A stretch of DNA of 64,000 nucleotides from Hyphochytrium catenoides (lineage: Eukaryota; Protista; Hyphochytriomycota). The notes below the pieces were generated by a model that did not search any database, was not told the origin of the DNA, and worked only from the letters and a program-made list of their open reading frames with translations. Shown here in pieces: positions 1 to 64,000 of the stretch (the first letter of the stretch is position 1; each line of letters starts with the position of its first letter). The position numbers were made by a program, and so were the translations under genes. Location: assembly GCA_900088475.1 (NCBI GenBank), contig FLMG01001021.1:1-64000 (forward strand). The letters are read 5' to 3'.

Positions 1-1859
1 CCGAGATCATCATGTTGTCTTCCTGCTATGATAATCTAATCTCAATCTTTTGAGCTTCTGCTTCCTATTGGCCAATCACCAAACTTCCTTATCTCTGGAA
101 GCAGGCTTATGTCTGGCCTGGCTGGCGTAAGGGACAGAAGTCTTAAATTGCAGTGACAGACCTGGCGATGATGACCATGGTTCTCGTCAGGCAGTTGTGT
201 CTCATGTTCCGTGCAATCATCTCCTACCACCGCCATATCAAAGTAAGAAGAAGAAAGGGGAAGAAGCCCTCCTTCGCTGGGATTAGGTTTGAGAAGAGAT
301 TGGATGTCAGCATTACCTGAAAGCAGCACTCACAAGTTTGATGACCAGGGCAGCATCACATTTGCTGGCATTCCCCTAAACAGATCCCGAGCATTAAGCT
401 ATTCATCACGCTCGTGGGGACTGCCTTTTACTACCTGGTTTGATACTATCACCCTGTTGTATCACCAGCGCCGGAATGTGAGCTCCTGTGCTCCTCTCTC
501 TTCCTTGCCCTTTGTATCGTGGTGTTGGTTGGGTCGTACGACGCAGAACAGGACATCGTTGGGTTGTCACTGTCTTTTGTTGGCTGATAAATTAGTGTAA
601 CAGCAAGGATGGCAGGGAGGAGCAGGAGGAAGAAGTGGCGTAATAAAAACAGAGAGGAATCATTGCTGGAGGTTTGGAAACGCTACAACGGGCAACTATT
701 AACCATAGGAAACTCAAGACAACTCGCTCATCATAGACATACAACCTGTTCGAGAGAAGAGGTCTAAGTTCCAATAGTCAACCAACCATCGCTCCTCCTT
801 ACTCCCCCCAAGCCCAGCCAAAGAAAGTCCTGCTTCTTGACCGTAAGGCAGGTAATCACCACAGAGAGTGAGAATGAGAAGAAGGTATCTTATTAAAGCT
901 GTGCGCCGGCCTTTCTACAGAGTGCGTCCCTTCAACAAAGAGTAACCACCAAGGAGCTGGTTATGGAAGAGGAAGGCAGAGCGGCCAGATCAACCGACAG
1001 CGGAAAGCGGAAAGCCGGGCGCCAGGTCAACCACCGTCAGTGCGACCTTTCAGAGCTCTTTCCACAGTTCATTATTACTCTGTTGTGATAGAAACGGAAG
1101 ACCCGACACTTTGCTGTAACGGCTCATCTTCCTTATTATTAGAGGGCACACTGAAGAGCTGTGAAGGTCTCCTCAGAGGGTATTCAATCAGACGAGGAGA
1201 GGTTATTGCGTGTGATGAGGGGAAGCGGGAGGGAAGGGGACAACGGCAAGACTGCGGCTGGGAGGCATCGATCACTTCTTAGTAGTTAGTTAGTAGAAGG
1301 TGTAGTAGGTGGTTTGGTCCGTTCTTTAGGAATCAGAGACATGTCGTCCTCCTCCTGCTGGTGATGGCAACCTCTTCTTCCTTCTTCTTCGTTGTGACAA
1401 AGGTGATCAGAAAGCTGGAGAGGAGCCTGTAGCTTCACTAGTAGAAGGACGACACTTGGTTCGAGTTCTCTCCTCGTAATATTATTGTCTTCCCTCCAGT
1501 CTTTTGTGCGTCGTCTTTCTCAAGCTTTCCATTGGACTATGATGATAATAGAAAGATTAGCTGCTATGGATTGAGCGACAGTTCAAGAGCTACACTCTTG
1601 CTCGGTCTCGTTAGGAAGACTCGGCAAACTTTCTCCGATTGTGGTTGACGCGACGATGATCAAGTTTGACTCCATAATACCGACTCTGCGGGTGCTGCGA
1701 GTTTGCTCATCAGTGCCTAAGAAGAGCTAGTGAAGAGCATCACTACTCTCAATAGTAGTATCTCGCATCCACTCATCAGAAGATGAGGCAGCGAAGTCCG
1801 TTACACTTGCCATCCAACAAGGATTGACGTAACGGGGTTCACTATTCACGATTGAGAGA

Positions 1860-2975
1860 CCCCAGATCACGATTGCTGACCGCGAGTGTTGATTTAGAAG
1901 ACCAAGGAAGTGTGAATCAATGCCAAGAGAGAAACGTGGAGACCTCTCGCTCATTGGGTACCATGCGTAGGCTTAGATGAGCCTGAACTATGTCCGTCCC
2001 ACAAGTCTTTTGCCTGCGACGAGCCACTACGTTGTCGAGCTTTCATGTCTAACTGCCTTTACATCAGTCAGGATTAGGATTGTGTAGAGACGGAGGAGCC
2101 ATGATGAGTAGCATCGACTCGACGTATTTGGCTCTTATGTAACAACTGATGACAACAGCGAACGAATGGAAACAAGTTGGTGAGGCTGGGTAGTAGGCAA
2201 GAGTGACAAAGTTTATTAGTTGTCGCAAACACGGGAAAGATCCGACTACTATCTGTTCAGCATCATCCCCTTGGCGCTCGGTACAACAAGATCGCCGTCC
2301 TCAGTTCGGCGCTGTCACCTCCTACGGCCGGGGGACTGATTGCTCTGAGAAGGTCTTGTCAGGCCCAAGAGTGCAGAGCATGACTCATAAGTGCATATTC
2401 ATGACGGAAACTGAGACTAGCATTGATGATGGTATACTGGTTGCCTTCGTATCACCTGCTCAAGGTCAGGTTTCTTGGCTCGAACACCGTCGTCAATATA
2501 GTAGCAGCTATGCCATCAAGATTGATAGTATGAAACCAGCATTCTGGTGAGTGTATTGAAGAAAAGAGGGCTACATGTGTTCCGCTCGAGCTTACTTGTA
2601 GCGTTTAGAGCCTCTCGGATCGCTTCCCGAGACTCGTCTCTCTCCTACGCTACTGGTAGGCACAGAGGAAGCCTTGGAAAGAACACTCTAGCGCAGCATG
2701 CAATAAACTGAAGTGCAGATCGTCTGGAAAATGTGAAGTGAGATTAGATTAGGGCAGTCGCACATCCCATCCCTATGTAGAACATGCAAGATCTAGACTA
2801 CTACTATCAGCTAAACATGCAAAGACAAGCCATCAAGAGTGGCGAGTGTGGACTACCACTCTAATAATAACGGACGTGACCTTTGGGGTGATGGAAACAT
2901 TCCCAACGTATCGATTGCTCCGCGTAGCCTCAGCTTTACTCCCGCAAACTCAGAGAGGGCAGTATTAGTTAATCA
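1860..2975 (+). mobile_element. Heavily decayed Ty1/copia-like retroelement relic (RT/RNase H region)
   Basis: Broken, frameshifted fragments in copia order: GY..GLD (~1957-1985), KCIF..IDDGILVA (2422-2445, YxDD-like) and GQVSWL..IKID. A purine run at 2952-2962 is followed by TATTAG, resembling a polypurine tract and 3' LTR start. Many stop codons. Confidence 0.35.
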
Positions 2976-4918
2976 GCTCTTGACCTCAACAGTTCATGCT
3001 GGATTAGCATGATGTCCGACTTGTGATTCCTTTGATCCCGAGGTGTTCACTAAGTGGCACCAAAGAGGTTGCTTCAGTGAGCTTGGTGGCAGCTTTTGGC
3101 ATGTTATCAAGAGGTATGTCTATTATGGCTGTAGTAGTAAGCATTGCAGTAGGGACTAGCTTGACTGCACAGCTGGCGGTGTCAAGTTCGACCTCAGTAC
3201 AACTCCCTCCCTTCTTTTGCGATTGAAAGTGCTCCTTCCTCCTTCCACCAATCAAGGTTCTTTCTTCCTGAAGAGCCATCGTCAAGGAGCGTACGAGAAG
3301 AAGCAACGGAGGGCGTGGTGAATACCTTAGTCCAAGAACGGCTAATCGCAGGTGCCAAGCCTCTCCAAACGAAGCTAACTTGTAGTCAGCTGAGAAGTTG
3401 AAGGTAGAAGCGAGAAAAAGGGTATTAGCCTGTTGTGAGGAGACGACCAACCAACTATCATTGTCCTCGTAGGGTCATTATTATTGTCACGCACCCCTGC
3501 TGCGCTGCATAGGTGTAGTCAGCTGTGCCTCCCCTCTCCGTTGCCACTGTGTCTAGGTTCTGGGCAGGCGGCAGAGGCCGAGGCGGACCGAGCATATCTG
3601 AGATTATTAGGAGCGAGCGAGGTCAGGCCCATCCTCTAACCGCGCCAAAAAACCTAATATACCCTGGATATATTTACCTTCAGCTGTGTACCCTTTTCTT
3701 TGCCGCCTTCCGACGGTTCTTCAGGCGACAGATGCTAACGCTGACCGGGCAACTTTGGGTTAGTGAAGTCAACCCCATTCTCTAAACGCGCCAAGGAAAG
3801 CAAATACTATCACACAGATACTTTACCATCTTTGACAATGGCCTTACAATTCATTGCTTCTTTGAGACTCATTTGAGATGACTGTTGCTGCTTCCTTAGC
3901 AATCAATGAATTGGGGAACGAAAGCTCCAAGTCTGTATGGACGTCGCACGTTGTCGGATGGTCATCATCATCTGCTCTACAGCATGTCCGGATTCCATCC
4001 TCCCTTCCTAGTGCTCAGCCCGTCATCTCGTTCTTTTTGACGTGGCAGGACACCTGGTGTAACTTCTCCTCGCACCTCTGTCCGTTGCTGCTCCTGGCCC
4101 ATGATGATCTGAGTGTACATTAGATCCTATGTTATGTTAAAATATTGCTTGTTATGTGTGGCGATGTTCGCCTCCGATAGGTTGATAGAATAAGAGAGAA
4201 GGAGGGTTAGAAGACAGCGTGAACAGACGAAGTCACCCTAAATGCAGAAGGAGTCACGAGGGCTGACTGCCATGTTCCTTACAGAACGACGGTTGGATGT
4301 CGAGAAGTAGACGTCTTCTCTGCTTTCTAATGTAAACATTCTGGCATAGCAGCCTTCTCATCACTCCGGAACAACCTCGTTGAATATGTGTTGATTTTTA
4401 GTGAGCTTCACCACCACAGGCTTGTAGACTTCTCTTCACCTGCCACAACGAATCTATTCTAAGTTTGGCCACAATCATAAGAAGCATTGATGTTATCTGC
4501 TAGTACTTCTTCGCTGGCTTCCCGATCCCATGCCAACGCTCAAAAATTCCGCGGAATGGTGGTCGGCCAACAACAAGCAAGAAGGAAGTACGAGAATCGC
4601 AGAGCCTTCACATAGCGAAGAATTCCACCATCAAGAGAGATGCTTCTGGGCGGGCGGCTCTTCAGCCTTTCAATGGTCACGATGGTCACGATAAACATTC
4701 AGGCATCTGGATATTTCTGTTCCACGTCAGAAGCACTCCTCCTAGGCTTCCCGATTGAGGTCACGAAAACGTTCATACTTGCACCTACAGGGGTAGGGCC
4801 ACCCCGCCCCAACCATAAGACGGTCAAGGCCGGCATCACTTATTCTCTACTCTAGAGCAGGATAAGCGATGAAGTGAGAATAGCTGTAGAAGGGATAAGA
4901 ATATCGCGCTTCATTTCT

Positions 4919-6926
4919 TTAAGAAGGAGCAACCTTCTTAGAACCAGTCAAATTTAAACGGTTGCTGGCTGGTAAATCATCGTCATTCTGGCTCTCGAAA
5001 GCAATTAGCTTCGTCTGAGCAACGCTGGTTGTCGACTGTGTTGCCTCTCCGCCACCATCCATTGCCACAGCCTCTCTACTGATACCCTGTCTTGTAAGAA
5101 AACGGTTGAAGGGATCAAGAAGCATCTGATAAACTTGCAGCTCCACTTTTTCGAAGAAGTCTTTGTCCACATTTTGCTCTGTCAAAGCCCGCAGTTTGTC
5201 TTTGATCACCGTTTTCAATGTCGAACTAATATTGATCTCCATTGAGGCGGCGGGGAGTAGATAAATCTCTCCTATCTGTTGAGCCAGCCTGAGCATTTCA
5301 GAGCTACTTCTTGCTTGTCTGAACTTGAGAACAGCGATAGCAAAGAGAATGTTTTCACCTATAAATAAGATGGTGATACTTGTTAGTCAAGAGCTCTTCT
5401 ATCACATAGAAGGAACTATGTTCTTATGCTCCTCTCTAGCGAACAACAAAGTGAGAGAAGCAACTGACAGAAAGGCGTACGATTGAGCGACCCAGAGACT
5501 TGCTGAACAAGGGCAATAATCGGGAGGACGTACAACAAAACTCCTTGATAAGATAGTCCTTAAACTGGATAATAACTGGTTCGTTCTTCGGATGGCTGAT
5601 GACCGTTCTGAGTTGGGAGATGCTCTTGATACTAAAGACAGCGCCAAGGTCTTCTCTCCTGCTTCCTAACTTGGAAGATGACTTTCTTGCGGCAAGCTGC
5701 CTCTTTTCCTCTTTGTATGTCAAATAGAGAGGGTAGAACCCACAGATAACCGTGTACCCGAAGTAGATGCAAGCAAAGAGTATCCTTTCCAGGTCTTGAA
5801 TAATAACCACACTGATGAACATGTTGATCACACGGAATGGTATACCCAGCAGGAAGACCAAGAGAGTCAATATTTTGAACTGCTTCTTGAGCTCGAACTC
5901 CTCCTCCACATGGCGGATAATGTAGCCAGTATATAGGATGATGCTGCAAACGATGAAGGGAGTCACGATTTGACTGTACACCTAGATTCAACAAAGGGGA
6001 CACCGACACAGGTCGTATCGTGGGAAAGGCGGCTGGTCAGGAGAAGGGTCGTGGGGCTTATGTCTACTGGCATTGGAGCAGGACACGGTAGGCCTCAAAT
6101 TAGCGGATAAGAAAGATTTTAGCCCTAAGCATGAGAAGAAAGGAAAACGAGCTAGGTACTCAAGCAGCACCTAATGGCACTTCATAAGAGGGCGAAAACG
6201 CAATAGGCTGAACGGATAGCCGACGACAGAGGAAAGATGGCCGATGACGGTTGACAGTGAGTCTTCATAAAGAGACTAACAACAAAGCGTCTGCTCTTCT
6301 GGTCTCCTGAGCATTCCCTCTTCCAACTCTGTCATCTCCCCTGGCCGGCTACCCATCTTAGCCTCAACTTGTTAGGATACTACTGCACTTACCGCTGCTG
6401 ACGACTTTCCCTGGCAAGTGGCTTCATCGACGTTATTGTCATAGTAATCCATCAACGTGGTTACAGGCGATTGGATGGCAACGACATACATCACCACGTA
6501 CATGCTGCAGGTATAGAGAAGCCCATTTCTCCTTTTCTTGGCGCTGCTAAGCCCTGCTGCACCTCCCTTTGCAGCTCCAGCGCCTGCAGCGTTCGCCTTA
6601 AGCTGTGCTGTCTGAGAGTAGTAGATATACCACAGGTGGACGAGCTGGACCTCAAACGCAGGGACAGCGGGGAAATAACCCAGGGAGCTAAGGAAAGCGG
6701 CATTGAGCCCATAACAGCCAGTGCCTATGAGCTTGTATATAAACTTGAAGAGGTAACTGTACACGGAGAGTGGGGCGCCGAGATGTGTCAAGATTGGCCA
6801 GATGACTGGAACGGCAGTGATCGGATAGATACTTCGACGGATATAGAACATCACGGCCACATAAAAACCTGAAATGGTGCTAATCAGGAACCAAACCAAA
6901 CAGAAATATTCGAAGGCGGTCGCCAT
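4919..6926 (-). CDS. 7-transmembrane RGS protein (7TM-RGS); exons 6926-6393, 5981-5534, 5358-4919
   Basis: Spliced product has seven hydrophobic segments, then the RGS signature FKDYLIKEFC|CENILF...IGEIYL...EINIS...FEKVELQVYQML.DPFNRF. Both introns are GT-AG and preserve frame. Confidence 0.9.
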
Positions 6927-8865
6927 AGTGAGGGGCGACAGGAAGAAAGGAGACCCTCACCGCCACCACGAAATCAGTGATCTTCGTGGACGGAAGGGCG
7001 GATGCTTTGCGGAACCAATGACTGTTCAAAGAGGGCCAAATGCAGGGAAAGCTAGAGATTTCCAGGGCATCCGAATTGAAAAAGAGGTATGCTGCTGGAG
7101 ATGATGCTTCTCGAACGCTGATATACCGCGTACTTGCAAGCGCTCAGAACGACTGACTGATATCGCTGAACATCCTCTAGATAGAGATCGATGGAACGAG
7201 ATGGAGGAGAAGAGAGAAGGATCAGGCCTGCGCTATGCACTTCTCATCCAAGTCCAAGTAAGTAGAAATGCCCTGTTTTCTTCTGTATTGCCGTGGCCCC
7301 TGTTGCTTCCCCTTCTTCTTCTTCTTCGATCGTCCTCGTCTTTGCTCTGAACCTTCTGTCTAAACGACGATGAAAGAGAGGAGGATCTGTTAACCTGGAC
7401 GCGACGGCGCTACTCCAGGGGCATAGGAAGAAGTGTTTGGTAGAGGACCATTTCCTCAGAGATAGTGGGGTGAGGTGAAGAAAAACAGAGAACCAAAAGT
7501 TAGTCTGGGAGGATTGCTAGACCCAAAGCCTAAGATGTGCTATGAGGTCTACAGGGCCAAGAAAAGCGGGGTCAACTCCTTGGAAGAAGAGCATGCGAAC
7601 AGATCCAGCAGCTGTTGGTCTGTGTGAATCAACTGCGCTGGAGGAGATGCCACAAACGCTTCCTCTATAGATAACAAGCCTCCATAAGCCAAACCTGGGC
7701 ACCTTGGTCAGCAGCACAGGCCAAGGCTCTTCCCTCTGTTGGTCTGAAGTACCCGGTGAACTGTTGGCCGGGCAGTGTGACTTCAGAGACAGTGATCACC
7801 TCATGATTGTAACGCCTCCCATCAGCGGGGCGGGTGGGAGGAGGGAGCAAGAGTTGTGGTAATAAACCGTATCTATTTTGGTCCTCAAAGGGCGTTTAGT
7901 GATATCGTCACTTAATCTTTCTCGCAAGAGGCTCGTGGGTGGGTGACGGTCGTTACATGTGTCCTTTCAAAAATGCTCAGACCCCAACTTGCGCTTCTTG
8001 GCGCGCTGTGCTTCGGGTTGGGTCAGGCTCTTTCCTTCTTCGCCTTTGACTCTTTTCCTCTCTTTTCTCTCTCGTAAAGGTAGCTCTGCAGACTTTGGTT
8101 TTGCACCTAATTAAACAGCCGCTCCAGGCAGGAGGCTTCATCTCATATAAAATAGAAGTCTCGGCCATCGTCACCCGTCATTTATCGTTGCTGGGTCTTG
8201 AGGCTAACCTAAGGGGGTTCCTGTAGCGGGATAGGAAAGGAGCAACATTAACATCTGACTTTCCAATCGCCGAGCACAGGTTGAGGAGAAGGCAGACAAA
8301 CTCTAATGATGTCTTCCTTCTCAGTGAATGGTGTCACATAAAGGCTGTGATGGTAATAACGAGCAAAGAATTGTCAATGAGGCCAGATAGACATAATATA
8401 GTTCCTGAGGAAAGTGATAGGCCTTGTTGCCCTACAATAGGGCGCGCTTAAAGCGCGAAATAAGATGCAAGGATACTACCCACACGATTGGCTTGCGCTA
8501 CTCTAAGAATACACCGAATCGAGGTGTTGAGCAAGGAGGTGACCTCGTATAGTGAAAGCTATCGGAATAGGGGTGTTCGGTTGATGAAGAGGTTCTTTAC
8601 AGCCCTCTCGACGATCTTTGCCTCAAAAGCTGGGGAGTTGGTCTTTGCCCATCATTAGCTGTCTTTTCTAATTTGCTGCATAAAGTCCGCAAGACTTCAT
8701 TTGATGAATAGCCACTTTGTCTCCCACCACGACGACAGAGAACAGGGTAGGTCAACGCCAACGAAGCACAGTGTTTTCTCATCGGATGCCACCCGATTTA
8801 GCTGATTCATGACAAAGAAGGGATCGCCTCCTCCAAAGAATTCCTACGTCGTCTTACGAACAGGC

Positions 8866-11800
8866 TTACTTCCAGCTTGTTCCAAAGGTAGCGAACTTCT
8901 TTGAGAACTCTTCTCCTAGAGCTGTAAACGCTGCAAGAAGATCCTCGTCTCCCCTTCCAAGATGGCCATTATCAGACATGTAAGGGCCGTCGAATTGCTG
9001 TTCGTCCTCTAGCTCAGATGCGAGACCATAGAATTGCCTCAACGCCACTACGATGGCCTTCAGTCCCAACTCAAAGTCCCTCAACGCCTGCCAGGCATCG
9101 CTCTCTCTTATAAGGTTGTCCTCAATGATCGTCCGTCGCTGGCCGTGTTTAAAATAGTCATGTATGTATGCGTTCACGCGGGTGCGATCTGCAGGGTCAT
9201 TTGCAACCATAGGTATGGCACTAACAACTAGAGAGGCACGTGAGTCCACATGTCTAGCCAAGTCGTCGAGAGATCGAAAAGAGTCACCTCGGGGGCAATT
9301 GACAGCGGAGAATGGACATTGCGCAACGTAGTCCACTTTACTCTGTCTCAAGAGCTCCTCAATTTTTGAAGATATAGGACCCGAACAGTTAAAGATGCTC
9401 TCCCCACTTGAGACATCAAAGGCAAAGGGCACACTGCTAAGCGGAAGATGACACAGATCCGTCTGGCTCCTAATGGTTTCCATGTGGCGGACGCATCGAG
9501 CTGTTAAGATCTGCCTAACCCGGCTATTTACGTCACCCAAACCTGCCACAACTTCGATCGGTAGGTCTTCTAGGATGATGCTGGAGCTCGAACGCGATGC
9601 TAGACTCTTCATGGGTGCGACTCTGTGTCTAGGAATAAGCTTCCGGTTGAATAGATGACAAAGGACCAATAGAAGATCTCTGAGACAGGTCATCCTCCTG
9701 TCTGGGTTCCTCCTCGTCGCCTCACAATACCCTCGGGTCATGTCATGGAATAACCCCAAACGAAAGAGCTCGCAAAAGGCCAAGTTCCCAGGCTCCTTAT
9801 AGTGCAGATGCATGACAAGCCCGGCCAAATTGATAGGAACGCCTTCGACATTCAGGACAGACAGATTACGAAGAATGTCTACTGCCGAGTCCAAAAAGAA
9901 ACCGAGAGTATCCGAATCCTTATTCGTTCCCGAACGGTACAGCGACTTCCACAGAAGGTTCGTTATGAGAGCATCAGGTTTCATGACACTGTGAGCACCC
10001 AGACGTCGGACGCTGCCGGGCATGTGTGGCAGATAGTTATATGCTCTCAGGTTAAAGAGGCGCAAGACGTGGGTAACGGAGAATGGAAAGCTCCCCTTAA
10101 TCTCAGGCAATTCGGAGCAAACAAGGCGGTCGATTTTAGCTGGAGGGACACCAATGAAGATCACATTGCCCTTCAGGTCGAAACCTCGCCTGCCTGCCCT
10201 GCCTGATGTCTGGTGGTATTGCCCAGGCGTCAAGAAGATGCTGTCGCCCGTCATGACTGCTGTGCGGCAGGGCATGTTTATACCCAAGGCCAGAGTACCG
10301 GTGGCAAAGACCACTTGCAAATGGCGCTTTCGCATGAGGACTTCAACTGCCGCTAAGTATTTCCGAGGCATGCCGGCGTGATGGATCCCGATGCCCCGCC
10401 GTAGAGCGTTATGCAGCAAGAAAGCAGTCGGCTTATCAAGCTGAGTCATAAACGGCTCACAAAGCTCGTTGAGTTCCTGCATATGGATAGCAGACTGACG
10501 TGGGGTAAAGGTGAACCTCATATCAGGATCGTTAGGATGGAAGCACTCCATCTCTGGGTCCACAGAAAAGGGCTCAGCATCATTCAAAGTTGCCTTTCCG
10601 GCATCTCTCTTTCCGTTCGGTGATTTAAGACGAGTAGCCTTCCTTTTCTCCCCGCCAGCAAGGGTTGCTGTTTCTCGCTGTTTCTTCAAATATCGTCGCT
10701 TTGCTGCTTGATAAGCCTCCCATCTGGCCACTTTGTCAGCCCACTGCGCGGACAGTCTAATTTTCTTTTCTTCCTTAGCCAATCTGGCCGTCATATAGCT
10801 CAGGAGGTTCCTGCATTGTAAGCGGTCAAAGTTGAAGCAGATGGCTGGGAGCATATCCTTTTCTTTCAGAGTCATCAACAAGTCGTAGACCTCGGACGGC
10901 TTGCATATGCCTTCCTCTTCCTTCCTCTCCCATTTATCCCGGCCCTCCCGGAGACGAGAAACTATACCATGGAACAAGTCTCGGTTTCCTGCATCAAGTA
11001 GTCGTCCTAAGAAAGACCTCAACCGACGCTCGTACATGTGGATGTCCAATCGATCTAAGATCCTATCGCCCAGGGCCTGACCAATATCTATCGTCTCTTC
11101 CTCAGGAATCTGGAGGCGACGCTCTAGGTCCTGCAGAGTATCCGGCTGCCCACTTTGGCGGGCGGTCGCGGACTGCTGCTGAAGAACAGCGTTAATTGCT
11201 TGAAATGCTTCATAACATTCTGCAGAGCTTAGTGTCACAGTGGTAGGAACTCGGTACTTAAATGGCGCAGCGGTTCCTAAAGCGGATACTGATGATAACC
11301 CTCCCAAAGCCGTTGAGGATGCTCTCATAGTGGCGATTGTCAAGCAGCCCCAAGGATGAATGGGGCGGAGAGTAGCTCCTTGCCAAAGCCCTTTTCCTTT
11401 CAAAGACTTGTCATCATGGGGACCAGCAAGCTGCGAACCGCTGTATACAAACTTCGCCAAGTCAGCGTGCCGATGGCGGCAGGGGATGTATTGGAGCTCG
11501 TCTGTTTCCTTATCCTCTTCCTTCAACCGCTTCCTAGCCAACCCATAGTACTGACGCTTGTTCTGTCGCTTCAAGCCCCCCAGCCATGAGCAGAAGGAGT
11601 CAGGATCGCCGAGAGTCGCGGAGAGGCATACGATCGGCACTGGGCACATGAGAATTAACCTTTCCCAAACGACGCCGCCTTCAAGAGAGCCCATAGATTG
11701 AATCTCGTCAAAAATAATCCGTCTGATGCTGTGCGTGAACTTCAGATGAGCTAGACAAGTGCCAGATAATAGGAGGATCTCTAGCATCTGCGGAACTGTG

Positions 11801-14800
11801 ACAAGTACCCGGCAGTCCAACGGATGGTATCGATATTCCCGAGTCCATATTCCAACTAAAGCGCTTGAGTTCCTCTCGCTCTCCGACGTTTTAGGGACTG
11901 CGCTCTTGAATTTATTGTACACCTCCGCTGCTACTTGGTTGACCAGAGCTTTAGTGGGTGCCACGTAGACCACCACGCCTTCTGGGTCTTCGACATCCCG
12001 TAGTACTTTCTCCATTGCATAGTAAGCAATGAAGGTCTTGCCTGAAGAGGTTGGAGCGTCAACCAGCACGCTCACACCCTTGTCTACAGCATCTAGCAGT
12101 TTGACTTGCCACTCATCAGGCCTAAAAGGTACACGATGGTCTTTTTTTGAACCCACAAGGCGCTGACGGCTCAGTAAGGGTCCCATATGGAGCATCTGAA
12201 AGGCTGTAGGATGCATTTCCAAGGAGCACACCCTCCAAGTCTCAGCCTCCTTCAGTGCGGAAAACCCCCTAAGAGGAGGAAGATGATAGGGCCTTTCCAG
12301 GTCGAAGTAGTTACGGTTAGCTCTATATGATTTCCGCAGACACCTAGACCGCTTGGCCAAGAGCTCTGGCGATTGAGACCTCAGTCCAAGGGTAAGGCAA
12401 TCATCACTGCTTCGTGAAGGTAGATAGATTGAGAACCCCAGCAGCTCAAAAACAAGCTCCATCTCCTCCCGCCGGTCGCTCGAAAGTTCGAGCGAAGAAT
12501 GAACCCCCTCCGCTAATAAACAATCTACCAGCATGAAGACATGGGCTCCAAGATGTAGGGAATCCTCCTTCATGCCAGTGCTTGCTTGCTCTGTCAAAAT
12601 AGTCTCTGCAGTGTCTCTGAGTCGCAGCCTCGCCTCAATATAGCGCTGCACGGTGATGCGCAACTCGAGCCAGAGAAGTTGCAGTCGAATGGCTACCACC
12701 TCTGGGGCTTCGGCGTCGTCGAAAGCGTCGTTTACCTTTCTCTGTGCCTCAATGATGCCCAACGCCATAGGCACGCCCTGACTACCTTGCGACACCAGCC
12801 CCTCATGTGCTTGTAGCAGCTGTTCGAACGCTTTTTTCACCCTTCTTCCAATCTCTTCTCGCCTGGCCTTATGCAAGATCTCCTCCCTCTTTGATTCAGT
12901 CTTCTTCTTCTTGCCCTTAGACTCCTTCTTGATCACCTCAGAGGACGACGAGCAAGGGTTTGCAACGCGAGTTGCAGGGGGCCAGGCAGTATCTCCAGCT
13001 ACGGTCTCCCTCCTCATGAATGACCCCTTTCCAGACGACAGGGACTGAGCGTATCGTTCCAGATGACGAGCGAACGTCTGCTCGTTTTTGAGCTCCCAGA
13101 AGGTTTTTTGCTTCTTGGAAGCGTCGTCAGTCTCTAGCTCCTTATAGCTATGCCAATGCATGGTGTCACGATGGGTAACTGTGGAGAAGGGCAAAGGAGG
13201 ACGGTAAGAGGAATTTAGGGGCTGGCATTTTCAAAGAAGGTGAAACAAGGGTGCTGCAAAGAAGACGTTGGGAGAGCAGGGATGGATAATTATTACTAAG
13301 CCCAGGCCACGCACCTCCTTCAGACTTCCCAAGAAGCGTAACTTCTGCCAGCATGTTTCCATCGTCCCATCCAGGGAGGAGATGGTGTCCGGTAAACTTC
13401 TCGTCTACTGGCGAGTTGCTCGTTGAGGAAGAAGATAGAAACTGGTTGAAAAAGGCATTCTGAAGAGGACCCACAAGTAGCTTGGGCGGCGGAGACGATG
13501 TTCGAGCTCCTCCTACTACTATTGTTTTCATTGCAATGCTGTGTTCTTCGTAGCCATCCTCACTGGAAGAGGTCGCTTTTAGAGTAGAAGACGCCAGCAG
13601 TGGGGATTTGCAATGCGCAACAGAGCAGACGAGTTCTGGCCATGTCCCACTTCGCTGCTTTCCCGCATAAGCAAGTACCAGCCCCCATAGCTGACCATGA
13701 ACTTGTTGAATTGCTGGATGAAGGTCTTCCCAGCGCAACTCCTCGTTCACTACGAGTTGAACCAACTCTAGGAGTAATGACTCATCTACAAGGTCGAAGA
13801 TATCTCTGCTGCTTTCCCCACCATGAGAAAGTGCAGAGTAAGAACCACATGCGGAATTATCCTCCACCTGGCACGGTGGGTGCGTTTTTTCTCTTTGTGA
13901 ACCCGCCGCCTCCCCTAACCAAGGAAGGAAGAGAGCTCTGATGCCGTCTTCTGATGTCAGAAGCCCGTAGGTCACGCCGTACAACTCCATTAGCAGACCT
14001 CGTACCGTGTTTCGCACCTCCCGATGAATAGCTACTGGAGTCATCATTCGGCTCCTCCATCTCAGCGGAATGGCATGGAGCATTAGTTGCTGAGCTAGTA
14101 GTACTTGAAGAACTAACTCGGTTAGGGCTTGAGCCGCAGAAGGAGAGGTCTGACTGTTATCAGGTTGACACTCCTTTCCCTCGAGCAGATATAGAGTGAT
14201 GAGGAGCCTACTAGTAACACTGTTTTGCAGGGCCTGCTGGTTGTTAATGACCTCCGAGTATCCGCGTAGCCGGCCACGCAAGGCTTGGACTTGCTCTTGT
14301 TCAGCCAAGCTGGTCAGCGAGTTATTCCTGAAGTAACTTAGAAGGCTCAGCCTTGCCTTTTTCAACTCTTCGCCATCAACCAAAGCGCGGACCACACTCA
14401 GAAGTTGCCTGTTTCTGTACGAGTGTCGGCAGTATTCTGCATTGGCAACTACTCTTGAGCCTTCGAAGGAAATATCAGGGAGGAAAGCGATTGACATATC
14501 CCTACTATGACACTCATCCATGAAGCCCTCCATAAGGATAGAGTACGCCTTTTCAGCTGAAAGAAGGGGTTTCTTCTTCTCCTGTACAACGGGTCCAAAG
14601 ACCAGCGCGAAGAGTGGAGAATTGTCCTTCAGATAGTGGTCCCAATCGGTTTCTTCCATCATCTCAACCTCGTCTGTCCGATCTTCAGCGTCGATCGCCA
14701 GAGGAGTGAGCCAGCTGGAAAGACTTACAAGATGGATATCTGTGTTCAAGCTCAAATGCTGGCGAACAATCTCCCTAAAGGCTAACCGTCTTGGGTCATT

Positions 14801-15145
14801 GAGGGACAACGCGAGGCCGTGATCCTCAAAAAAGACGACGTGGAAAACAGCGCCACAGTCCCGCAGACTGGCCAAGAACTTCTCTACTAAATGCACGAGA
14901 TAGAGCAACGACGCCTCGTCGCTTGGGGTTACAGGTAAATCGTATTTTGCAGCGTTGGGTTGGAGCCAGAAGTAAGCGAGAAGGCTGTCTCCGTCGATGA
15001 AAAAGAGATCTCGTCCTCCAAAGTCTCCAATCAAATCCACCCGTTGAAGAAAGCCGAGAGAAGGCTTCAAATGGGACGGGTCGCTTGTGGCAGCCCTAAC
15101 AGCAGCCTTCTGTTTGGCCTTCTGATGCATTGCCGTCTTGCTCAT
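8866..15145 (-). CDS. DDX60: DDX60-like Ski2-family RNA helicase (~2050 aa) with one intron at 13179-13314
   Basis: N-terminal DLIGDFGG.DLFFIDGDSLL and HWH motifs typical of the DDX60 family. Helicase motifs APTSSGKT, VYVAPTKALVNQV, DEIQ, LSAT, GIGIHHAG, ATGTLALGINMP, QTSGRAGRRG. The GTGCGT...CCACAG intron joins the two ORFs in frame (EG-VTHRD). Confidence 0.92.
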
Positions 15146-17023
15146 GACTGCTGCTTCTTCTCCAAAGTCTTAAGTGTCCGGGGAGATGCGGTCGCAACTA
15201 CAATCCGCTTTGCTGGAACTGATCGATTAGTGATAGAGTTATAAATGTGAAGACAGTCCCTAGCTCAATAGGCAGGCACCTTTTACTTTCTCTTACTAAC
15301 ACCTGCCTGGTGCACCAGCAGTGAACTGAATGGAGATTATGACGACCGACAAAGCACCGCAGCAGTATGGCAGGTAACAGCAGCAGAAGAAGGGTGCGGC
15401 GGTGCCCCTACTCCTCCGCTCCAGTTCAGCATCGATCTTCGTTGCTTCTTGATGCGCCTTTGTTTCTCAGCAGGAAAGACATGTTAGAAGAGAGGAGGGA
15501 GCTGTTCTTCTCAGACAGGCAGACAGGAGACACCAGAAGAAAACGACTCGTCATCGACTTGGATCATGCAGTCAATCCAAGATCACATGATCTTTTTGGG
15601 TGCGCACGGAGGACCTCCAACTATTCCAAAGACAGGCTTATCAGAATCCGTATGTGCGCATGTGAACAGCAAATGCGGATTGTTCACAAACTGGAGAAAG
15701 TGCTGTTGTAACCGCCCATGAAGCTAATGACTAATTTATTTAGCTTCCAAGCGCTCCCTCCTCCCGCTCCCGTTTCCCAACGCTCATAAAAAACTCCCTC
15801 TTCTCTGGCTTTGGGTCCCCACCACTTCTCCACAACCTCGCCTCTCTATTCTCAGGTGACCCTTCCTATCCGCATCAGGCTCGCAACAACAGCGTCCCCT
15901 TTCCTTCCCCTCCTCCTCAACCTTGAGGTGATCTAGTGGTAAGTGAAAGCGATGAAAGCGAAGTGGTAGAAGTCGCTGTCTCATTTGCGCACTTTTTTGT
16001 TGTGTGAAGGCCTGGATGTACGTACTATATATATTGGAGTAAAGGCCTTTCTTTGGTTGTTTGGGTGACAGGAACAACTTCCTGGCAATTATTGTCTTTG
16101 TGCGTCCAAGGAGCGGAAGAAGGCACCTCTTTTACCGGCAATATGACAATTCGAGTGCGCTCTTGCGCACCATGCATCCAAATAGTGATGATGAGCGACT
16201 AACTACTCGTAGGGTTAGTAGGAACGAAGGGTCGTAGGAGAAAATAGGTGATGAAGGTTAGAGGAGGCCCCGTCCGCAAAACAGTACAGCTGTAGGATTC
16301 ATAATGTCCAGGACTCTCTGCAACCAACCTCTCTGCTGCCTGATGCCGGCCAGCGGCCCAGGCCTCAACGTCAATAATAACAGGTCTAAGAGAAGCCCAC
16401 CCGGCCAGGGGACAAAGTAAAGATTCCATGGCAAGGGATTTTTCCGTGGCAGCGGAACGTGCCAGTCATGTCTGCAGGGGCACCGCACATCCAGAAGCTT
16501 CGGGGGTATGAGGAGGGCGTGCTGTCGGGCTCGAGGAGGTTTCTGCCTTAGGCGTTATCTAGCAGCGTGGGAGACCACCTACTGATGACCGACGTCGTTT
16601 ACCACCGCGAGAATGCGACACTGAGTTGTTAGTTGGACGACGAGGTCGACAGAGTTGGAGGGATAGTCATCTTCTTCTTGCCTTCTTCCCCCATTTACCT
16701 AAAAGGGTCTACTGTCGTCGTGTCCCCATCGATCCACCTCTAACGGTCTAATAATGCAATCATGGTGGCATCGAGGATGCCTTTGCTGAACGGGTTCGAA
16801 TTGCCACAAGCGCCAAGAGGGCCATGCGCGCTCCTTGGAGGGTCACATAGTCTTCAAAATAGGACGGATGGAGTTCGCTTTATCTGGCTGCTTTATATTG
16901 TCGTGTCCCGTAATCATGATAGACAGATAGGGTTCAAGATAAAGCAAGATATAGATCATCATGCCACTCAACGAAGAGGAGAGACGAGCCTACTGCCAGC
17001 GGCGGGAGAGAGAGCACCAGCAG

Positions 17024-18160
17024 CTAATTCTCGGTAAAACAGCTCAGATATCTCAAGGTAGCTAGTAGGCTAACATTGCTCCATGCACACAGAAGCTCAC
17101 ACATGTACCACTGGCATGCCTGTTTATAGGCTGGAGGGTAGCTCTTCCATAATGGAAACAGCTCTTCATGCAAGTCTTGACAGAGATCCCAGATGGAGCC
17201 AGGAGACGTAGGCACCTCATTGGAGTCTACCAGGTCACGAACCCTCTCCCAATTTCCTGGCATTACATTGTCAACATCCAAAACATTGGAGACCCACTCC
17301 GCCCTTCTCTCTTCAGGAATCCACCTAGGATACTCGTGGAGGACATTGTGATGCCCAAGTCGCGCCATGACAATCGCTGTCAGCGGCAGTAGACCTTCGA
17401 AGGGTGAGCCAAATTCCCTTACAAGATGTGCTGGAGCAGAGCCTCGCATGTAAGTCCCGTGATGCACTACCTGCATTAAATAAGGATACGGGACGTTCTT
17501 TCCAGTTTCCATGGGCTCTAGATTCAATGTGCGATGGCGCCACAAACCCTTCCTTTTTTTGAGCCTGGGAATCTCCCGCTCCGGCAAGATATACTCCGGA
17601 CCGAACGCAGGCTCATAAACTTCGCCCGTTCCCGATTTGCCCTGCAGTGTCAACATCAGCTTCCCTTCATCCCCCTTGGTGATGGTCCATGTGTTGGCTA
17701 TAGAAAAGCGTCTCTGCTGATACAGAAAGAAGTCCTTGTCCTGACTTACGATGATGCCTTCGTGGTAGGAAGCGTGGCTGGCTATGACATCGTCAAGATC
17801 ATTGACACAGCTATAGTGCACATCCAGCTGCAGCTCTCGAGCTAACGCACCAATCAAGGTTGACGCAAGTAGGACCGTCCGCTTCTTAGAGCCACGGCGC
17901 AGATCATCTACTCTCCGCTTCCGCCAAACCGACTTAGTGCTCGGTGTGCATATTGCAGCGTCGATGAAAATCTCAAGTCCATGGTAGCCAGCGTTACGAG
18001 CTGCTTCTACGAAGCTCCTGACATTGCGCTCCAGATGTCGAAGCTCGAAGCAGTGCCTGGCAGGACTATTGAAGACGTTTACTCCGTCTATAAAGAGCGC
18101 CTTCTTTCTATCATAGTCCACGACTCTGTGCGGGAGTAAAACGGGAGACGCAGAGTCCAT
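17024..18160 (-). CDS. Intronless PIN-fold (FEN/XPG/Asteroid-like) nuclease, ~378 aa
   Basis: Acidic motifs in PIN/FEN order: LFIDG.N, IFIDAA, W.KRR, DLDDVIA, IVSQDKDFF. Long clean ORF; first ATG at 18160. Confidence 0.75.
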   Translation of the reverse strand: MDSASPVLLPHRVVDYDRKKALFIDGVNVFNSPARHCFELRHLERNVRSFVEAARNAGYHGLEIFIDAAICTPSTKSVWRKRRVDDLRRGSKKRTVLLASTLIGALARELQLDVHYSCVNDLDDVIASHASYHEGIIVSQDKDFFLYQQRRFSIANTWTITKGDEGKLMLTLQGKSGTGEVYEPAFGPEYILPEREIPRLKKRKGLWRHRTLNLEPMETGKNVPYPYLMQVVHHGTYMRGSAPAHLVREFGSPFEGLLPLTAIVMARLGHHNVLHEYPRWIPEERRAEWVSNVLDVDNVMPGNWERVRDLVDSNEVPTSPGSIWDLCQDLHEELFPLWKSYPPAYKQACQWYMCELLCAWSNVSLLATLRYLSCFTEN

Positions 18161-20699
18161 CACACTTTTGGCGCCACGCGAAACTTACGACATCTCAAGC
18201 CAGCAGCCGCTTGGCCCTGTCGGTTCTGGTCTGGTGGTCCAGCTAGGTACGACGACGAAGCAGCAGAGGAACCTGTCGTCCCCCAACGACATGATGATGA
18301 TTGTAGTGTGGGCAGAGACTATCCATCACTCCATCATCCATCATCTGTCAACAGCCCAATAAAGAGTAGCCGCTAACGACGCCGTGAGGCATAGATGTGT
18401 GTCTTCCTAAACGCATGCTCGGAGTAGAGAAGAGCGGCCGGTCTTCGAGGGTTTCAAGAATTGTCTTTCTTGGGCAGTGGTGGAGGCTTCGCTTCTTGTA
18501 CATCGTTTCCTCGGCGATGAAGCAGCAGCTGATAAGCGGGGGATTAGAGGCATTAGCGGGAGAACACGAAAGGAGAAGACATAAGCCCGGGCATGCTGCG
18601 GGGCTGCCAGCTGCTACCTACTAGTAATAGCTAGTAGCGAAGAAGAAAGAAGATGGTAGTGATGGCTGACTGATGATAGGCTTATCTCATATATATAGTT
18701 GTTGTTGCCGGCCGTCAAAACACGCGGCGGCGCACATACCGTGGCGGCTCAAGCTCCTCTTCCTCCCTTCTTGTTGCCCACGGAGGCCAATACTCTTACC
18801 TATAATATGATAAACCGCTAAATATACTACCTACGATGCTAAGAAGAAGAAGCGGCAAAGGAGGGGAGGAGATGACCTGCCTGCATCGCTTCTCCGACGA
18901 CCTTAATTACTAATAGGCACGCAGCAACCTATTGTCTTATCTTCTTTTCTCTAACCCGTCTTGGAGAAGGCGAAAGGAAGGGCACATGATGAAGGTGGGA
19001 CCATGTTCACTCGCAGTCAAACCTTACTCATTGATAATAGGAGAAGTCTCCTACAGCCAGAACCACCAAGAGACCGACCACTTGCTAGCAGCGCACGCAT
19101 CAGACAGCATGGATAGGCAACAAAGTTCCTTCCTACAGTGACTACATTATTCATCGTATGTGATCGCATTGAGGTGACTGTGTACTTGTAGACCTCCTAA
19201 GTATGAATAGTACGACCTCAATCTTCTGGCTCGCAGCCCCCGGACCACTGATTCCTTGACTCCTTTGATCTGCAGGTGGCCATCGTTCGGATTGAATTAT
19301 CTTACTGCTGCTTCGATCACCCACCACATGAAATATGAAGCTCATAACAGCTTAATGGCCCTACGAGCTAGTAGCGGTCTCAGGAGCACTCTAAGATTTG
19401 ACTAAAATAAATGGTTCTAGTCCAAAATCTATCTCAACAACCGCTCCACCACCAGGCAATCACTGTACGCCGGCAATTGATATGCTTAAGGAGATGTATA
19501 GCCTTGTCTTAGAGGAGGTACTACGAGAAAGAAGAAGTCATGTTGGATTTGGGACTCGCTAAACATAAGTTAATATTATATACTTATGGCGGCTAGCAAA
19601 TTACCATTGCGATGGAGGCATGTTGATTGCAGCTTACGTACCAGCAGTGCGCCACATCTTCCCGAAGCGGCGGTGTCTACACCAACGGAGCGTACCTATC
19701 TGGTCTAGTCGTGAAGTAACCTGGATAGTAGTTAGTCTACCGGTACAATTTTATTATTATGGCTATTGAGGAGGAGGGAGAAAAGACATCTAAGTGACCG
19801 AGGCCCATCGAGAAGTATAGGGGTGGCGCACGCTATAAGAATAAGCGTACTTTAGAACTACCTAGAAGCTGAGTCTGGTGCTCCAGCCATCATACACCTT
19901 GTAAATACGTCTAGATCGTTGTTTCCACCCCATTTTGCCATTCCATGCATGAAAGAGAAACGTTGTCCGAAAGTTTGGAGACCTCTTGGCGCGAAATTCT
20001 TCTGAATGATAGAAAGTACCCACTTTCCCAATTGCTTTGTATACCTAAGAACTGGTAAAACTACAGTTTCCGATAGAAAGGCTGCTAGTTCTAACGATAG
20101 CAGCCCAGCACCTGGAAGAAGATGAGGGTCTGATTCTTACTTCCGTCTTCACTAATGTAGACCAGCCACACCTTCCTTGTTTCCCATCAGTGCGTAGAAC
20201 GACGGCGGATGGTCGGTAACTTCTTATGGCCCCTCACTCCGCTGGTGTGGGAGAATAAGAAGCGGACGTAAGAGGCGGACAGAGTACAGTGCAGTGCCCA
20301 TGACATGAGGCAAGAGGTGCTCTACGGTCAAAGTGACAGAACCAACCACCATTACATTTTGCAGGAGGAGGTGTTTGGCCATCATGCCATCATCTAGTTC
20401 TATCAAAGAATTGAAAGGTCTCCAGCGGAGAACTGCGTGTACCGGTTGAACCAATATAATACGCCACTGAGACTTGAGAGAAGCCGAGAAAGATGCGGGT
20501 GAGAGGAGTCCGGTGTGGACGAGTCTAAGAACTGAAGGCGGACGTCTGTGCTTGAGTGGTCAGATATCATAAATCATAAACTTATTAGCGCTAGTACTAG
20601 TATCTAGTAAGGCTGTCTACTTGTACATCTACAGCAAAACGTGCATTAGGAATGCACTGCAACAAACACCGTACACTACCGTTTTAACTGCTGGTCATG

Positions 20700-20860
20700 C
20701 CATCACAGTCATGAGTCCTAAGTGCGTTGCGCGAACAATATTGCTGATAGCCCTTTTTCCCCTGACTGTTCCAGAGATGGGAAGCAGTAGTGATAAAGTC
20801 CATCTGCAGATAAGGCCAGGAGAAAGTGTCCTATCTGTAACAGCCCTAGCCCTGTCGATG
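20700..20860 (-). mobile_element. Decayed Ty3/gypsy integrase fragment
   Basis: Across frameshifts the strand reads GLLQ...SWPYLQMDFIT..LLPISG, matching the gypsy integrase start GLLQPL..PW..ISMDFI.LP.S.G. Confidence 0.45.
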
Positions 20861-21477
20861 GCTGATAATTGCATACTTGATGCTGAATAACAATTGGGAG
20901 AAATTTCTATACGGAGCTGTTCAAGTGTACAGAGTAGGCGAACCTGCCTTCCTTTTTTGGGCTCCTTTCCATGGCAGTTAGAATAACGGTTGTATGGACC
21001 CTAGTCCTGCTATGAAGCCAAACACCTAAGCGTCCAACCAAATAGAAGGCGCCTAAGATGCCTGGAAACCGTGTATGAGCACCGGACCTTTCCTAAAGCA
21101 GAAACAACGAACTGAGTTATCGGTCTCATCGTTGCCCATGCTGATCACTGGAATCGGATAGTAAGAACAGAACCGAGAATCCGGCTGGGTGCAGTCCTCA
21201 CCACCCGAAGGGGAGTAAGGACGAACTGCACAACCTATCACAATTTCCTGCGGAGCGTTGATTAGAGGATTGTCCCACCTTTCTACACAGCACTTCTTCT
21301 CTTTGATATTATTGAAAAAAGACGCATATATATGACCTAGTCATCATTGCAACCGTCTTCACAACCAATTTTTCCACCTTCCAAGCAAACAGCCTGTCCC
21401 TGCTTTCGATAAAAGGTCAGCAGACGGTATTCGAACAGAGGGCCCAATCTGTAACCTTTGCCTTATTAGACTGCACG

Positions 21478-22758
21478 ATGAAGACCATTTCAATCGTAGC
21501 CGTTGCCACTATGCTGCTGGCCGGCACAGCCCACGCGACAACGCTGCCCGTTAGTGTCCCTATCCAAGTCCCGCTATTCCCTGGCCTTCCTACCATCTCA
21601 CAGCCTTTTGCAAGCCAACAGCAGACAATCTGCCCCGTTGGTGAGATTGACACATCTGTCGAAGGCACTGGCACTTTCTGCGCCAAGCTGCCAATATGCG
21701 CTGGTATTCCGGGCATGAATTGTCCGAGAGCTCAGACTCAGGCGTGGGGTTCTTTGCAGGAAGACTCTGTTTGTGAGCGAATCCAGGCTACCGGCGTCTA
21801 CGGCTGTGTGCTCAGGAGTAGGGCCCATGGGAATGGAGGCCAGTACCCAGTTCCAGGGGTTAATGGCCAGCAGGATGGCGGCAAAATCACAATCCCTATT
21901 TCAGGCGGCCAGACCATTACCCTCAGCCCAGGCCCCAATGGGCAGCAAGTTGTGACGGGCCCTAGCGGCCAGAACATGGGTACTATTAACTACCAACCGA
22001 ATGGACAGCTTGTCTTTAACGGTCCAAATGGTCAACAAGTTGCTACCATTGTCAATGGAGGCACTAACCAGCAGTTCATTAATGGCCCTAACGGCCAGCG
22101 CATTGGGACTGTCATGGTCGGGGCCAACAATCAAGCCCTGGTCACGGATGTAAATGGACAACAGCTCCCTGTACAAACCGGCCCCAACGGCCAGCTAGTG
22201 GTCACCATCCCTGGTGGCCAGCAGCTTGTCATCCCTAGACCTAGCCTCAACAACAATTTGATTCCAAATCAGCCTTGGACTACCAATCAGCAGAACAATG
22301 GTTGGCCAACCTGGAACAGCCCTACACCGGCCATTGGCGGATTGAACCCTTGGACCGGGCAGCAGGCGACCTGTGACCCTAACGTGGTACAGACCAACTG
22401 TGCAGGATCCATCAAGTCGATGGCTGCCAATATGCTTGGAGGAGGTCAGATGTCACAGTTTCAACAGCCAATCCAGACTGGTAACAAGTGCTTCATCGCC
22501 TTCAATAACCTCTTCTGCGTTGACGGATGCGATAACTTCCAACTTACCCTTGACGGACCAGGCAACTGTTTTGTTACTTGCCAGAACAAGCCAGTTTGCG
22601 GTACGATCATCAATCCACCCATCCGAGAACTCAATTCCGTCACTCCTGAGCAGCTTAGGTGCGCGTTCAGAAAGATGCAGAACCCCAATGCCAATGACAG
22701 AGATGCCAACACATGCTTCGGCCTCAACCTTAGTGGCATTGGCGGGAGACCTTTCTAA
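21478..22758 (+). CDS. Secreted protein: signal peptide, Cys-rich domain, GPNGQ repeat region, C-terminal Cys-rich domain
   Basis: MKTISIVAVATMLLAGTAHA signal peptide. The DTSVEGTGTFC..PICAG..NCP..EDSVC.RI..TGVYGCV segment resembles Cys domains of oomycete secreted mucin-like/cyst proteins (from memory). About a dozen (G/P)NGQ-type turns. Intronless. Confidence 0.85.
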   Translation: MKTISIVAVATMLLAGTAHATTLPVSVPIQVPLFPGLPTISQPFASQQQTICPVGEIDTSVEGTGTFCAKLPICAGIPGMNCPRAQTQAWGSLQEDSVCERIQATGVYGCVLRSRAHGNGGQYPVPGVNGQQDGGKITIPISGGQTITLSPGPNGQQVVTGPSGQNMGTINYQPNGQLVFNGPNGQQVATIVNGGTNQQFINGPNGQRIGTVMVGANNQALVTDVNGQQLPVQTGPNGQLVVTIPGGQQLVIPRPSLNNNLIPNQPWTTNQQNNGWPTWNSPTPAIGGLNPWTGQQATCDPNVVQTNCAGSIKSMAANMLGGGQMSQFQQPIQTGNKCFIAFNNLFCVDGCDNFQLTLDGPGNCFVTCQNKPVCGTIINPPIRELNSVTPEQLRCAFRKMQNPNANDRDANTCFGLNLSGIGGRPF

Positions 22759-23425
22759 GATAGGAGGTCACTCTATCGCGTTGTTCCACAAGCACGTCAT
22801 AGGTGGCGCATCGGTCGATTTTAGTCTCACTCTCTCGATGCTCAGAATCATCCTTCGTCTCTTCTCCTGACTGTCGTTGACTGCCGCTGCTATCGTCCCC
22901 GCTTTAGAGCCTTGCAGACGGCATAGTGAGTGAATCTTATGGGCGAAGATGCACTTCATTCTGAAGAGCCTCCATCATTTACAGTAGTGCATAGGACAAA
23001 CCTCATAACGGTTCCAGTAGTCCCCCCGGTGGTGATAGTCCATGCAGGATCCATGCAAGGATGCAGGGCATGCGTTCTTGATACAAACCCCACCTGTGTT
23101 TCATATTACGGTATAACATTAATCCTATTCTACATGTGTCTACATCGCCAAAGCCTTGTCATGAAGTGATGAAGTAGAATCAGCCAAAGCTTAGCAGATT
23201 TTGTCTTTCAGAGCATGATCTGGGCTGACACGGGACGCCAGATCTAAAGGCCTTTAGCACATCAATGTGCTCGGTGCCAGCCGTGGCGGAAGGTCATCAT
23301 ACCCCATGAAGCTCTAGTGAGCTAAGCTTTAGAGAGAGAGGTCATGGCTAGACTCTAAAAGTAAGGCTTTTCTGTGTGCAAGAGTCGTTGAGATAGTGTG
23401 CTTAAGAGAGGATCAGGAGTGAGGA

Positions 23426-25750
23426 ATGGGAGGGAAGAAGGCGAGAGGGAAGCAGGCATCGCCAGGGAAAACCCAAGGACCGTCTGCTACGGGTAATCTT
23501 CAAAGCCTTGCACTTCTTCAGGAGCTAAGCTCTGTGGTAAATGATATTCCTGCCTGGAAAAATGACTTATGGAACCACTTTCAGCGAATGTTCTCACTGC
23601 TTAAACAGCTGATAGAATCTCAGCGGTGCATGTGCATGGACCTCCTAGCCACGGATGCGGCAACGTCTGTGCCTAACTCAGAGAGGTTTCAAGAGTTGGA
23701 GGAGTGGGTTTATAGACATTCAGCGGAACATCACGGCAGAACAGAAGAGTGTAAAGTGTTTGAGATTCGAGACGTAGGAGAGGGAAGAGGTCATGGCCTC
23801 GTGTGCACGACAGCTACTCAGGTAACAAGCCTTTTGCTTCTATTAGAGAACTTCATTGCCTACCGCTGGTTTACATTCGGTACTAACCGGCCAGACCTCT
23901 TATACCTTAAAAGGGCCGCGGTCGCTCTGGCTTCCCCTCTCTTGTCGTTCGCACTGTCCCTATGTGTTTCAATTCTACTTCTGCAATACCACGGTTATTG
24001 TCAAGTCATCACATTTGCTCTCCGCTTTTTCTCTGTCCAGGCAGCTCTTCTGCAATACCGCGTACTGCTCCCTCTCTGTCACCTTTGCTTCTTTTTCCTT
24101 GGCTGGTTCTATCATTGCAGCACCACTTCCTTGCAGTGCCTAAGGAATGACGTTTCGCCGACCCTCTAATTGCTGCAGAAGGGAAAGAATATCTTGTCAG
24201 TTCCTCTGGAAGTAGCTCTGACGACCTGTGACAAACATACGTCACCGTGGATTCGCTGGGCACAGTCTTCTGACCCTCTGTTGCAAGCAAATCAGAGCCT
24301 ATCACTGGTGCTGCACTTGCTAGATGAGGCCGCTGACTACCATCACTCATTTTTCAAGCCTTATCTGCAGACGCTGCCAAAAAGCTACAATCTCCCTCTG
24401 TACTTCTCACTCTCCGATATAGACTCCCTGCGCTCATCCTCGATCTTCAAAAAGGTATTGCAGGTCTATGCCAGCACCGTTAAGCACTACTGCTATTTAT
24501 TTGGCCTGCTATCTAGCATCGTTAAAAAAGCTAAAGGAGGTGGGCCAAAAACATCGACTCTGACGGAAAGCAAGCTGGAGCATGCGGACAGACCACACTG
24601 GCGCGCTGAAAACCTTCTTGAGAAGTTTAGCTTCGAGAACTTTAGATGGGCGGTGGCGACCGCGATGTCTCGGCAAAACGAACTGGACATTGAGGATGGC
24701 GCCGGACATCGTCAGAAAGCGATGACACTAGTGCCACTATGGGACCTATGCAACCATGCAGCGGGCGAGCCCACAACCCAGGTCGATCTGACTGAGCAGC
24801 AGATCCAGCTATTGGCTATGGAGGATTATCGTCCCGGCCAAGAGATTGAAATGTGTTATGGCGCCCGCCCGAACTCGCAGCTCTTCATCTACGCTGGCTT
24901 CGTGGATGAGGGCAATCCTTACGACATGCTTGAGCTTTGGCTTCCTTATACGGTGGCGGACCCATTTGTAAAGCTGAAGCGGAGCCTACTGGAAAAGAGG
25001 TTGATGAGGATGGTAAGGGAGACACGACGTCTAGAGGACGCAGCGTCGTCGTTGATGATAAGCATCTATATGGGCAAATATCACTACCACTACTGGCGTT
25101 TGTTTGGTTGGCTGTGTTTCTCCTGTAGAGCTTGTGTTGGTTGCAGCGTCATATGAGCCGCTATTTCTTCTTCTGCAAGAGTGCTATCGACGCACTTCTC
25201 TAGCGTCAGCTATGAATAAGCCTGCTCACGTCTGCGCCAGCATTATCTATCTAATTCCTTCGCTGGCCCACATTTCTCACGAGCCCTCTGTCTTTGTATA
25301 TGACTTCTGGTGACTCACGCTTGCTTCTTGCCTCTTTTCTCCATACGGATGCAGGACACATCGCCAGAAGGAGAGCTATTACTTCCCTGCATAATCTTAG
25401 CCGATGGCTCTGTTACCAAGGATACCCTAACCGCTATTCAAACTCTCCACCTCGACAAATCAGAGATTGCTAGCGCACTTAGAGGCGAAAGTTCCGTGGA
25501 CCTACTTTCTGACGCCAGGGCCTCAACTGCACGGGAATTCCTGCTTACCGGACTCCAGAAGTTTGACCTTCAGCTCTCGAAGGCGAATCACGGCAGCTCA
25601 GAACGTGAGAGAGACGACGATACAAAGTCCAAATCGCGGCCGTCGCAGTCGTGGGTTGATCAAACTATAGAGAAGCTGAAGAGAGAGGAGCTGCGCTTAA
25701 TAAGGTTGGCAATTAATAAGCTTCAGGAAGCCGCGCCTAATAGCAGCTGA
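23426..25750 (+). CDS. SETD3-like SET-domain methyltransferase; exons 23426-23821, 24179-25012, 25355-25750
   Basis: G.GHGLV, FFKPYLQTLPKSYNLPLYF, FRWAVATAMSRQN, LVPLWDLCNH, CYGARPNSQLFIYAGFV. Both introns are GT-AG, phase 0. Confidence 0.85.
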
Positions 25751-25934
25751 CGGGAGCTAGCATTGAGGAAAGGGTAACGCTCTTCTGGCGCGTTAAAGAG
25801 TCCTATTACCCCTTCTTATTGCAGATGTGAGCCTCACTGTTCAAAGGCGCCGCTCTCTCTTTGTACTCTCTCTCTCTTTCCTTCGAAGGCTCGCTTGGTC
25901 CTCATTTTGTACGACTATCGAAGGATAGCTCTTG

Positions 25935-28900
25935 CTATACTCCTTCCCTTTCTGCGGGAACCGAACGCACCGACGACGACCTCTCTAGTGGCAGGTAGTC
26001 CGTACAGCTGCCGGGCGAAGGGTTCCAAGACGCTTTTTCTCTCTGGGCCTCTGTGTATATGGGTTCGGACTCGTCATCGTCATTAGGTTCCCCATCTTCT
26101 TCCCGTCCTTGAGGATCCTCAGGAGACGGTTCAACGTCATCTGGGTCACCTACGATTTTGAGGTCAATGCTTCTTCTAATCCAAAAGCTTAATGGCATAT
26201 GGGCGGAACCAGAGAAGGAGAGGTACACAAGATGCAAATGAGACTTCAAGACTATTTTACGCCACGAGAAGGAGGGGTGACTGGCCGGTTGTGACTACTT
26301 CTCAGAGAGAACTTCAAGAGATCTAGATTAACATAAAGGAGAGGAGCGGCGAGACAAAGAAAGTGCGCCTATTGTCTAGATTACCTTTAGTTCTGGGAGA
26401 AGAGACGGTATATGAGTCAATGTCGACCATGGCCTCCTGTTTAGCTTGTGCATCCATGTTGTCTCCTTCATCTTCTTCAGGGGTCCCTACTTCTTTTCCA
26501 GCTCCTGCACTCCCGTCGCCCTCTGAGGACTCTTGATCCTCGTCCCGAGACTCATTTTGAGTCTCCACGTCCATGCCGTCTCCTCGACTCAACTGTGAAA
26601 ACCTTCTATTCTCTTCAGCCGAAAGTAGGGGTCGAACTGTTCAAGGGAGTTAGTGCTTTCTTGGTCGTTATCATGCACAAAAGAACAAAAGTTCATTCTT
26701 TGTCGAAGACGCGGAACTGGAAAGGAGGAAAAGTGATAGATTACCTCTCTCATGCTGGCTGGGATGACTATGGACTACACGCATAGACAGATCCTGCTGT
26801 GTTGAAGTAACATCTTCAAAAGCGCCCCTGTTGCTTGCTTTCTTCTCATTAGCTAAAAAAATACTTCCAAGCGATGAAAGAGACTCGGCAAATGGCTGGA
26901 ATAGGTTCATCATGTTTTTTGTTGTTGCCTCGAGGACGTCCATCTTGGCCTCCAGCATTAAACTTCTTTCCTCCGCGAAGCTGCCGACAATTACTTAGAA
27001 ACTGAGCTAGTCATATAAGGGGATTCTAGCTACCTGGCACGCTCTTCTGCTTTTTTTCGCTCGCACACTTGAGACACCAGTTTGTCTTTGAGACCTTGCA
27101 CTTCAGTGGTAGCGCTGTTACTCCTATTTTTCTCGTCTTCCAGGAGAGCTGCAAGAGAAGATGCCTTCGTTGCAAGCTCTTCCATTTTCATCTGCATACA
27201 TGCAAGCTGAAGCCATGTCTCAACTCTGCAAAGACTTATCCCCTCATACCTCCAACAGTCGCGATGAATTGCGAGCCGCTATCTGCTCTTCGCTTTGTAG
27301 TCGTGCTTTCTCTCTATATTTCGTCAGGGCTTGCCGTTCTTCGTTTAGGGCAGAACGGTAATCCTCGCTCATTTTCTGGAATCGCCGAACTTCCTCTCTA
27401 GCTGCGACCAGGTCTGCCTCCAGAGACTAATAAGAAAATGAAGAACATCGTCATTACCGGTCTTCTTTTCTTATTATAGACCACTTTACCTCCTTCTCTA
27501 CTTCCAAAGCCGAGCACTTCAACACGGCGCTTTCTAAGTGTGTAAGAGCTTTGTTCTTTTCAGTCTCAGTGTGTTTGAAGGCTTCTGTAAGGTCTGCCTT
27601 CTCTGATTTCCATTTTCCCTGTCCCATGAATGATTAACCGTTACCATCATCCTGTCAAGATTAGCGTAAGAAAGGGACACTCTACCTCCAAAGTCCTAAG
27701 TTGGTTGAGCTCTTCCTCATGCTTTGCAGCCATTGCAGTTGCCTCCGAAAGCTAAAAAGGTCGAGTTTTTTGAGCCAAGGATAAGTAAGGTTGCTCTAGC
27801 GTCCTCGTTACCTGCATTCTATAGCGCTCCAACTCTTCCTTAATAGTGGCAAGAGACCGATGCAAGTCCAAAGATCTATTCTCAGCATTCTCTTTTGATT
27901 GTTGTAGCACTTGAATAAGACGCTCCGCTTCAGACGATGACTATGGAGATGTACGAGTCAGACCAGGGATGACAGAGAAATGACGTCATAACAAACCTTC
28001 TTTGTGACTTCGAGCTGATCTCTCATCTCTTCCAGCTCTAGGCGAAGTCTACCATTCTCATCCGTGAAATGGTCTTTTTCCTTAACATACTCTGACGACT
28101 TCGTGTCCAGCTCGCGGTATTGCTTTGACTTGAGCTCAAGTTCCTCTTTGAGGTCATCTACCTCTTGAGTAAGTTCCTAGAGCAGCAAGGATCGTAAATC
28201 CTTATTTGTCATCTAATAAACGATCCTGTGAACGGTCCCAACCCTTAATTTTGAGCACTGCTGTTCTCGTTCCCTCTCAAGTTCTGCAACGCGCTCTTGC
28301 TCTAAAGTCAATCGGACTCGCAAATCCTGTATCCAAGATTAGCGTTGGTTGAAAATGGTTCTATACGACACACATACTGCATTCAGCTGCTGAATTCTAG
28401 AGACTGCTGCGATACCCGTTGCCTCGGGAGCTGAAGGATGTCTAGCTAGTGGGTCTGGAAGCCTTTCTGCTGAGAAATGTGTTTTCTTCAAAGGGGTAGC
28501 CTTCAGGATGAGAGTATATTAGACCTTGAGACCTCAACAGGCAGTAGTCTATAGACACATCATTTTGGGTGAGCTACCTCTGAGGTCTCGGCGCTATTGA
28601 GTGAACGCTTGCCCAGATTGGTGAAGGCTTCTGATGCTGGAGAAAGACGGCTTCCATTGGCAGTCTCAAGTCTAAGGTCAGACGTAGTTAGCCCAACTCT
28701 AATTGTAAAGTTATGGCTTGCGTAACATAACGTACTTTGGCGGTTCTAAGCGGTATGCGTGCTGGGGAATAGCTGGATATTGGTCAGGGATTAAGGGCAA
28801 TAGGGACACCATAAGACTAAAGTAAGGTGTTCGTACCTGACTGGCGTTTCCTTCTGGGGTTAGTTAAGGAGAGTATGTCTCCGAAGTTGATCGCTTTTGT

Positions 28901-29375
28901 CTTGCCCTTTCCAACCAGTTCGCCATTTATAAAGGTCCCATTGGTGCTGAATAGCGTGTCAGACGAGCATATTGCGTAAGAAGTTATGAGTGATACCTAT
29001 GGTCAGAGACGCTGACCCAGACGCCATCGCCTGCTTTTGAATAGGAGATGATGCAATGCTAGATGAGTTAGGTAGGCGAGGATTAGTACATATATAAAAA
29101 GGAAGGTCATTGAAGGCTCTACTACCTGTCCACTAACATAAGGCAGGCCCAAAACAATGTCACAGTTAGCCGCTTTTCGTCCGATGACATGTCTTCCCTA
29201 TAATAAGATTGGTCAAGAAAACGACAGGTTGAGCAGCTTAAGGTCTCTCGCCCTTACGTCTTACCGATGTGAGGCTGATATCAGGTTCTTCTCCGACTAA
29301 AGTGGCGGAGCTATTCTCGTCCTTGACAAACTTCAGAACGCCCCAGGCATCAGCGATATCCGTCGGCGGGCTCAT
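25935..29375 (-). CDS. FHA-domain + long coiled-coil protein with acidic tail, many short introns
   Basis: Spliced N-terminus AWGVL...GRHVIGRKAANCDIVL..PYVSGQHCII...VSDHSTNGTFING..VGKG....GDILSL is an FHA domain. Introns at 29198-29264, 29059-29125 and 28947-28996. Downstream exons are E/K/L-rich heptads. The 3' end is approximate. Confidence 0.85.
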
Positions 29376-30501
29376 GATCGCCTTTGCTGAAGGCTGTCTG
29401 CGACGTACTTAGAGGCCTTGCGGTTCGTCAACAATACCCTGGAGACCCAGTGGATCGACACAGAAATTTGATCAATGAAAGCTCCATGCTGCATGCTGCA
29501 GAAGTAATGCAGAAACTGAGTCGAACCACACTTTTCTCCTTGCCATCTCTTCTTTGTTTTCAAATGCTTTTCGATGTAACCTCCCGTCCTCTCTCAGACA
29601 TCAAATCAGAACGCCTCGGAATGCGATTGGAGAGCCGCAAAACTGGAGCGGAGGCTTTTACGTAAACGCGCACAAAACTTACAGTACTTTCCATTAGATT
29701 GGCATATTCTCATTTGCAAAGAAGCCGAAAACGGTTATCTGAGTCGAGTAGGAAACACCTCCTTCCCGCCAAAATTGTGGTCTCCAAATATAAGTACCCG
29801 CAGCCCGCGCTCTATACAGTACAGTCGTAAAAGACTTGGAAGAGATGGGATAAATTTTAGAGGGCGAAGTCTTGGGTCATTGTATCACTGGGAATGTACT
29901 CGCGAGTTGCCGTTTAAAGGGTCTGGTTATGCTTGACCCTGAAGCCTTACAAGGATTCCTGGATTTGAGAGAGTGTACTGTTGAAGTTCTCAACCCAATG
30001 CATAGACCCAAAAGTGGAATCAGAGAACCGGTGGCACTTGTCCTCCTGTCACATGCTAAGAGTAAGTGTCTTCCAACGACGAGGCTGTTAGGCTTAGAAA
30101 CGTCCTCACCGCGAAAACTCTAAACCGGCGAGAGTTCTCGACCTCAAAGTAAGTGTCAATGGAGCATGAGACTTGTGCTGCTTATGTAGGTTGGTAAGCC
30201 AAGGACATGAATCACTTTATATTTTGGTGCTTCGCCCACCTTTTAGATTTAGTCGTCTTGTTGAGACCACCAGTAAGCGAGGGGCTGACGTAAGTATCAG
30301 CTAGTCCGTCACGGTGAGGAGAGGTAAAGTTAGCACTGAGCAATCAGATTTTGAGGATGCAGGCCATATTTATCAGATCAACCTGTACGCTTTTCCAAAA
30401 GCACCCTCGCCAATACTTAACAGTGCCTGCAGAGACCACTGTCTCGCCCTGCTGAAGGAGACTCTCGATTTTGAGGTTAGCTGGCCTAAACGTGCACTAC
30501 T

Positions 30502-32588
30502 TTAGCACCCAAGCAAGCTCAACTCGCGTGATTCCTTATACCGGTGAACTTCCAGTTTTCCTTTTCGTGAGTCGTCCTGGTCAGCAGCTATTACACCTTG
30601 TGCCTCCAAATAGTCCACAGAGAGATCCTGCACCTCATAATCTTCAGGGCCAAGCAGCTAATCGGTCCCTGCAAGTGCTTGTGTGACTCACCGGGGAGTT
30701 GACTGGATCAGCACTAGGAAGAGGGGTGTACGGTGGAATGACCTCAACTAAGTTGCCCCAATCCAAGCTAGTGAAGAATGAATGCCCCTGGAATCAATGT
30801 ACCCGTGTAGCATAATGTCGGCGCATCATTATGGTTGATGGAGAAATTTCGATTGAGGGTAGAAGAGAAGTGGTATGAAGACAGGATCGAAGAAGGTAGG
30901 GTTGCCCTCACCATCATGCGCTGGTAGAAAACGTCAACCCTATCACCACCGACCCGACTATGTGGGTCCTGTTGGAAGTGTTGGAGAGTACTCATCTTAG
31001 TGGCCGACATAGAAGGCTTAATGGACGAAAGAAGTAGCACAACCTGCTACTTACAGGCTGAAGAAGCGTCCCGAGAAGATCCTGTGCCACTTGAGGCAGT
31101 GCTGGAGGAAATTGAAATCCTTCGACTGGATGGCTAACTATCATCTGATACGTTAAGAACTCTGTTGCCCCGTGGAAGAGGTGGCAGCCGACTAGCATCT
31201 TAGTATTGAGGTGGAAACCGTCACGGTTAGATTAGAGTCAAGAAACCTTTAAAGAAGTCCCTCCAAGCTACCTGGTACACAATGCATCCGAGGGCCCAGA
31301 GATCGCACGCAGGCCCCACTAACCCCTGATTGATGACTTCTGGAGCTAGGTATTCAGCAGTGCCACAAAAGGTATTCGCTCTCGCTGCCCCTGGAACTAC
31401 TTTCTTTTGATAGGATGAGATGTTGTCTGGAAAGGCTTATTATATTATGCTTGGCATAACCGTACCTTGGCCGTACTAAAGTCTGCAAGCTTAACGTGGC
31501 CCCTGCCGCTGATTACGTGGGTGTTAGCAAATGATTCGATGGGTATTATGGCCGCACCAAGTAGTCAGAAGACGGACAGAAGTTTAAAGATGTCTAAGAA
31601 CAAGTGTTCATGTCAACCGGTAAGACGATACGAAGACTTTTTTGCGGAAGGAAAGGTAAGGTTGGCGATGTGTGACCTCTAACTTACTCCAGCAAGACGT
31701 TCTCAGGTTTAAGGTCACGGTGAATAATGCCCTACCACACAAAGAGGAGTGCATTCAGTCCACTGTCCCGTTCGTATGCAACACTGTCACGTCCTAATAG
31801 AAAATGCTATAGCACCTGTCCATGTAGGTAGCGCAGCGCTAGTAATATTTCTGCAATTAAAAAGCGGGCACAATCGACAGGACACACTGGGATAGGTCCG
31901 GTGGCCTTCGGCGCGGCCAGGTAGTGGCTGACATTTGTGTTAGAGAAGGGGTGAACTTGATAGGCATTGGTCAGAGCGATACCTGATAACCCCTAGTAGA
32001 TCACCACCTGCGCAGTACTCCAGGGCGATAAATAGGTTAGAGCTGGTCTGCGGTTGTGGAGGAGATCGTTGAAAGTCGAAGGCTAATGTTAGTCAAAAGA
32101 GAGAGGACGGCGTCTGCCAAGGACGGGTTCGCTTTCTTAGTAAGCAGATATGTGGGAGGTGCACTCCCTAAGAGAAAGATTCCAAGTAGTCAGGGCTCTT
32201 CCTGGCACGAAGGTACCTGACGACGACTGACCTGAAAGGTACCGTAAATTTGTACAATGTTACTCTGGTTGAGAGCAGCGAGCATCTGGCGTTCTGTCAT
32301 CACTGCCTTGATTTGCCTTTGCTTCTGGATCTGCGACTTCTGCATGATTTTTAAGCAACAAACTCTCCCAGTAGGCTTATGGCGAGCTTGAACGACCTGG
32401 TAGATTGTGTTTCTCGTCAATTGGACAATTTTTCTAAAGAGTAAGGACCCACACCCGTCGTTAATAACTGGCGATTAATGCCTTACATGGGCAAAGCAAC
32501 CTTCACCTAAATGTTTTCCAATGTCAAAGTCCAGAAGCCTTAAAGTGCACCGTCCCAAGAGACAATTCCCAGAGTCCAGGGATGTCAT
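30502..32588 (-). CDS. PDK1-like AGC Ser/Thr kinase, multi-exon, no PH domain, DFS in place of DFG
   Basis: Spliced: LGEGCFAHV, CLKIM, ERQML, LEYCAGGDL, IIHRDLKPENVLL, VKLADFSTAK, RANTFCGTAEYLAPE, DLWALGCIVYQML, TEFLTYQMI, HSFFTSLDW. Confidence 0.88.
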
Positions 32589-33099
32589 TTTTGCTCACAA
32601 TACCCTGATTGGGGGGAAATTACCTAGCGCTGAGCGAGGCATGTCAAAAGCAGTTGGGAAAATGGCCGGGCCATCATAACAATGTCCAGCTGAATGTCAT
32701 TCTTGGGATGTCCTATGCCAGAGTCTGCGTGTTGATGCTCGTAACATCATCATGAAGTTTCGATCATCTAGGGAGACAGAGCCGTTGCGGAACGCTTCCT
32801 TCAATCCATGGGCCAGAAGGGTGGTAGCAACTTTATGGGTAGACAGCCCTAAAGCACCCCGCTGCCCGTAGACGTCTCCACGTTCCTTATCCCCTCCGAC
32901 GGTCAACCCTTAGTTCCTCTAGAGAAGCCAGTCGCCTTCATTTATCACCAGAATCAAAAGCGGCGGCTGCTTTGCTCCGTAAGAATGGCCGCTTCTTCCT
33001 ATAGAACTAGCGCACTTCTCGGTCCTAATAGAAGAACTGAAAGGTCACAGCCGAACGACGTTCTTTGTACTGTATCGTCTTTGTAGGACACAGAGACTC

Positions 33100-34330
33100 C
33101 ACCTTGAACATACAACTCCTACAACTCTCAAAGGAACAAAGGCCATTTCAACCAGTCATCCCCTTGGACAGCAGTGGCGCGTCTGGCGTGTTTCAAGTTT
33201 CAAGAGCTGTTCATCAGCAGAAACGGACATCAGTCTCTCTCGTACGATTACAGTACATACGTACATAGATCGAAGATTGAGGAACAGATCAGAGATCAGT
33301 CCTTTTCAGGGACTGTCGCACCGCAGATATCAACATTCCGGATCATGAAACGCTTCGTAATCCGAATCAAATGCCACTTATCTTGATACTGCTGCTCAGA
33401 TCCAGAATCCAGGAGACCCTCCGTTCTCTGTTCCCATCCCAGTTTTCCTCTTCCAATTTCTCCAGTCGTACTCCTGGAGTATTTGTTTTGAACTACCACA
33501 AGCTGCAAGCCTTGCTGTACTTGGGGAGCGAATTGCCATAAGAGCCAGATCAGGATGGTCAGTCCAGGCCTAAGAATTTCAATCACAAGCAAAGGCACTT
33601 GTCTCAGCAGGTATTATCTATAGATAACTAAACTCACACACCTTACCTAAGATGACCATGTCATATAAATAGCTGTTCAGGAGTCCCACTGGTCTTACTC
33701 TAGGCAGTTATGTATGGATATTGTTGGGCATATTACTACCGTGGCTGGATTGTGTATATCTGATTATTGAGCCCGCCATTGTTATAGAACAGCTATCCGA
33801 GCGTTGTTGAAGGGGCTGAGGAGACAGAGAGATAAGGGACAGTGATGAAGCGCAGAGAGAGACAAGAGGGTGGGAGAGCCAAGTCTACAGAGAGACAGAG
33901 CATACAGGGATGAAGACAGGAGAGAGAAGTGAGAGAGGGGGAAGAGAGGGAAAAGGGGAGAGAGAGAGGAAAAAAAGGAGAGAGAGAGAGAGAGAGAGAG
34001 TCGAGGGAGAGAGAGAGATTGCGTGGGAAGAAGGGGTAGGACCTATGTGGGAGCAGAGATGTAGAGAGCGAGGCATCAACAATGTGGAAGAGAGGAAGAG
34101 GGAGAAGTGCCGAGGACAGAGAGAAGGAAGAGAGCCGTTTCCTCCCTGCTTCAGAAGTGCAAGGAAGACCTTCTTCTGTGACCCTAAAGTTGGGAGCACA
34201 ATGCACAGCTCCGTCAAGGTAGCCTTGTATGTTACTTACGTTCCTAGTGGTCCATAGTCTCCAGAAGTCAAATCTGCGCCTGTCGACCGATTGCCCGCCC
34301 CACAAAGAAAAGAAGGTAACAAGTTGCAAG
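33100..34330 (-). pseudogene. Possible decayed spliced glycosyltransferase (O-fucosyltransferase-like) pseudogene
   Basis: Minus-strand donors (GTAAGT ~34239, GTAAGG ~33646) and a CT-rich intron-like tract. The middle exon contains NGGLNNQIY (core at 33760-33777) amid stop codons. A signal-peptide-like MLLLATCYLLFFVG lies upstream. Confidence 0.25.
33900..34135. repeat. (GA)n microsatellite / polypurine tract
   Basis: Long GA-rich run including a pure (GA)n stretch at ~33977-34000. Confidence 0.9.
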
Positions 34331-34569
34331 CAATAACATATCGCCTCTGATAAATCGGGAGTGGAGTAGAGCTTTCTGAGCTTATCGTCGCTGCTGCTTG
34401 AGGTTGTGAGAGGAGGACATCGCTGACAGCGTCTCAAGCAAACGCTGGTGATTGAATACGTCAGCTGGATGGGCCACGCTTCCAGTTAGCAAAAAACTCC
34501 TGTTTTGGAGCCTCAAGGACCTTGCCGCTTCTGCCGTTCTCTTAGGTCTTGCAAGCACATTCAGGCACC

Positions 34570-35496
34570 ATGACGAGATTTTCTATTACTCTTCTTTCTC
34601 TAATTGCTATCTTCGCGGCTTCCTTGGACGCCATTGACGGTGCCAACAGTATAGACTGCACTGCACAGTGCAATGTTATTGGCGTGGCAACTGGCTGTTC
34701 TGGAAGTGCCTGTCCCCCATGTCGAGTCAAGAGCAATGGCGCAGATGGCTCCAAGCCTTTCACGTGCTACTCCTACCCTGATAGCACCAAGGATTGCATG
34801 AAGCTGTTTGGGGGCAGTGTAGCTGCAGACTCGGTCAGCGATTGTCAAAAGAGTGGATCAACGGGTGGCACGACACCATCTCCAACTGGCAGTCAGTCAA
34901 CGCCTAAGCCAACTCCGGAAGATGCTACCCCGCCTTCCCCATCTGAAAGTAAACAAGAATCGGACGGAGGATCTAGCTTCTTCAGTTCGGCAGGTGGTAT
35001 CATACTCATCATCATCTTGGTGATAGCTGCGATAGGTGGAGTGATTGCATGCATACTCCTTAAACGGCGGAATGCTGAAGATAGTGATAAGTACAGCGAT
35101 CTTGGAACTCCTGCAGGGGCACCGTATGGAGCAACGGGGACTTATGGCAATGGTGTTGGCCCATACGGTGCAGTGCCCTCTGTCCAGCAGGGTTACAATG
35201 TCAATGCTATGGGCAACAGCCAACAACAGCAGCCTGTCGTGGTTATGCCGATGCCGAAGGCCGGACAGGCTCCCATGGGCGCTAGTGCATACACTACAGG
35301 AGTAGCACCCGAGAATGAAGCGGTGACCTTGCAAGATAAGATCGCAATGCTCCGTCGTCGAGCTCCTGATGGAGGCAGAAATGACGTTGACCTGGAGGCT
35401 ACGCCTCATCAGCGTCTGGACTCGGAGGTGAATTTGGATGGGGATAGCTTTGAAAACAGAGGGAGGGCTGCGTCCGCGGAATCTATGGAGCTATAA
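34570..35496 (+). CDS. Type I single-pass surface protein: signal peptide, small Cys domain, S/T/P stalk, TM helix, cytoplasmic tail
   Basis: MTRFSITLLSLIAIFAASLDA; CTAQC..GCSGSACPPC..C..C..C; TTPSPT-rich linker; GGIILIIILVIAAIGGVIACILL followed by KRR. Confidence 0.85.
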   Translation: MTRFSITLLSLIAIFAASLDAIDGANSIDCTAQCNVIGVATGCSGSACPPCRVKSNGADGSKPFTCYSYPDSTKDCMKLFGGSVAADSVSDCQKSGSTGGTTPSPTGSQSTPKPTPEDATPPSPSESKQESDGGSSFFSSAGGIILIIILVIAAIGGVIACILLKRRNAEDSDKYSDLGTPAGAPYGATGTYGNGVGPYGAVPSVQQGYNVNAMGNSQQQQPVVVMPMPKAGQAPMGASAYTTGVAPENEAVTLQDKIAMLRRRAPDGGRNDVDLEATPHQRLDSEVNLDGDSFENRGRAASAESMEL

Positions 35497-35699
35497 TAAG
35501 TCACTAGTTGTCAACATCTCGCGTACACATTCTGTGGCTCCGCTTGGATGGCTGTTAAATTTTTATAATAACTTAAATGTCAAGCTCAAAGATGTCTACC
35601 TTTGATGTTCCTCGCTCGCTTCGTTCCTTTAACCGCCAGCCGAGTAACATGCATATATTCTGAAGACACCAACTTAGCTACTAGCTAGAGTAGGTCTGG

Positions 35700-36840
35700 A
35701 CGACCGAACATGACGGTTAGACTCTGGGGACGACTCTGTTGAACATCTACGTAATCGGTAGTAAGACTGACAGGGACGGAAGCAAAGCCACAGGCCCTCT
35801 TACTGGCAAGGGCATCGTTTTCCTGAGCAGCTTCACAGCAACCACAACTACAAGGCACAATAGTGATGTCTTGGCTCGTCCGTAGTAAGGACGAATTCAA
35901 AAGTAAGTGGCAAGGGAAAGAGGGCAAGGCATTGGTAATAAAGTGAGACAGATGAGAACGGACCCAAGAAACTTCTTCATGAATTGAGATAGGGCGGCAA
36001 TTGGCTTTTGAAAAGGGGCCGTCCCCTTTGAGCCGTCCAGGACAAGCAAATGGCAGAGGGTAGAAGATTGGGCAAAACGGTGACTTTCTAGATACTACTT
36101 CGTTCAAACGTGCAGCTATCAACCCCAACCCGGCCATTTGGTTACGGAGATAAGGCAAGCATCCTTACCTAAGAGATGAGGGATAGGCCACTCTTCTTCA
36201 AAGCAGTTGCCTCTACTACCACTACTACCACCATTCAACTAGCAGCAAGGATGGGCGCCTGCTGCCTGTCTGTCTTCTCCCTCCTCATATCCCTAGTCAA
36301 CCGCCCGTTGGAAAGGTCATTAACAGTTAACAAAGAGTAACAAAGGACCACCATCATCGCTGGCCCAACCTCTGGTGTCGCTTCGTAAGAGCAAAAGAGA
36401 GAGTTCTCATCCTCCCTTGACGACCTTCCGTACAAAGCGCTGTTCGAATCAGTCCTTCCTAGACGCAGGACGGCCTGCTGTGGTTGCTGCCTTCCTAAGA
36501 AATCGACACTGGACTGCTTCCTGAAGGATATCTTTGTGTTTGGAGGCAAGACTACTAAAGCCGTGTTTAATCTTCAAGCTTTTGCACACCCTAACCAATC
36601 CTACAGTAGGTTCCCACGGGATGCGTCCAAGGACTCTTTACCAGCGAAAATCAAGTCTGGGGCCTTGGGTTGGGCAGCTCTTGGACATCGTCTTTTGGGC
36701 TTTTTGAGACCCACGATTGAGCAACTGATGGAGAACGAGAGCACCGCTGACTTCACCTCCTGCCATTGCGATTTTCTGCATAGAGTATGGAGAACCAGAA
36801 GGGGCCTCGTCTCCCCCGCTGTGTGTGAGTTCCTCTAGCT
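35700..36840 (+). mobile_element. Possible decayed non-LTR (LINE) retrotransposon relic
   Basis: TVRL.G..TTLLNIYV (~35712-35755) resembles RT GVRQG..SP.LFNIY. LLG....FLHRVWRTRR (~36692-36802) resembles LINE ORF2 C-termini. Many stops. Confidence 0.25.
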
Positions 36841-37523
36841 GTGTTCTCTACTTACTAGGGGCCGACTAGGAACTAGCGTCCTCCTTTGCACAAAGAAGCG
36901 AGTGTTCCCCACAGAGCAGAGAGTGAGAATAACGATGCAGTAGTTTGATGCAATAGCTCTATAATAATCGTAGCTTGTTCCAGCCAACCCTTAGCCTTAC
37001 TACTCATTACCTGGAGCTGATGTCTCCTAGGAGGGCTTGCACGAAGGACACAGAGGCTTCTCGCTTGCCCTTGTGTGCACCTCAGGTAAAGGTAGAAACG
37101 AAGTGGGTGCTGTCAAATGCGGTTCAAAGTGCCGCCATACGCCTCAAGTTGGTCCAATGAAGAGAGTCGTGGTCTCCTGTCTGAGCAGTGAATAGTTAAT
37201 TAAGGTGCTGTCTTCCCACTGACGATACGATTGAGATCATCTCATAGACCATCATCTCGTCTTCAACAACAGAGACGCGATCTTCCTAGTTGTGCAGCTA
37301 GTTAGAGTCCACCTTGTAGACCTTATTTTTGATTGTCACGTTAGGTGGTGCTTATTCATGTCAATCATCCCTCTTTGGTACTTTCTCTCCTTGTCTCCTG
37401 CGCGCCGCACAGTTTGCTCATCATCCCCATATTTCGCGCTTATCGCATCACAAGCCGTCCATCTCTCTCGCTTGATCCTCTTCAAAAGAGCAAGATCAAC
37501 GACTAATTGGGAAACGTAACAGA

Positions 37524-38090
37524 ATGTCGAACTTGAGTGACCACGGTCCGACTGCGGCGGGGTCCCACCTTCATCCTACCTCATCGGCTTGCAGCCCTGG
37601 ACTACTGCCGCCGGCTAATCACGCTACTCTGCACTGTCAACAGGCCGGGGTTCCAACTCTTACCTCATCCGGGATCACAACCCATCCAAGCCTAGCTACT
37701 ACGGCGGAGCCGCTACCCGTGCCTTCTGGTGGCCCCATTGTTGGCTTCAACAGTGAGGCTATGTCATCGAGCACTGTGGGCGCTTTACTGGCCGTCATGA
37801 TCGTGCTTGTTTGCTTCGTTGCTATTGGCTTGACCTTTGTGCTGTTTCCTAAGCAAGCGGCTCGCTGCTGTGGAGAAATGGGCCATCGGGCGGGCAAGGG
37901 AGCACAAAGCTGGCGTATTTCTCGACTTTGTATATGCCAAAAGAGTCAGAAAGAAAGACAACAAAGGGAGGACGAGGAGCGCTGCGTTGTGCCGATAGCC
38001 GTTGCAGTCAATGACTCGGAGGCATTGCCCCAGATAGACGTGGTCGCGGTGGTGCCTTACATTGAGGAAACTAGTGAGTATGAAATCTAG
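37524..38090 (+). CDS. Single-pass membrane protein of unknown function
   Basis: 188 aa ATG ORF with an S/T/P-rich N-terminus, one strong TM segment (ALLAVMIVLVCFVAIGLTFVLF), juxtamembrane Cys residues and an acidic tail. Confidence 0.6.
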   Translation: MSNLSDHGPTAAGSHLHPTSSACSPGLLPPANHATLHCQQAGVPTLTSSGITTHPSLATTAEPLPVPSGGPIVGFNSEAMSSSTVGALLAVMIVLVCFVAIGLTFVLFPKQAARCCGEMGHRAGKGAQSWRISRLCICQKSQKERQQREDEERCVVPIAVAVNDSEALPQIDVVAVVPYIEETSEYEI

Positions 38091-38336
38091 AAGCAACGGG
38101 AATGAACCAGAGTGCCGGAATGAAGAGCAGTGAGGCAGACTTAGAGAAACCGAAGAAGCCGAGATACGGCATGATACGGACTAGACGAGGCGGAGAGCAT
38201 CAAGCGGACACAGTTGCTTCATAGTAGTGGGTTCAGGCGAGACGGCGCCTACAGTCTCACTAGCCAGTCCACTTCGCACGGTCTAAGGATTCGCACATTT
38301 CTACCGCTGGAGTAGAAAGTCACGTTCACTGATGTT

Positions 38337-38392
38337 GAGAGCAACGGACCCGCGAATAGGGCAATATAGAGAGAGCAACGGACCCGCGAATA
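38337..38392. repeat. Exact 22-bp direct repeat, period 34
   Basis: GAGAGCAACGGACCCGCGAATA at 38337-38358 and 38371-38392. Confidence 0.9.
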
Positions 38393-38638
38393 AGGAGAAA
38401 AATTTGGCAATCATGATAGAAGAGAAGGAAGGTCAACATCTATCGATGCCTCAAGGCAACGGCGGGAGCGCTCTTATTATCATGGCGTTCGAAATCCAGC
38501 TACGAATCCTAGGATAGGAGAGCCCTACCTTGCAAACGAAAGGGAGTGAACAACAGCAACCGCGAGGGGTAGCCTTCGTGGCCATTTCGCCCCAAGACTG
38601 CTCTTCAATGTTATCACAGCTAACCCGTCTGGTCTTGC

Positions 38639-40435
38639 CTAGTCTTCATCGCTGTCATCGTAGTCACGGAACCTATTCACTGTATCTTTCCCAGATCTAT
38701 GCCGTTTTGACCGTGGATCTTCCTCCAGGTCTGACTCTACCACTCTTTTCTTTGCCAAAAACCATTCAAGATCTGAGAGAGAGCGAGAAGGCAGTAATAA
38801 GAAGGTGAGCTCGATACGAGGGGTCCACAGCACTGGGGAGACCTCGCGGGTAGGCAAAGTAGGCATGCTCCAGGCAGAAGTCCCGCCAAAAGCAGTACAT
38901 AGGAAGTCAGACAGTCAAACCAGAGCAGTGATAGAGATGGTTAAAGAGTGAGAAGTGATGAAGGAAGTTGAGGGCACCAACATAGGCAAAAATATTCGCG
39001 AGAGCCGACAGGCATCAATTAATATGCAGAAACTTATCAGTTGCAGAAATTTAACAGTTGTACTTCACCTTCCGGTCCCATGCTCCTTCCTCCAACCTCT
39101 TTCAATCCCAGCAACTGTGTCTTCAAATCTCCTTCATGATAGATGAAAAGGGTAGGGAGATTTCTGTCTGGCCAGTTTTCTATAGCGCTCGTGGAGACGA
39201 TCTTCACTATTTTCAGGTCTCTGAACTTCTTAGCCACAGATCTGAGAGCCTCCTCTAGGATGTCACATTCCTGAATACCGGGTTTAAAGAGAAAGGCGAC
39301 AACCCAGCTCTGATGACTTGCTTCGGTAACCTCTTTCACCCATTCGTCCTTTGTTATAGGATATACATCCCCAAATCTGCTACGCAGTGCCTTCTCTCTC
39401 ATCTCAGCCAGTCTCTTCTCCCTATGGAAGACAAAGGACAAGGTGAGACCAGGCACACTGTTCAATCTCTCGCCCAGGGATGATTATGAGAACACCTTAT
39501 CCATATTAGGCTAAGATTGGGGCATAGGCATTTCCCAGAAGCATCGAAAGGGTTGCAGGAGGAAGCAAGCGGAAGGCTCGTCAAGAACTGGCGACTGAGA
39601 AGCTGTTCACGATCCCGTCACAGACCAGGACGGGTGCGATGGTCGAACATGATGATTCTAGAAAGAAGGAAGAAGGGCTGCAACTTCCAAACTACGTCAT
39701 GCCAGGGACGCTACGAGAAAAAGCTAACGAAGTGAGTCCTTAGCAAGCTCCTACCGGTACATTTGCAAGAGTTTGTCATCATCTAACCCTTCGTCATCCT
39801 GCAGGAACAAAAGGACTTCATTAAATCTATCACAAGGGAAGAGTAAAAGACCTTAGAATACCTCCAGGGCAAGAGCCTTCTATGAGAAAAAAAAGAGTAC
39901 AGGTGCGGCTGGAGAAAAGCAAGATAAAATGCGGTCTTCAAAATAGCAGAAAAAAGAGAAGGCAGGGAGAGATTACCGCCCCGAGAGGAGACCAAACAGC
40001 CAGAATGAGCTGATGAGCGGGACGATAGCAATAGATAATGACGAAAGGATGTTGTGCTATACCTCAAGCTCGTCCAACTCCTCCAGTGAAGCTTGAGCAA
40101 GTTTCTCTTCTACCGTGGGGGGCTCGGGATACTCCTCTTCTTCGACTTGGGCAGGCTGCGGGAGGGGTCACCATGCAGATTGCCGATACAAAGGCGATTA
40201 GCAGGCGTTCCAAGCCCAGTAAATAGTAAAAATCGGGAAACAGAGGGTAAAAAGGAGAAAGGATAAACGCGAAAGGTAAGCCAGGGCGATGAAGAGCTAC
40301 AGTCCACATCGGAATAGCCGTCATCCGTGCGCTTACCTTCGGTCTGGGCGCTATAATCCCCTTCTTGACTAGAATGTCCTCCCATTCAGTTGTCTCTCCC
40401 GTGGGCGCATAGTACCTCTGTCCCCTGTCTCCCAT
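38639..40435 (-). CDS. PDCL3: Phosducin-like protein 3 (Plp2/VIAF1 type), multi-exon
   Basis: ETTEWEDILVKKGIIAPRP; ELDELE; REKRLAEMR...FGDVYPITKDEWVKEVTEAS; KIVKIVSTSAIENWPDRNLPTLFIY; DLEWFLA...ESDLEEDPR. Confidence 0.92.
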
Positions 40436-41165
40436 CACTCCACAGTGCCACACTTTTGGCTTGCCTATCTAGTCAACTTTAGCTACCTAGCCCCAGTTCT
40501 TTTAAAGGTACCCTGCGTTTAGCCCTGCTCAACCACTGCTTCCTAAGCTTTCTTACTCCAACAACTGCGTGGCTCAAAATCGACTCTTGCTTCTAGCTTC
40601 TCTATCTGTTGGAAACGCACTCTGCTCGTCTTCTCGACTCCAAAAGCTAACAGCCAATCTATCGGCCTCCATAAGTATCAATCTTCGCCTCTATCCCCTG
40701 CAAGTGGTAGTAGCAGGCAGCTCTGCTGCTCACATCATCAGAATCTATCCTCTAATCGGCACTGACAGCATAGACAGAGCAATGGGTAATATGGGTAACA
40801 ACCAGCGAGTACTCCAGATGTATGGCGCAGAGTATGGTCAGACATCGACCCATAATCCATTAGTTCACAATGACCCGACCGTACGGGCGCCACAATCGAT
40901 GAATTGAGCTCTTCTTGAGTAAACCCAGATAACCTGGTGGACTTTTCCCGCCAAACCAACGACCACGAAGTTTCTGCACTACGAAATAATAGGAGAAGTG
41001 AAGATCTTTCGCCGCGTCTCATTGCTGTCTGCTGGAAGAAGCATTTCTGAAGCTTTCTGTTCCGGAGCTGAAGCTGTGCTGAGGGTTCTCAGGGTCGATG
41101 GCCAGAGACAGCCCTCTTCGAACTGCTTACTTTTCTCTTGGAAGAGGCACTGGGAAGACAACAGC

Positions 41166-42665
41166 ATGATGATGAGTGTGGGATGGAAGGATTGGTGCGA
41201 TGGCCGTGTCAAGGGCTTTTTTAATGTTCACCCGCATGAAATATCGGCAGAAACGACAATAGAGAGTCTCGAGCTTCTACTATTGGAGAAAGCTAAGATC
41301 AGTCTTGACAGGGGTGTCTTTCTTCAAAAAGGCCACTTAAAGCTTAATGGCTCAGCCTTGGACCGCGATGCCAAGGTGCAGTCTTTTCTCCCGTTCTTTA
41401 CGGCACCATACCCAAGATTCAGCATCACTCTAAGAAAGGAGCCGAATGGAGGCATAGTTAAGGTCAGAGTGCCCGACGGTCAAGTGCTTACTCTTGTTCT
41501 CTCATCTCTGGAGGTGTCATACATAAAGCAAGAGCTCCGCTCTCGTGGACAGGTTCCCAAGTCGCACCAACGGCTCACCCATGATGGGCGGGAACTTGAT
41601 AAGGGCAGTTTGCACGACTATGGGTTAGCAGGTGACACTGTGACTCTGGTTTTGGAAGTCAAGGAGCCTACCAACCGGCAAGACAAGGAGATTCAGATCC
41701 AGGTCAAGACGCTGATAGGAAAGACCTTAACCCTACCTCGAATCCATTCTATGGACTCTGTTTCGAGGATCAAGGACTTTATCGCGTCTCAAGAGGGTAT
41801 TCCTGCGGACCAGCAGCGTTTAATATATGAGGGCCGGCATCTTGAAGATTGGAAGCTGTTGAAGGACTATCAGATTAGGGAAGGGTCGATCGTGATGATG
41901 GTCTTGCGGTTACGGGGAGGAGGGGGTGGTTTTCCCTTCGCTGATGTCACAAGCTCCTCGCACATTACCATCAACTGGTTTTCAGGCTCTGCGCCAGAGT
42001 GGAGACGTTGTGACCGGGGACTGAACCTTGAAGGGCTCTGTCGGCGCAAGGGCTGCAAAGCGTTTGGGAGTATGGTGATCTCTCCACAGGGCTACACAGC
42101 CTTTAACGTTGTAAAGCAGGAAGTAACCTGTCCAATCTGCAAAGATCCCATTCAACCTGTGACGTGCGGCTTCTACGACTGTCTATGGCGCTTTGAGGGG
42201 ATAAAGACAGGCACCACCTATCACCTCAGTGGCACTCTTACCGAGGCTCTGGGAGAGAGATACCATCGTGTATCCTCCGATCTAGACAATATGGTGGGTT
42301 GGGATGACCTGGTAATTAGTGCTCAGCAATCTGCAAAGGAAGGATTCTGTGTCATCTGTCAAAACAGCTTTTATGGGAGGGATGAGACGATGTTGACGGA
42401 GTGCGGTCATCCTTTCCATTGCGTCTGCTTTGAAGCCTGGAGAGATATTCGACAGAAGCAGCAGACAACGGTATGCTGCCCCCAGTGTAGAGGCACCGTA
42501 AGTTCTACCTCGCCTTCTAAGTGCGCCCAGAAGGTATGCCCGACCGAAAAACAGCTTCCTTTCCAGCCTCAAGAAGAGCCTGCAAAGGGAGATCTGAAGC
42601 GGAGCACTCCGTTGCCGGAGGTACCCCAAAAAAACAAGAAAACCCGACTTACTACCAAAGCATGA
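41166..42665 (+). CDS. Intronless polyprotein: 2-3 ubiquitin-like units (last ends LRLRGG), Cys-rich domain, RING-H2 finger, basic NLS-like tail
   Basis: Ubiquitin-like unit at 41691-41921; APEWR...GLNLEGLC..C...CPIC...TCGF.DC.WRFEG; CVIC...CGHPFHCVC...CPQCR; PQKNKKTRL. First in-frame ATG at 41166. Confidence 0.88.
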   Translation: MMMSVGWKDWCDGRVKGFFNVHPHEISAETTIESLELLLLEKAKISLDRGVFLQKGHLKLNGSALDRDAKVQSFLPFFTAPYPRFSITLRKEPNGGIVKVRVPDGQVLTLVLSSLEVSYIKQELRSRGQVPKSHQRLTHDGRELDKGSLHDYGLAGDTVTLVLEVKEPTNRQDKEIQIQVKTLIGKTLTLPRIHSMDSVSRIKDFIASQEGIPADQQRLIYEGRHLEDWKLLKDYQIREGSIVMMVLRLRGGGGGFPFADVTSSSHITINWFSGSAPEWRRCDRGLNLEGLCRRKGCKAFGSMVISPQGYTAFNVVKQEVTCPICKDPIQPVTCGFYDCLWRFEGIKTGTTYHLSGTLTEALGERYHRVSSDLDNMVGWDDLVISAQQSAKEGFCVICQNSFYGRDETMLTECGHPFHCVCFEAWRDIRQKQQTTVCCPQCRGTVSSTSPSKCAQKVCPTEKQLPFQPQEEPAKGDLKRSTPLPEVPQKNKKTRLTTKA

Positions 42666-43062
42666 TTGGGTCATGGCAATCCTTAACTTCTTCCATAAAC
42701 GATATGAGTCTTCAAGGGCTCTACCTCTAATAATGAGAGATCACTGTCAGGGAGTATTACGATCAGCTTTGCTTCCACTCAGACTGCCGCAAGGATTTCG
42801 GCTGCCTTAAACTACGTTCGCCGTTCGCTAAAATGTAAATTTAGCTAACAAAGTCTATCCGTCCAACATTGGCTTGAGAAGGAGGGATAAGGGATACAGC
42901 AAATGATCGATGTCTCTTAATAAGGGTTTATGGCAGATGGGTTATTGGGCTCAAAGGAGGTCTCTATGGGCGAGAGTATAGGCGAATGCGTGGCAAAGGG
43001 CTAAGCAGAGAGAAATGGGACTTTGAGCTATGTCTAATGAAACGTATTGTAGCGGAATCCTT

Positions 43063-46000
43063 CTAGTCTTGCCCTTCAACCATTGTTCCATGGACTCTGA
43101 AGCGGTATAGACACGTGAAGTCCGGATGGCCATGATTGCTATGGACCTGCAGCATGACGTGGCGGAAGGTTTGCTCCGTCTTGAAGAGACCATAAGGAAA
43201 GAAGAAAATGTCTTCGTCAGATTGGTGTGAGAAGCCCTACATTTAAACGGGTACCTTAGGTAGCGAAAAGGTCTGTATGGATGGTCCGTCCGCAGAGAAG
43301 GTAAAGTTTCCAAAGTGAACTCTCTCTATAGCTGGGCTTACTGTGGGATCGACGGCAATACCCTGTGAGAGTTATCCAAGTTAATAGCTGGAGGCTGTTT
43401 GTCAACGACGAGAACGGAGAGGAAAGGTGGACCACATCAACCAAACACATGCGTAGGGCCACAAGTAGCGCAGAGCAATCCCAGTCAGGCTGAAAATAAG
43501 GAATACCATATAGAGCGCGGGCGAATACTCTTCTACGTAAGAGTTGAACTCACGTACGGGCAGCTGAGAACAGAATTTTTAAATAGGCAAAAGAGGAAAT
43601 TCAAAAATGCAATAGTGCCAAGAGGGAGAACAGATGAGACATATTAAGTTGCACGGAAGAAGTCCGGTGCAATTTGCGCACGCGCGGTGGGCCCAGCACT
43701 TACATAGACGCTGAAGTCCTTCGGTGCAGAATTGACGTTGACAGCCACCGCACTCGACACGTGGTCAATTGTTACAGAGTCAGGCACAATGCGCCGTGAA
43801 AGCCGGACAGTCAGTTGGCCCTGCCCACCGGTGAACGCCCAGCAGCTGCCCATAGCCGTTCCGGGCTGAATATGTGGAAAATTAAGGCACGTGTCGAATA
43901 AGAAAGAAGGCCAGCAAAGCGAGAGGAAAATTGTCAGTTATAGATAAACGTAGATAATGGCGCGGAAACGTTCGAAATCTCACGCCCCGGAAGCGGCAAA
44001 GTGCAGATTGTGGCTGGATATTGTTCTATGCTTCCTTTACCGTTAGTGCTATCTCGGGTCCATAGCCAGGCCTTGTAACTCCAACTTTGTTCATTAATCG
44101 GCACCACAAATTCACACTCTTTGGCGTCATCGTGGAGCTCGTCAGCTTGCTACCACCGGAGAGAGGCACGAGAAAGAGTGGCGATAGCCACGAAGAGGAT
44201 GTACTCTTTGGCAGAAGCTCCCTGGACGGATGGTACATAATAGGGGGCGACAGGGACTTTAGGAGGCGGCAACCCAGAAAATGGACTCCTTATCTAGAAG
44301 GTTGTCCTCCGCATCCTCATCTTCAGACACAGTTGGATGAAATGCCAGCTCCTCAGGTACTATCAAGGCACTCACCTTTCTTCATGAACAACTTGCGCAC
44401 CGCCTGGAATGGTAGCAAAGTCTACCCGTGCAAGATCGTCTGCGGAATACCTACAGAATTTTATTAGGCGACCATGGCACACATAAGGTATCAGACAACA
44501 CCTCTAAAATGAGAGATGAAAGGACAGTAACGTCAGGGTTCGAGGAAGGCGATCCCAGCATCAATTCCACGAGGCATGATGACGAACAAATGTCACTTGG
44601 TCAGAACTCAAAATGGTTGGCGAGCATCTTCTTACTTTTCCAGCGCTTCGTTAACAATCTGCCGCACCTCCTTCTGCGTGACACCCATAGGAACTCCCTC
44701 AACATCCAGAGCGTTCGAATATTTCTGGATGGCATCCGACACCGCTTGCTGCAGCTTTTCATCTGTCGACCCGTCAACGACAAGGACGAATCATGAAAAT
44801 GGATTTAGACAGGAGATACTAAAAGAGAGCGACATAACAGAAAAGGAGACTACCATCAAGCGCCAAGGCCGATGCAGACTGCCACTGCTCTTTGATCTTC
44901 TCCAGATTGTTCTTGAGCTCTTCCACATTGGAGCTTGTGAGCCTCAGCTCCTGAAAAAGGGGTAAGAGAAGTACAGCATCAGCGACACAGAACGAACCAA
45001 AATCCTGGTAGTCGTAGTTGCGAATATTGAGGCGAATGAACAGACATTTAAGGATTGCTCTTGGCGTTGAAGGGCTTCTTGAACTGCCACTAGCTTCTCG
45101 TTGAACTTTTGTCCATCACCAGTCTCTCCTGCTGCTTGGTTGGCAAGACTGTCTAACCTCTCTTCGAGAGCTTCCTGCAGGACAACGCGGTAGCACGTTA
45201 CTGAACAATGGTAGAACCCAATACAGAACAAGGAAGACAGCGGGCGGCTCCCCAATGCCTCCGGGAGTAAAGTCAAGTGGTACCGTTAAGTGAACCTCGA
45301 AGAGCAGAGGTTAACAAGCCCTCAGTAGAAGCTAACATACGGCAGGAACGGCAATCTCTCTGTAAAGAAGACGAACCTGCAGAGAGTGGATGGTCTCTTG
45401 CTGAGCTCGAAGTAGCCGCCGTGCTTCTTCATCAACCACACTAGCAATGGGAGAGCTCCCGCTGGAAGAATCTCCCTGCACTTCAACTTCCTTTTTGAAT
45501 TCGACCACCATTTGATCAAGTTCGTCCCTGAGGGAGTGGAGCTGCTCCATTTGCTTACTGCTTGACAAAGACAAGGACTCAAACCTAGGTGGGTGGGTTT
45601 TGTTACCAGTGGTGTCGTTACGTGCACTTCAATTTTCTAGGTGAGTCCAATTCCAGGCATGAATGGCTAGTGCATATAGAAGGCATGGGGACTAGGGAAT
45701 ACGACAGAGGTCGCTGACCAGCAAGTACGGTGAAGCCAGAGCAACAGCGCGCTAGAAGGAACCCTAGTCGGGTACCAACATAATGCTCACAAAGACCAAG
45801 AGAAAACTAGGTTAGACCTGTCTGAAAGCTTGCGATAGTAGTGCTCCAACGTCTCAGATGTCTCTTCCTGCTTGGAGGTGATCTGCCTGATATCCTCGAC
45901 CTTTTCTTCTATCACTTTCTCAGCCTTCAGCCACTGTTCGTTGGTAGCCTCTTTCAGCTCTTGCACTCGTTCTTCTAGCACCGCCTCTACCTCTCTGAGG

Positions 46001-47916
46001 AGAGGAGACGCACGGTCCTGGATTTTTCCTTCCAGTCTCTCCTCAACCTTCTCCATCCTTTCCTCTAGCTTTTCCTCTATCTTCCCCTCTATCCTCTCAT
46101 CAATTTTCTCTTCGACAGTGTGGATCTTGCCAACTACAATGTGTTCTACTTCTCTTAGCAAAATTGAACCGTCCATAGGTGGCATGGAAGGCCTGCGTGG
46201 GGACTCAGGACTCTGACGAAGGAGGCGGGAGAGATATTAGAGTCCATGTTATGTCCAGTGATATACAAGTCACGCCACTCTGGTGAGTTGCGGCCAAGAA
46301 CTTATGTAGCCCGTAAAGTACGTAGCCAAGGTCAGATAGCAAAGACGACCGTAAATGAAAGGTTGAGATGTTGAGGATCCTCAAAAAAATCGTAGCAAAC
46401 TCTCCTCATCGAGTCAGAGAGCAAGGGAGATGACAAATTAGAGGGGATCAGGTAAAGCGCCGTTACATCTATACTCTGCTGAATGACCTAGTACTCAAAG
46501 ATTGCCTCACCTTGTAGATATGGTCCACCAGCTCACTGGTGACGTGATACATAAGGGCGAGGAGCGGCACAGCCACAAGCACAACCTGCAGAAACCGATA
46601 CTTTTCCAATATGGACTGGATTCCGGTTTGCCGTTATGTAGGTAAGGAGGGTGGAGGGATGTGAATCAGTAGATGACAAAGTCGGTCATAGGAAAGAAGC
46701 TTCGCCCTACATAGGAACGCGCTATATACGGATCTCGGAGAAAAGCTACTCATCGCAACAATTCTGCCCTGTAAACCGCAGACCCTGCGCGATCTCTACT
46801 AGATAGCAAATAGAGTGCAGATGGGGGAAGTGCCGCGAAGTACCCACTCAATCCTTACCATAGGCGATCTTCGTCTCCTCCGTACAACTAATAATTGGAA
46901 TGGGTAGATAGATAGCAGTACATAATAGGAAGGTAAGGAAAAAATAGAAAGTGAGTCCGCAACCTTAACATATTGGGATCTCTCCCTTCGAGTTACTTCC
47001 GTCTCATTCTTCTTTATCCCCGATTTCTGGCGTCACCTTTACATTTGAACTTTCTTCTTACTCTAGAGTCCTTACCTCGAGGCTTTGTCTCAGAAGGAGG
47101 CGTTAGCTTTAGCTCCTCCCCTGTTAACCTGCCGAAGAAACCTCGATACTCTTTAAAGCCAGAGCTGGATGAAGAATACGCTGGAGAAGGGGCCGTAGTT
47201 CGAGGTCCAGTTACACTGTGTCTTGAAGAGGAGGCCTGAACTTCTTCTCTACCCTGCGCCTTTCGTGTCTCATCCTCTGAGGTTTCCGCTGTATACTCAG
47301 GCTCACGGCGGGAAGTAGAGGTGCTGGTTTGGGCTTTTCTTAGCTTCGGAGTTATTATGCGAGAGGAATCCTGTAAAACGATCGTCAGGCCCCTGCTTGA
47401 CTCTAGTGTCATAGTGATGACATCAAAAGAGAGAAAGGAGAAAGAAATCGAGAAGGATGGAAGGAGAGATGGCCAGCCGTCCCAGGGTGACATTTCATCG
47501 ATCCCCAAGATTTGTCATTCTTCCCCATTGCGTCACTTCTTTACTTCTCCCTTTCCAGCTATAGCCGCATCTGTCAACTCTATCTCACTCTCTCTCTCTC
47601 TCTCTCTCTTCAATGTAGTTTCTGTCTCACAACCCCCTTGTCTCCTTCTCTCTGTCAAATATTATACCTGATCTTCTTGATCTTCTTGCTCTTCGGGTTG
47701 CTCATCATCAGTGTAAAGAGTGGAAACAGCGGTAGACGCTGCTCTGCCTGTGCCTCCCCTCACCGTCCGCCGCCTTACCTCCGAAGTGCTTTCATTTCCT
47801 TCTTCAGGAGCGGGAGTCGTTTTCGCGACCCTTCTTCGCCGAGGAAGCGAGAGAGACGCAGAGTCTGATTCCGGAGGAAGGTTGGACTTTCTTCGGCTTG
47901 TACGGCGTGTCGACAT
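43063..47916 (-). CDS. SUN-domain (Sad1/UNC-84) nuclear envelope protein, multi-exon
   Basis: Basic/low-complexity N-terminus, coiled-coil exons, and C-terminal PGTAMGSCWAFTG..GQLTVRL..IVPDSVTIDHV..SAPKDFSVY and SNHGHPDFTCLYRFRVHG. Confidence 0.92.
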
Positions 47917-49598
47917 TATCACGCCTTTAAGGAAAATTTCTTGTCTAGAGGAACCGCCACTCTAGCTTCTCGTTTCCTTCTGCTCAAGCCTCTCACAAGT
48001 ACTCCCGCGTCAGGACAGACCCCAATGTCTCTCATAGGCGGCAGGCCATGCCAAGAGCTGGCAAATCAGTTGTAGCCGCTGTCCGCCGCTGGTACTCCCA
48101 GGTTTGTCTAGTCAGACGTTTGCAAGAGCTCTCTTTGACCTTCCTTGCCTCCAGCGGTGGGATAATAATAAGGGGCGACGGACCTCCCTGGCAGCAGCCT
48201 CTGTTCTGAGGAATCAGGGAATCAGTTATGTTTGACATCCTTCTCCTACCCTGTGCTTACACTTCCCTATCTTTTTGTCATTCATGTTCACTCTTTCTCT
48301 CTTTTAGTTAAGCGTTACCCTACTACAATTCATATCTCTTGACCTATCTTTCTCGCGCAAGGTCCTCGCAATAAGGGCGGGTGCCAAAGGCAGAGCAAAA
48401 CCTTTTTGAAATCTCAACCGATATCGACGTTAACGGCCTTCCACGTATCCCCTGGCTAGCTGATAACTCAAGTCAGATCTAGCACACTGATTTTTCTGGT
48501 GGAGGTTGCAGTACCGTTTTGCTGTACAACCACACCACAGAGAAGCATCATCAGTCATCATCAGCTAGGAAAGGATCTTGCGGCTTCAGAATGGAGCATC
48601 TGGCATCTCTCTGTCTGTCTCCCGTCATCACACTCTCTCCCGCCCTGCGCTCCTCCATCCCACTTCCGATTGACGCGTTTAAAGGCTAGAGGTAGCTGGT
48701 CTTTCCATGCGCAAGTCATTGTTGGTGCCATGGGTCATCATCCTTCAATTGCTAGCGCGGCTCCAGAGGTCTGCGCTGTGTTTCCTCAGCTCGACAGAAG
48801 CTCTCATAGTCACCCTTAGGAATACTGCTGACCAGTCTCCCTGACAGGGTGGTAATGATCCTACGCTTAGAGCGTTGGTACGCTACTGCCCTCCACCGAG
48901 AGACATCCATCTGAGGACTCGTCTATAAACCCTAAATCAGTAACGTAATCCGTGTGTTCGGGCTCTCTTCCTAACTAATGCTAACATCCGAGAGGTGACT
49001 CATGCTAGACCTCTTGGCAAGTGTCTGCTGGCAGACAGAATTCTCTTACAGAGGGCCTGGCGGTTGGAATATCAAACCTTACACATCTTTGCTGCTGGTA
49101 ATTCGTACCAGTAATCACAATCTCAGCGTGAGGGACTGAGAGAAAAAGAGAGAGAGTAACAAAGCAACCCCACTTGAACTGGGGACAAACAGGAGTGCGC
49201 AAAGTCGCTGGGAGTTCTGGAAGACAATATAGCCTTGTAAGCGCTCGAATCGCTCTCCACCTTGATGACTATCAACACTCCCGATCACGCAAGACGCGGA
49301 TATGGCTGACCAACCCACTCGGTACGATACCCGCCATCCGCCTCCTCAGAACTAACCATCGGCCCTGGCATCCCTCAGGGTTATGCGCTCCGCTTCGCTC
49401 TTCATACACTTGGCCATTGTCTTATCTACCGCCCTCAGTATAACGGACGTTTTGCCCTGAATGAATAAGCGTGATAGTAACCCCTAGACCAGCGTTTTTG
49501 GATACAACAAAGGTAGAGCACTAGGCTCGACTAGGCCAAGATCCCAATATTGGCCAGCCATGAGTGAGGAACAAGGAGCAATAACGTGCAGAAGAGCT

Positions 49599-52500
49599 TC
49601 AGCTGCTGATTTTGTGACACTTCTTGAACTTCTTCCCGGATCCACATGGACATTTCTCATTGGGTCCAACCTAAAATATGCGACCTCAATACACAGAAAC
49701 ATTGGTCAGTTAGATAGAAATGTCCCCACCTTCGGAGCGACGGCCTTAGCCTTCGTGCCGAGTTCCCGCAGTGAGACTGGGCCAGAGCTCGCTCCGTTCC
49801 GCTCGTCCCTCTCTACACTTCGGCTCAGGGGTTGGCCCGCGGGCTGCCACTTTGGAAAGCTATATGAAGGCAAGCGTCCATAGACGGGCTCATCGAGTCT
49901 CATCTTCTGGAACTGCTGAGCGTAGACGTCCTCGAACGTTACCCTCCCTTTCTCCCCCATGCCTCCCATTTGCCCCCATAAGGAGCTGAGGCCTTTTAGC
50001 CCCGAGCTTTCTGGTCGGTGAAAGGAAGGTGGAACTGCTTGTGCTCCATTTGTGGACGAGGCAGGCGGAGGTGGATCCAAACCTTTTGCTTTCGCAAAGC
50101 ACTGCGAACACATCCCCTCGGTCTCTGGCCTACGAAAAGGTTGCCAAGAAACTTTGAATGTCAGACGTGATGATAAGGAATTGGGCAGAGAGGTATGCAG
50201 GACAGAGAACCAAGACCCACAAAATGGTGGGCCTAACAGGACGAATGCTGAGCGGCCGAGACCAAGAGAGATGCGCCGATAGGCAGTGTGATAGCAAGCT
50301 TAGAGCTGACCTTCCGTAAAAGCCGCAGCTATTAAGGCAAAGGGAAGGTTTGGAAGGTACGGACGAGCTAGCTAATAGCTCTCGGTTCTCTTTTGCGTCC
50401 TCTTCCTGTCTACTGGCAATTCCTAGGTTGTCATCCTCTTCAGTCGGTTTTGGCTGTTTCTTTTCTTCCCTTTTTTTCTGCCGAGCTAACCTCTTCGCTA
50501 ACTGCTTCCTTTAGAATGGAAAGACAGAGTGAGGTATGTTTTGGAGAAAGGTCAACTTTTTAGACATAAAGCGGCAAAAGGATGGGATGGACAAAGGCAG
50601 TCAAGCCACAAGGAAGCACTCAACAAGAGTGTGAGGTGATGAACGTCCTAGAGATAGGAGCATGGCTCTGACGCTACCGACGCACTCTGTAAGTTCTACA
50701 CCATCGCCAGTCCCTGAAGTAGCAGTTAAGTTTTCTCTTTGATAAAATAGCATGTAAGCCTTTTGCCGAAAGACTTCCGCCTTCGACACCGGTTCAATCT
50801 GGAACAGTGAGAAGCTATGAGGGACACAGGGAGTACGCATACATGTATACTTTCTTTCTCACTGGTGCTTTGGCCCTGTCAGACCCCAATGCTACTTTCA
50901 AACATGGCCAACACTTCCCATAAGTCTCGCACAGAGGACCCCAAGTTTTAGACCGGTCTCAGGCACTTAAAGGCCCTTCAGCACCAGAACACTCGGCATC
51001 CTTACCTTATCATCATCTATCCTATTCCAGGTCCTTTTGGAGTCTCTAACATAGCAAACATAATGGCCAAAGGAGGATGACTGAAAGAGGTCCAAATGCA
51101 CTAGTACTGCATACAGACTATAGCGGGGGCGGTCGCCGATGCCTTCAACAATACAGGAGGCAGGTAGAATGACAAAGTTAGGGTTGAGGGCAGAATGTAA
51201 CAACCAGGGACACTTTTACCATGCGACATGTACGGCCCCAAATCGAGCGTTTCCTTGAACGCTATGTCCTTATTAAGCTGGTTCGATATGAAGGAAAGCA
51301 AAAAACGACCAGGTTAGGACGTACCATTGAATAAAATAGAGAGCCAAGGCTCCTTAGCAACGTTAAGTAGAAAGGGAAAAAAGTGAAACAACAATTTTCT
51401 CTTCCTCGGTTGAGCGTCTCGCCAGCAATAGAGAAAGCAGAGAGTCGTTCAGGGTGAGAGAAAAGCACACGAGCGGACAAGAGAGGGAAGTTGAGTCAGA
51501 CTAATGTTGCAAGAAATTTTCCACACTAGTTGCCCTGTACCCCACCGACGATAATAGGACAGGGCCATCTGCAGCAGGCGTAAACAAACGGGCAAGAACC
51601 GAAAGGGCATAGAGCTCCAGACTTGAAAAGACACGATGAAGGTAACACGTCAAGGTGCATAAAAGCAGTGACGAGGTACCTTCCCATACAGTCCAGGTCG
51701 GAACCTCTTCAAGTGAACCAATAGTATATTTGAAGCTTCGCACACAGTGATCTGTTTTCTTCCCTGCACCTCCTCTCGGCATCCTGAGCACCGAAACTTG
51801 TTAGAGCGGTCCAGTACCTCTGGGCGGGTGAAAGCCTCCAGACATTCCTAGATCATCTCAGGGTTAGTGCATCCGGGAAAAGAGTACACCAAAGGCACAA
51901 TGGCATCTGCCAAACGCGATATATATCTTTTTCGCTTAGAGTTAGCGAAAGCTGGCGAAAGGCTAGGGTCATTGTAAAGAACAATTGCACGCAACAACGC
52001 CCGTTTAAGTGGCCACGCATGAGACAAGAGCTCATCGTGACCCTATAAGTCGAAAAACTGGGCGAAGTGGTATCTGATCAGTGATATAGGCTAAGCACAT
52101 AAGGGAGATGCAGAGAACAATGACTTATAGCACAACTACGCACCTCAACGCTATCCGAGACCTCTACCTCTAGGGAGAGATCTCGAAAATCTGTATATTT
52201 ACTGCTTTCATGTTGGCAGCTACTGCAGATGAGCTGGTCCTGAAGTTTTCCGTTGAAAATCTGCCAAAGAGAAGAGTAACAGGAGGAAATTAGGCACCGG
52301 ATGGGTGACAGCAAACAAGACGTAGCGAGATTGCAGCTAACTGGCACTTCTCCACATAAGACGGGTGAAGTTGGGCAGGCCGCTGGCAAGTATTACTACC
52401 TGAGAGATTGCTGATGTCTCCTGCACCTCGAGTGTGAGAGTCGGGTCTGTGCTGCTCCGCTATGGATGGAGGGAGCAAATTAGCGAAGAGCCAACGTGGA

Positions 52501-54473
52501 CCTGGGCACGTCTCTTCGATGCCTAGTCTTCCCTTGTCACTCTAGAGCCGCCAAACCTATGATTGCTCTTGCCCCTCAAATTCTCTCGCACACTTTTACA
52601 GATAAGGCGTGCGGGTGGCCTTCCGCTTTTGACACACTAGATGGGCCGTCGAGGAGCCAGGATCTACCTGCATTTCGTCTATGACATATTTAATGAACTC
52701 ATGTGCGTCCTCCTGTTCATTTGAATAGCCAGCCGTCAGCCTCCAACGCAGTAAAGAGAGTGAAGCGGCATAGGTACTATGATACTCTTTTCCTGCGCAT
52801 ACGTGTATCCAGTTATCCCTGTCTCCTCCGTCTCCTAACTGTTGAGCCTCTACTTATTTTTTTAACCTACTTCCTACTTTTGCCTTGCATACGCACCTGG
52901 GAGCCATTGACAAACTCCGAGCCTAACGATCGCAAGCAGGTTATCACAGGGCGCGCGACTATTGGCTGTTCCGCCTTTTCTGTCTGCACCAAGTAACTCA
53001 GTGTAAGGAAGACCAACGTGTCGTAGAACTCTTTTTTAAAGTGCAGTGAGCGAAACGAGGGCAACACAAGACAATGAACTGGGCATGCACCGCAAAACGG
53101 TAAGCTTAACGTCGTGCGGAAAGCAGGCTTTACCTCGGCTAGCTGAGACTAGTAGAGCAGCATAGGGCTAGTGAGGAAAAGAGAGAGATAAGTCTAACGG
53201 ACGCATACCAACTCTATTTGATACTTCATCGCCAGAAGCATGTCCTCTGTCATAGGGACTGCCTGGTTTCTCCTTTCTTTGTACTCTGACGGATCTATCT
53301 ACCTCCCAGCAAAAGACAGTTGAGAGCAGCCCAGTTGTCAGACGACCCAGACGGAAAGGCAACGAGCAGAGTGTAGTTCGCCACAATTACAACTGAGTGA
53401 AATCAACTATCCGCCCAAGTGTATGCTATTTGACATATCCAGGTGCTAGACGGCCGTCACGGGGACAGGGAGTCACCGGGAAGAGAAGGGATCAGGAAGA
53501 AGAGATTACAGATAACGAAGAGAACCGCCTTACATGGTGCTTGAGATAGCCCACCAAAGGAGCTGTATAGGTTAAGCATTGAAGGGCTGAGTTCAGGAAG
53601 CAGGTGACCCCAGTATTGACTGCAAAAGGAGGCGCCAAGTTCAGTTGACAGGAACAGAGTCATATTATGTGGTAGTACGTATTGCAGTTGCATCTGGGGT
53701 TAATATAGCCAGAAGCCTTGACATACGCGCTGCAGATCAGTGGAAGAGGATAGGGTTGAAAGAGCTTTTACGTGGAGAATAAAAGGTGATAGAGTATGAG
53801 AGATACCTAGAAGGATGCACATGAGGAGCGTTGCACCCAGCAGCACGCACCTAGACCTCCTCTAACATGAGGAACAGGCGTGTCCATGAGCTTGGAAAGT
53901 TGCGATGGTGGAAAGAGAGGATTAGCGACGGCCTTCCGCTTGTATTTGCTCTCAGGGACTTTAAGGAGGTTCTTTTTGCTCCCCCTAGGAGAGAGATTGC
54001 CTCCACCTCCTCCATCGGCTCCTCGTTGTCTGAGCTCCTTGCAAGCCACCTTGTGGCCTGGTAATCAGAGAGGAGAGATTTAGTCCTGAAGATTGGTGTC
54101 TTCCCTAAGCTTAGGCCAAGCACAATGCCAGCGCAGCCCGCATAGCGGAAAGCGGAAGAGAGGAAGATTGTCGTCTACCTAGTTCCCAGTCTTTCTTCTG
54201 ACATTGGCTCGAGCTATAGCGAGAGATGACACAGCCCAGAGGAGAACATGGTCAGATATTGGTAGGTCATCTAGAGCGACTAGAATAGCCCTGAGACCCC
54301 GGGGAGAGGCCAGCAATTAGCGAAGAGAGGGTTGGACAACGAAGAGCCAGCTCTACCGAGGTAATTTGATCTCTGTTAGCAGAGCCGTACCAGTACCAGA
54401 CCAGCTTACACTTGGAGCAGCGAGAGCTCGCTGGAGTTACGCAGCGGGCGCACAGGCCAACTTCTTGCTCCAT
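49599..54473 (-). CDS. Ubiquitin-specific protease with MYND finger, USP domain, A20-type zinc finger and C-terminal SEC-C motif
   Basis: CARC...RCSKCKLVWY|CSSQCQKKDW..HKVAC; GLVNTGVTCFLNSALQCL; QEDAHEF; YSLYAVLVH..FGHYVCYVR..W..IDDDK; AYMLFY; LCLNSCGFYG|RPETEGMCSQCF; K|VGPNEKCPCGSGKKFKKCH. Confidence 0.9.
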
Positions 54474-55496
54474 GCTCCAAGGAGAACGTAGAAGAGGAGC
54501 AGGAAGGGACTACGATTGCCGCAAGGGTGAAGAGAGGTGATCAAGCGGAAGCTCCCAGCAGACGACGCTGTTCACCTCACACTCGCGTGACTCTAGCCTC
54601 AGGTGGGACCTAGCAAGCGACTGTCCAATGACTGCAAAGCTCCAAAGAGTAGCAGCAGCAAGGGCCAACGGAGAAGAGAAATGCGTCAGGGAAGAGCTCC
54701 AACTGAAGCTCGAGAACATAGAAAATGTTAGAGGATTCGCAGTGTTGAAGCTTCCCATGCTGATTCTATATTCCATACTTATAATCACGGGATAAGAACG
54801 GTTAGAAGTCTCTTATTCCGTATCTAATAGTCGATTCTCTTCAGTTGAAGATGTGGGTGGAGAGATTGAAGAACTGTGATCAGAACAGCTGGAGATGGAG
54901 CTCCGACCGCCAATGGCCAAGTGCGCCATCGACAAACGACCAAGCAAAGCTCGTCTCCCCGTATTATGTTGCTGTCGACCAGGTTATTAACACCGCTAGT
55001 GCTGGCCCATGCTGGGGAGAGTGAAGGACAATAGGTTCTGTTGGCTAACATAAACTGGATGCATAAAGGCCCTAACTGACAGCAGGAGATGATGTACCTT
55101 CGATAGGTACTAGCCGGCTTGCCTAACTAGCTGCACCAAACTATGCTCACACATTCTCCTTAGTAAGGCTGGCATCTGCACATATTCTTCCTCCGTCATT
55201 AAGGCCTGGCAGTTCATGAAGTCTGGACGAGGTCTTCAGACAGACTCAGATTGAGGCGATATCCGGAAGCTGGCCTCGGCCCGTTATGTATTCTTCTTGA
55301 TTTTTAGGCGTGTCCTTCCCATCCTATCAGTAAAGCTTGGTGATGGCATGTGCTGGCGGGGGCGGGCGCAGTGCAAGCCGTAAATAGAGTGGCCAGTGGC
55401 AGACAGTTGAACAGCATTTTCTTGCGTGTTAATAACTTAGAAAAGGTGCCAGACTGTATGTTGGGGGAGGGGCTGTCAAGCGGAGTAGATAGTGTT

Positions 55497-58400
55497 TCAG
55501 ATCCACTTGGACTCCCCCGTAACTGGATTGTAAAGGTAACTGTGGCCCGACTCCTCATCCACTGCAGTGATCCATTCTGACCCTGAAGTGGCACCAGCAC
55601 CAGCTTCAGGTAAAGAAGGCTCATACTCAGCGCCATAGCCTTCTGCGGCGCTGTACTCAGGAGAGAAGGCTGGAAGACAACAGACAAGGAGGAAGAAGGG
55701 TGGGCAATCGGATTTAAGACTGACCGACCAAGAACCATAGATAGGGGCGGGATGAGGAGGCAGCAGTAATAGTGGGATAGTGAAGAAAGGAGTTCGCTAA
55801 TGTACCTGGCATTGCGCCCTGTTGGCCACTCGAGTCCAGATAGGGTTCTGCTCCCTGAGAAACAGTAAAGGAAACGTGAGATTCCTCCTTTAATCCTCCT
55901 TCTACAAAGGCTGGCAAGCTGATGTTCAGCACTTGTTAACTTATTAATGACGATGGAGCTGATAGGGCAGGCCCTTTGTCGAGCCCCTTCCTTCTGCGTC
56001 ATGTCAAACGTTCCTCTAGCTTGACCTTGCACATCACTTATTTATGCTACTTTATAGATCTTCTTCGCACCTGATAGTCATACCCATGGCCTTCAGCCTG
56101 GGTGGCATCCTGAGCATAGGCTGTGTCCGCCTAGATACGTAAGAAACGGAGACAAGGGAAAGAATAAAGAGTGCTGGTAACTTAGGCGGTCTCATGCGCG
56201 CACGGATAAGGCCGACAGAGCTGTACCTCCTTTTGTGGCCAGGCTTCAGGAGGGGGCTGATAGTAGGGGATAGAAGGATCATAGTCATAGCCATAGCCTT
56301 CTGCGGCTGTGTAGTCACCGAGATAAGCGGGAGGAGTCGGCTGCTGACCCTGTTGACCCAATCTATTTCCTATGGTCATTAGGAACAGAACAAACCATAC
56401 GTAAGGAGGTACGAGTCTTTGGACGAGTTGTCGATGGACGACTGAGATGTGGTGGACTTGAGCCAGAGATAGACTCCACCACAGCAAACATGAAGTAAGC
56501 TAGAAGCATCTCCTTTACAGACACATAGAGATTCGGCGAATAAAAACGCAATGAGAGATCCGAAGGCCGGGCAAGTCTTAGATAACAGAAATTATGTGTG
56601 GAGCCACAGTATTGGTCATGTAGAGGTGTGTACCATCGTCATCGACAGGCTCTGCCTCGTGCATGGCCTTCTTCCCCTTCGAATGTATGAGCTGGAAGCA
56701 GGGATCGCAGAAGGGATCATCGCACTGGGCACACCACTTCGTCGCGGCCTTCCTTTCGCATTCCACACAGCTGGAAATGAAAGGGTGAGAAGGAACGAAG
56801 TGAAAATGGCTCATGCAGAAAGAGCTAACAAATTATGCCGTGTGTAGAGCAGCAAATGGGAGATGACCGGAAAAAGGAGAGAGTTGAGACGCCAAGGGAA
56901 GAAGAGAACATGCCTGGCATCACTCACCGTCTTGGTCCAATGGCTTCGTACTCGTGCTCCTTCCTTCGGGTTGACTTGTGAAGTCTCTCAAAGCAAGAGT
57001 CGCAGAACTTATCTTCACAGCGTTTACAGTAAAAGGTCGCAACTTCCTTCTCGCACTCCACGCAGAAGCGACCTGGTAGGAAGATTGCAAGTTAGAAGGT
57101 GCATCGTGCTCATACTTCTTGATCTATTGACATCGCGTTCGTCCTCAGTACCTCTTCCTATGTCAGCTTCCTCGTCCTCATTCATGAAAGTGGAGGGATC
57201 CTCTATCACGTCCCCAGACATTAGTACCATGCTCCCGTCATGACGAACGTAGCCTTTCTGTGGTGGGAGCCACATGGCCTCGCCCGTCTGTAAGAGAGAG
57301 GCCCAAATTCATGAAAATTGTGATACATTCAGAACGCATGAGGGTCAATCAGAAAATACGGAGGCAAGAAGAGGCCTGTAACAAAGCCTTGGAGAACGAT
57401 GAGGTAAAGAGAGAGCCACAAGAAGCCAATGGCGGGGCTCAAAGAGCTGAAGCTTGGTAGAGCACAGGACCATCAATGATGGGATGACGTCTCGTAAAGA
57501 ACGTGCAATAGGAAGGAGATGATAGAAAAGGCAAACATAAGCAGCACCAAACGAAAGGAGCGAAGAGAACGGGTTAGAGTGATCTCAGCGCTTTGCAGGA
57601 GAGAGGTGAACGCCTAGAGAATGAAATGGGGGCTACCTCGGCTTTGTAGTAGAAAAACCTGTTGGCACTCTCATCGAACACTTCAGTCCATTGTCGAGCA
57701 AGCTGGATCATGTACTGAAACTTCTCACGTCGATACTCTCGCATGCGACGACGGACCTTCCAGCCACGATACATACCCTGATAGGCATAAGATACCAGAG
57801 TCCCAGAGGTGAGCCACAAGCCAAAACGTGAAGAGCTAGCAGAGTCACAGGATCGCACACATATGAACGTTACCTGAATTTTGGCGGCAGCGAGGTCTTT
57901 CTCTCTTCTATCAGCAAGGTACATGTCCCGCTTGATTTGGTAGATCACGCGACCACGGTGTCCTCGATAGACCTAAGTGGATTGTTAGCGAATAGAGCGG
58001 CTATAGGGAAGGTATAGTAGAAGAGGCTTCTTTTGCCATTGTCTCTTAGCTAAGAAGCAGTAGACAAAGTGTCATAATGCGAGAGAAAGATTTATATATA
58101 GTGCGACAAAGACCCAAAAGTTCACTAGGCAAGGATATGACCTGTGACCTAGTTAAAGGATAGGCGAAGACGAAGAACAGACCTTCTGTATCTTCAAAGC
58201 ACTTTGTTGCTCTCTCTTGATCTTCGCCCTGTACTCTATCCGTAGATCCCGACAGAGCTTTCGATCCCTACGGCCTCTGGCTAGCGCCTAGAAAGAGTGT
58301 TATTATCAGACGGAGAAGAATGCACGCTGGGACATGCCCAAGGGCCCAAGCGCAGGGAGAGGGAGAGGAGAGGAAGAGAGGAGCAGAGTAGGCAAGTGCA

Positions 58401-61400
58401 TNNNNNNNNNNNNNNNNNNNNNNNNNNNNNNNNNNNNNNNNNNNNNNNNNNNNNNNNNNNGAAAGTTTCGGAGACTTTGAGGCAAAGGAAGTGCCGCCAT
58501 GTTTGAAGAAAAATCTGAGCAGATCGAGGAGAAGCGATGCTATGAGTTATGCACACCTGGATTTTGGCCGCAGCAAGGTTCCTGTGGCGCTGCTCCTTAA
58601 GCTTGACATAGAGCTGACGTGCGAGCATGCCCCGGGCCCTTGAAGTTAAGTATGGAGATGTCGCGTAAAAATGAAGGTTACGTAGCAGAAGTGGGAGGAG
58701 GCACCGAATTAATTCAGGCTAAGAAAGAGGTGTGGAGCTTCAGAAAGGATATTGAGGGATGAAGATCAGCAACTGACGGAAAGATCTCGACTCGAAAAGG
58801 GTTAGAAATGAGTTGCTGACGTACCGTGCTTGGATCTTAGTAGCTGCCTTGTTTCGGTCCCTCTCTACCCGCAATTTGTCGGCCAATCTCCGTGCCAGCC
58901 AGACACGTGCTCTCGACTACATCGAATTGTTTGGTGCGATTCGGAAGTCAATCTCTCGTGCGAATCAGTGTTACTTAGAAGCACACTCATAGACACATAT
59001 CAAATCTATCGATACCAGAGAGCAGGATGCTAAGAAGTAAGATGCGCACGAGGGGAGCGCAGAACTAGAAAGGGGATCATGCTGGAGCCTACCTGAATAA
59101 CGATCGCCGCCTTCCTCTCTATGTTATCTCTTCTCCTCCTAGCCCTCCTCTTCTTCTCTAGAAGCTTCCTATAATACCTCTGGATCACTTGCGCTGCCTT
59201 ATTTTGGCGAATGGATGTGATCAGGAGTTTGAAACGCCGAGACTCAGCCTTGGATTTATAGAAAGCCTGGATTCGTGTCGCCGCCTAGGCAACGAGACAA
59301 TGTGAGAGTGTGAATCAAAGAGAGATAGAAGACCCGGTAAAAGCGTCATTAACAGTTATTAGGCAAGGCGTAAACGGCTCGATATGACTCTTCGGTCCAA
59401 ACACTAGTAAACTGCAAAGGAAAGCACTAGACAAGCCATCAAATCAATATACTGAACAGGGAAGTGAAATCGGGTTCAGGATCTTAGGTAATTGAAGGAG
59501 CAATTTAATAGGTAGGGAAGAAGATTGACAGGTCACGCTAAGGGGCGAATATCTTGGCAGAAAACGAAGTAGGGTACGCAGAGCAAAGTAGAGACCTTGT
59601 TCTCCCTGTCCCTCCGCTGTTGCTCCCTGATGAGCTTTGCTAAGCCGCGGGCGAAGTGACCGCTGAAAAAGCAGATTGAAGAGAGCAATAGAGTAAGTTC
59701 GAAAGAGAGAAAGAATAGATGACGCCAGATTTATGAGAGTAGGTATAGAAATATATGTTGGACAAGCAGATTGGACGGGTAAGGATGGAAGAGGAACACG
59801 AGAGGACGGTCATAGCCCACACCGGTAAGCCCTCTGAATGGACCTAGCAGCCTTTTCCATGTTTGCCAGTCGCTCCTGCTTCCTAAATTGAGACACCATC
59901 CGAGCCCAGCGACGCCAAGCAGAGCTAAGGGATTTCTACAGCCGTGTGGGAAGACGTGGGAAGACAAGAAGGGGTTAATAGAGATAAGAACAGAGACCCG
60001 CAGGAGAAGACTAAAATGAGCGGAGACAGAAGACGAAGCCTCAGCTACGAAGAGGGACTAGAAGATGCTTCTTGAAATGAAGGACAGTAAAATGGTATCG
60101 AGCACAGACAAGAGCCCGAAAGAGTAGGAACGGGGCTCAGCGGAGATGACGAGAAAAAGTCAGAATGTGCACTAGGTCGAGCAGAGATCAGAAGGACAGC
60201 CGAATGCGGAACTCAAGAGTATTCAGGGCAGGTGGTAGACTCAAGAAGGCGCTCGTATGCAGGAGTTAGTGATAGTTAGGATATAGTTGTCGGCACGACT
60301 CAGCAAAACTTACCGTCTCTTGGCTTCCAAAAATGCGTAGTAGTAGCTTAGCTCCCTTATACTGGAGGAACGCCGTCCGTTTTGCCTGTCGTTTTTCTTC
60401 TTTGATTGCATTCGTCCATCTATGGGCGACCATTAATAAAAGCAGGATGTGAGGAAGCTGAGAGAAGTAAGTGGTGCAAAAAAAGATCTGGTTTGGTCAG
60501 GCCTCAAGACTCTATCTAGAAGTATTATGAGATGATGAATGGACCTTCTTACCGAGAAAATGCCGACGTCAACAGTGAATGCGACAGCCTAAGGAGAATC
60601 CTTTCCACCTTCTGCACCCCCCACTTCTTGATGTACAGCTAAGAAGAGGCGGTCAGGACACAGGACGCAGTTTCGCGGTTTCCAGATAAGGAAGAGAGAA
60701 ACAGAGTGAAGGAAGAATAATGAGAGATCCGAGGAGGAGGAGGTCAGTCCACTTCTTCTTATCTCCCGCCAGATACCTACATCTCCTTTCTAGGTTCTCT
60801 GTCCGCCTTATTCGCGCACCCGGAATCTCCGTCTGAGTTAATATCTCTCTCCTCTCTCTAGCTACAAGTTCTTGTGCTTTCGCCACTTACTCTGGCTTTG
60901 ATATCGCTAATAGGAACTATTTTATGGACCAGCTCTATGTCTTTCTTGACCAGTTTGTTCAGGATCTGCATGGATTGCAGCGTTTCATCGAGCTCGGCCC
61001 TCAGCTCTTCTGGCTGAGCCCGCAGCCCAGACCGGAGAACTCGAGGCGTGCTCCGACCTAGCGCTATCTCTTCTATTCTTCTTTTCGATTCTGGGGGGAC
61101 AACATGCGACAGGAGCACCGAGGGCAAGACTTAAATGATCATTGCGGCGAGCGAGGAGCAGTTGTACAAAGCCATGCGGGCGAAAGGGCTCAGAAGTGAA
61201 GACTCTTTCAGCCGACGCCCTCACTTAAGATTGTTGGAGCGTGTATTCTGTCACAAGACTGCAACACTCCCACATGTCGCGAGGAGGGAGAGGAAGAAAT
61301 CCAAAGGAATTTGTAAGGAAAGCGAAGCACGGACTCGCTGCGGTGAACGAAGAGATAACTCTACCGTTATATGTCGAACCTGCATTCGTACCTATAGTTA

Positions 61401-62963
61401 AAGGAGGAAAGCCTTGGAAGCCTGTAAAGCTGCTTTCTATACCACGTTCCTCTCGGTTATCGACTTGGTCCGCGCTCCCTCCTATCAATTCCGCTCTCTC
61501 CTCTAACCGTTGCTTTCCAAGAAAATCTCTCAGCTCCTCTTCAGTCAGTCCTAGAGCTTGCTTCAGCTCCTCGTTCTCCTTCGCCTCTGCTTCTTCTTTG
61601 CTCTCCTTCTGGTTGCCATCCTAAGGATCGTAAGCCCGAATGAGCCTTGAGCACTGTGGTGCTAGTTCTTGTGAGGCTGTGCATACCTTCAGTCTGATTT
61701 TGTAGTCTACTTTCTCATATTCTCCGTCTTCATCTATCTCTTTCGGTCCGTTGTTCGAGGGAGTCGGGTCCTTCAGAAGTTTGTTGATGATCTTGGCATC
61801 TGTTTTGACGTTCGGAAGACGGAAGAGAGGCAAGAGGTTCTCCCCTTTAGGCCCCTTTCCCAGTCCTGACTCAAAAGGAGTATCGCCTGAGGATGTGAGG
61901 ATGGGAAGCATATCCAAGCCATTTTTATGACTGATGACAGGTGGAGAGGGTGGAAGTATATCTTCTGCGTGGGCTTCTCTCTCTCTCCCCTGCCAGGTTT
62001 AGAGGAATGTCATTGATACGGATAGACTGATAGAAACGTTGAAAGAGAGGAGAGAGAGAAGAGGGCGAGGAAGCAAGGACAGGAACTAAAGGAAGAAAAG
62101 ACGGTGTGATGGAGTGGGCAACGAGAAACGACACCAGTTGGCAAGCAAAGAGTCTAGTAAGGTATAGCCAGCACCTGAAAGTCCAGAAGCGGGAGACTCA
62201 GTGATCGCATAGACGATAGTAGAGATAGAGGAAGAGTGAAACCCCTAGAGTAAATGGTGACAATGTAGAGTAACCTCAGTGAACCAAAGACAGCAGAAGA
62301 GAGGGCTACGCTCAGCTACCGGAGATAGGGGCGGGACGTTCGACCCTCCAGAGAGCAGTCGGCTCTTATTTCTCCCCTTCTCGGCCTTAGTTACGCTCCC
62401 TGTCTCCTTCACCTGCTCCCGAATGGACGGGGGCAACTCCTCTGTGGATGGTAGAGATATAGAGAGAGTTGGGGAATGGTAGGTTAACAGAATTTGCGGG
62501 ACTTGTGGGAGAAGAAGGAAGGTGTGAGATGCGCCCTTAGGGACCGCCTGGAGAAAGAAATTGATAGATAGTGGAGCAAAAAAGCTAGACATTTAGACAA
62601 AGACAGAGGGAGGGAGAAGCCGACCATAAGGAACCCACACAAAGAGCAAGTGGTAGCTTTAGAATAAGCAGAGCTTCCAGGTAGTGCCAGGAAGTTTGTG
62701 GTAGGATGCGGTAAGCGGGATGGCAACGACTACGCTGCCGACAATCTCGCGAGAAGCTGCCCGGTGTGCTTACCGAGGGTTCCACCTCTTTTCTTCCATT
62801 CTTGGATTAGTTCACGCTGCGTCCGCTCTATCTCTTCTAACAGCTTCTTCTCCTTCTCGGTCCTCTTCGGCTTGCTGTCTGCTTCACCCTTCTTAGCCTC
62901 GTCCCGCCCCTGAGAAGGGTCAGGAGGCTTCTTGCCGCCCAGATGGGCACCAAAGAGGAGCAT
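55497..62963 (-). CDS. Large multi-exon protein with IQ motifs, WW, two B-box fingers and a C-terminal WW domain
   Basis: Repeated AA.KIQ..YRG/ARG IQ motifs; WTEVFDE..RFFYY|TGEATWLPP; CVECEKE..CKRCEDKFCDSCF..LH and CVECERK..CAQCDDPFCDPCF..IH; WITAVDEESGHSYLYNPVTGESKWI-stop. The start codon is approximate. Confidence 0.85.
58402..58460. other. Assembly gap (N run) inside an intron
   Basis: Run of n characters. Confidence 0.99.
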
Positions 62964-63352
62964 GATAGAGTAACAGATCTAACAGACACTGATTATTTTC
63001 TCACATGTCGCCCTGTCTTACAAGAAACTATCTACGAATCCAGCCTGGGGCAGAAGCAGGCTAATCGCGGGAGAGGAGAACAAGAGGATAGGGTTCCCTC
63101 TCATTTCGTCAAGCATGATCAATTGCCTCCTTCATCACTCCAGATTGGCATCCTCGTGCCACTATAAGTTCATCCTCATCTGCGCTATCTGATCAGTTGC
63201 CGCTATCGTCTTCTCCATCACCGTCCACTTCTTCCTTCAACTTTGGTCTTGCCTCTCCATTGGGATCTCCACTCCGCCACCGTCCCCTTTTTTTGGTCTT
63301 ATCTCATCTAGTACTGTCTTTTGATGGTCTCTCCTCTTCGCACTCCTCCTTT

Positions 63353-63955
63353 TATCTCAGTCTGTCCCTGTCCGTCAGTGTCTCTCTGTCTATCTCTCTA
63401 CTTCTCTCACTCGATCTTCTCTCTTCCTTGCTCTTCTTTCCTGCTCCTCCTCCTTCCCTGGCATCGTTGCTTTCTGTCTCTTCCGCTATCCTTTGCTGAT
63501 GATCCTGGGCTCTGCTGCTGTGATGGCGTTCTGAGCCATTTCCACTCTGTAACGAACAGGCAAGGGCATGCGAGGCGCTTTAATTAGAGTTAGTTCTATC
63601 CTCTGTGGTAGCTAACTTTCGGTATTAAAGAGCTACCCTGAATCTACTGATAATCAACCCGGCTCCTAGCGAGTAACCGTTTATTGATCTGTCCATGGTG
63701 ATCCTTTAGGAGAAAGCTGCTGATGAGTTGATGAGATGCCGATGAATCTCAACACAAAGTCATCGTTCACCTCTGGGCTCTGGCCCTCTGATGCGGCTTC
63801 TCTCAATGAGAAGCCGATGGACTGCACGAGCTCTAACTTGATGATAAACCAAAGCGGACAGCGGTGAGGAAGGCAAGCATCCCTGGTCTTTCCTTTGGCA
63901 ATGATGGAGTCTGTTACGCTCTACGGCCGGTGTCATGAAGCCCTCCAAGCCCTAC
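63353..63955 (-). CDS. Possible terminal exons of a gene that starts beyond the window
   Basis: Acceptor-like sites (TGTAG ~63953, TACAG ~63548) precede open, charged low-complexity frames that end RDRLR-stop. Confidence 0.3.
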
Positions 63956-64000
63956 AGTATCGCGGTATGTGACAGGCCACGCAGTACCTCTCACTTTCTT

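Follow-up and report, generated by a model that had tools for sequence, protein, structure and literature searches.

The window analysed here is a stretch of 64,000 nucleotides of Hyphochytrium catenoides DNA, on which we studied an open reading frame (ORF) encoding ubiquitin-like (Ubl) units followed by zinc-finger-type domains. The order of its parts was confirmed as a beta-grasp-like N-terminal domain, a Ubl without a GG tail, a ubiquitin-derived unit, a linker, a Cys domain and a RING-H2 finger (Table 1). The start of the CDS was placed by aligning homologues, which open with M..V.WKD, and the indels that distinguish two runs of the source organism all lie upstream of 41040, in agreement with a start at 41166. 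Contigs assembled from two runs of the same organism span the CDS with substitutions only, and no indels or stops were observed. The strain variants within the CDS in the two runs comprised 5 synonymous and 6 non-synonymous changes, a ratio that indicates only mild constraint. Near-identical fragments of the gene were present in soil metagenomes (0-2 differences per 151-272 bases), and the exact 499-aa protein was not found in the public protein collection.

Table 1. Features of the ORF, with residue numbers of the protein and positions in the 64,000-nt window
Feature	Residues (aa)	Position	Strand	Basis or remark
Whole CDS		41166..42665	+	Single uninterrupted ORF, 499 codons plus stop, intronless
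N-terminal domain, probably beta-grasp, no GG tail	1-92	41166..41441	+	Common to ~20 family representatives
Second Ubl, tail LVLEVKEP, no GG	~96-170	41451..41675	+	Second Pfam ubiquitin stretch; gap in Phytophthora homologues
Ubiquitin-derived unit	176-252	41691..41921	+	54% identity to ubiquitin
LRLRGG tail, predicted cleavage after G252	247-252	41904..41921	+	Alignment with ubiquitin
Linker GGGFP	253-257	41922..41936	+	Separates LRLRGG from the Cys domain
Cys domain, opens with FADV, all-beta	258-390	41937..42335	+	Profile, predicted model
RING-H2	395-442	42348..42491	+	Pfam zf-RING_2
Low-complexity basic C-terminal tail	443-499	42492..42662	+	Missing in homologues

The window also encodes a DDX60-like helicase with a PIN-like domain, and a multi-exon gene for a USP deubiquitinase lies on the opposite strand about 8 kb downstream of the ORF. 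Conserved linkage to a deubiquitinase (DUB) gene was considered and dropped, as homologous metagenomic loci had no DUB nearby. No E1 or E2 genes were seen among the scanned ORFs of the window.

The Pfam ubiquitin family matched the protein twice, with a whole-protein E of 1.4e-30. The best stretch, residues 178-250, lies in the third unit and covered positions 1-72 of the PF00240 profile with a score of 105.3 bits (cut-off 25.4). This unit was found to align with ubiquitin from end to end and to finish in VLRLRGG followed by GGG, which agrees with the initial annotation and was confirmed on alignment with ubiquitin of solved structure. The residues that had been listed as kept (L8/I44/V70, R42, R72 and K6/K11/K27) are all present, the full set of retained positions noted being K6, L8, K11, K27, R42, I44, V70, R72, R74, G75 and G76. 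The claimed replacements of K48 by R and of K63 by E were likewise correct, and two further lysines have been lost, K29 (to F) and K33 (to Q). Among solved structures, the 60 best matches of the third unit were all ubiquitin or ubiquitin constructs, with none to ISG15. As judged from these alignments, the third unit is derived from ubiquitin.

The other Pfam stretch corresponds to what had been described as a clear Ubl ahead of the last unit, and that description holds. For the N-terminal domain, which had been called a degenerate Ubl, the evidence was divided. Comparison of residues 1-92 with ubiquitin by hhalign was not significant (probability 0.2%), Pfam gave no match to the domain, and nothing significant was found among PDB sequences. 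On the other hand, the structure that the ESM Atlas gives for the corresponding segment of P0107, a close homologue described below, matched beta-grasp families (SUMO, Rad60-SLD, RAWUL, ATG8/12 and TmoB) with TM 0.54-0.64 over about 80 residues. The identification of this domain as a degenerate Ubl is therefore plausible and moderately supported by the modelled fold.

The RING-H2 finger, also proposed in the initial annotation, was detected by Pfam (PF13639, 30 bits against a cut-off of 27.3) and displays the full ligand spacing C-x2-C-x14-C-x-H-x2-H-x2-C-x16-C-x2-C, that is, the C3H2C3 order of a RING-H2. Across the family the ligands are near-invariant (57-64 of 64 members). The E2-contact residues I397, W425 and P439 and the linchpin R442 are present, and these four positions are kept in 41-56 of the 64 members. 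The RING part of the predicted model matched solved RINGs with Z 6-7.8. These comparisons show a RING with all its zinc ligands and E2-contact residues intact, and ligase activity is predicted.

Between the last Ubl and the RING, the annotated Cys-rich domain was confirmed. It is a domain of about 130 aa with four invariant cysteines (C-x4-C ... C-x2-C), two nearly invariant ones and further conserved F, D, P, W, R, G, Y and W positions; the cysteine pattern suggests a putative structural zinc site. As a model of the Cys domain together with the RING returned only RING matches in the fold search, a separate model of the Cys domain was made for a search of its own. AlphaFold2, run with an alignment of 93 sequences, gave an all-beta structure with a mean pLDDT of 97.5 and a pTM of 0.90. 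None of the 93 members had a Pfam match in this domain, a Foldseek search of the PDB yielded no convincing match (best E 0.12, with Hahellin in the top row), and the best hit of an exhaustive VIA-align search of solved structures, to an unrelated fucosidase domain, had a Z of 4.4, within the chance range. Beta-gamma-crystallins resemble the Cys domain in being all-beta and of similar size; their VIA-align matches (Z 3.0-3.8 over 70-81 residues) were also in the chance range, they lack its Cys/zinc pattern and share no sequence similarity with it, and this identity, the weakest lead, was rejected. Two other identities were set aside as well. ZnF-UBP domains bind free GG tails, but no Pfam match to one was obtained in the 93 members; an autoprotease does not agree with a beta-sandwich fold that has no conserved His in its invariant or nearly invariant columns.

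ESM Atlas structures repeat the fold of the Cys domain at TM >= 0.89 in three settings: behind ubiquitin in rotifers, alone in a rotifer cluster of 148 aa, and in Mucoromycota proteins in which it stands between a ubiquitin and a RING. A weaker match (TM 0.67) was to a rotifer cluster annotated as ADP-ribosyltransferase. The domain is undescribed, having neither a Pfam entry nor a solved relative, while its model is confident and its boundaries are well defined. It may be a substrate- or ligand-binding module. It is constantly placed right after a ubiquitin unit ending in GG, and its function should therefore be open to direct testing.

A search with the whole protein was dominated by polyubiquitins, and its only informative matches were P0107 and P0119. 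Of these two closest homologues, P0119 is a protein of 389 aa from Phytophthora fragariae / P. rubi annotated as 'hypothetical protein'; P0107 (431 aa) comes from metagenomic contigs on which the adjoining gene weakly matches Pfam Crinkler. Both are 37-40% identical to the window protein, from whose order of parts they lack the second Ubl. All three proteins have LRLRGG unchanged, followed in P0119 by YVEPR. The wider family was collected with a profile of the Cys domain searched against 1.84 billion representative proteins (clusters at 50% identity), which returned 1,927 clusters at E<=1e-3 and 961 at E<=1e-10. The architecture is hence not unique to this gene but belongs to a family of more than 1,900 clusters. 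Its named members come from the oomycetes Phytophthora, Aphanomyces and Achlya, the raphidophyte Heterosigma and the brown alga Pylaiella, and Atlas clusters that share its fold or make-up are mainly from Oomycota, Mucoromycota and Rotifera. In Aphanomyces euteiches two members are neighbouring genes.

Among the best 150 of the 1,927 clusters, a ubiquitin-like unit directly precedes the Cys domain in 102 of the 117 members with at least 75 residues upstream. A RING follows the Cys domain in at least 80 of these 150 representatives when scored by a strict regular expression, which undercounts, since Pfam detects RINGs in several members that the expression misses. The N-terminal domain is common to about 20 of the closest clusters. 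Together these results show a family layout of optional extra beta-grasp units, a ubiquitin-derived GG unit, a short Gly-rich linker, a zinc/Cys beta-sandwich and a RING-H2. A full-text search of a limited literature collection found no published description of the family or of the Cys domain.

This distribution bears on the suggestion that the ORF is a decaying or chimeric gene, for example a ubiquitin retrocopy inserted before a RING gene, and does not function as a whole. Such an origin would suit an intronless ORF within an apparently intron-rich genome, as it would the rather high proportion of non-synonymous changes among the strain variants. However, hundreds of clusters from stramenopiles, fungi and rotifers have their parts in this order, none of the runs contained a stop or frameshift, and the zinc ligands and fold-defining residues are all intact. 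We consider decay very improbable.

Conservation of the di-Gly motif was analysed in 102 family representatives, in which the ubiquitin unit has a median identity to ubiquitin of 55% (range 17-80%). G75 and G76 are each kept in 92% of them, as against a mean of 53% per position, and only the core residue L50 is as well conserved within the unit. The initial annotation had made its idea depend on conservation of GG in orthologues, and on this result the idea survives. The chain-forming lysines behave differently, K48 being kept in 51% and K63 in 29% of the representatives. When the representatives were divided by the identity of the ubiquitin body to ubiquitin, GG was present in 43 of 43 above 55%, in 37 of 39 between 35 and 55%, and in 13 of 20 below 35%, the last being a class in which several alignments fail at the tail. 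Even where the tails of diverged members vary (LSLRGG, THLRGG, LDLAGG, RMMNGG), GG is retained.

Ub-Pro bonds are poorly cleaved. Of the 128 top members whose upstream sequence spans 30 aa or more, 114 have a GG within the 26 residues before the Cys domain, and the residue following it is Gly in 78 of the 114 and Pro in only one, although Pro makes up 10% of linker residues. The family linker from GG to FADV has a median of 6 residues and is Gly-rich. In members with several Ubls (P0129, which has four ubiquitin-type units, P0168, P0199, P0252 and the window protein), RGG occurs only on the unit adjoining the Cys domain. Lastly, some members have no leader at all: P0170 starts MFADV, and the 148-aa rotifer cluster also belongs here. 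Such members begin at FADV or immediately ahead of it, so that the predicted product of the C-terminal part can occur as a protein by itself. The conservation of GG, the avoidance of Pro, the confinement of RGG to the last unit and the forms starting at FADV point to selection for processing where the ubiquitin unit joins the Cys domain, and the predicted cleavage after GG is well motivated.

In UBA52, RPS27A and polyubiquitin precursors, deubiquitinases cut after G76 unless Pro follows. With moderate confidence we propose that the window protein is likewise a ubiquitin-fusion precursor, cut after GG into an E3 that comprises the Cys domain and the RING and a chain of several Ubls whose GG tail is free. 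By analogy with those three kinds of precursor, general deubiquitinases would cut after G252. The first product would be a mature single-chain RING E3 of residues 253-499, with its new N-terminus five residues before the FADV strand; its Cys domain would confer substrate or ligand specificity, and its RING would recruit and activate a ubiquitin-charged E2. N-myristoylation of the new N-terminal Gly was considered and set aside, as GGGFPF does not fit the usual consensus. The second product would be a chain of 252 residues with three beta-grasp units and one free LRLRGG tail. Since it retains L8/I44/V70, R42, R72, R74 and GG, activation by a UBA1-type E1 and attachment to targets are conceivable. 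With K48 and K63 replaced in its third unit, it would be unable to extend chains of those types through that unit. The second product might be conjugated or might act merely as a removable leader or as a free Ubl.

Several points weigh against this reading. Only mild constraint is indicated by the strain variants. The third unit is only 54% identical to ubiquitin, and its recognition by DUBs and by E1 is an assumption; the Gly-rich junction may be conserved as a flexible hinge instead of a cleavage site; and the conserved N-terminal domain, with the added Ubl, is hard to square with a disposable leader. The conservation of the N-terminal domain argues that the N-terminal product, or else the uncut protein, does more than lead.

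N-terminal Ubl domains are frequent in E3s such as Parkin, UHRF1 and HOIL-1, and the Ubl of Parkin regulates its ligase in cis. It is possible, although we hold it unlikely, that the window protein too stays uncut and is a multidomain E3 in which the ubiquitin-derived unit and the two units upstream serve as built-in, type II Ubl domains. The Ubls would then dock on the proteasome, on ubiquitin-binding proteins or on the backside of the E2, or regulate the RING in cis, with GGG as a hinge. Besides the abundance of such E3s, this would agree with the divergence of the ubiquitin unit to 54% identity, with the 14 of 128 members that have no GG upstream and the 37 in which GG is not preceded by Arg or Lys, and with the conservation of the N-terminal domain along with the rest in about 20 clusters, which suggests one working protein. 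Integral Ubls normally lose the di-Gly, however, and here it is kept at 92% and ranks among the most conserved positions. Pro is avoided immediately after it, free-standing forms begin at FADV, and the upstream Ubls of the same proteins have lost GG, which is the outcome in the absence of selection on the tail. The comparison with Parkin and UHRF1 points the same way. Like them, the window protein carries Ubl sequence N-terminal to zinc-binding ligase domains in one polypeptide, but their Ubls are integral and have no conserved cleavable di-Gly, whereas here GG is among the best conserved residues. Parkin is, moreover, an RBR ligase, and the window protein has a plain RING-H2.

Cleavage would also be expected if the gene encoded a dedicated three-Ubl modifier together with its own cognate Cys-domain/RING ligase, in the manner of ISG15 or FAT10. 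This was the suggestion of the initial annotation, and the part of it that concerns layout stands, as there are tandem Ubls with GG on the last unit only; no specific sequence relationship to ISG15 or FAT10 was found. As in those proteins, several beta-grasp units occur in one chain and the di-Gly is on the last alone, and ISG15 likewise has an LRLRGG tail and is made with a removable C-terminal extension. Differences are that the window protein has three units instead of two, that its extension is a 247-aa ligase and not a short peptide, that the gene lies outside the vertebrates, that Pfam assigns its units to the general ubiquitin family only, that its conjugation is hypothetical and that no dedicated E1 or E2 is known for it.

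In addition to its layout, the case for a dedicated modifier draws on several observations. Tandem Ubls with a single C-terminal LRLRGG recur with differing upstream units, the window protein keeps the E1-relevant residues, and the loss of K48 and K63 would fit a modifier that does not form chains. The adjacency of the Cys domain to the GG-bearing unit in the 102 of 117 members hints at functional coupling, and making modifier and E3 together in a fixed ratio would pair the two simply. But the choice of modifier is made by E1 and E2 and not by RING E3s, the unit is derived from ubiquitin, and the ubiquitin of many relatives is near-canonical (up to 80% identity) and would need no private system, which speaks against such a system as the general rule. 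These relatives fit an ordinary ubiquitin-fusion precursor equally well. In diverged members, further, R72 and R74 vary and GG is kept, as would be expected of a protease site more than of a UBA1 substrate. We therefore judge a dedicated modifier with its own ligase to be improbable. The same low probability attaches to a broader version of it, in which the family would be a repeatedly evolved one-gene Ubl system that yields a multi-Ubl modifier and a ligase in equal amounts, the Cys domain recognising the modifier or the targets. The tandem paralogues of Aphanomyces and the many divergent clusters hint that such a system might act in conflict or immunity.

Returning to the ubiquitin-fusion precursor as the favoured reading, its natural counterparts are UBA52, which is Ub-eL40, and RPS27A, which is Ub-eS31. 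The natural ubiquitin-fusion precursor is the closest known kind, here built around an undescribed domain. As in UBA52 and RPS27A, a ubiquitin-type unit ending in RGG is fused in frame to a cargo, a residue other than Pro follows GG, and the cargo also occurs leaderless in other organisms. Unlike in those two, the leader is not canonical ubiquitin but a unit of 54% identity with K29, K33, K48 and K63 replaced, two beta-grasp units without GG precede it, the cargo is an E3 with a Cys domain, and cleavage is predicted. Fusions of ubiquitin to a zinc RING finger have been catalogued in Bigelowiella natans (273 aa, with two ubiquitins) and Guillardia theta (145 and 199 aa), with no functional study, and Ub-NiSOD fusions have been catalogued in algae as well (PMC6332867, BMC Genomics 2019). 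At 145-273 aa, the algal Ub-RING fusions of that catalogue (PMC6332867) are too short to contain the Cys domain.

The findings suggest that the RING ligases of a widespread family start out as ubiquitin-fusion precursors in which the di-Gly, and not the chain-forming lysines, is under selection. Most of what is known of ubiquitin-fusion genes concerns two ribosomal proteins. If the predicted cleavage is true, the family would represent a new class of natural DUB substrates and a new way to make an E3. It might then also supply tandem modifiers of the ISG15 kind outside the vertebrates. If the one-gene modifier reading were true, private Ubl tags that terminate chains and are genetically paired with an E3 would exist in protists, oomycetes, early fungi and rotifers. 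The family includes plant-pathogenic oomycetes (Phytophthora, Aphanomyces) for which genetics and proteomes are available.

A USP/UCH deubiquitinase (DUB) ORF fragment in the window is one exon of a multi-exon gene, which lies ~8 kb downstream of the main gene (41166-42665, +) on the opposite strand; no DUB neighbour was observed at homologous loci elsewhere. Elsewhere in the window, two long ORFs with DEAD/Helicase_C domains lie side by side on the minus strand, and the DDX60-type PIN-like domain (PF23002) was matched at an E-value of 8e-14. Together the two ORFs represent a DDX60-like helicase gene. DDX60 in animals is an interferon-induced antiviral helicase.

Features in the window of the main gene and beside its metagenomic homologue P0107
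Feature	Location	Strand	Basis
DDX60-like helicase gene	window 8866-15145	-	DEAD/Helicase_C domains and DDX60-type PIN-like domain
USP/UCH deubiquitinase ORF fragment	window 50967-51200	-	PF00443, E 1.2e-7
Weak Crinkler match	L001 5063-5410	+	PF20147; gene directly upstream of P0107

Among contigs of the H. catenoides sequencing runs X1 and X2, two haplotype-like versions of window 40741-41040, just 5' of the start codon, were observed to differ by clustered substitutions and small indels, while the main gene CDS differs by substitutions only. Fragments of the gene (41116-41386 and 42182-42472) were also present in soil metagenome runs X4 and X6, with 0-2 differences per 151-272 bases; this near-identity places the source organism or a close strain in soil.

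L001, the metagenomic contig encoding the homologue P0107, is marked out as oomycete-like by its weak Crinkler match; the header of the Crinkler family is itself ubiquitin-like. In Aphanomyces euteiches, the family members P0145 and P0141 are adjacent genes of one genome (AeNC1_003751, AeNC1_003752), where the Ub-Cys-RING architecture is tandemly duplicated.

In family member P0138, the ubiquitin unit and Cys domain are followed by a protein-kinase C-lobe match (PF00069, aa 343-451, E 1e-10) in place of the RING, which may be either a genuine replacement of the RING by another effector or the product of fused gene models. In a rotifer ESM Atlas cluster that carries the annotation NAD(P)+-arginine ADP-ribosyltransferase (PF01129), one region matches the fold of the Cys domain (TM 0.67), and this fold match suggests that the Cys domain may combine with effectors other than RING.
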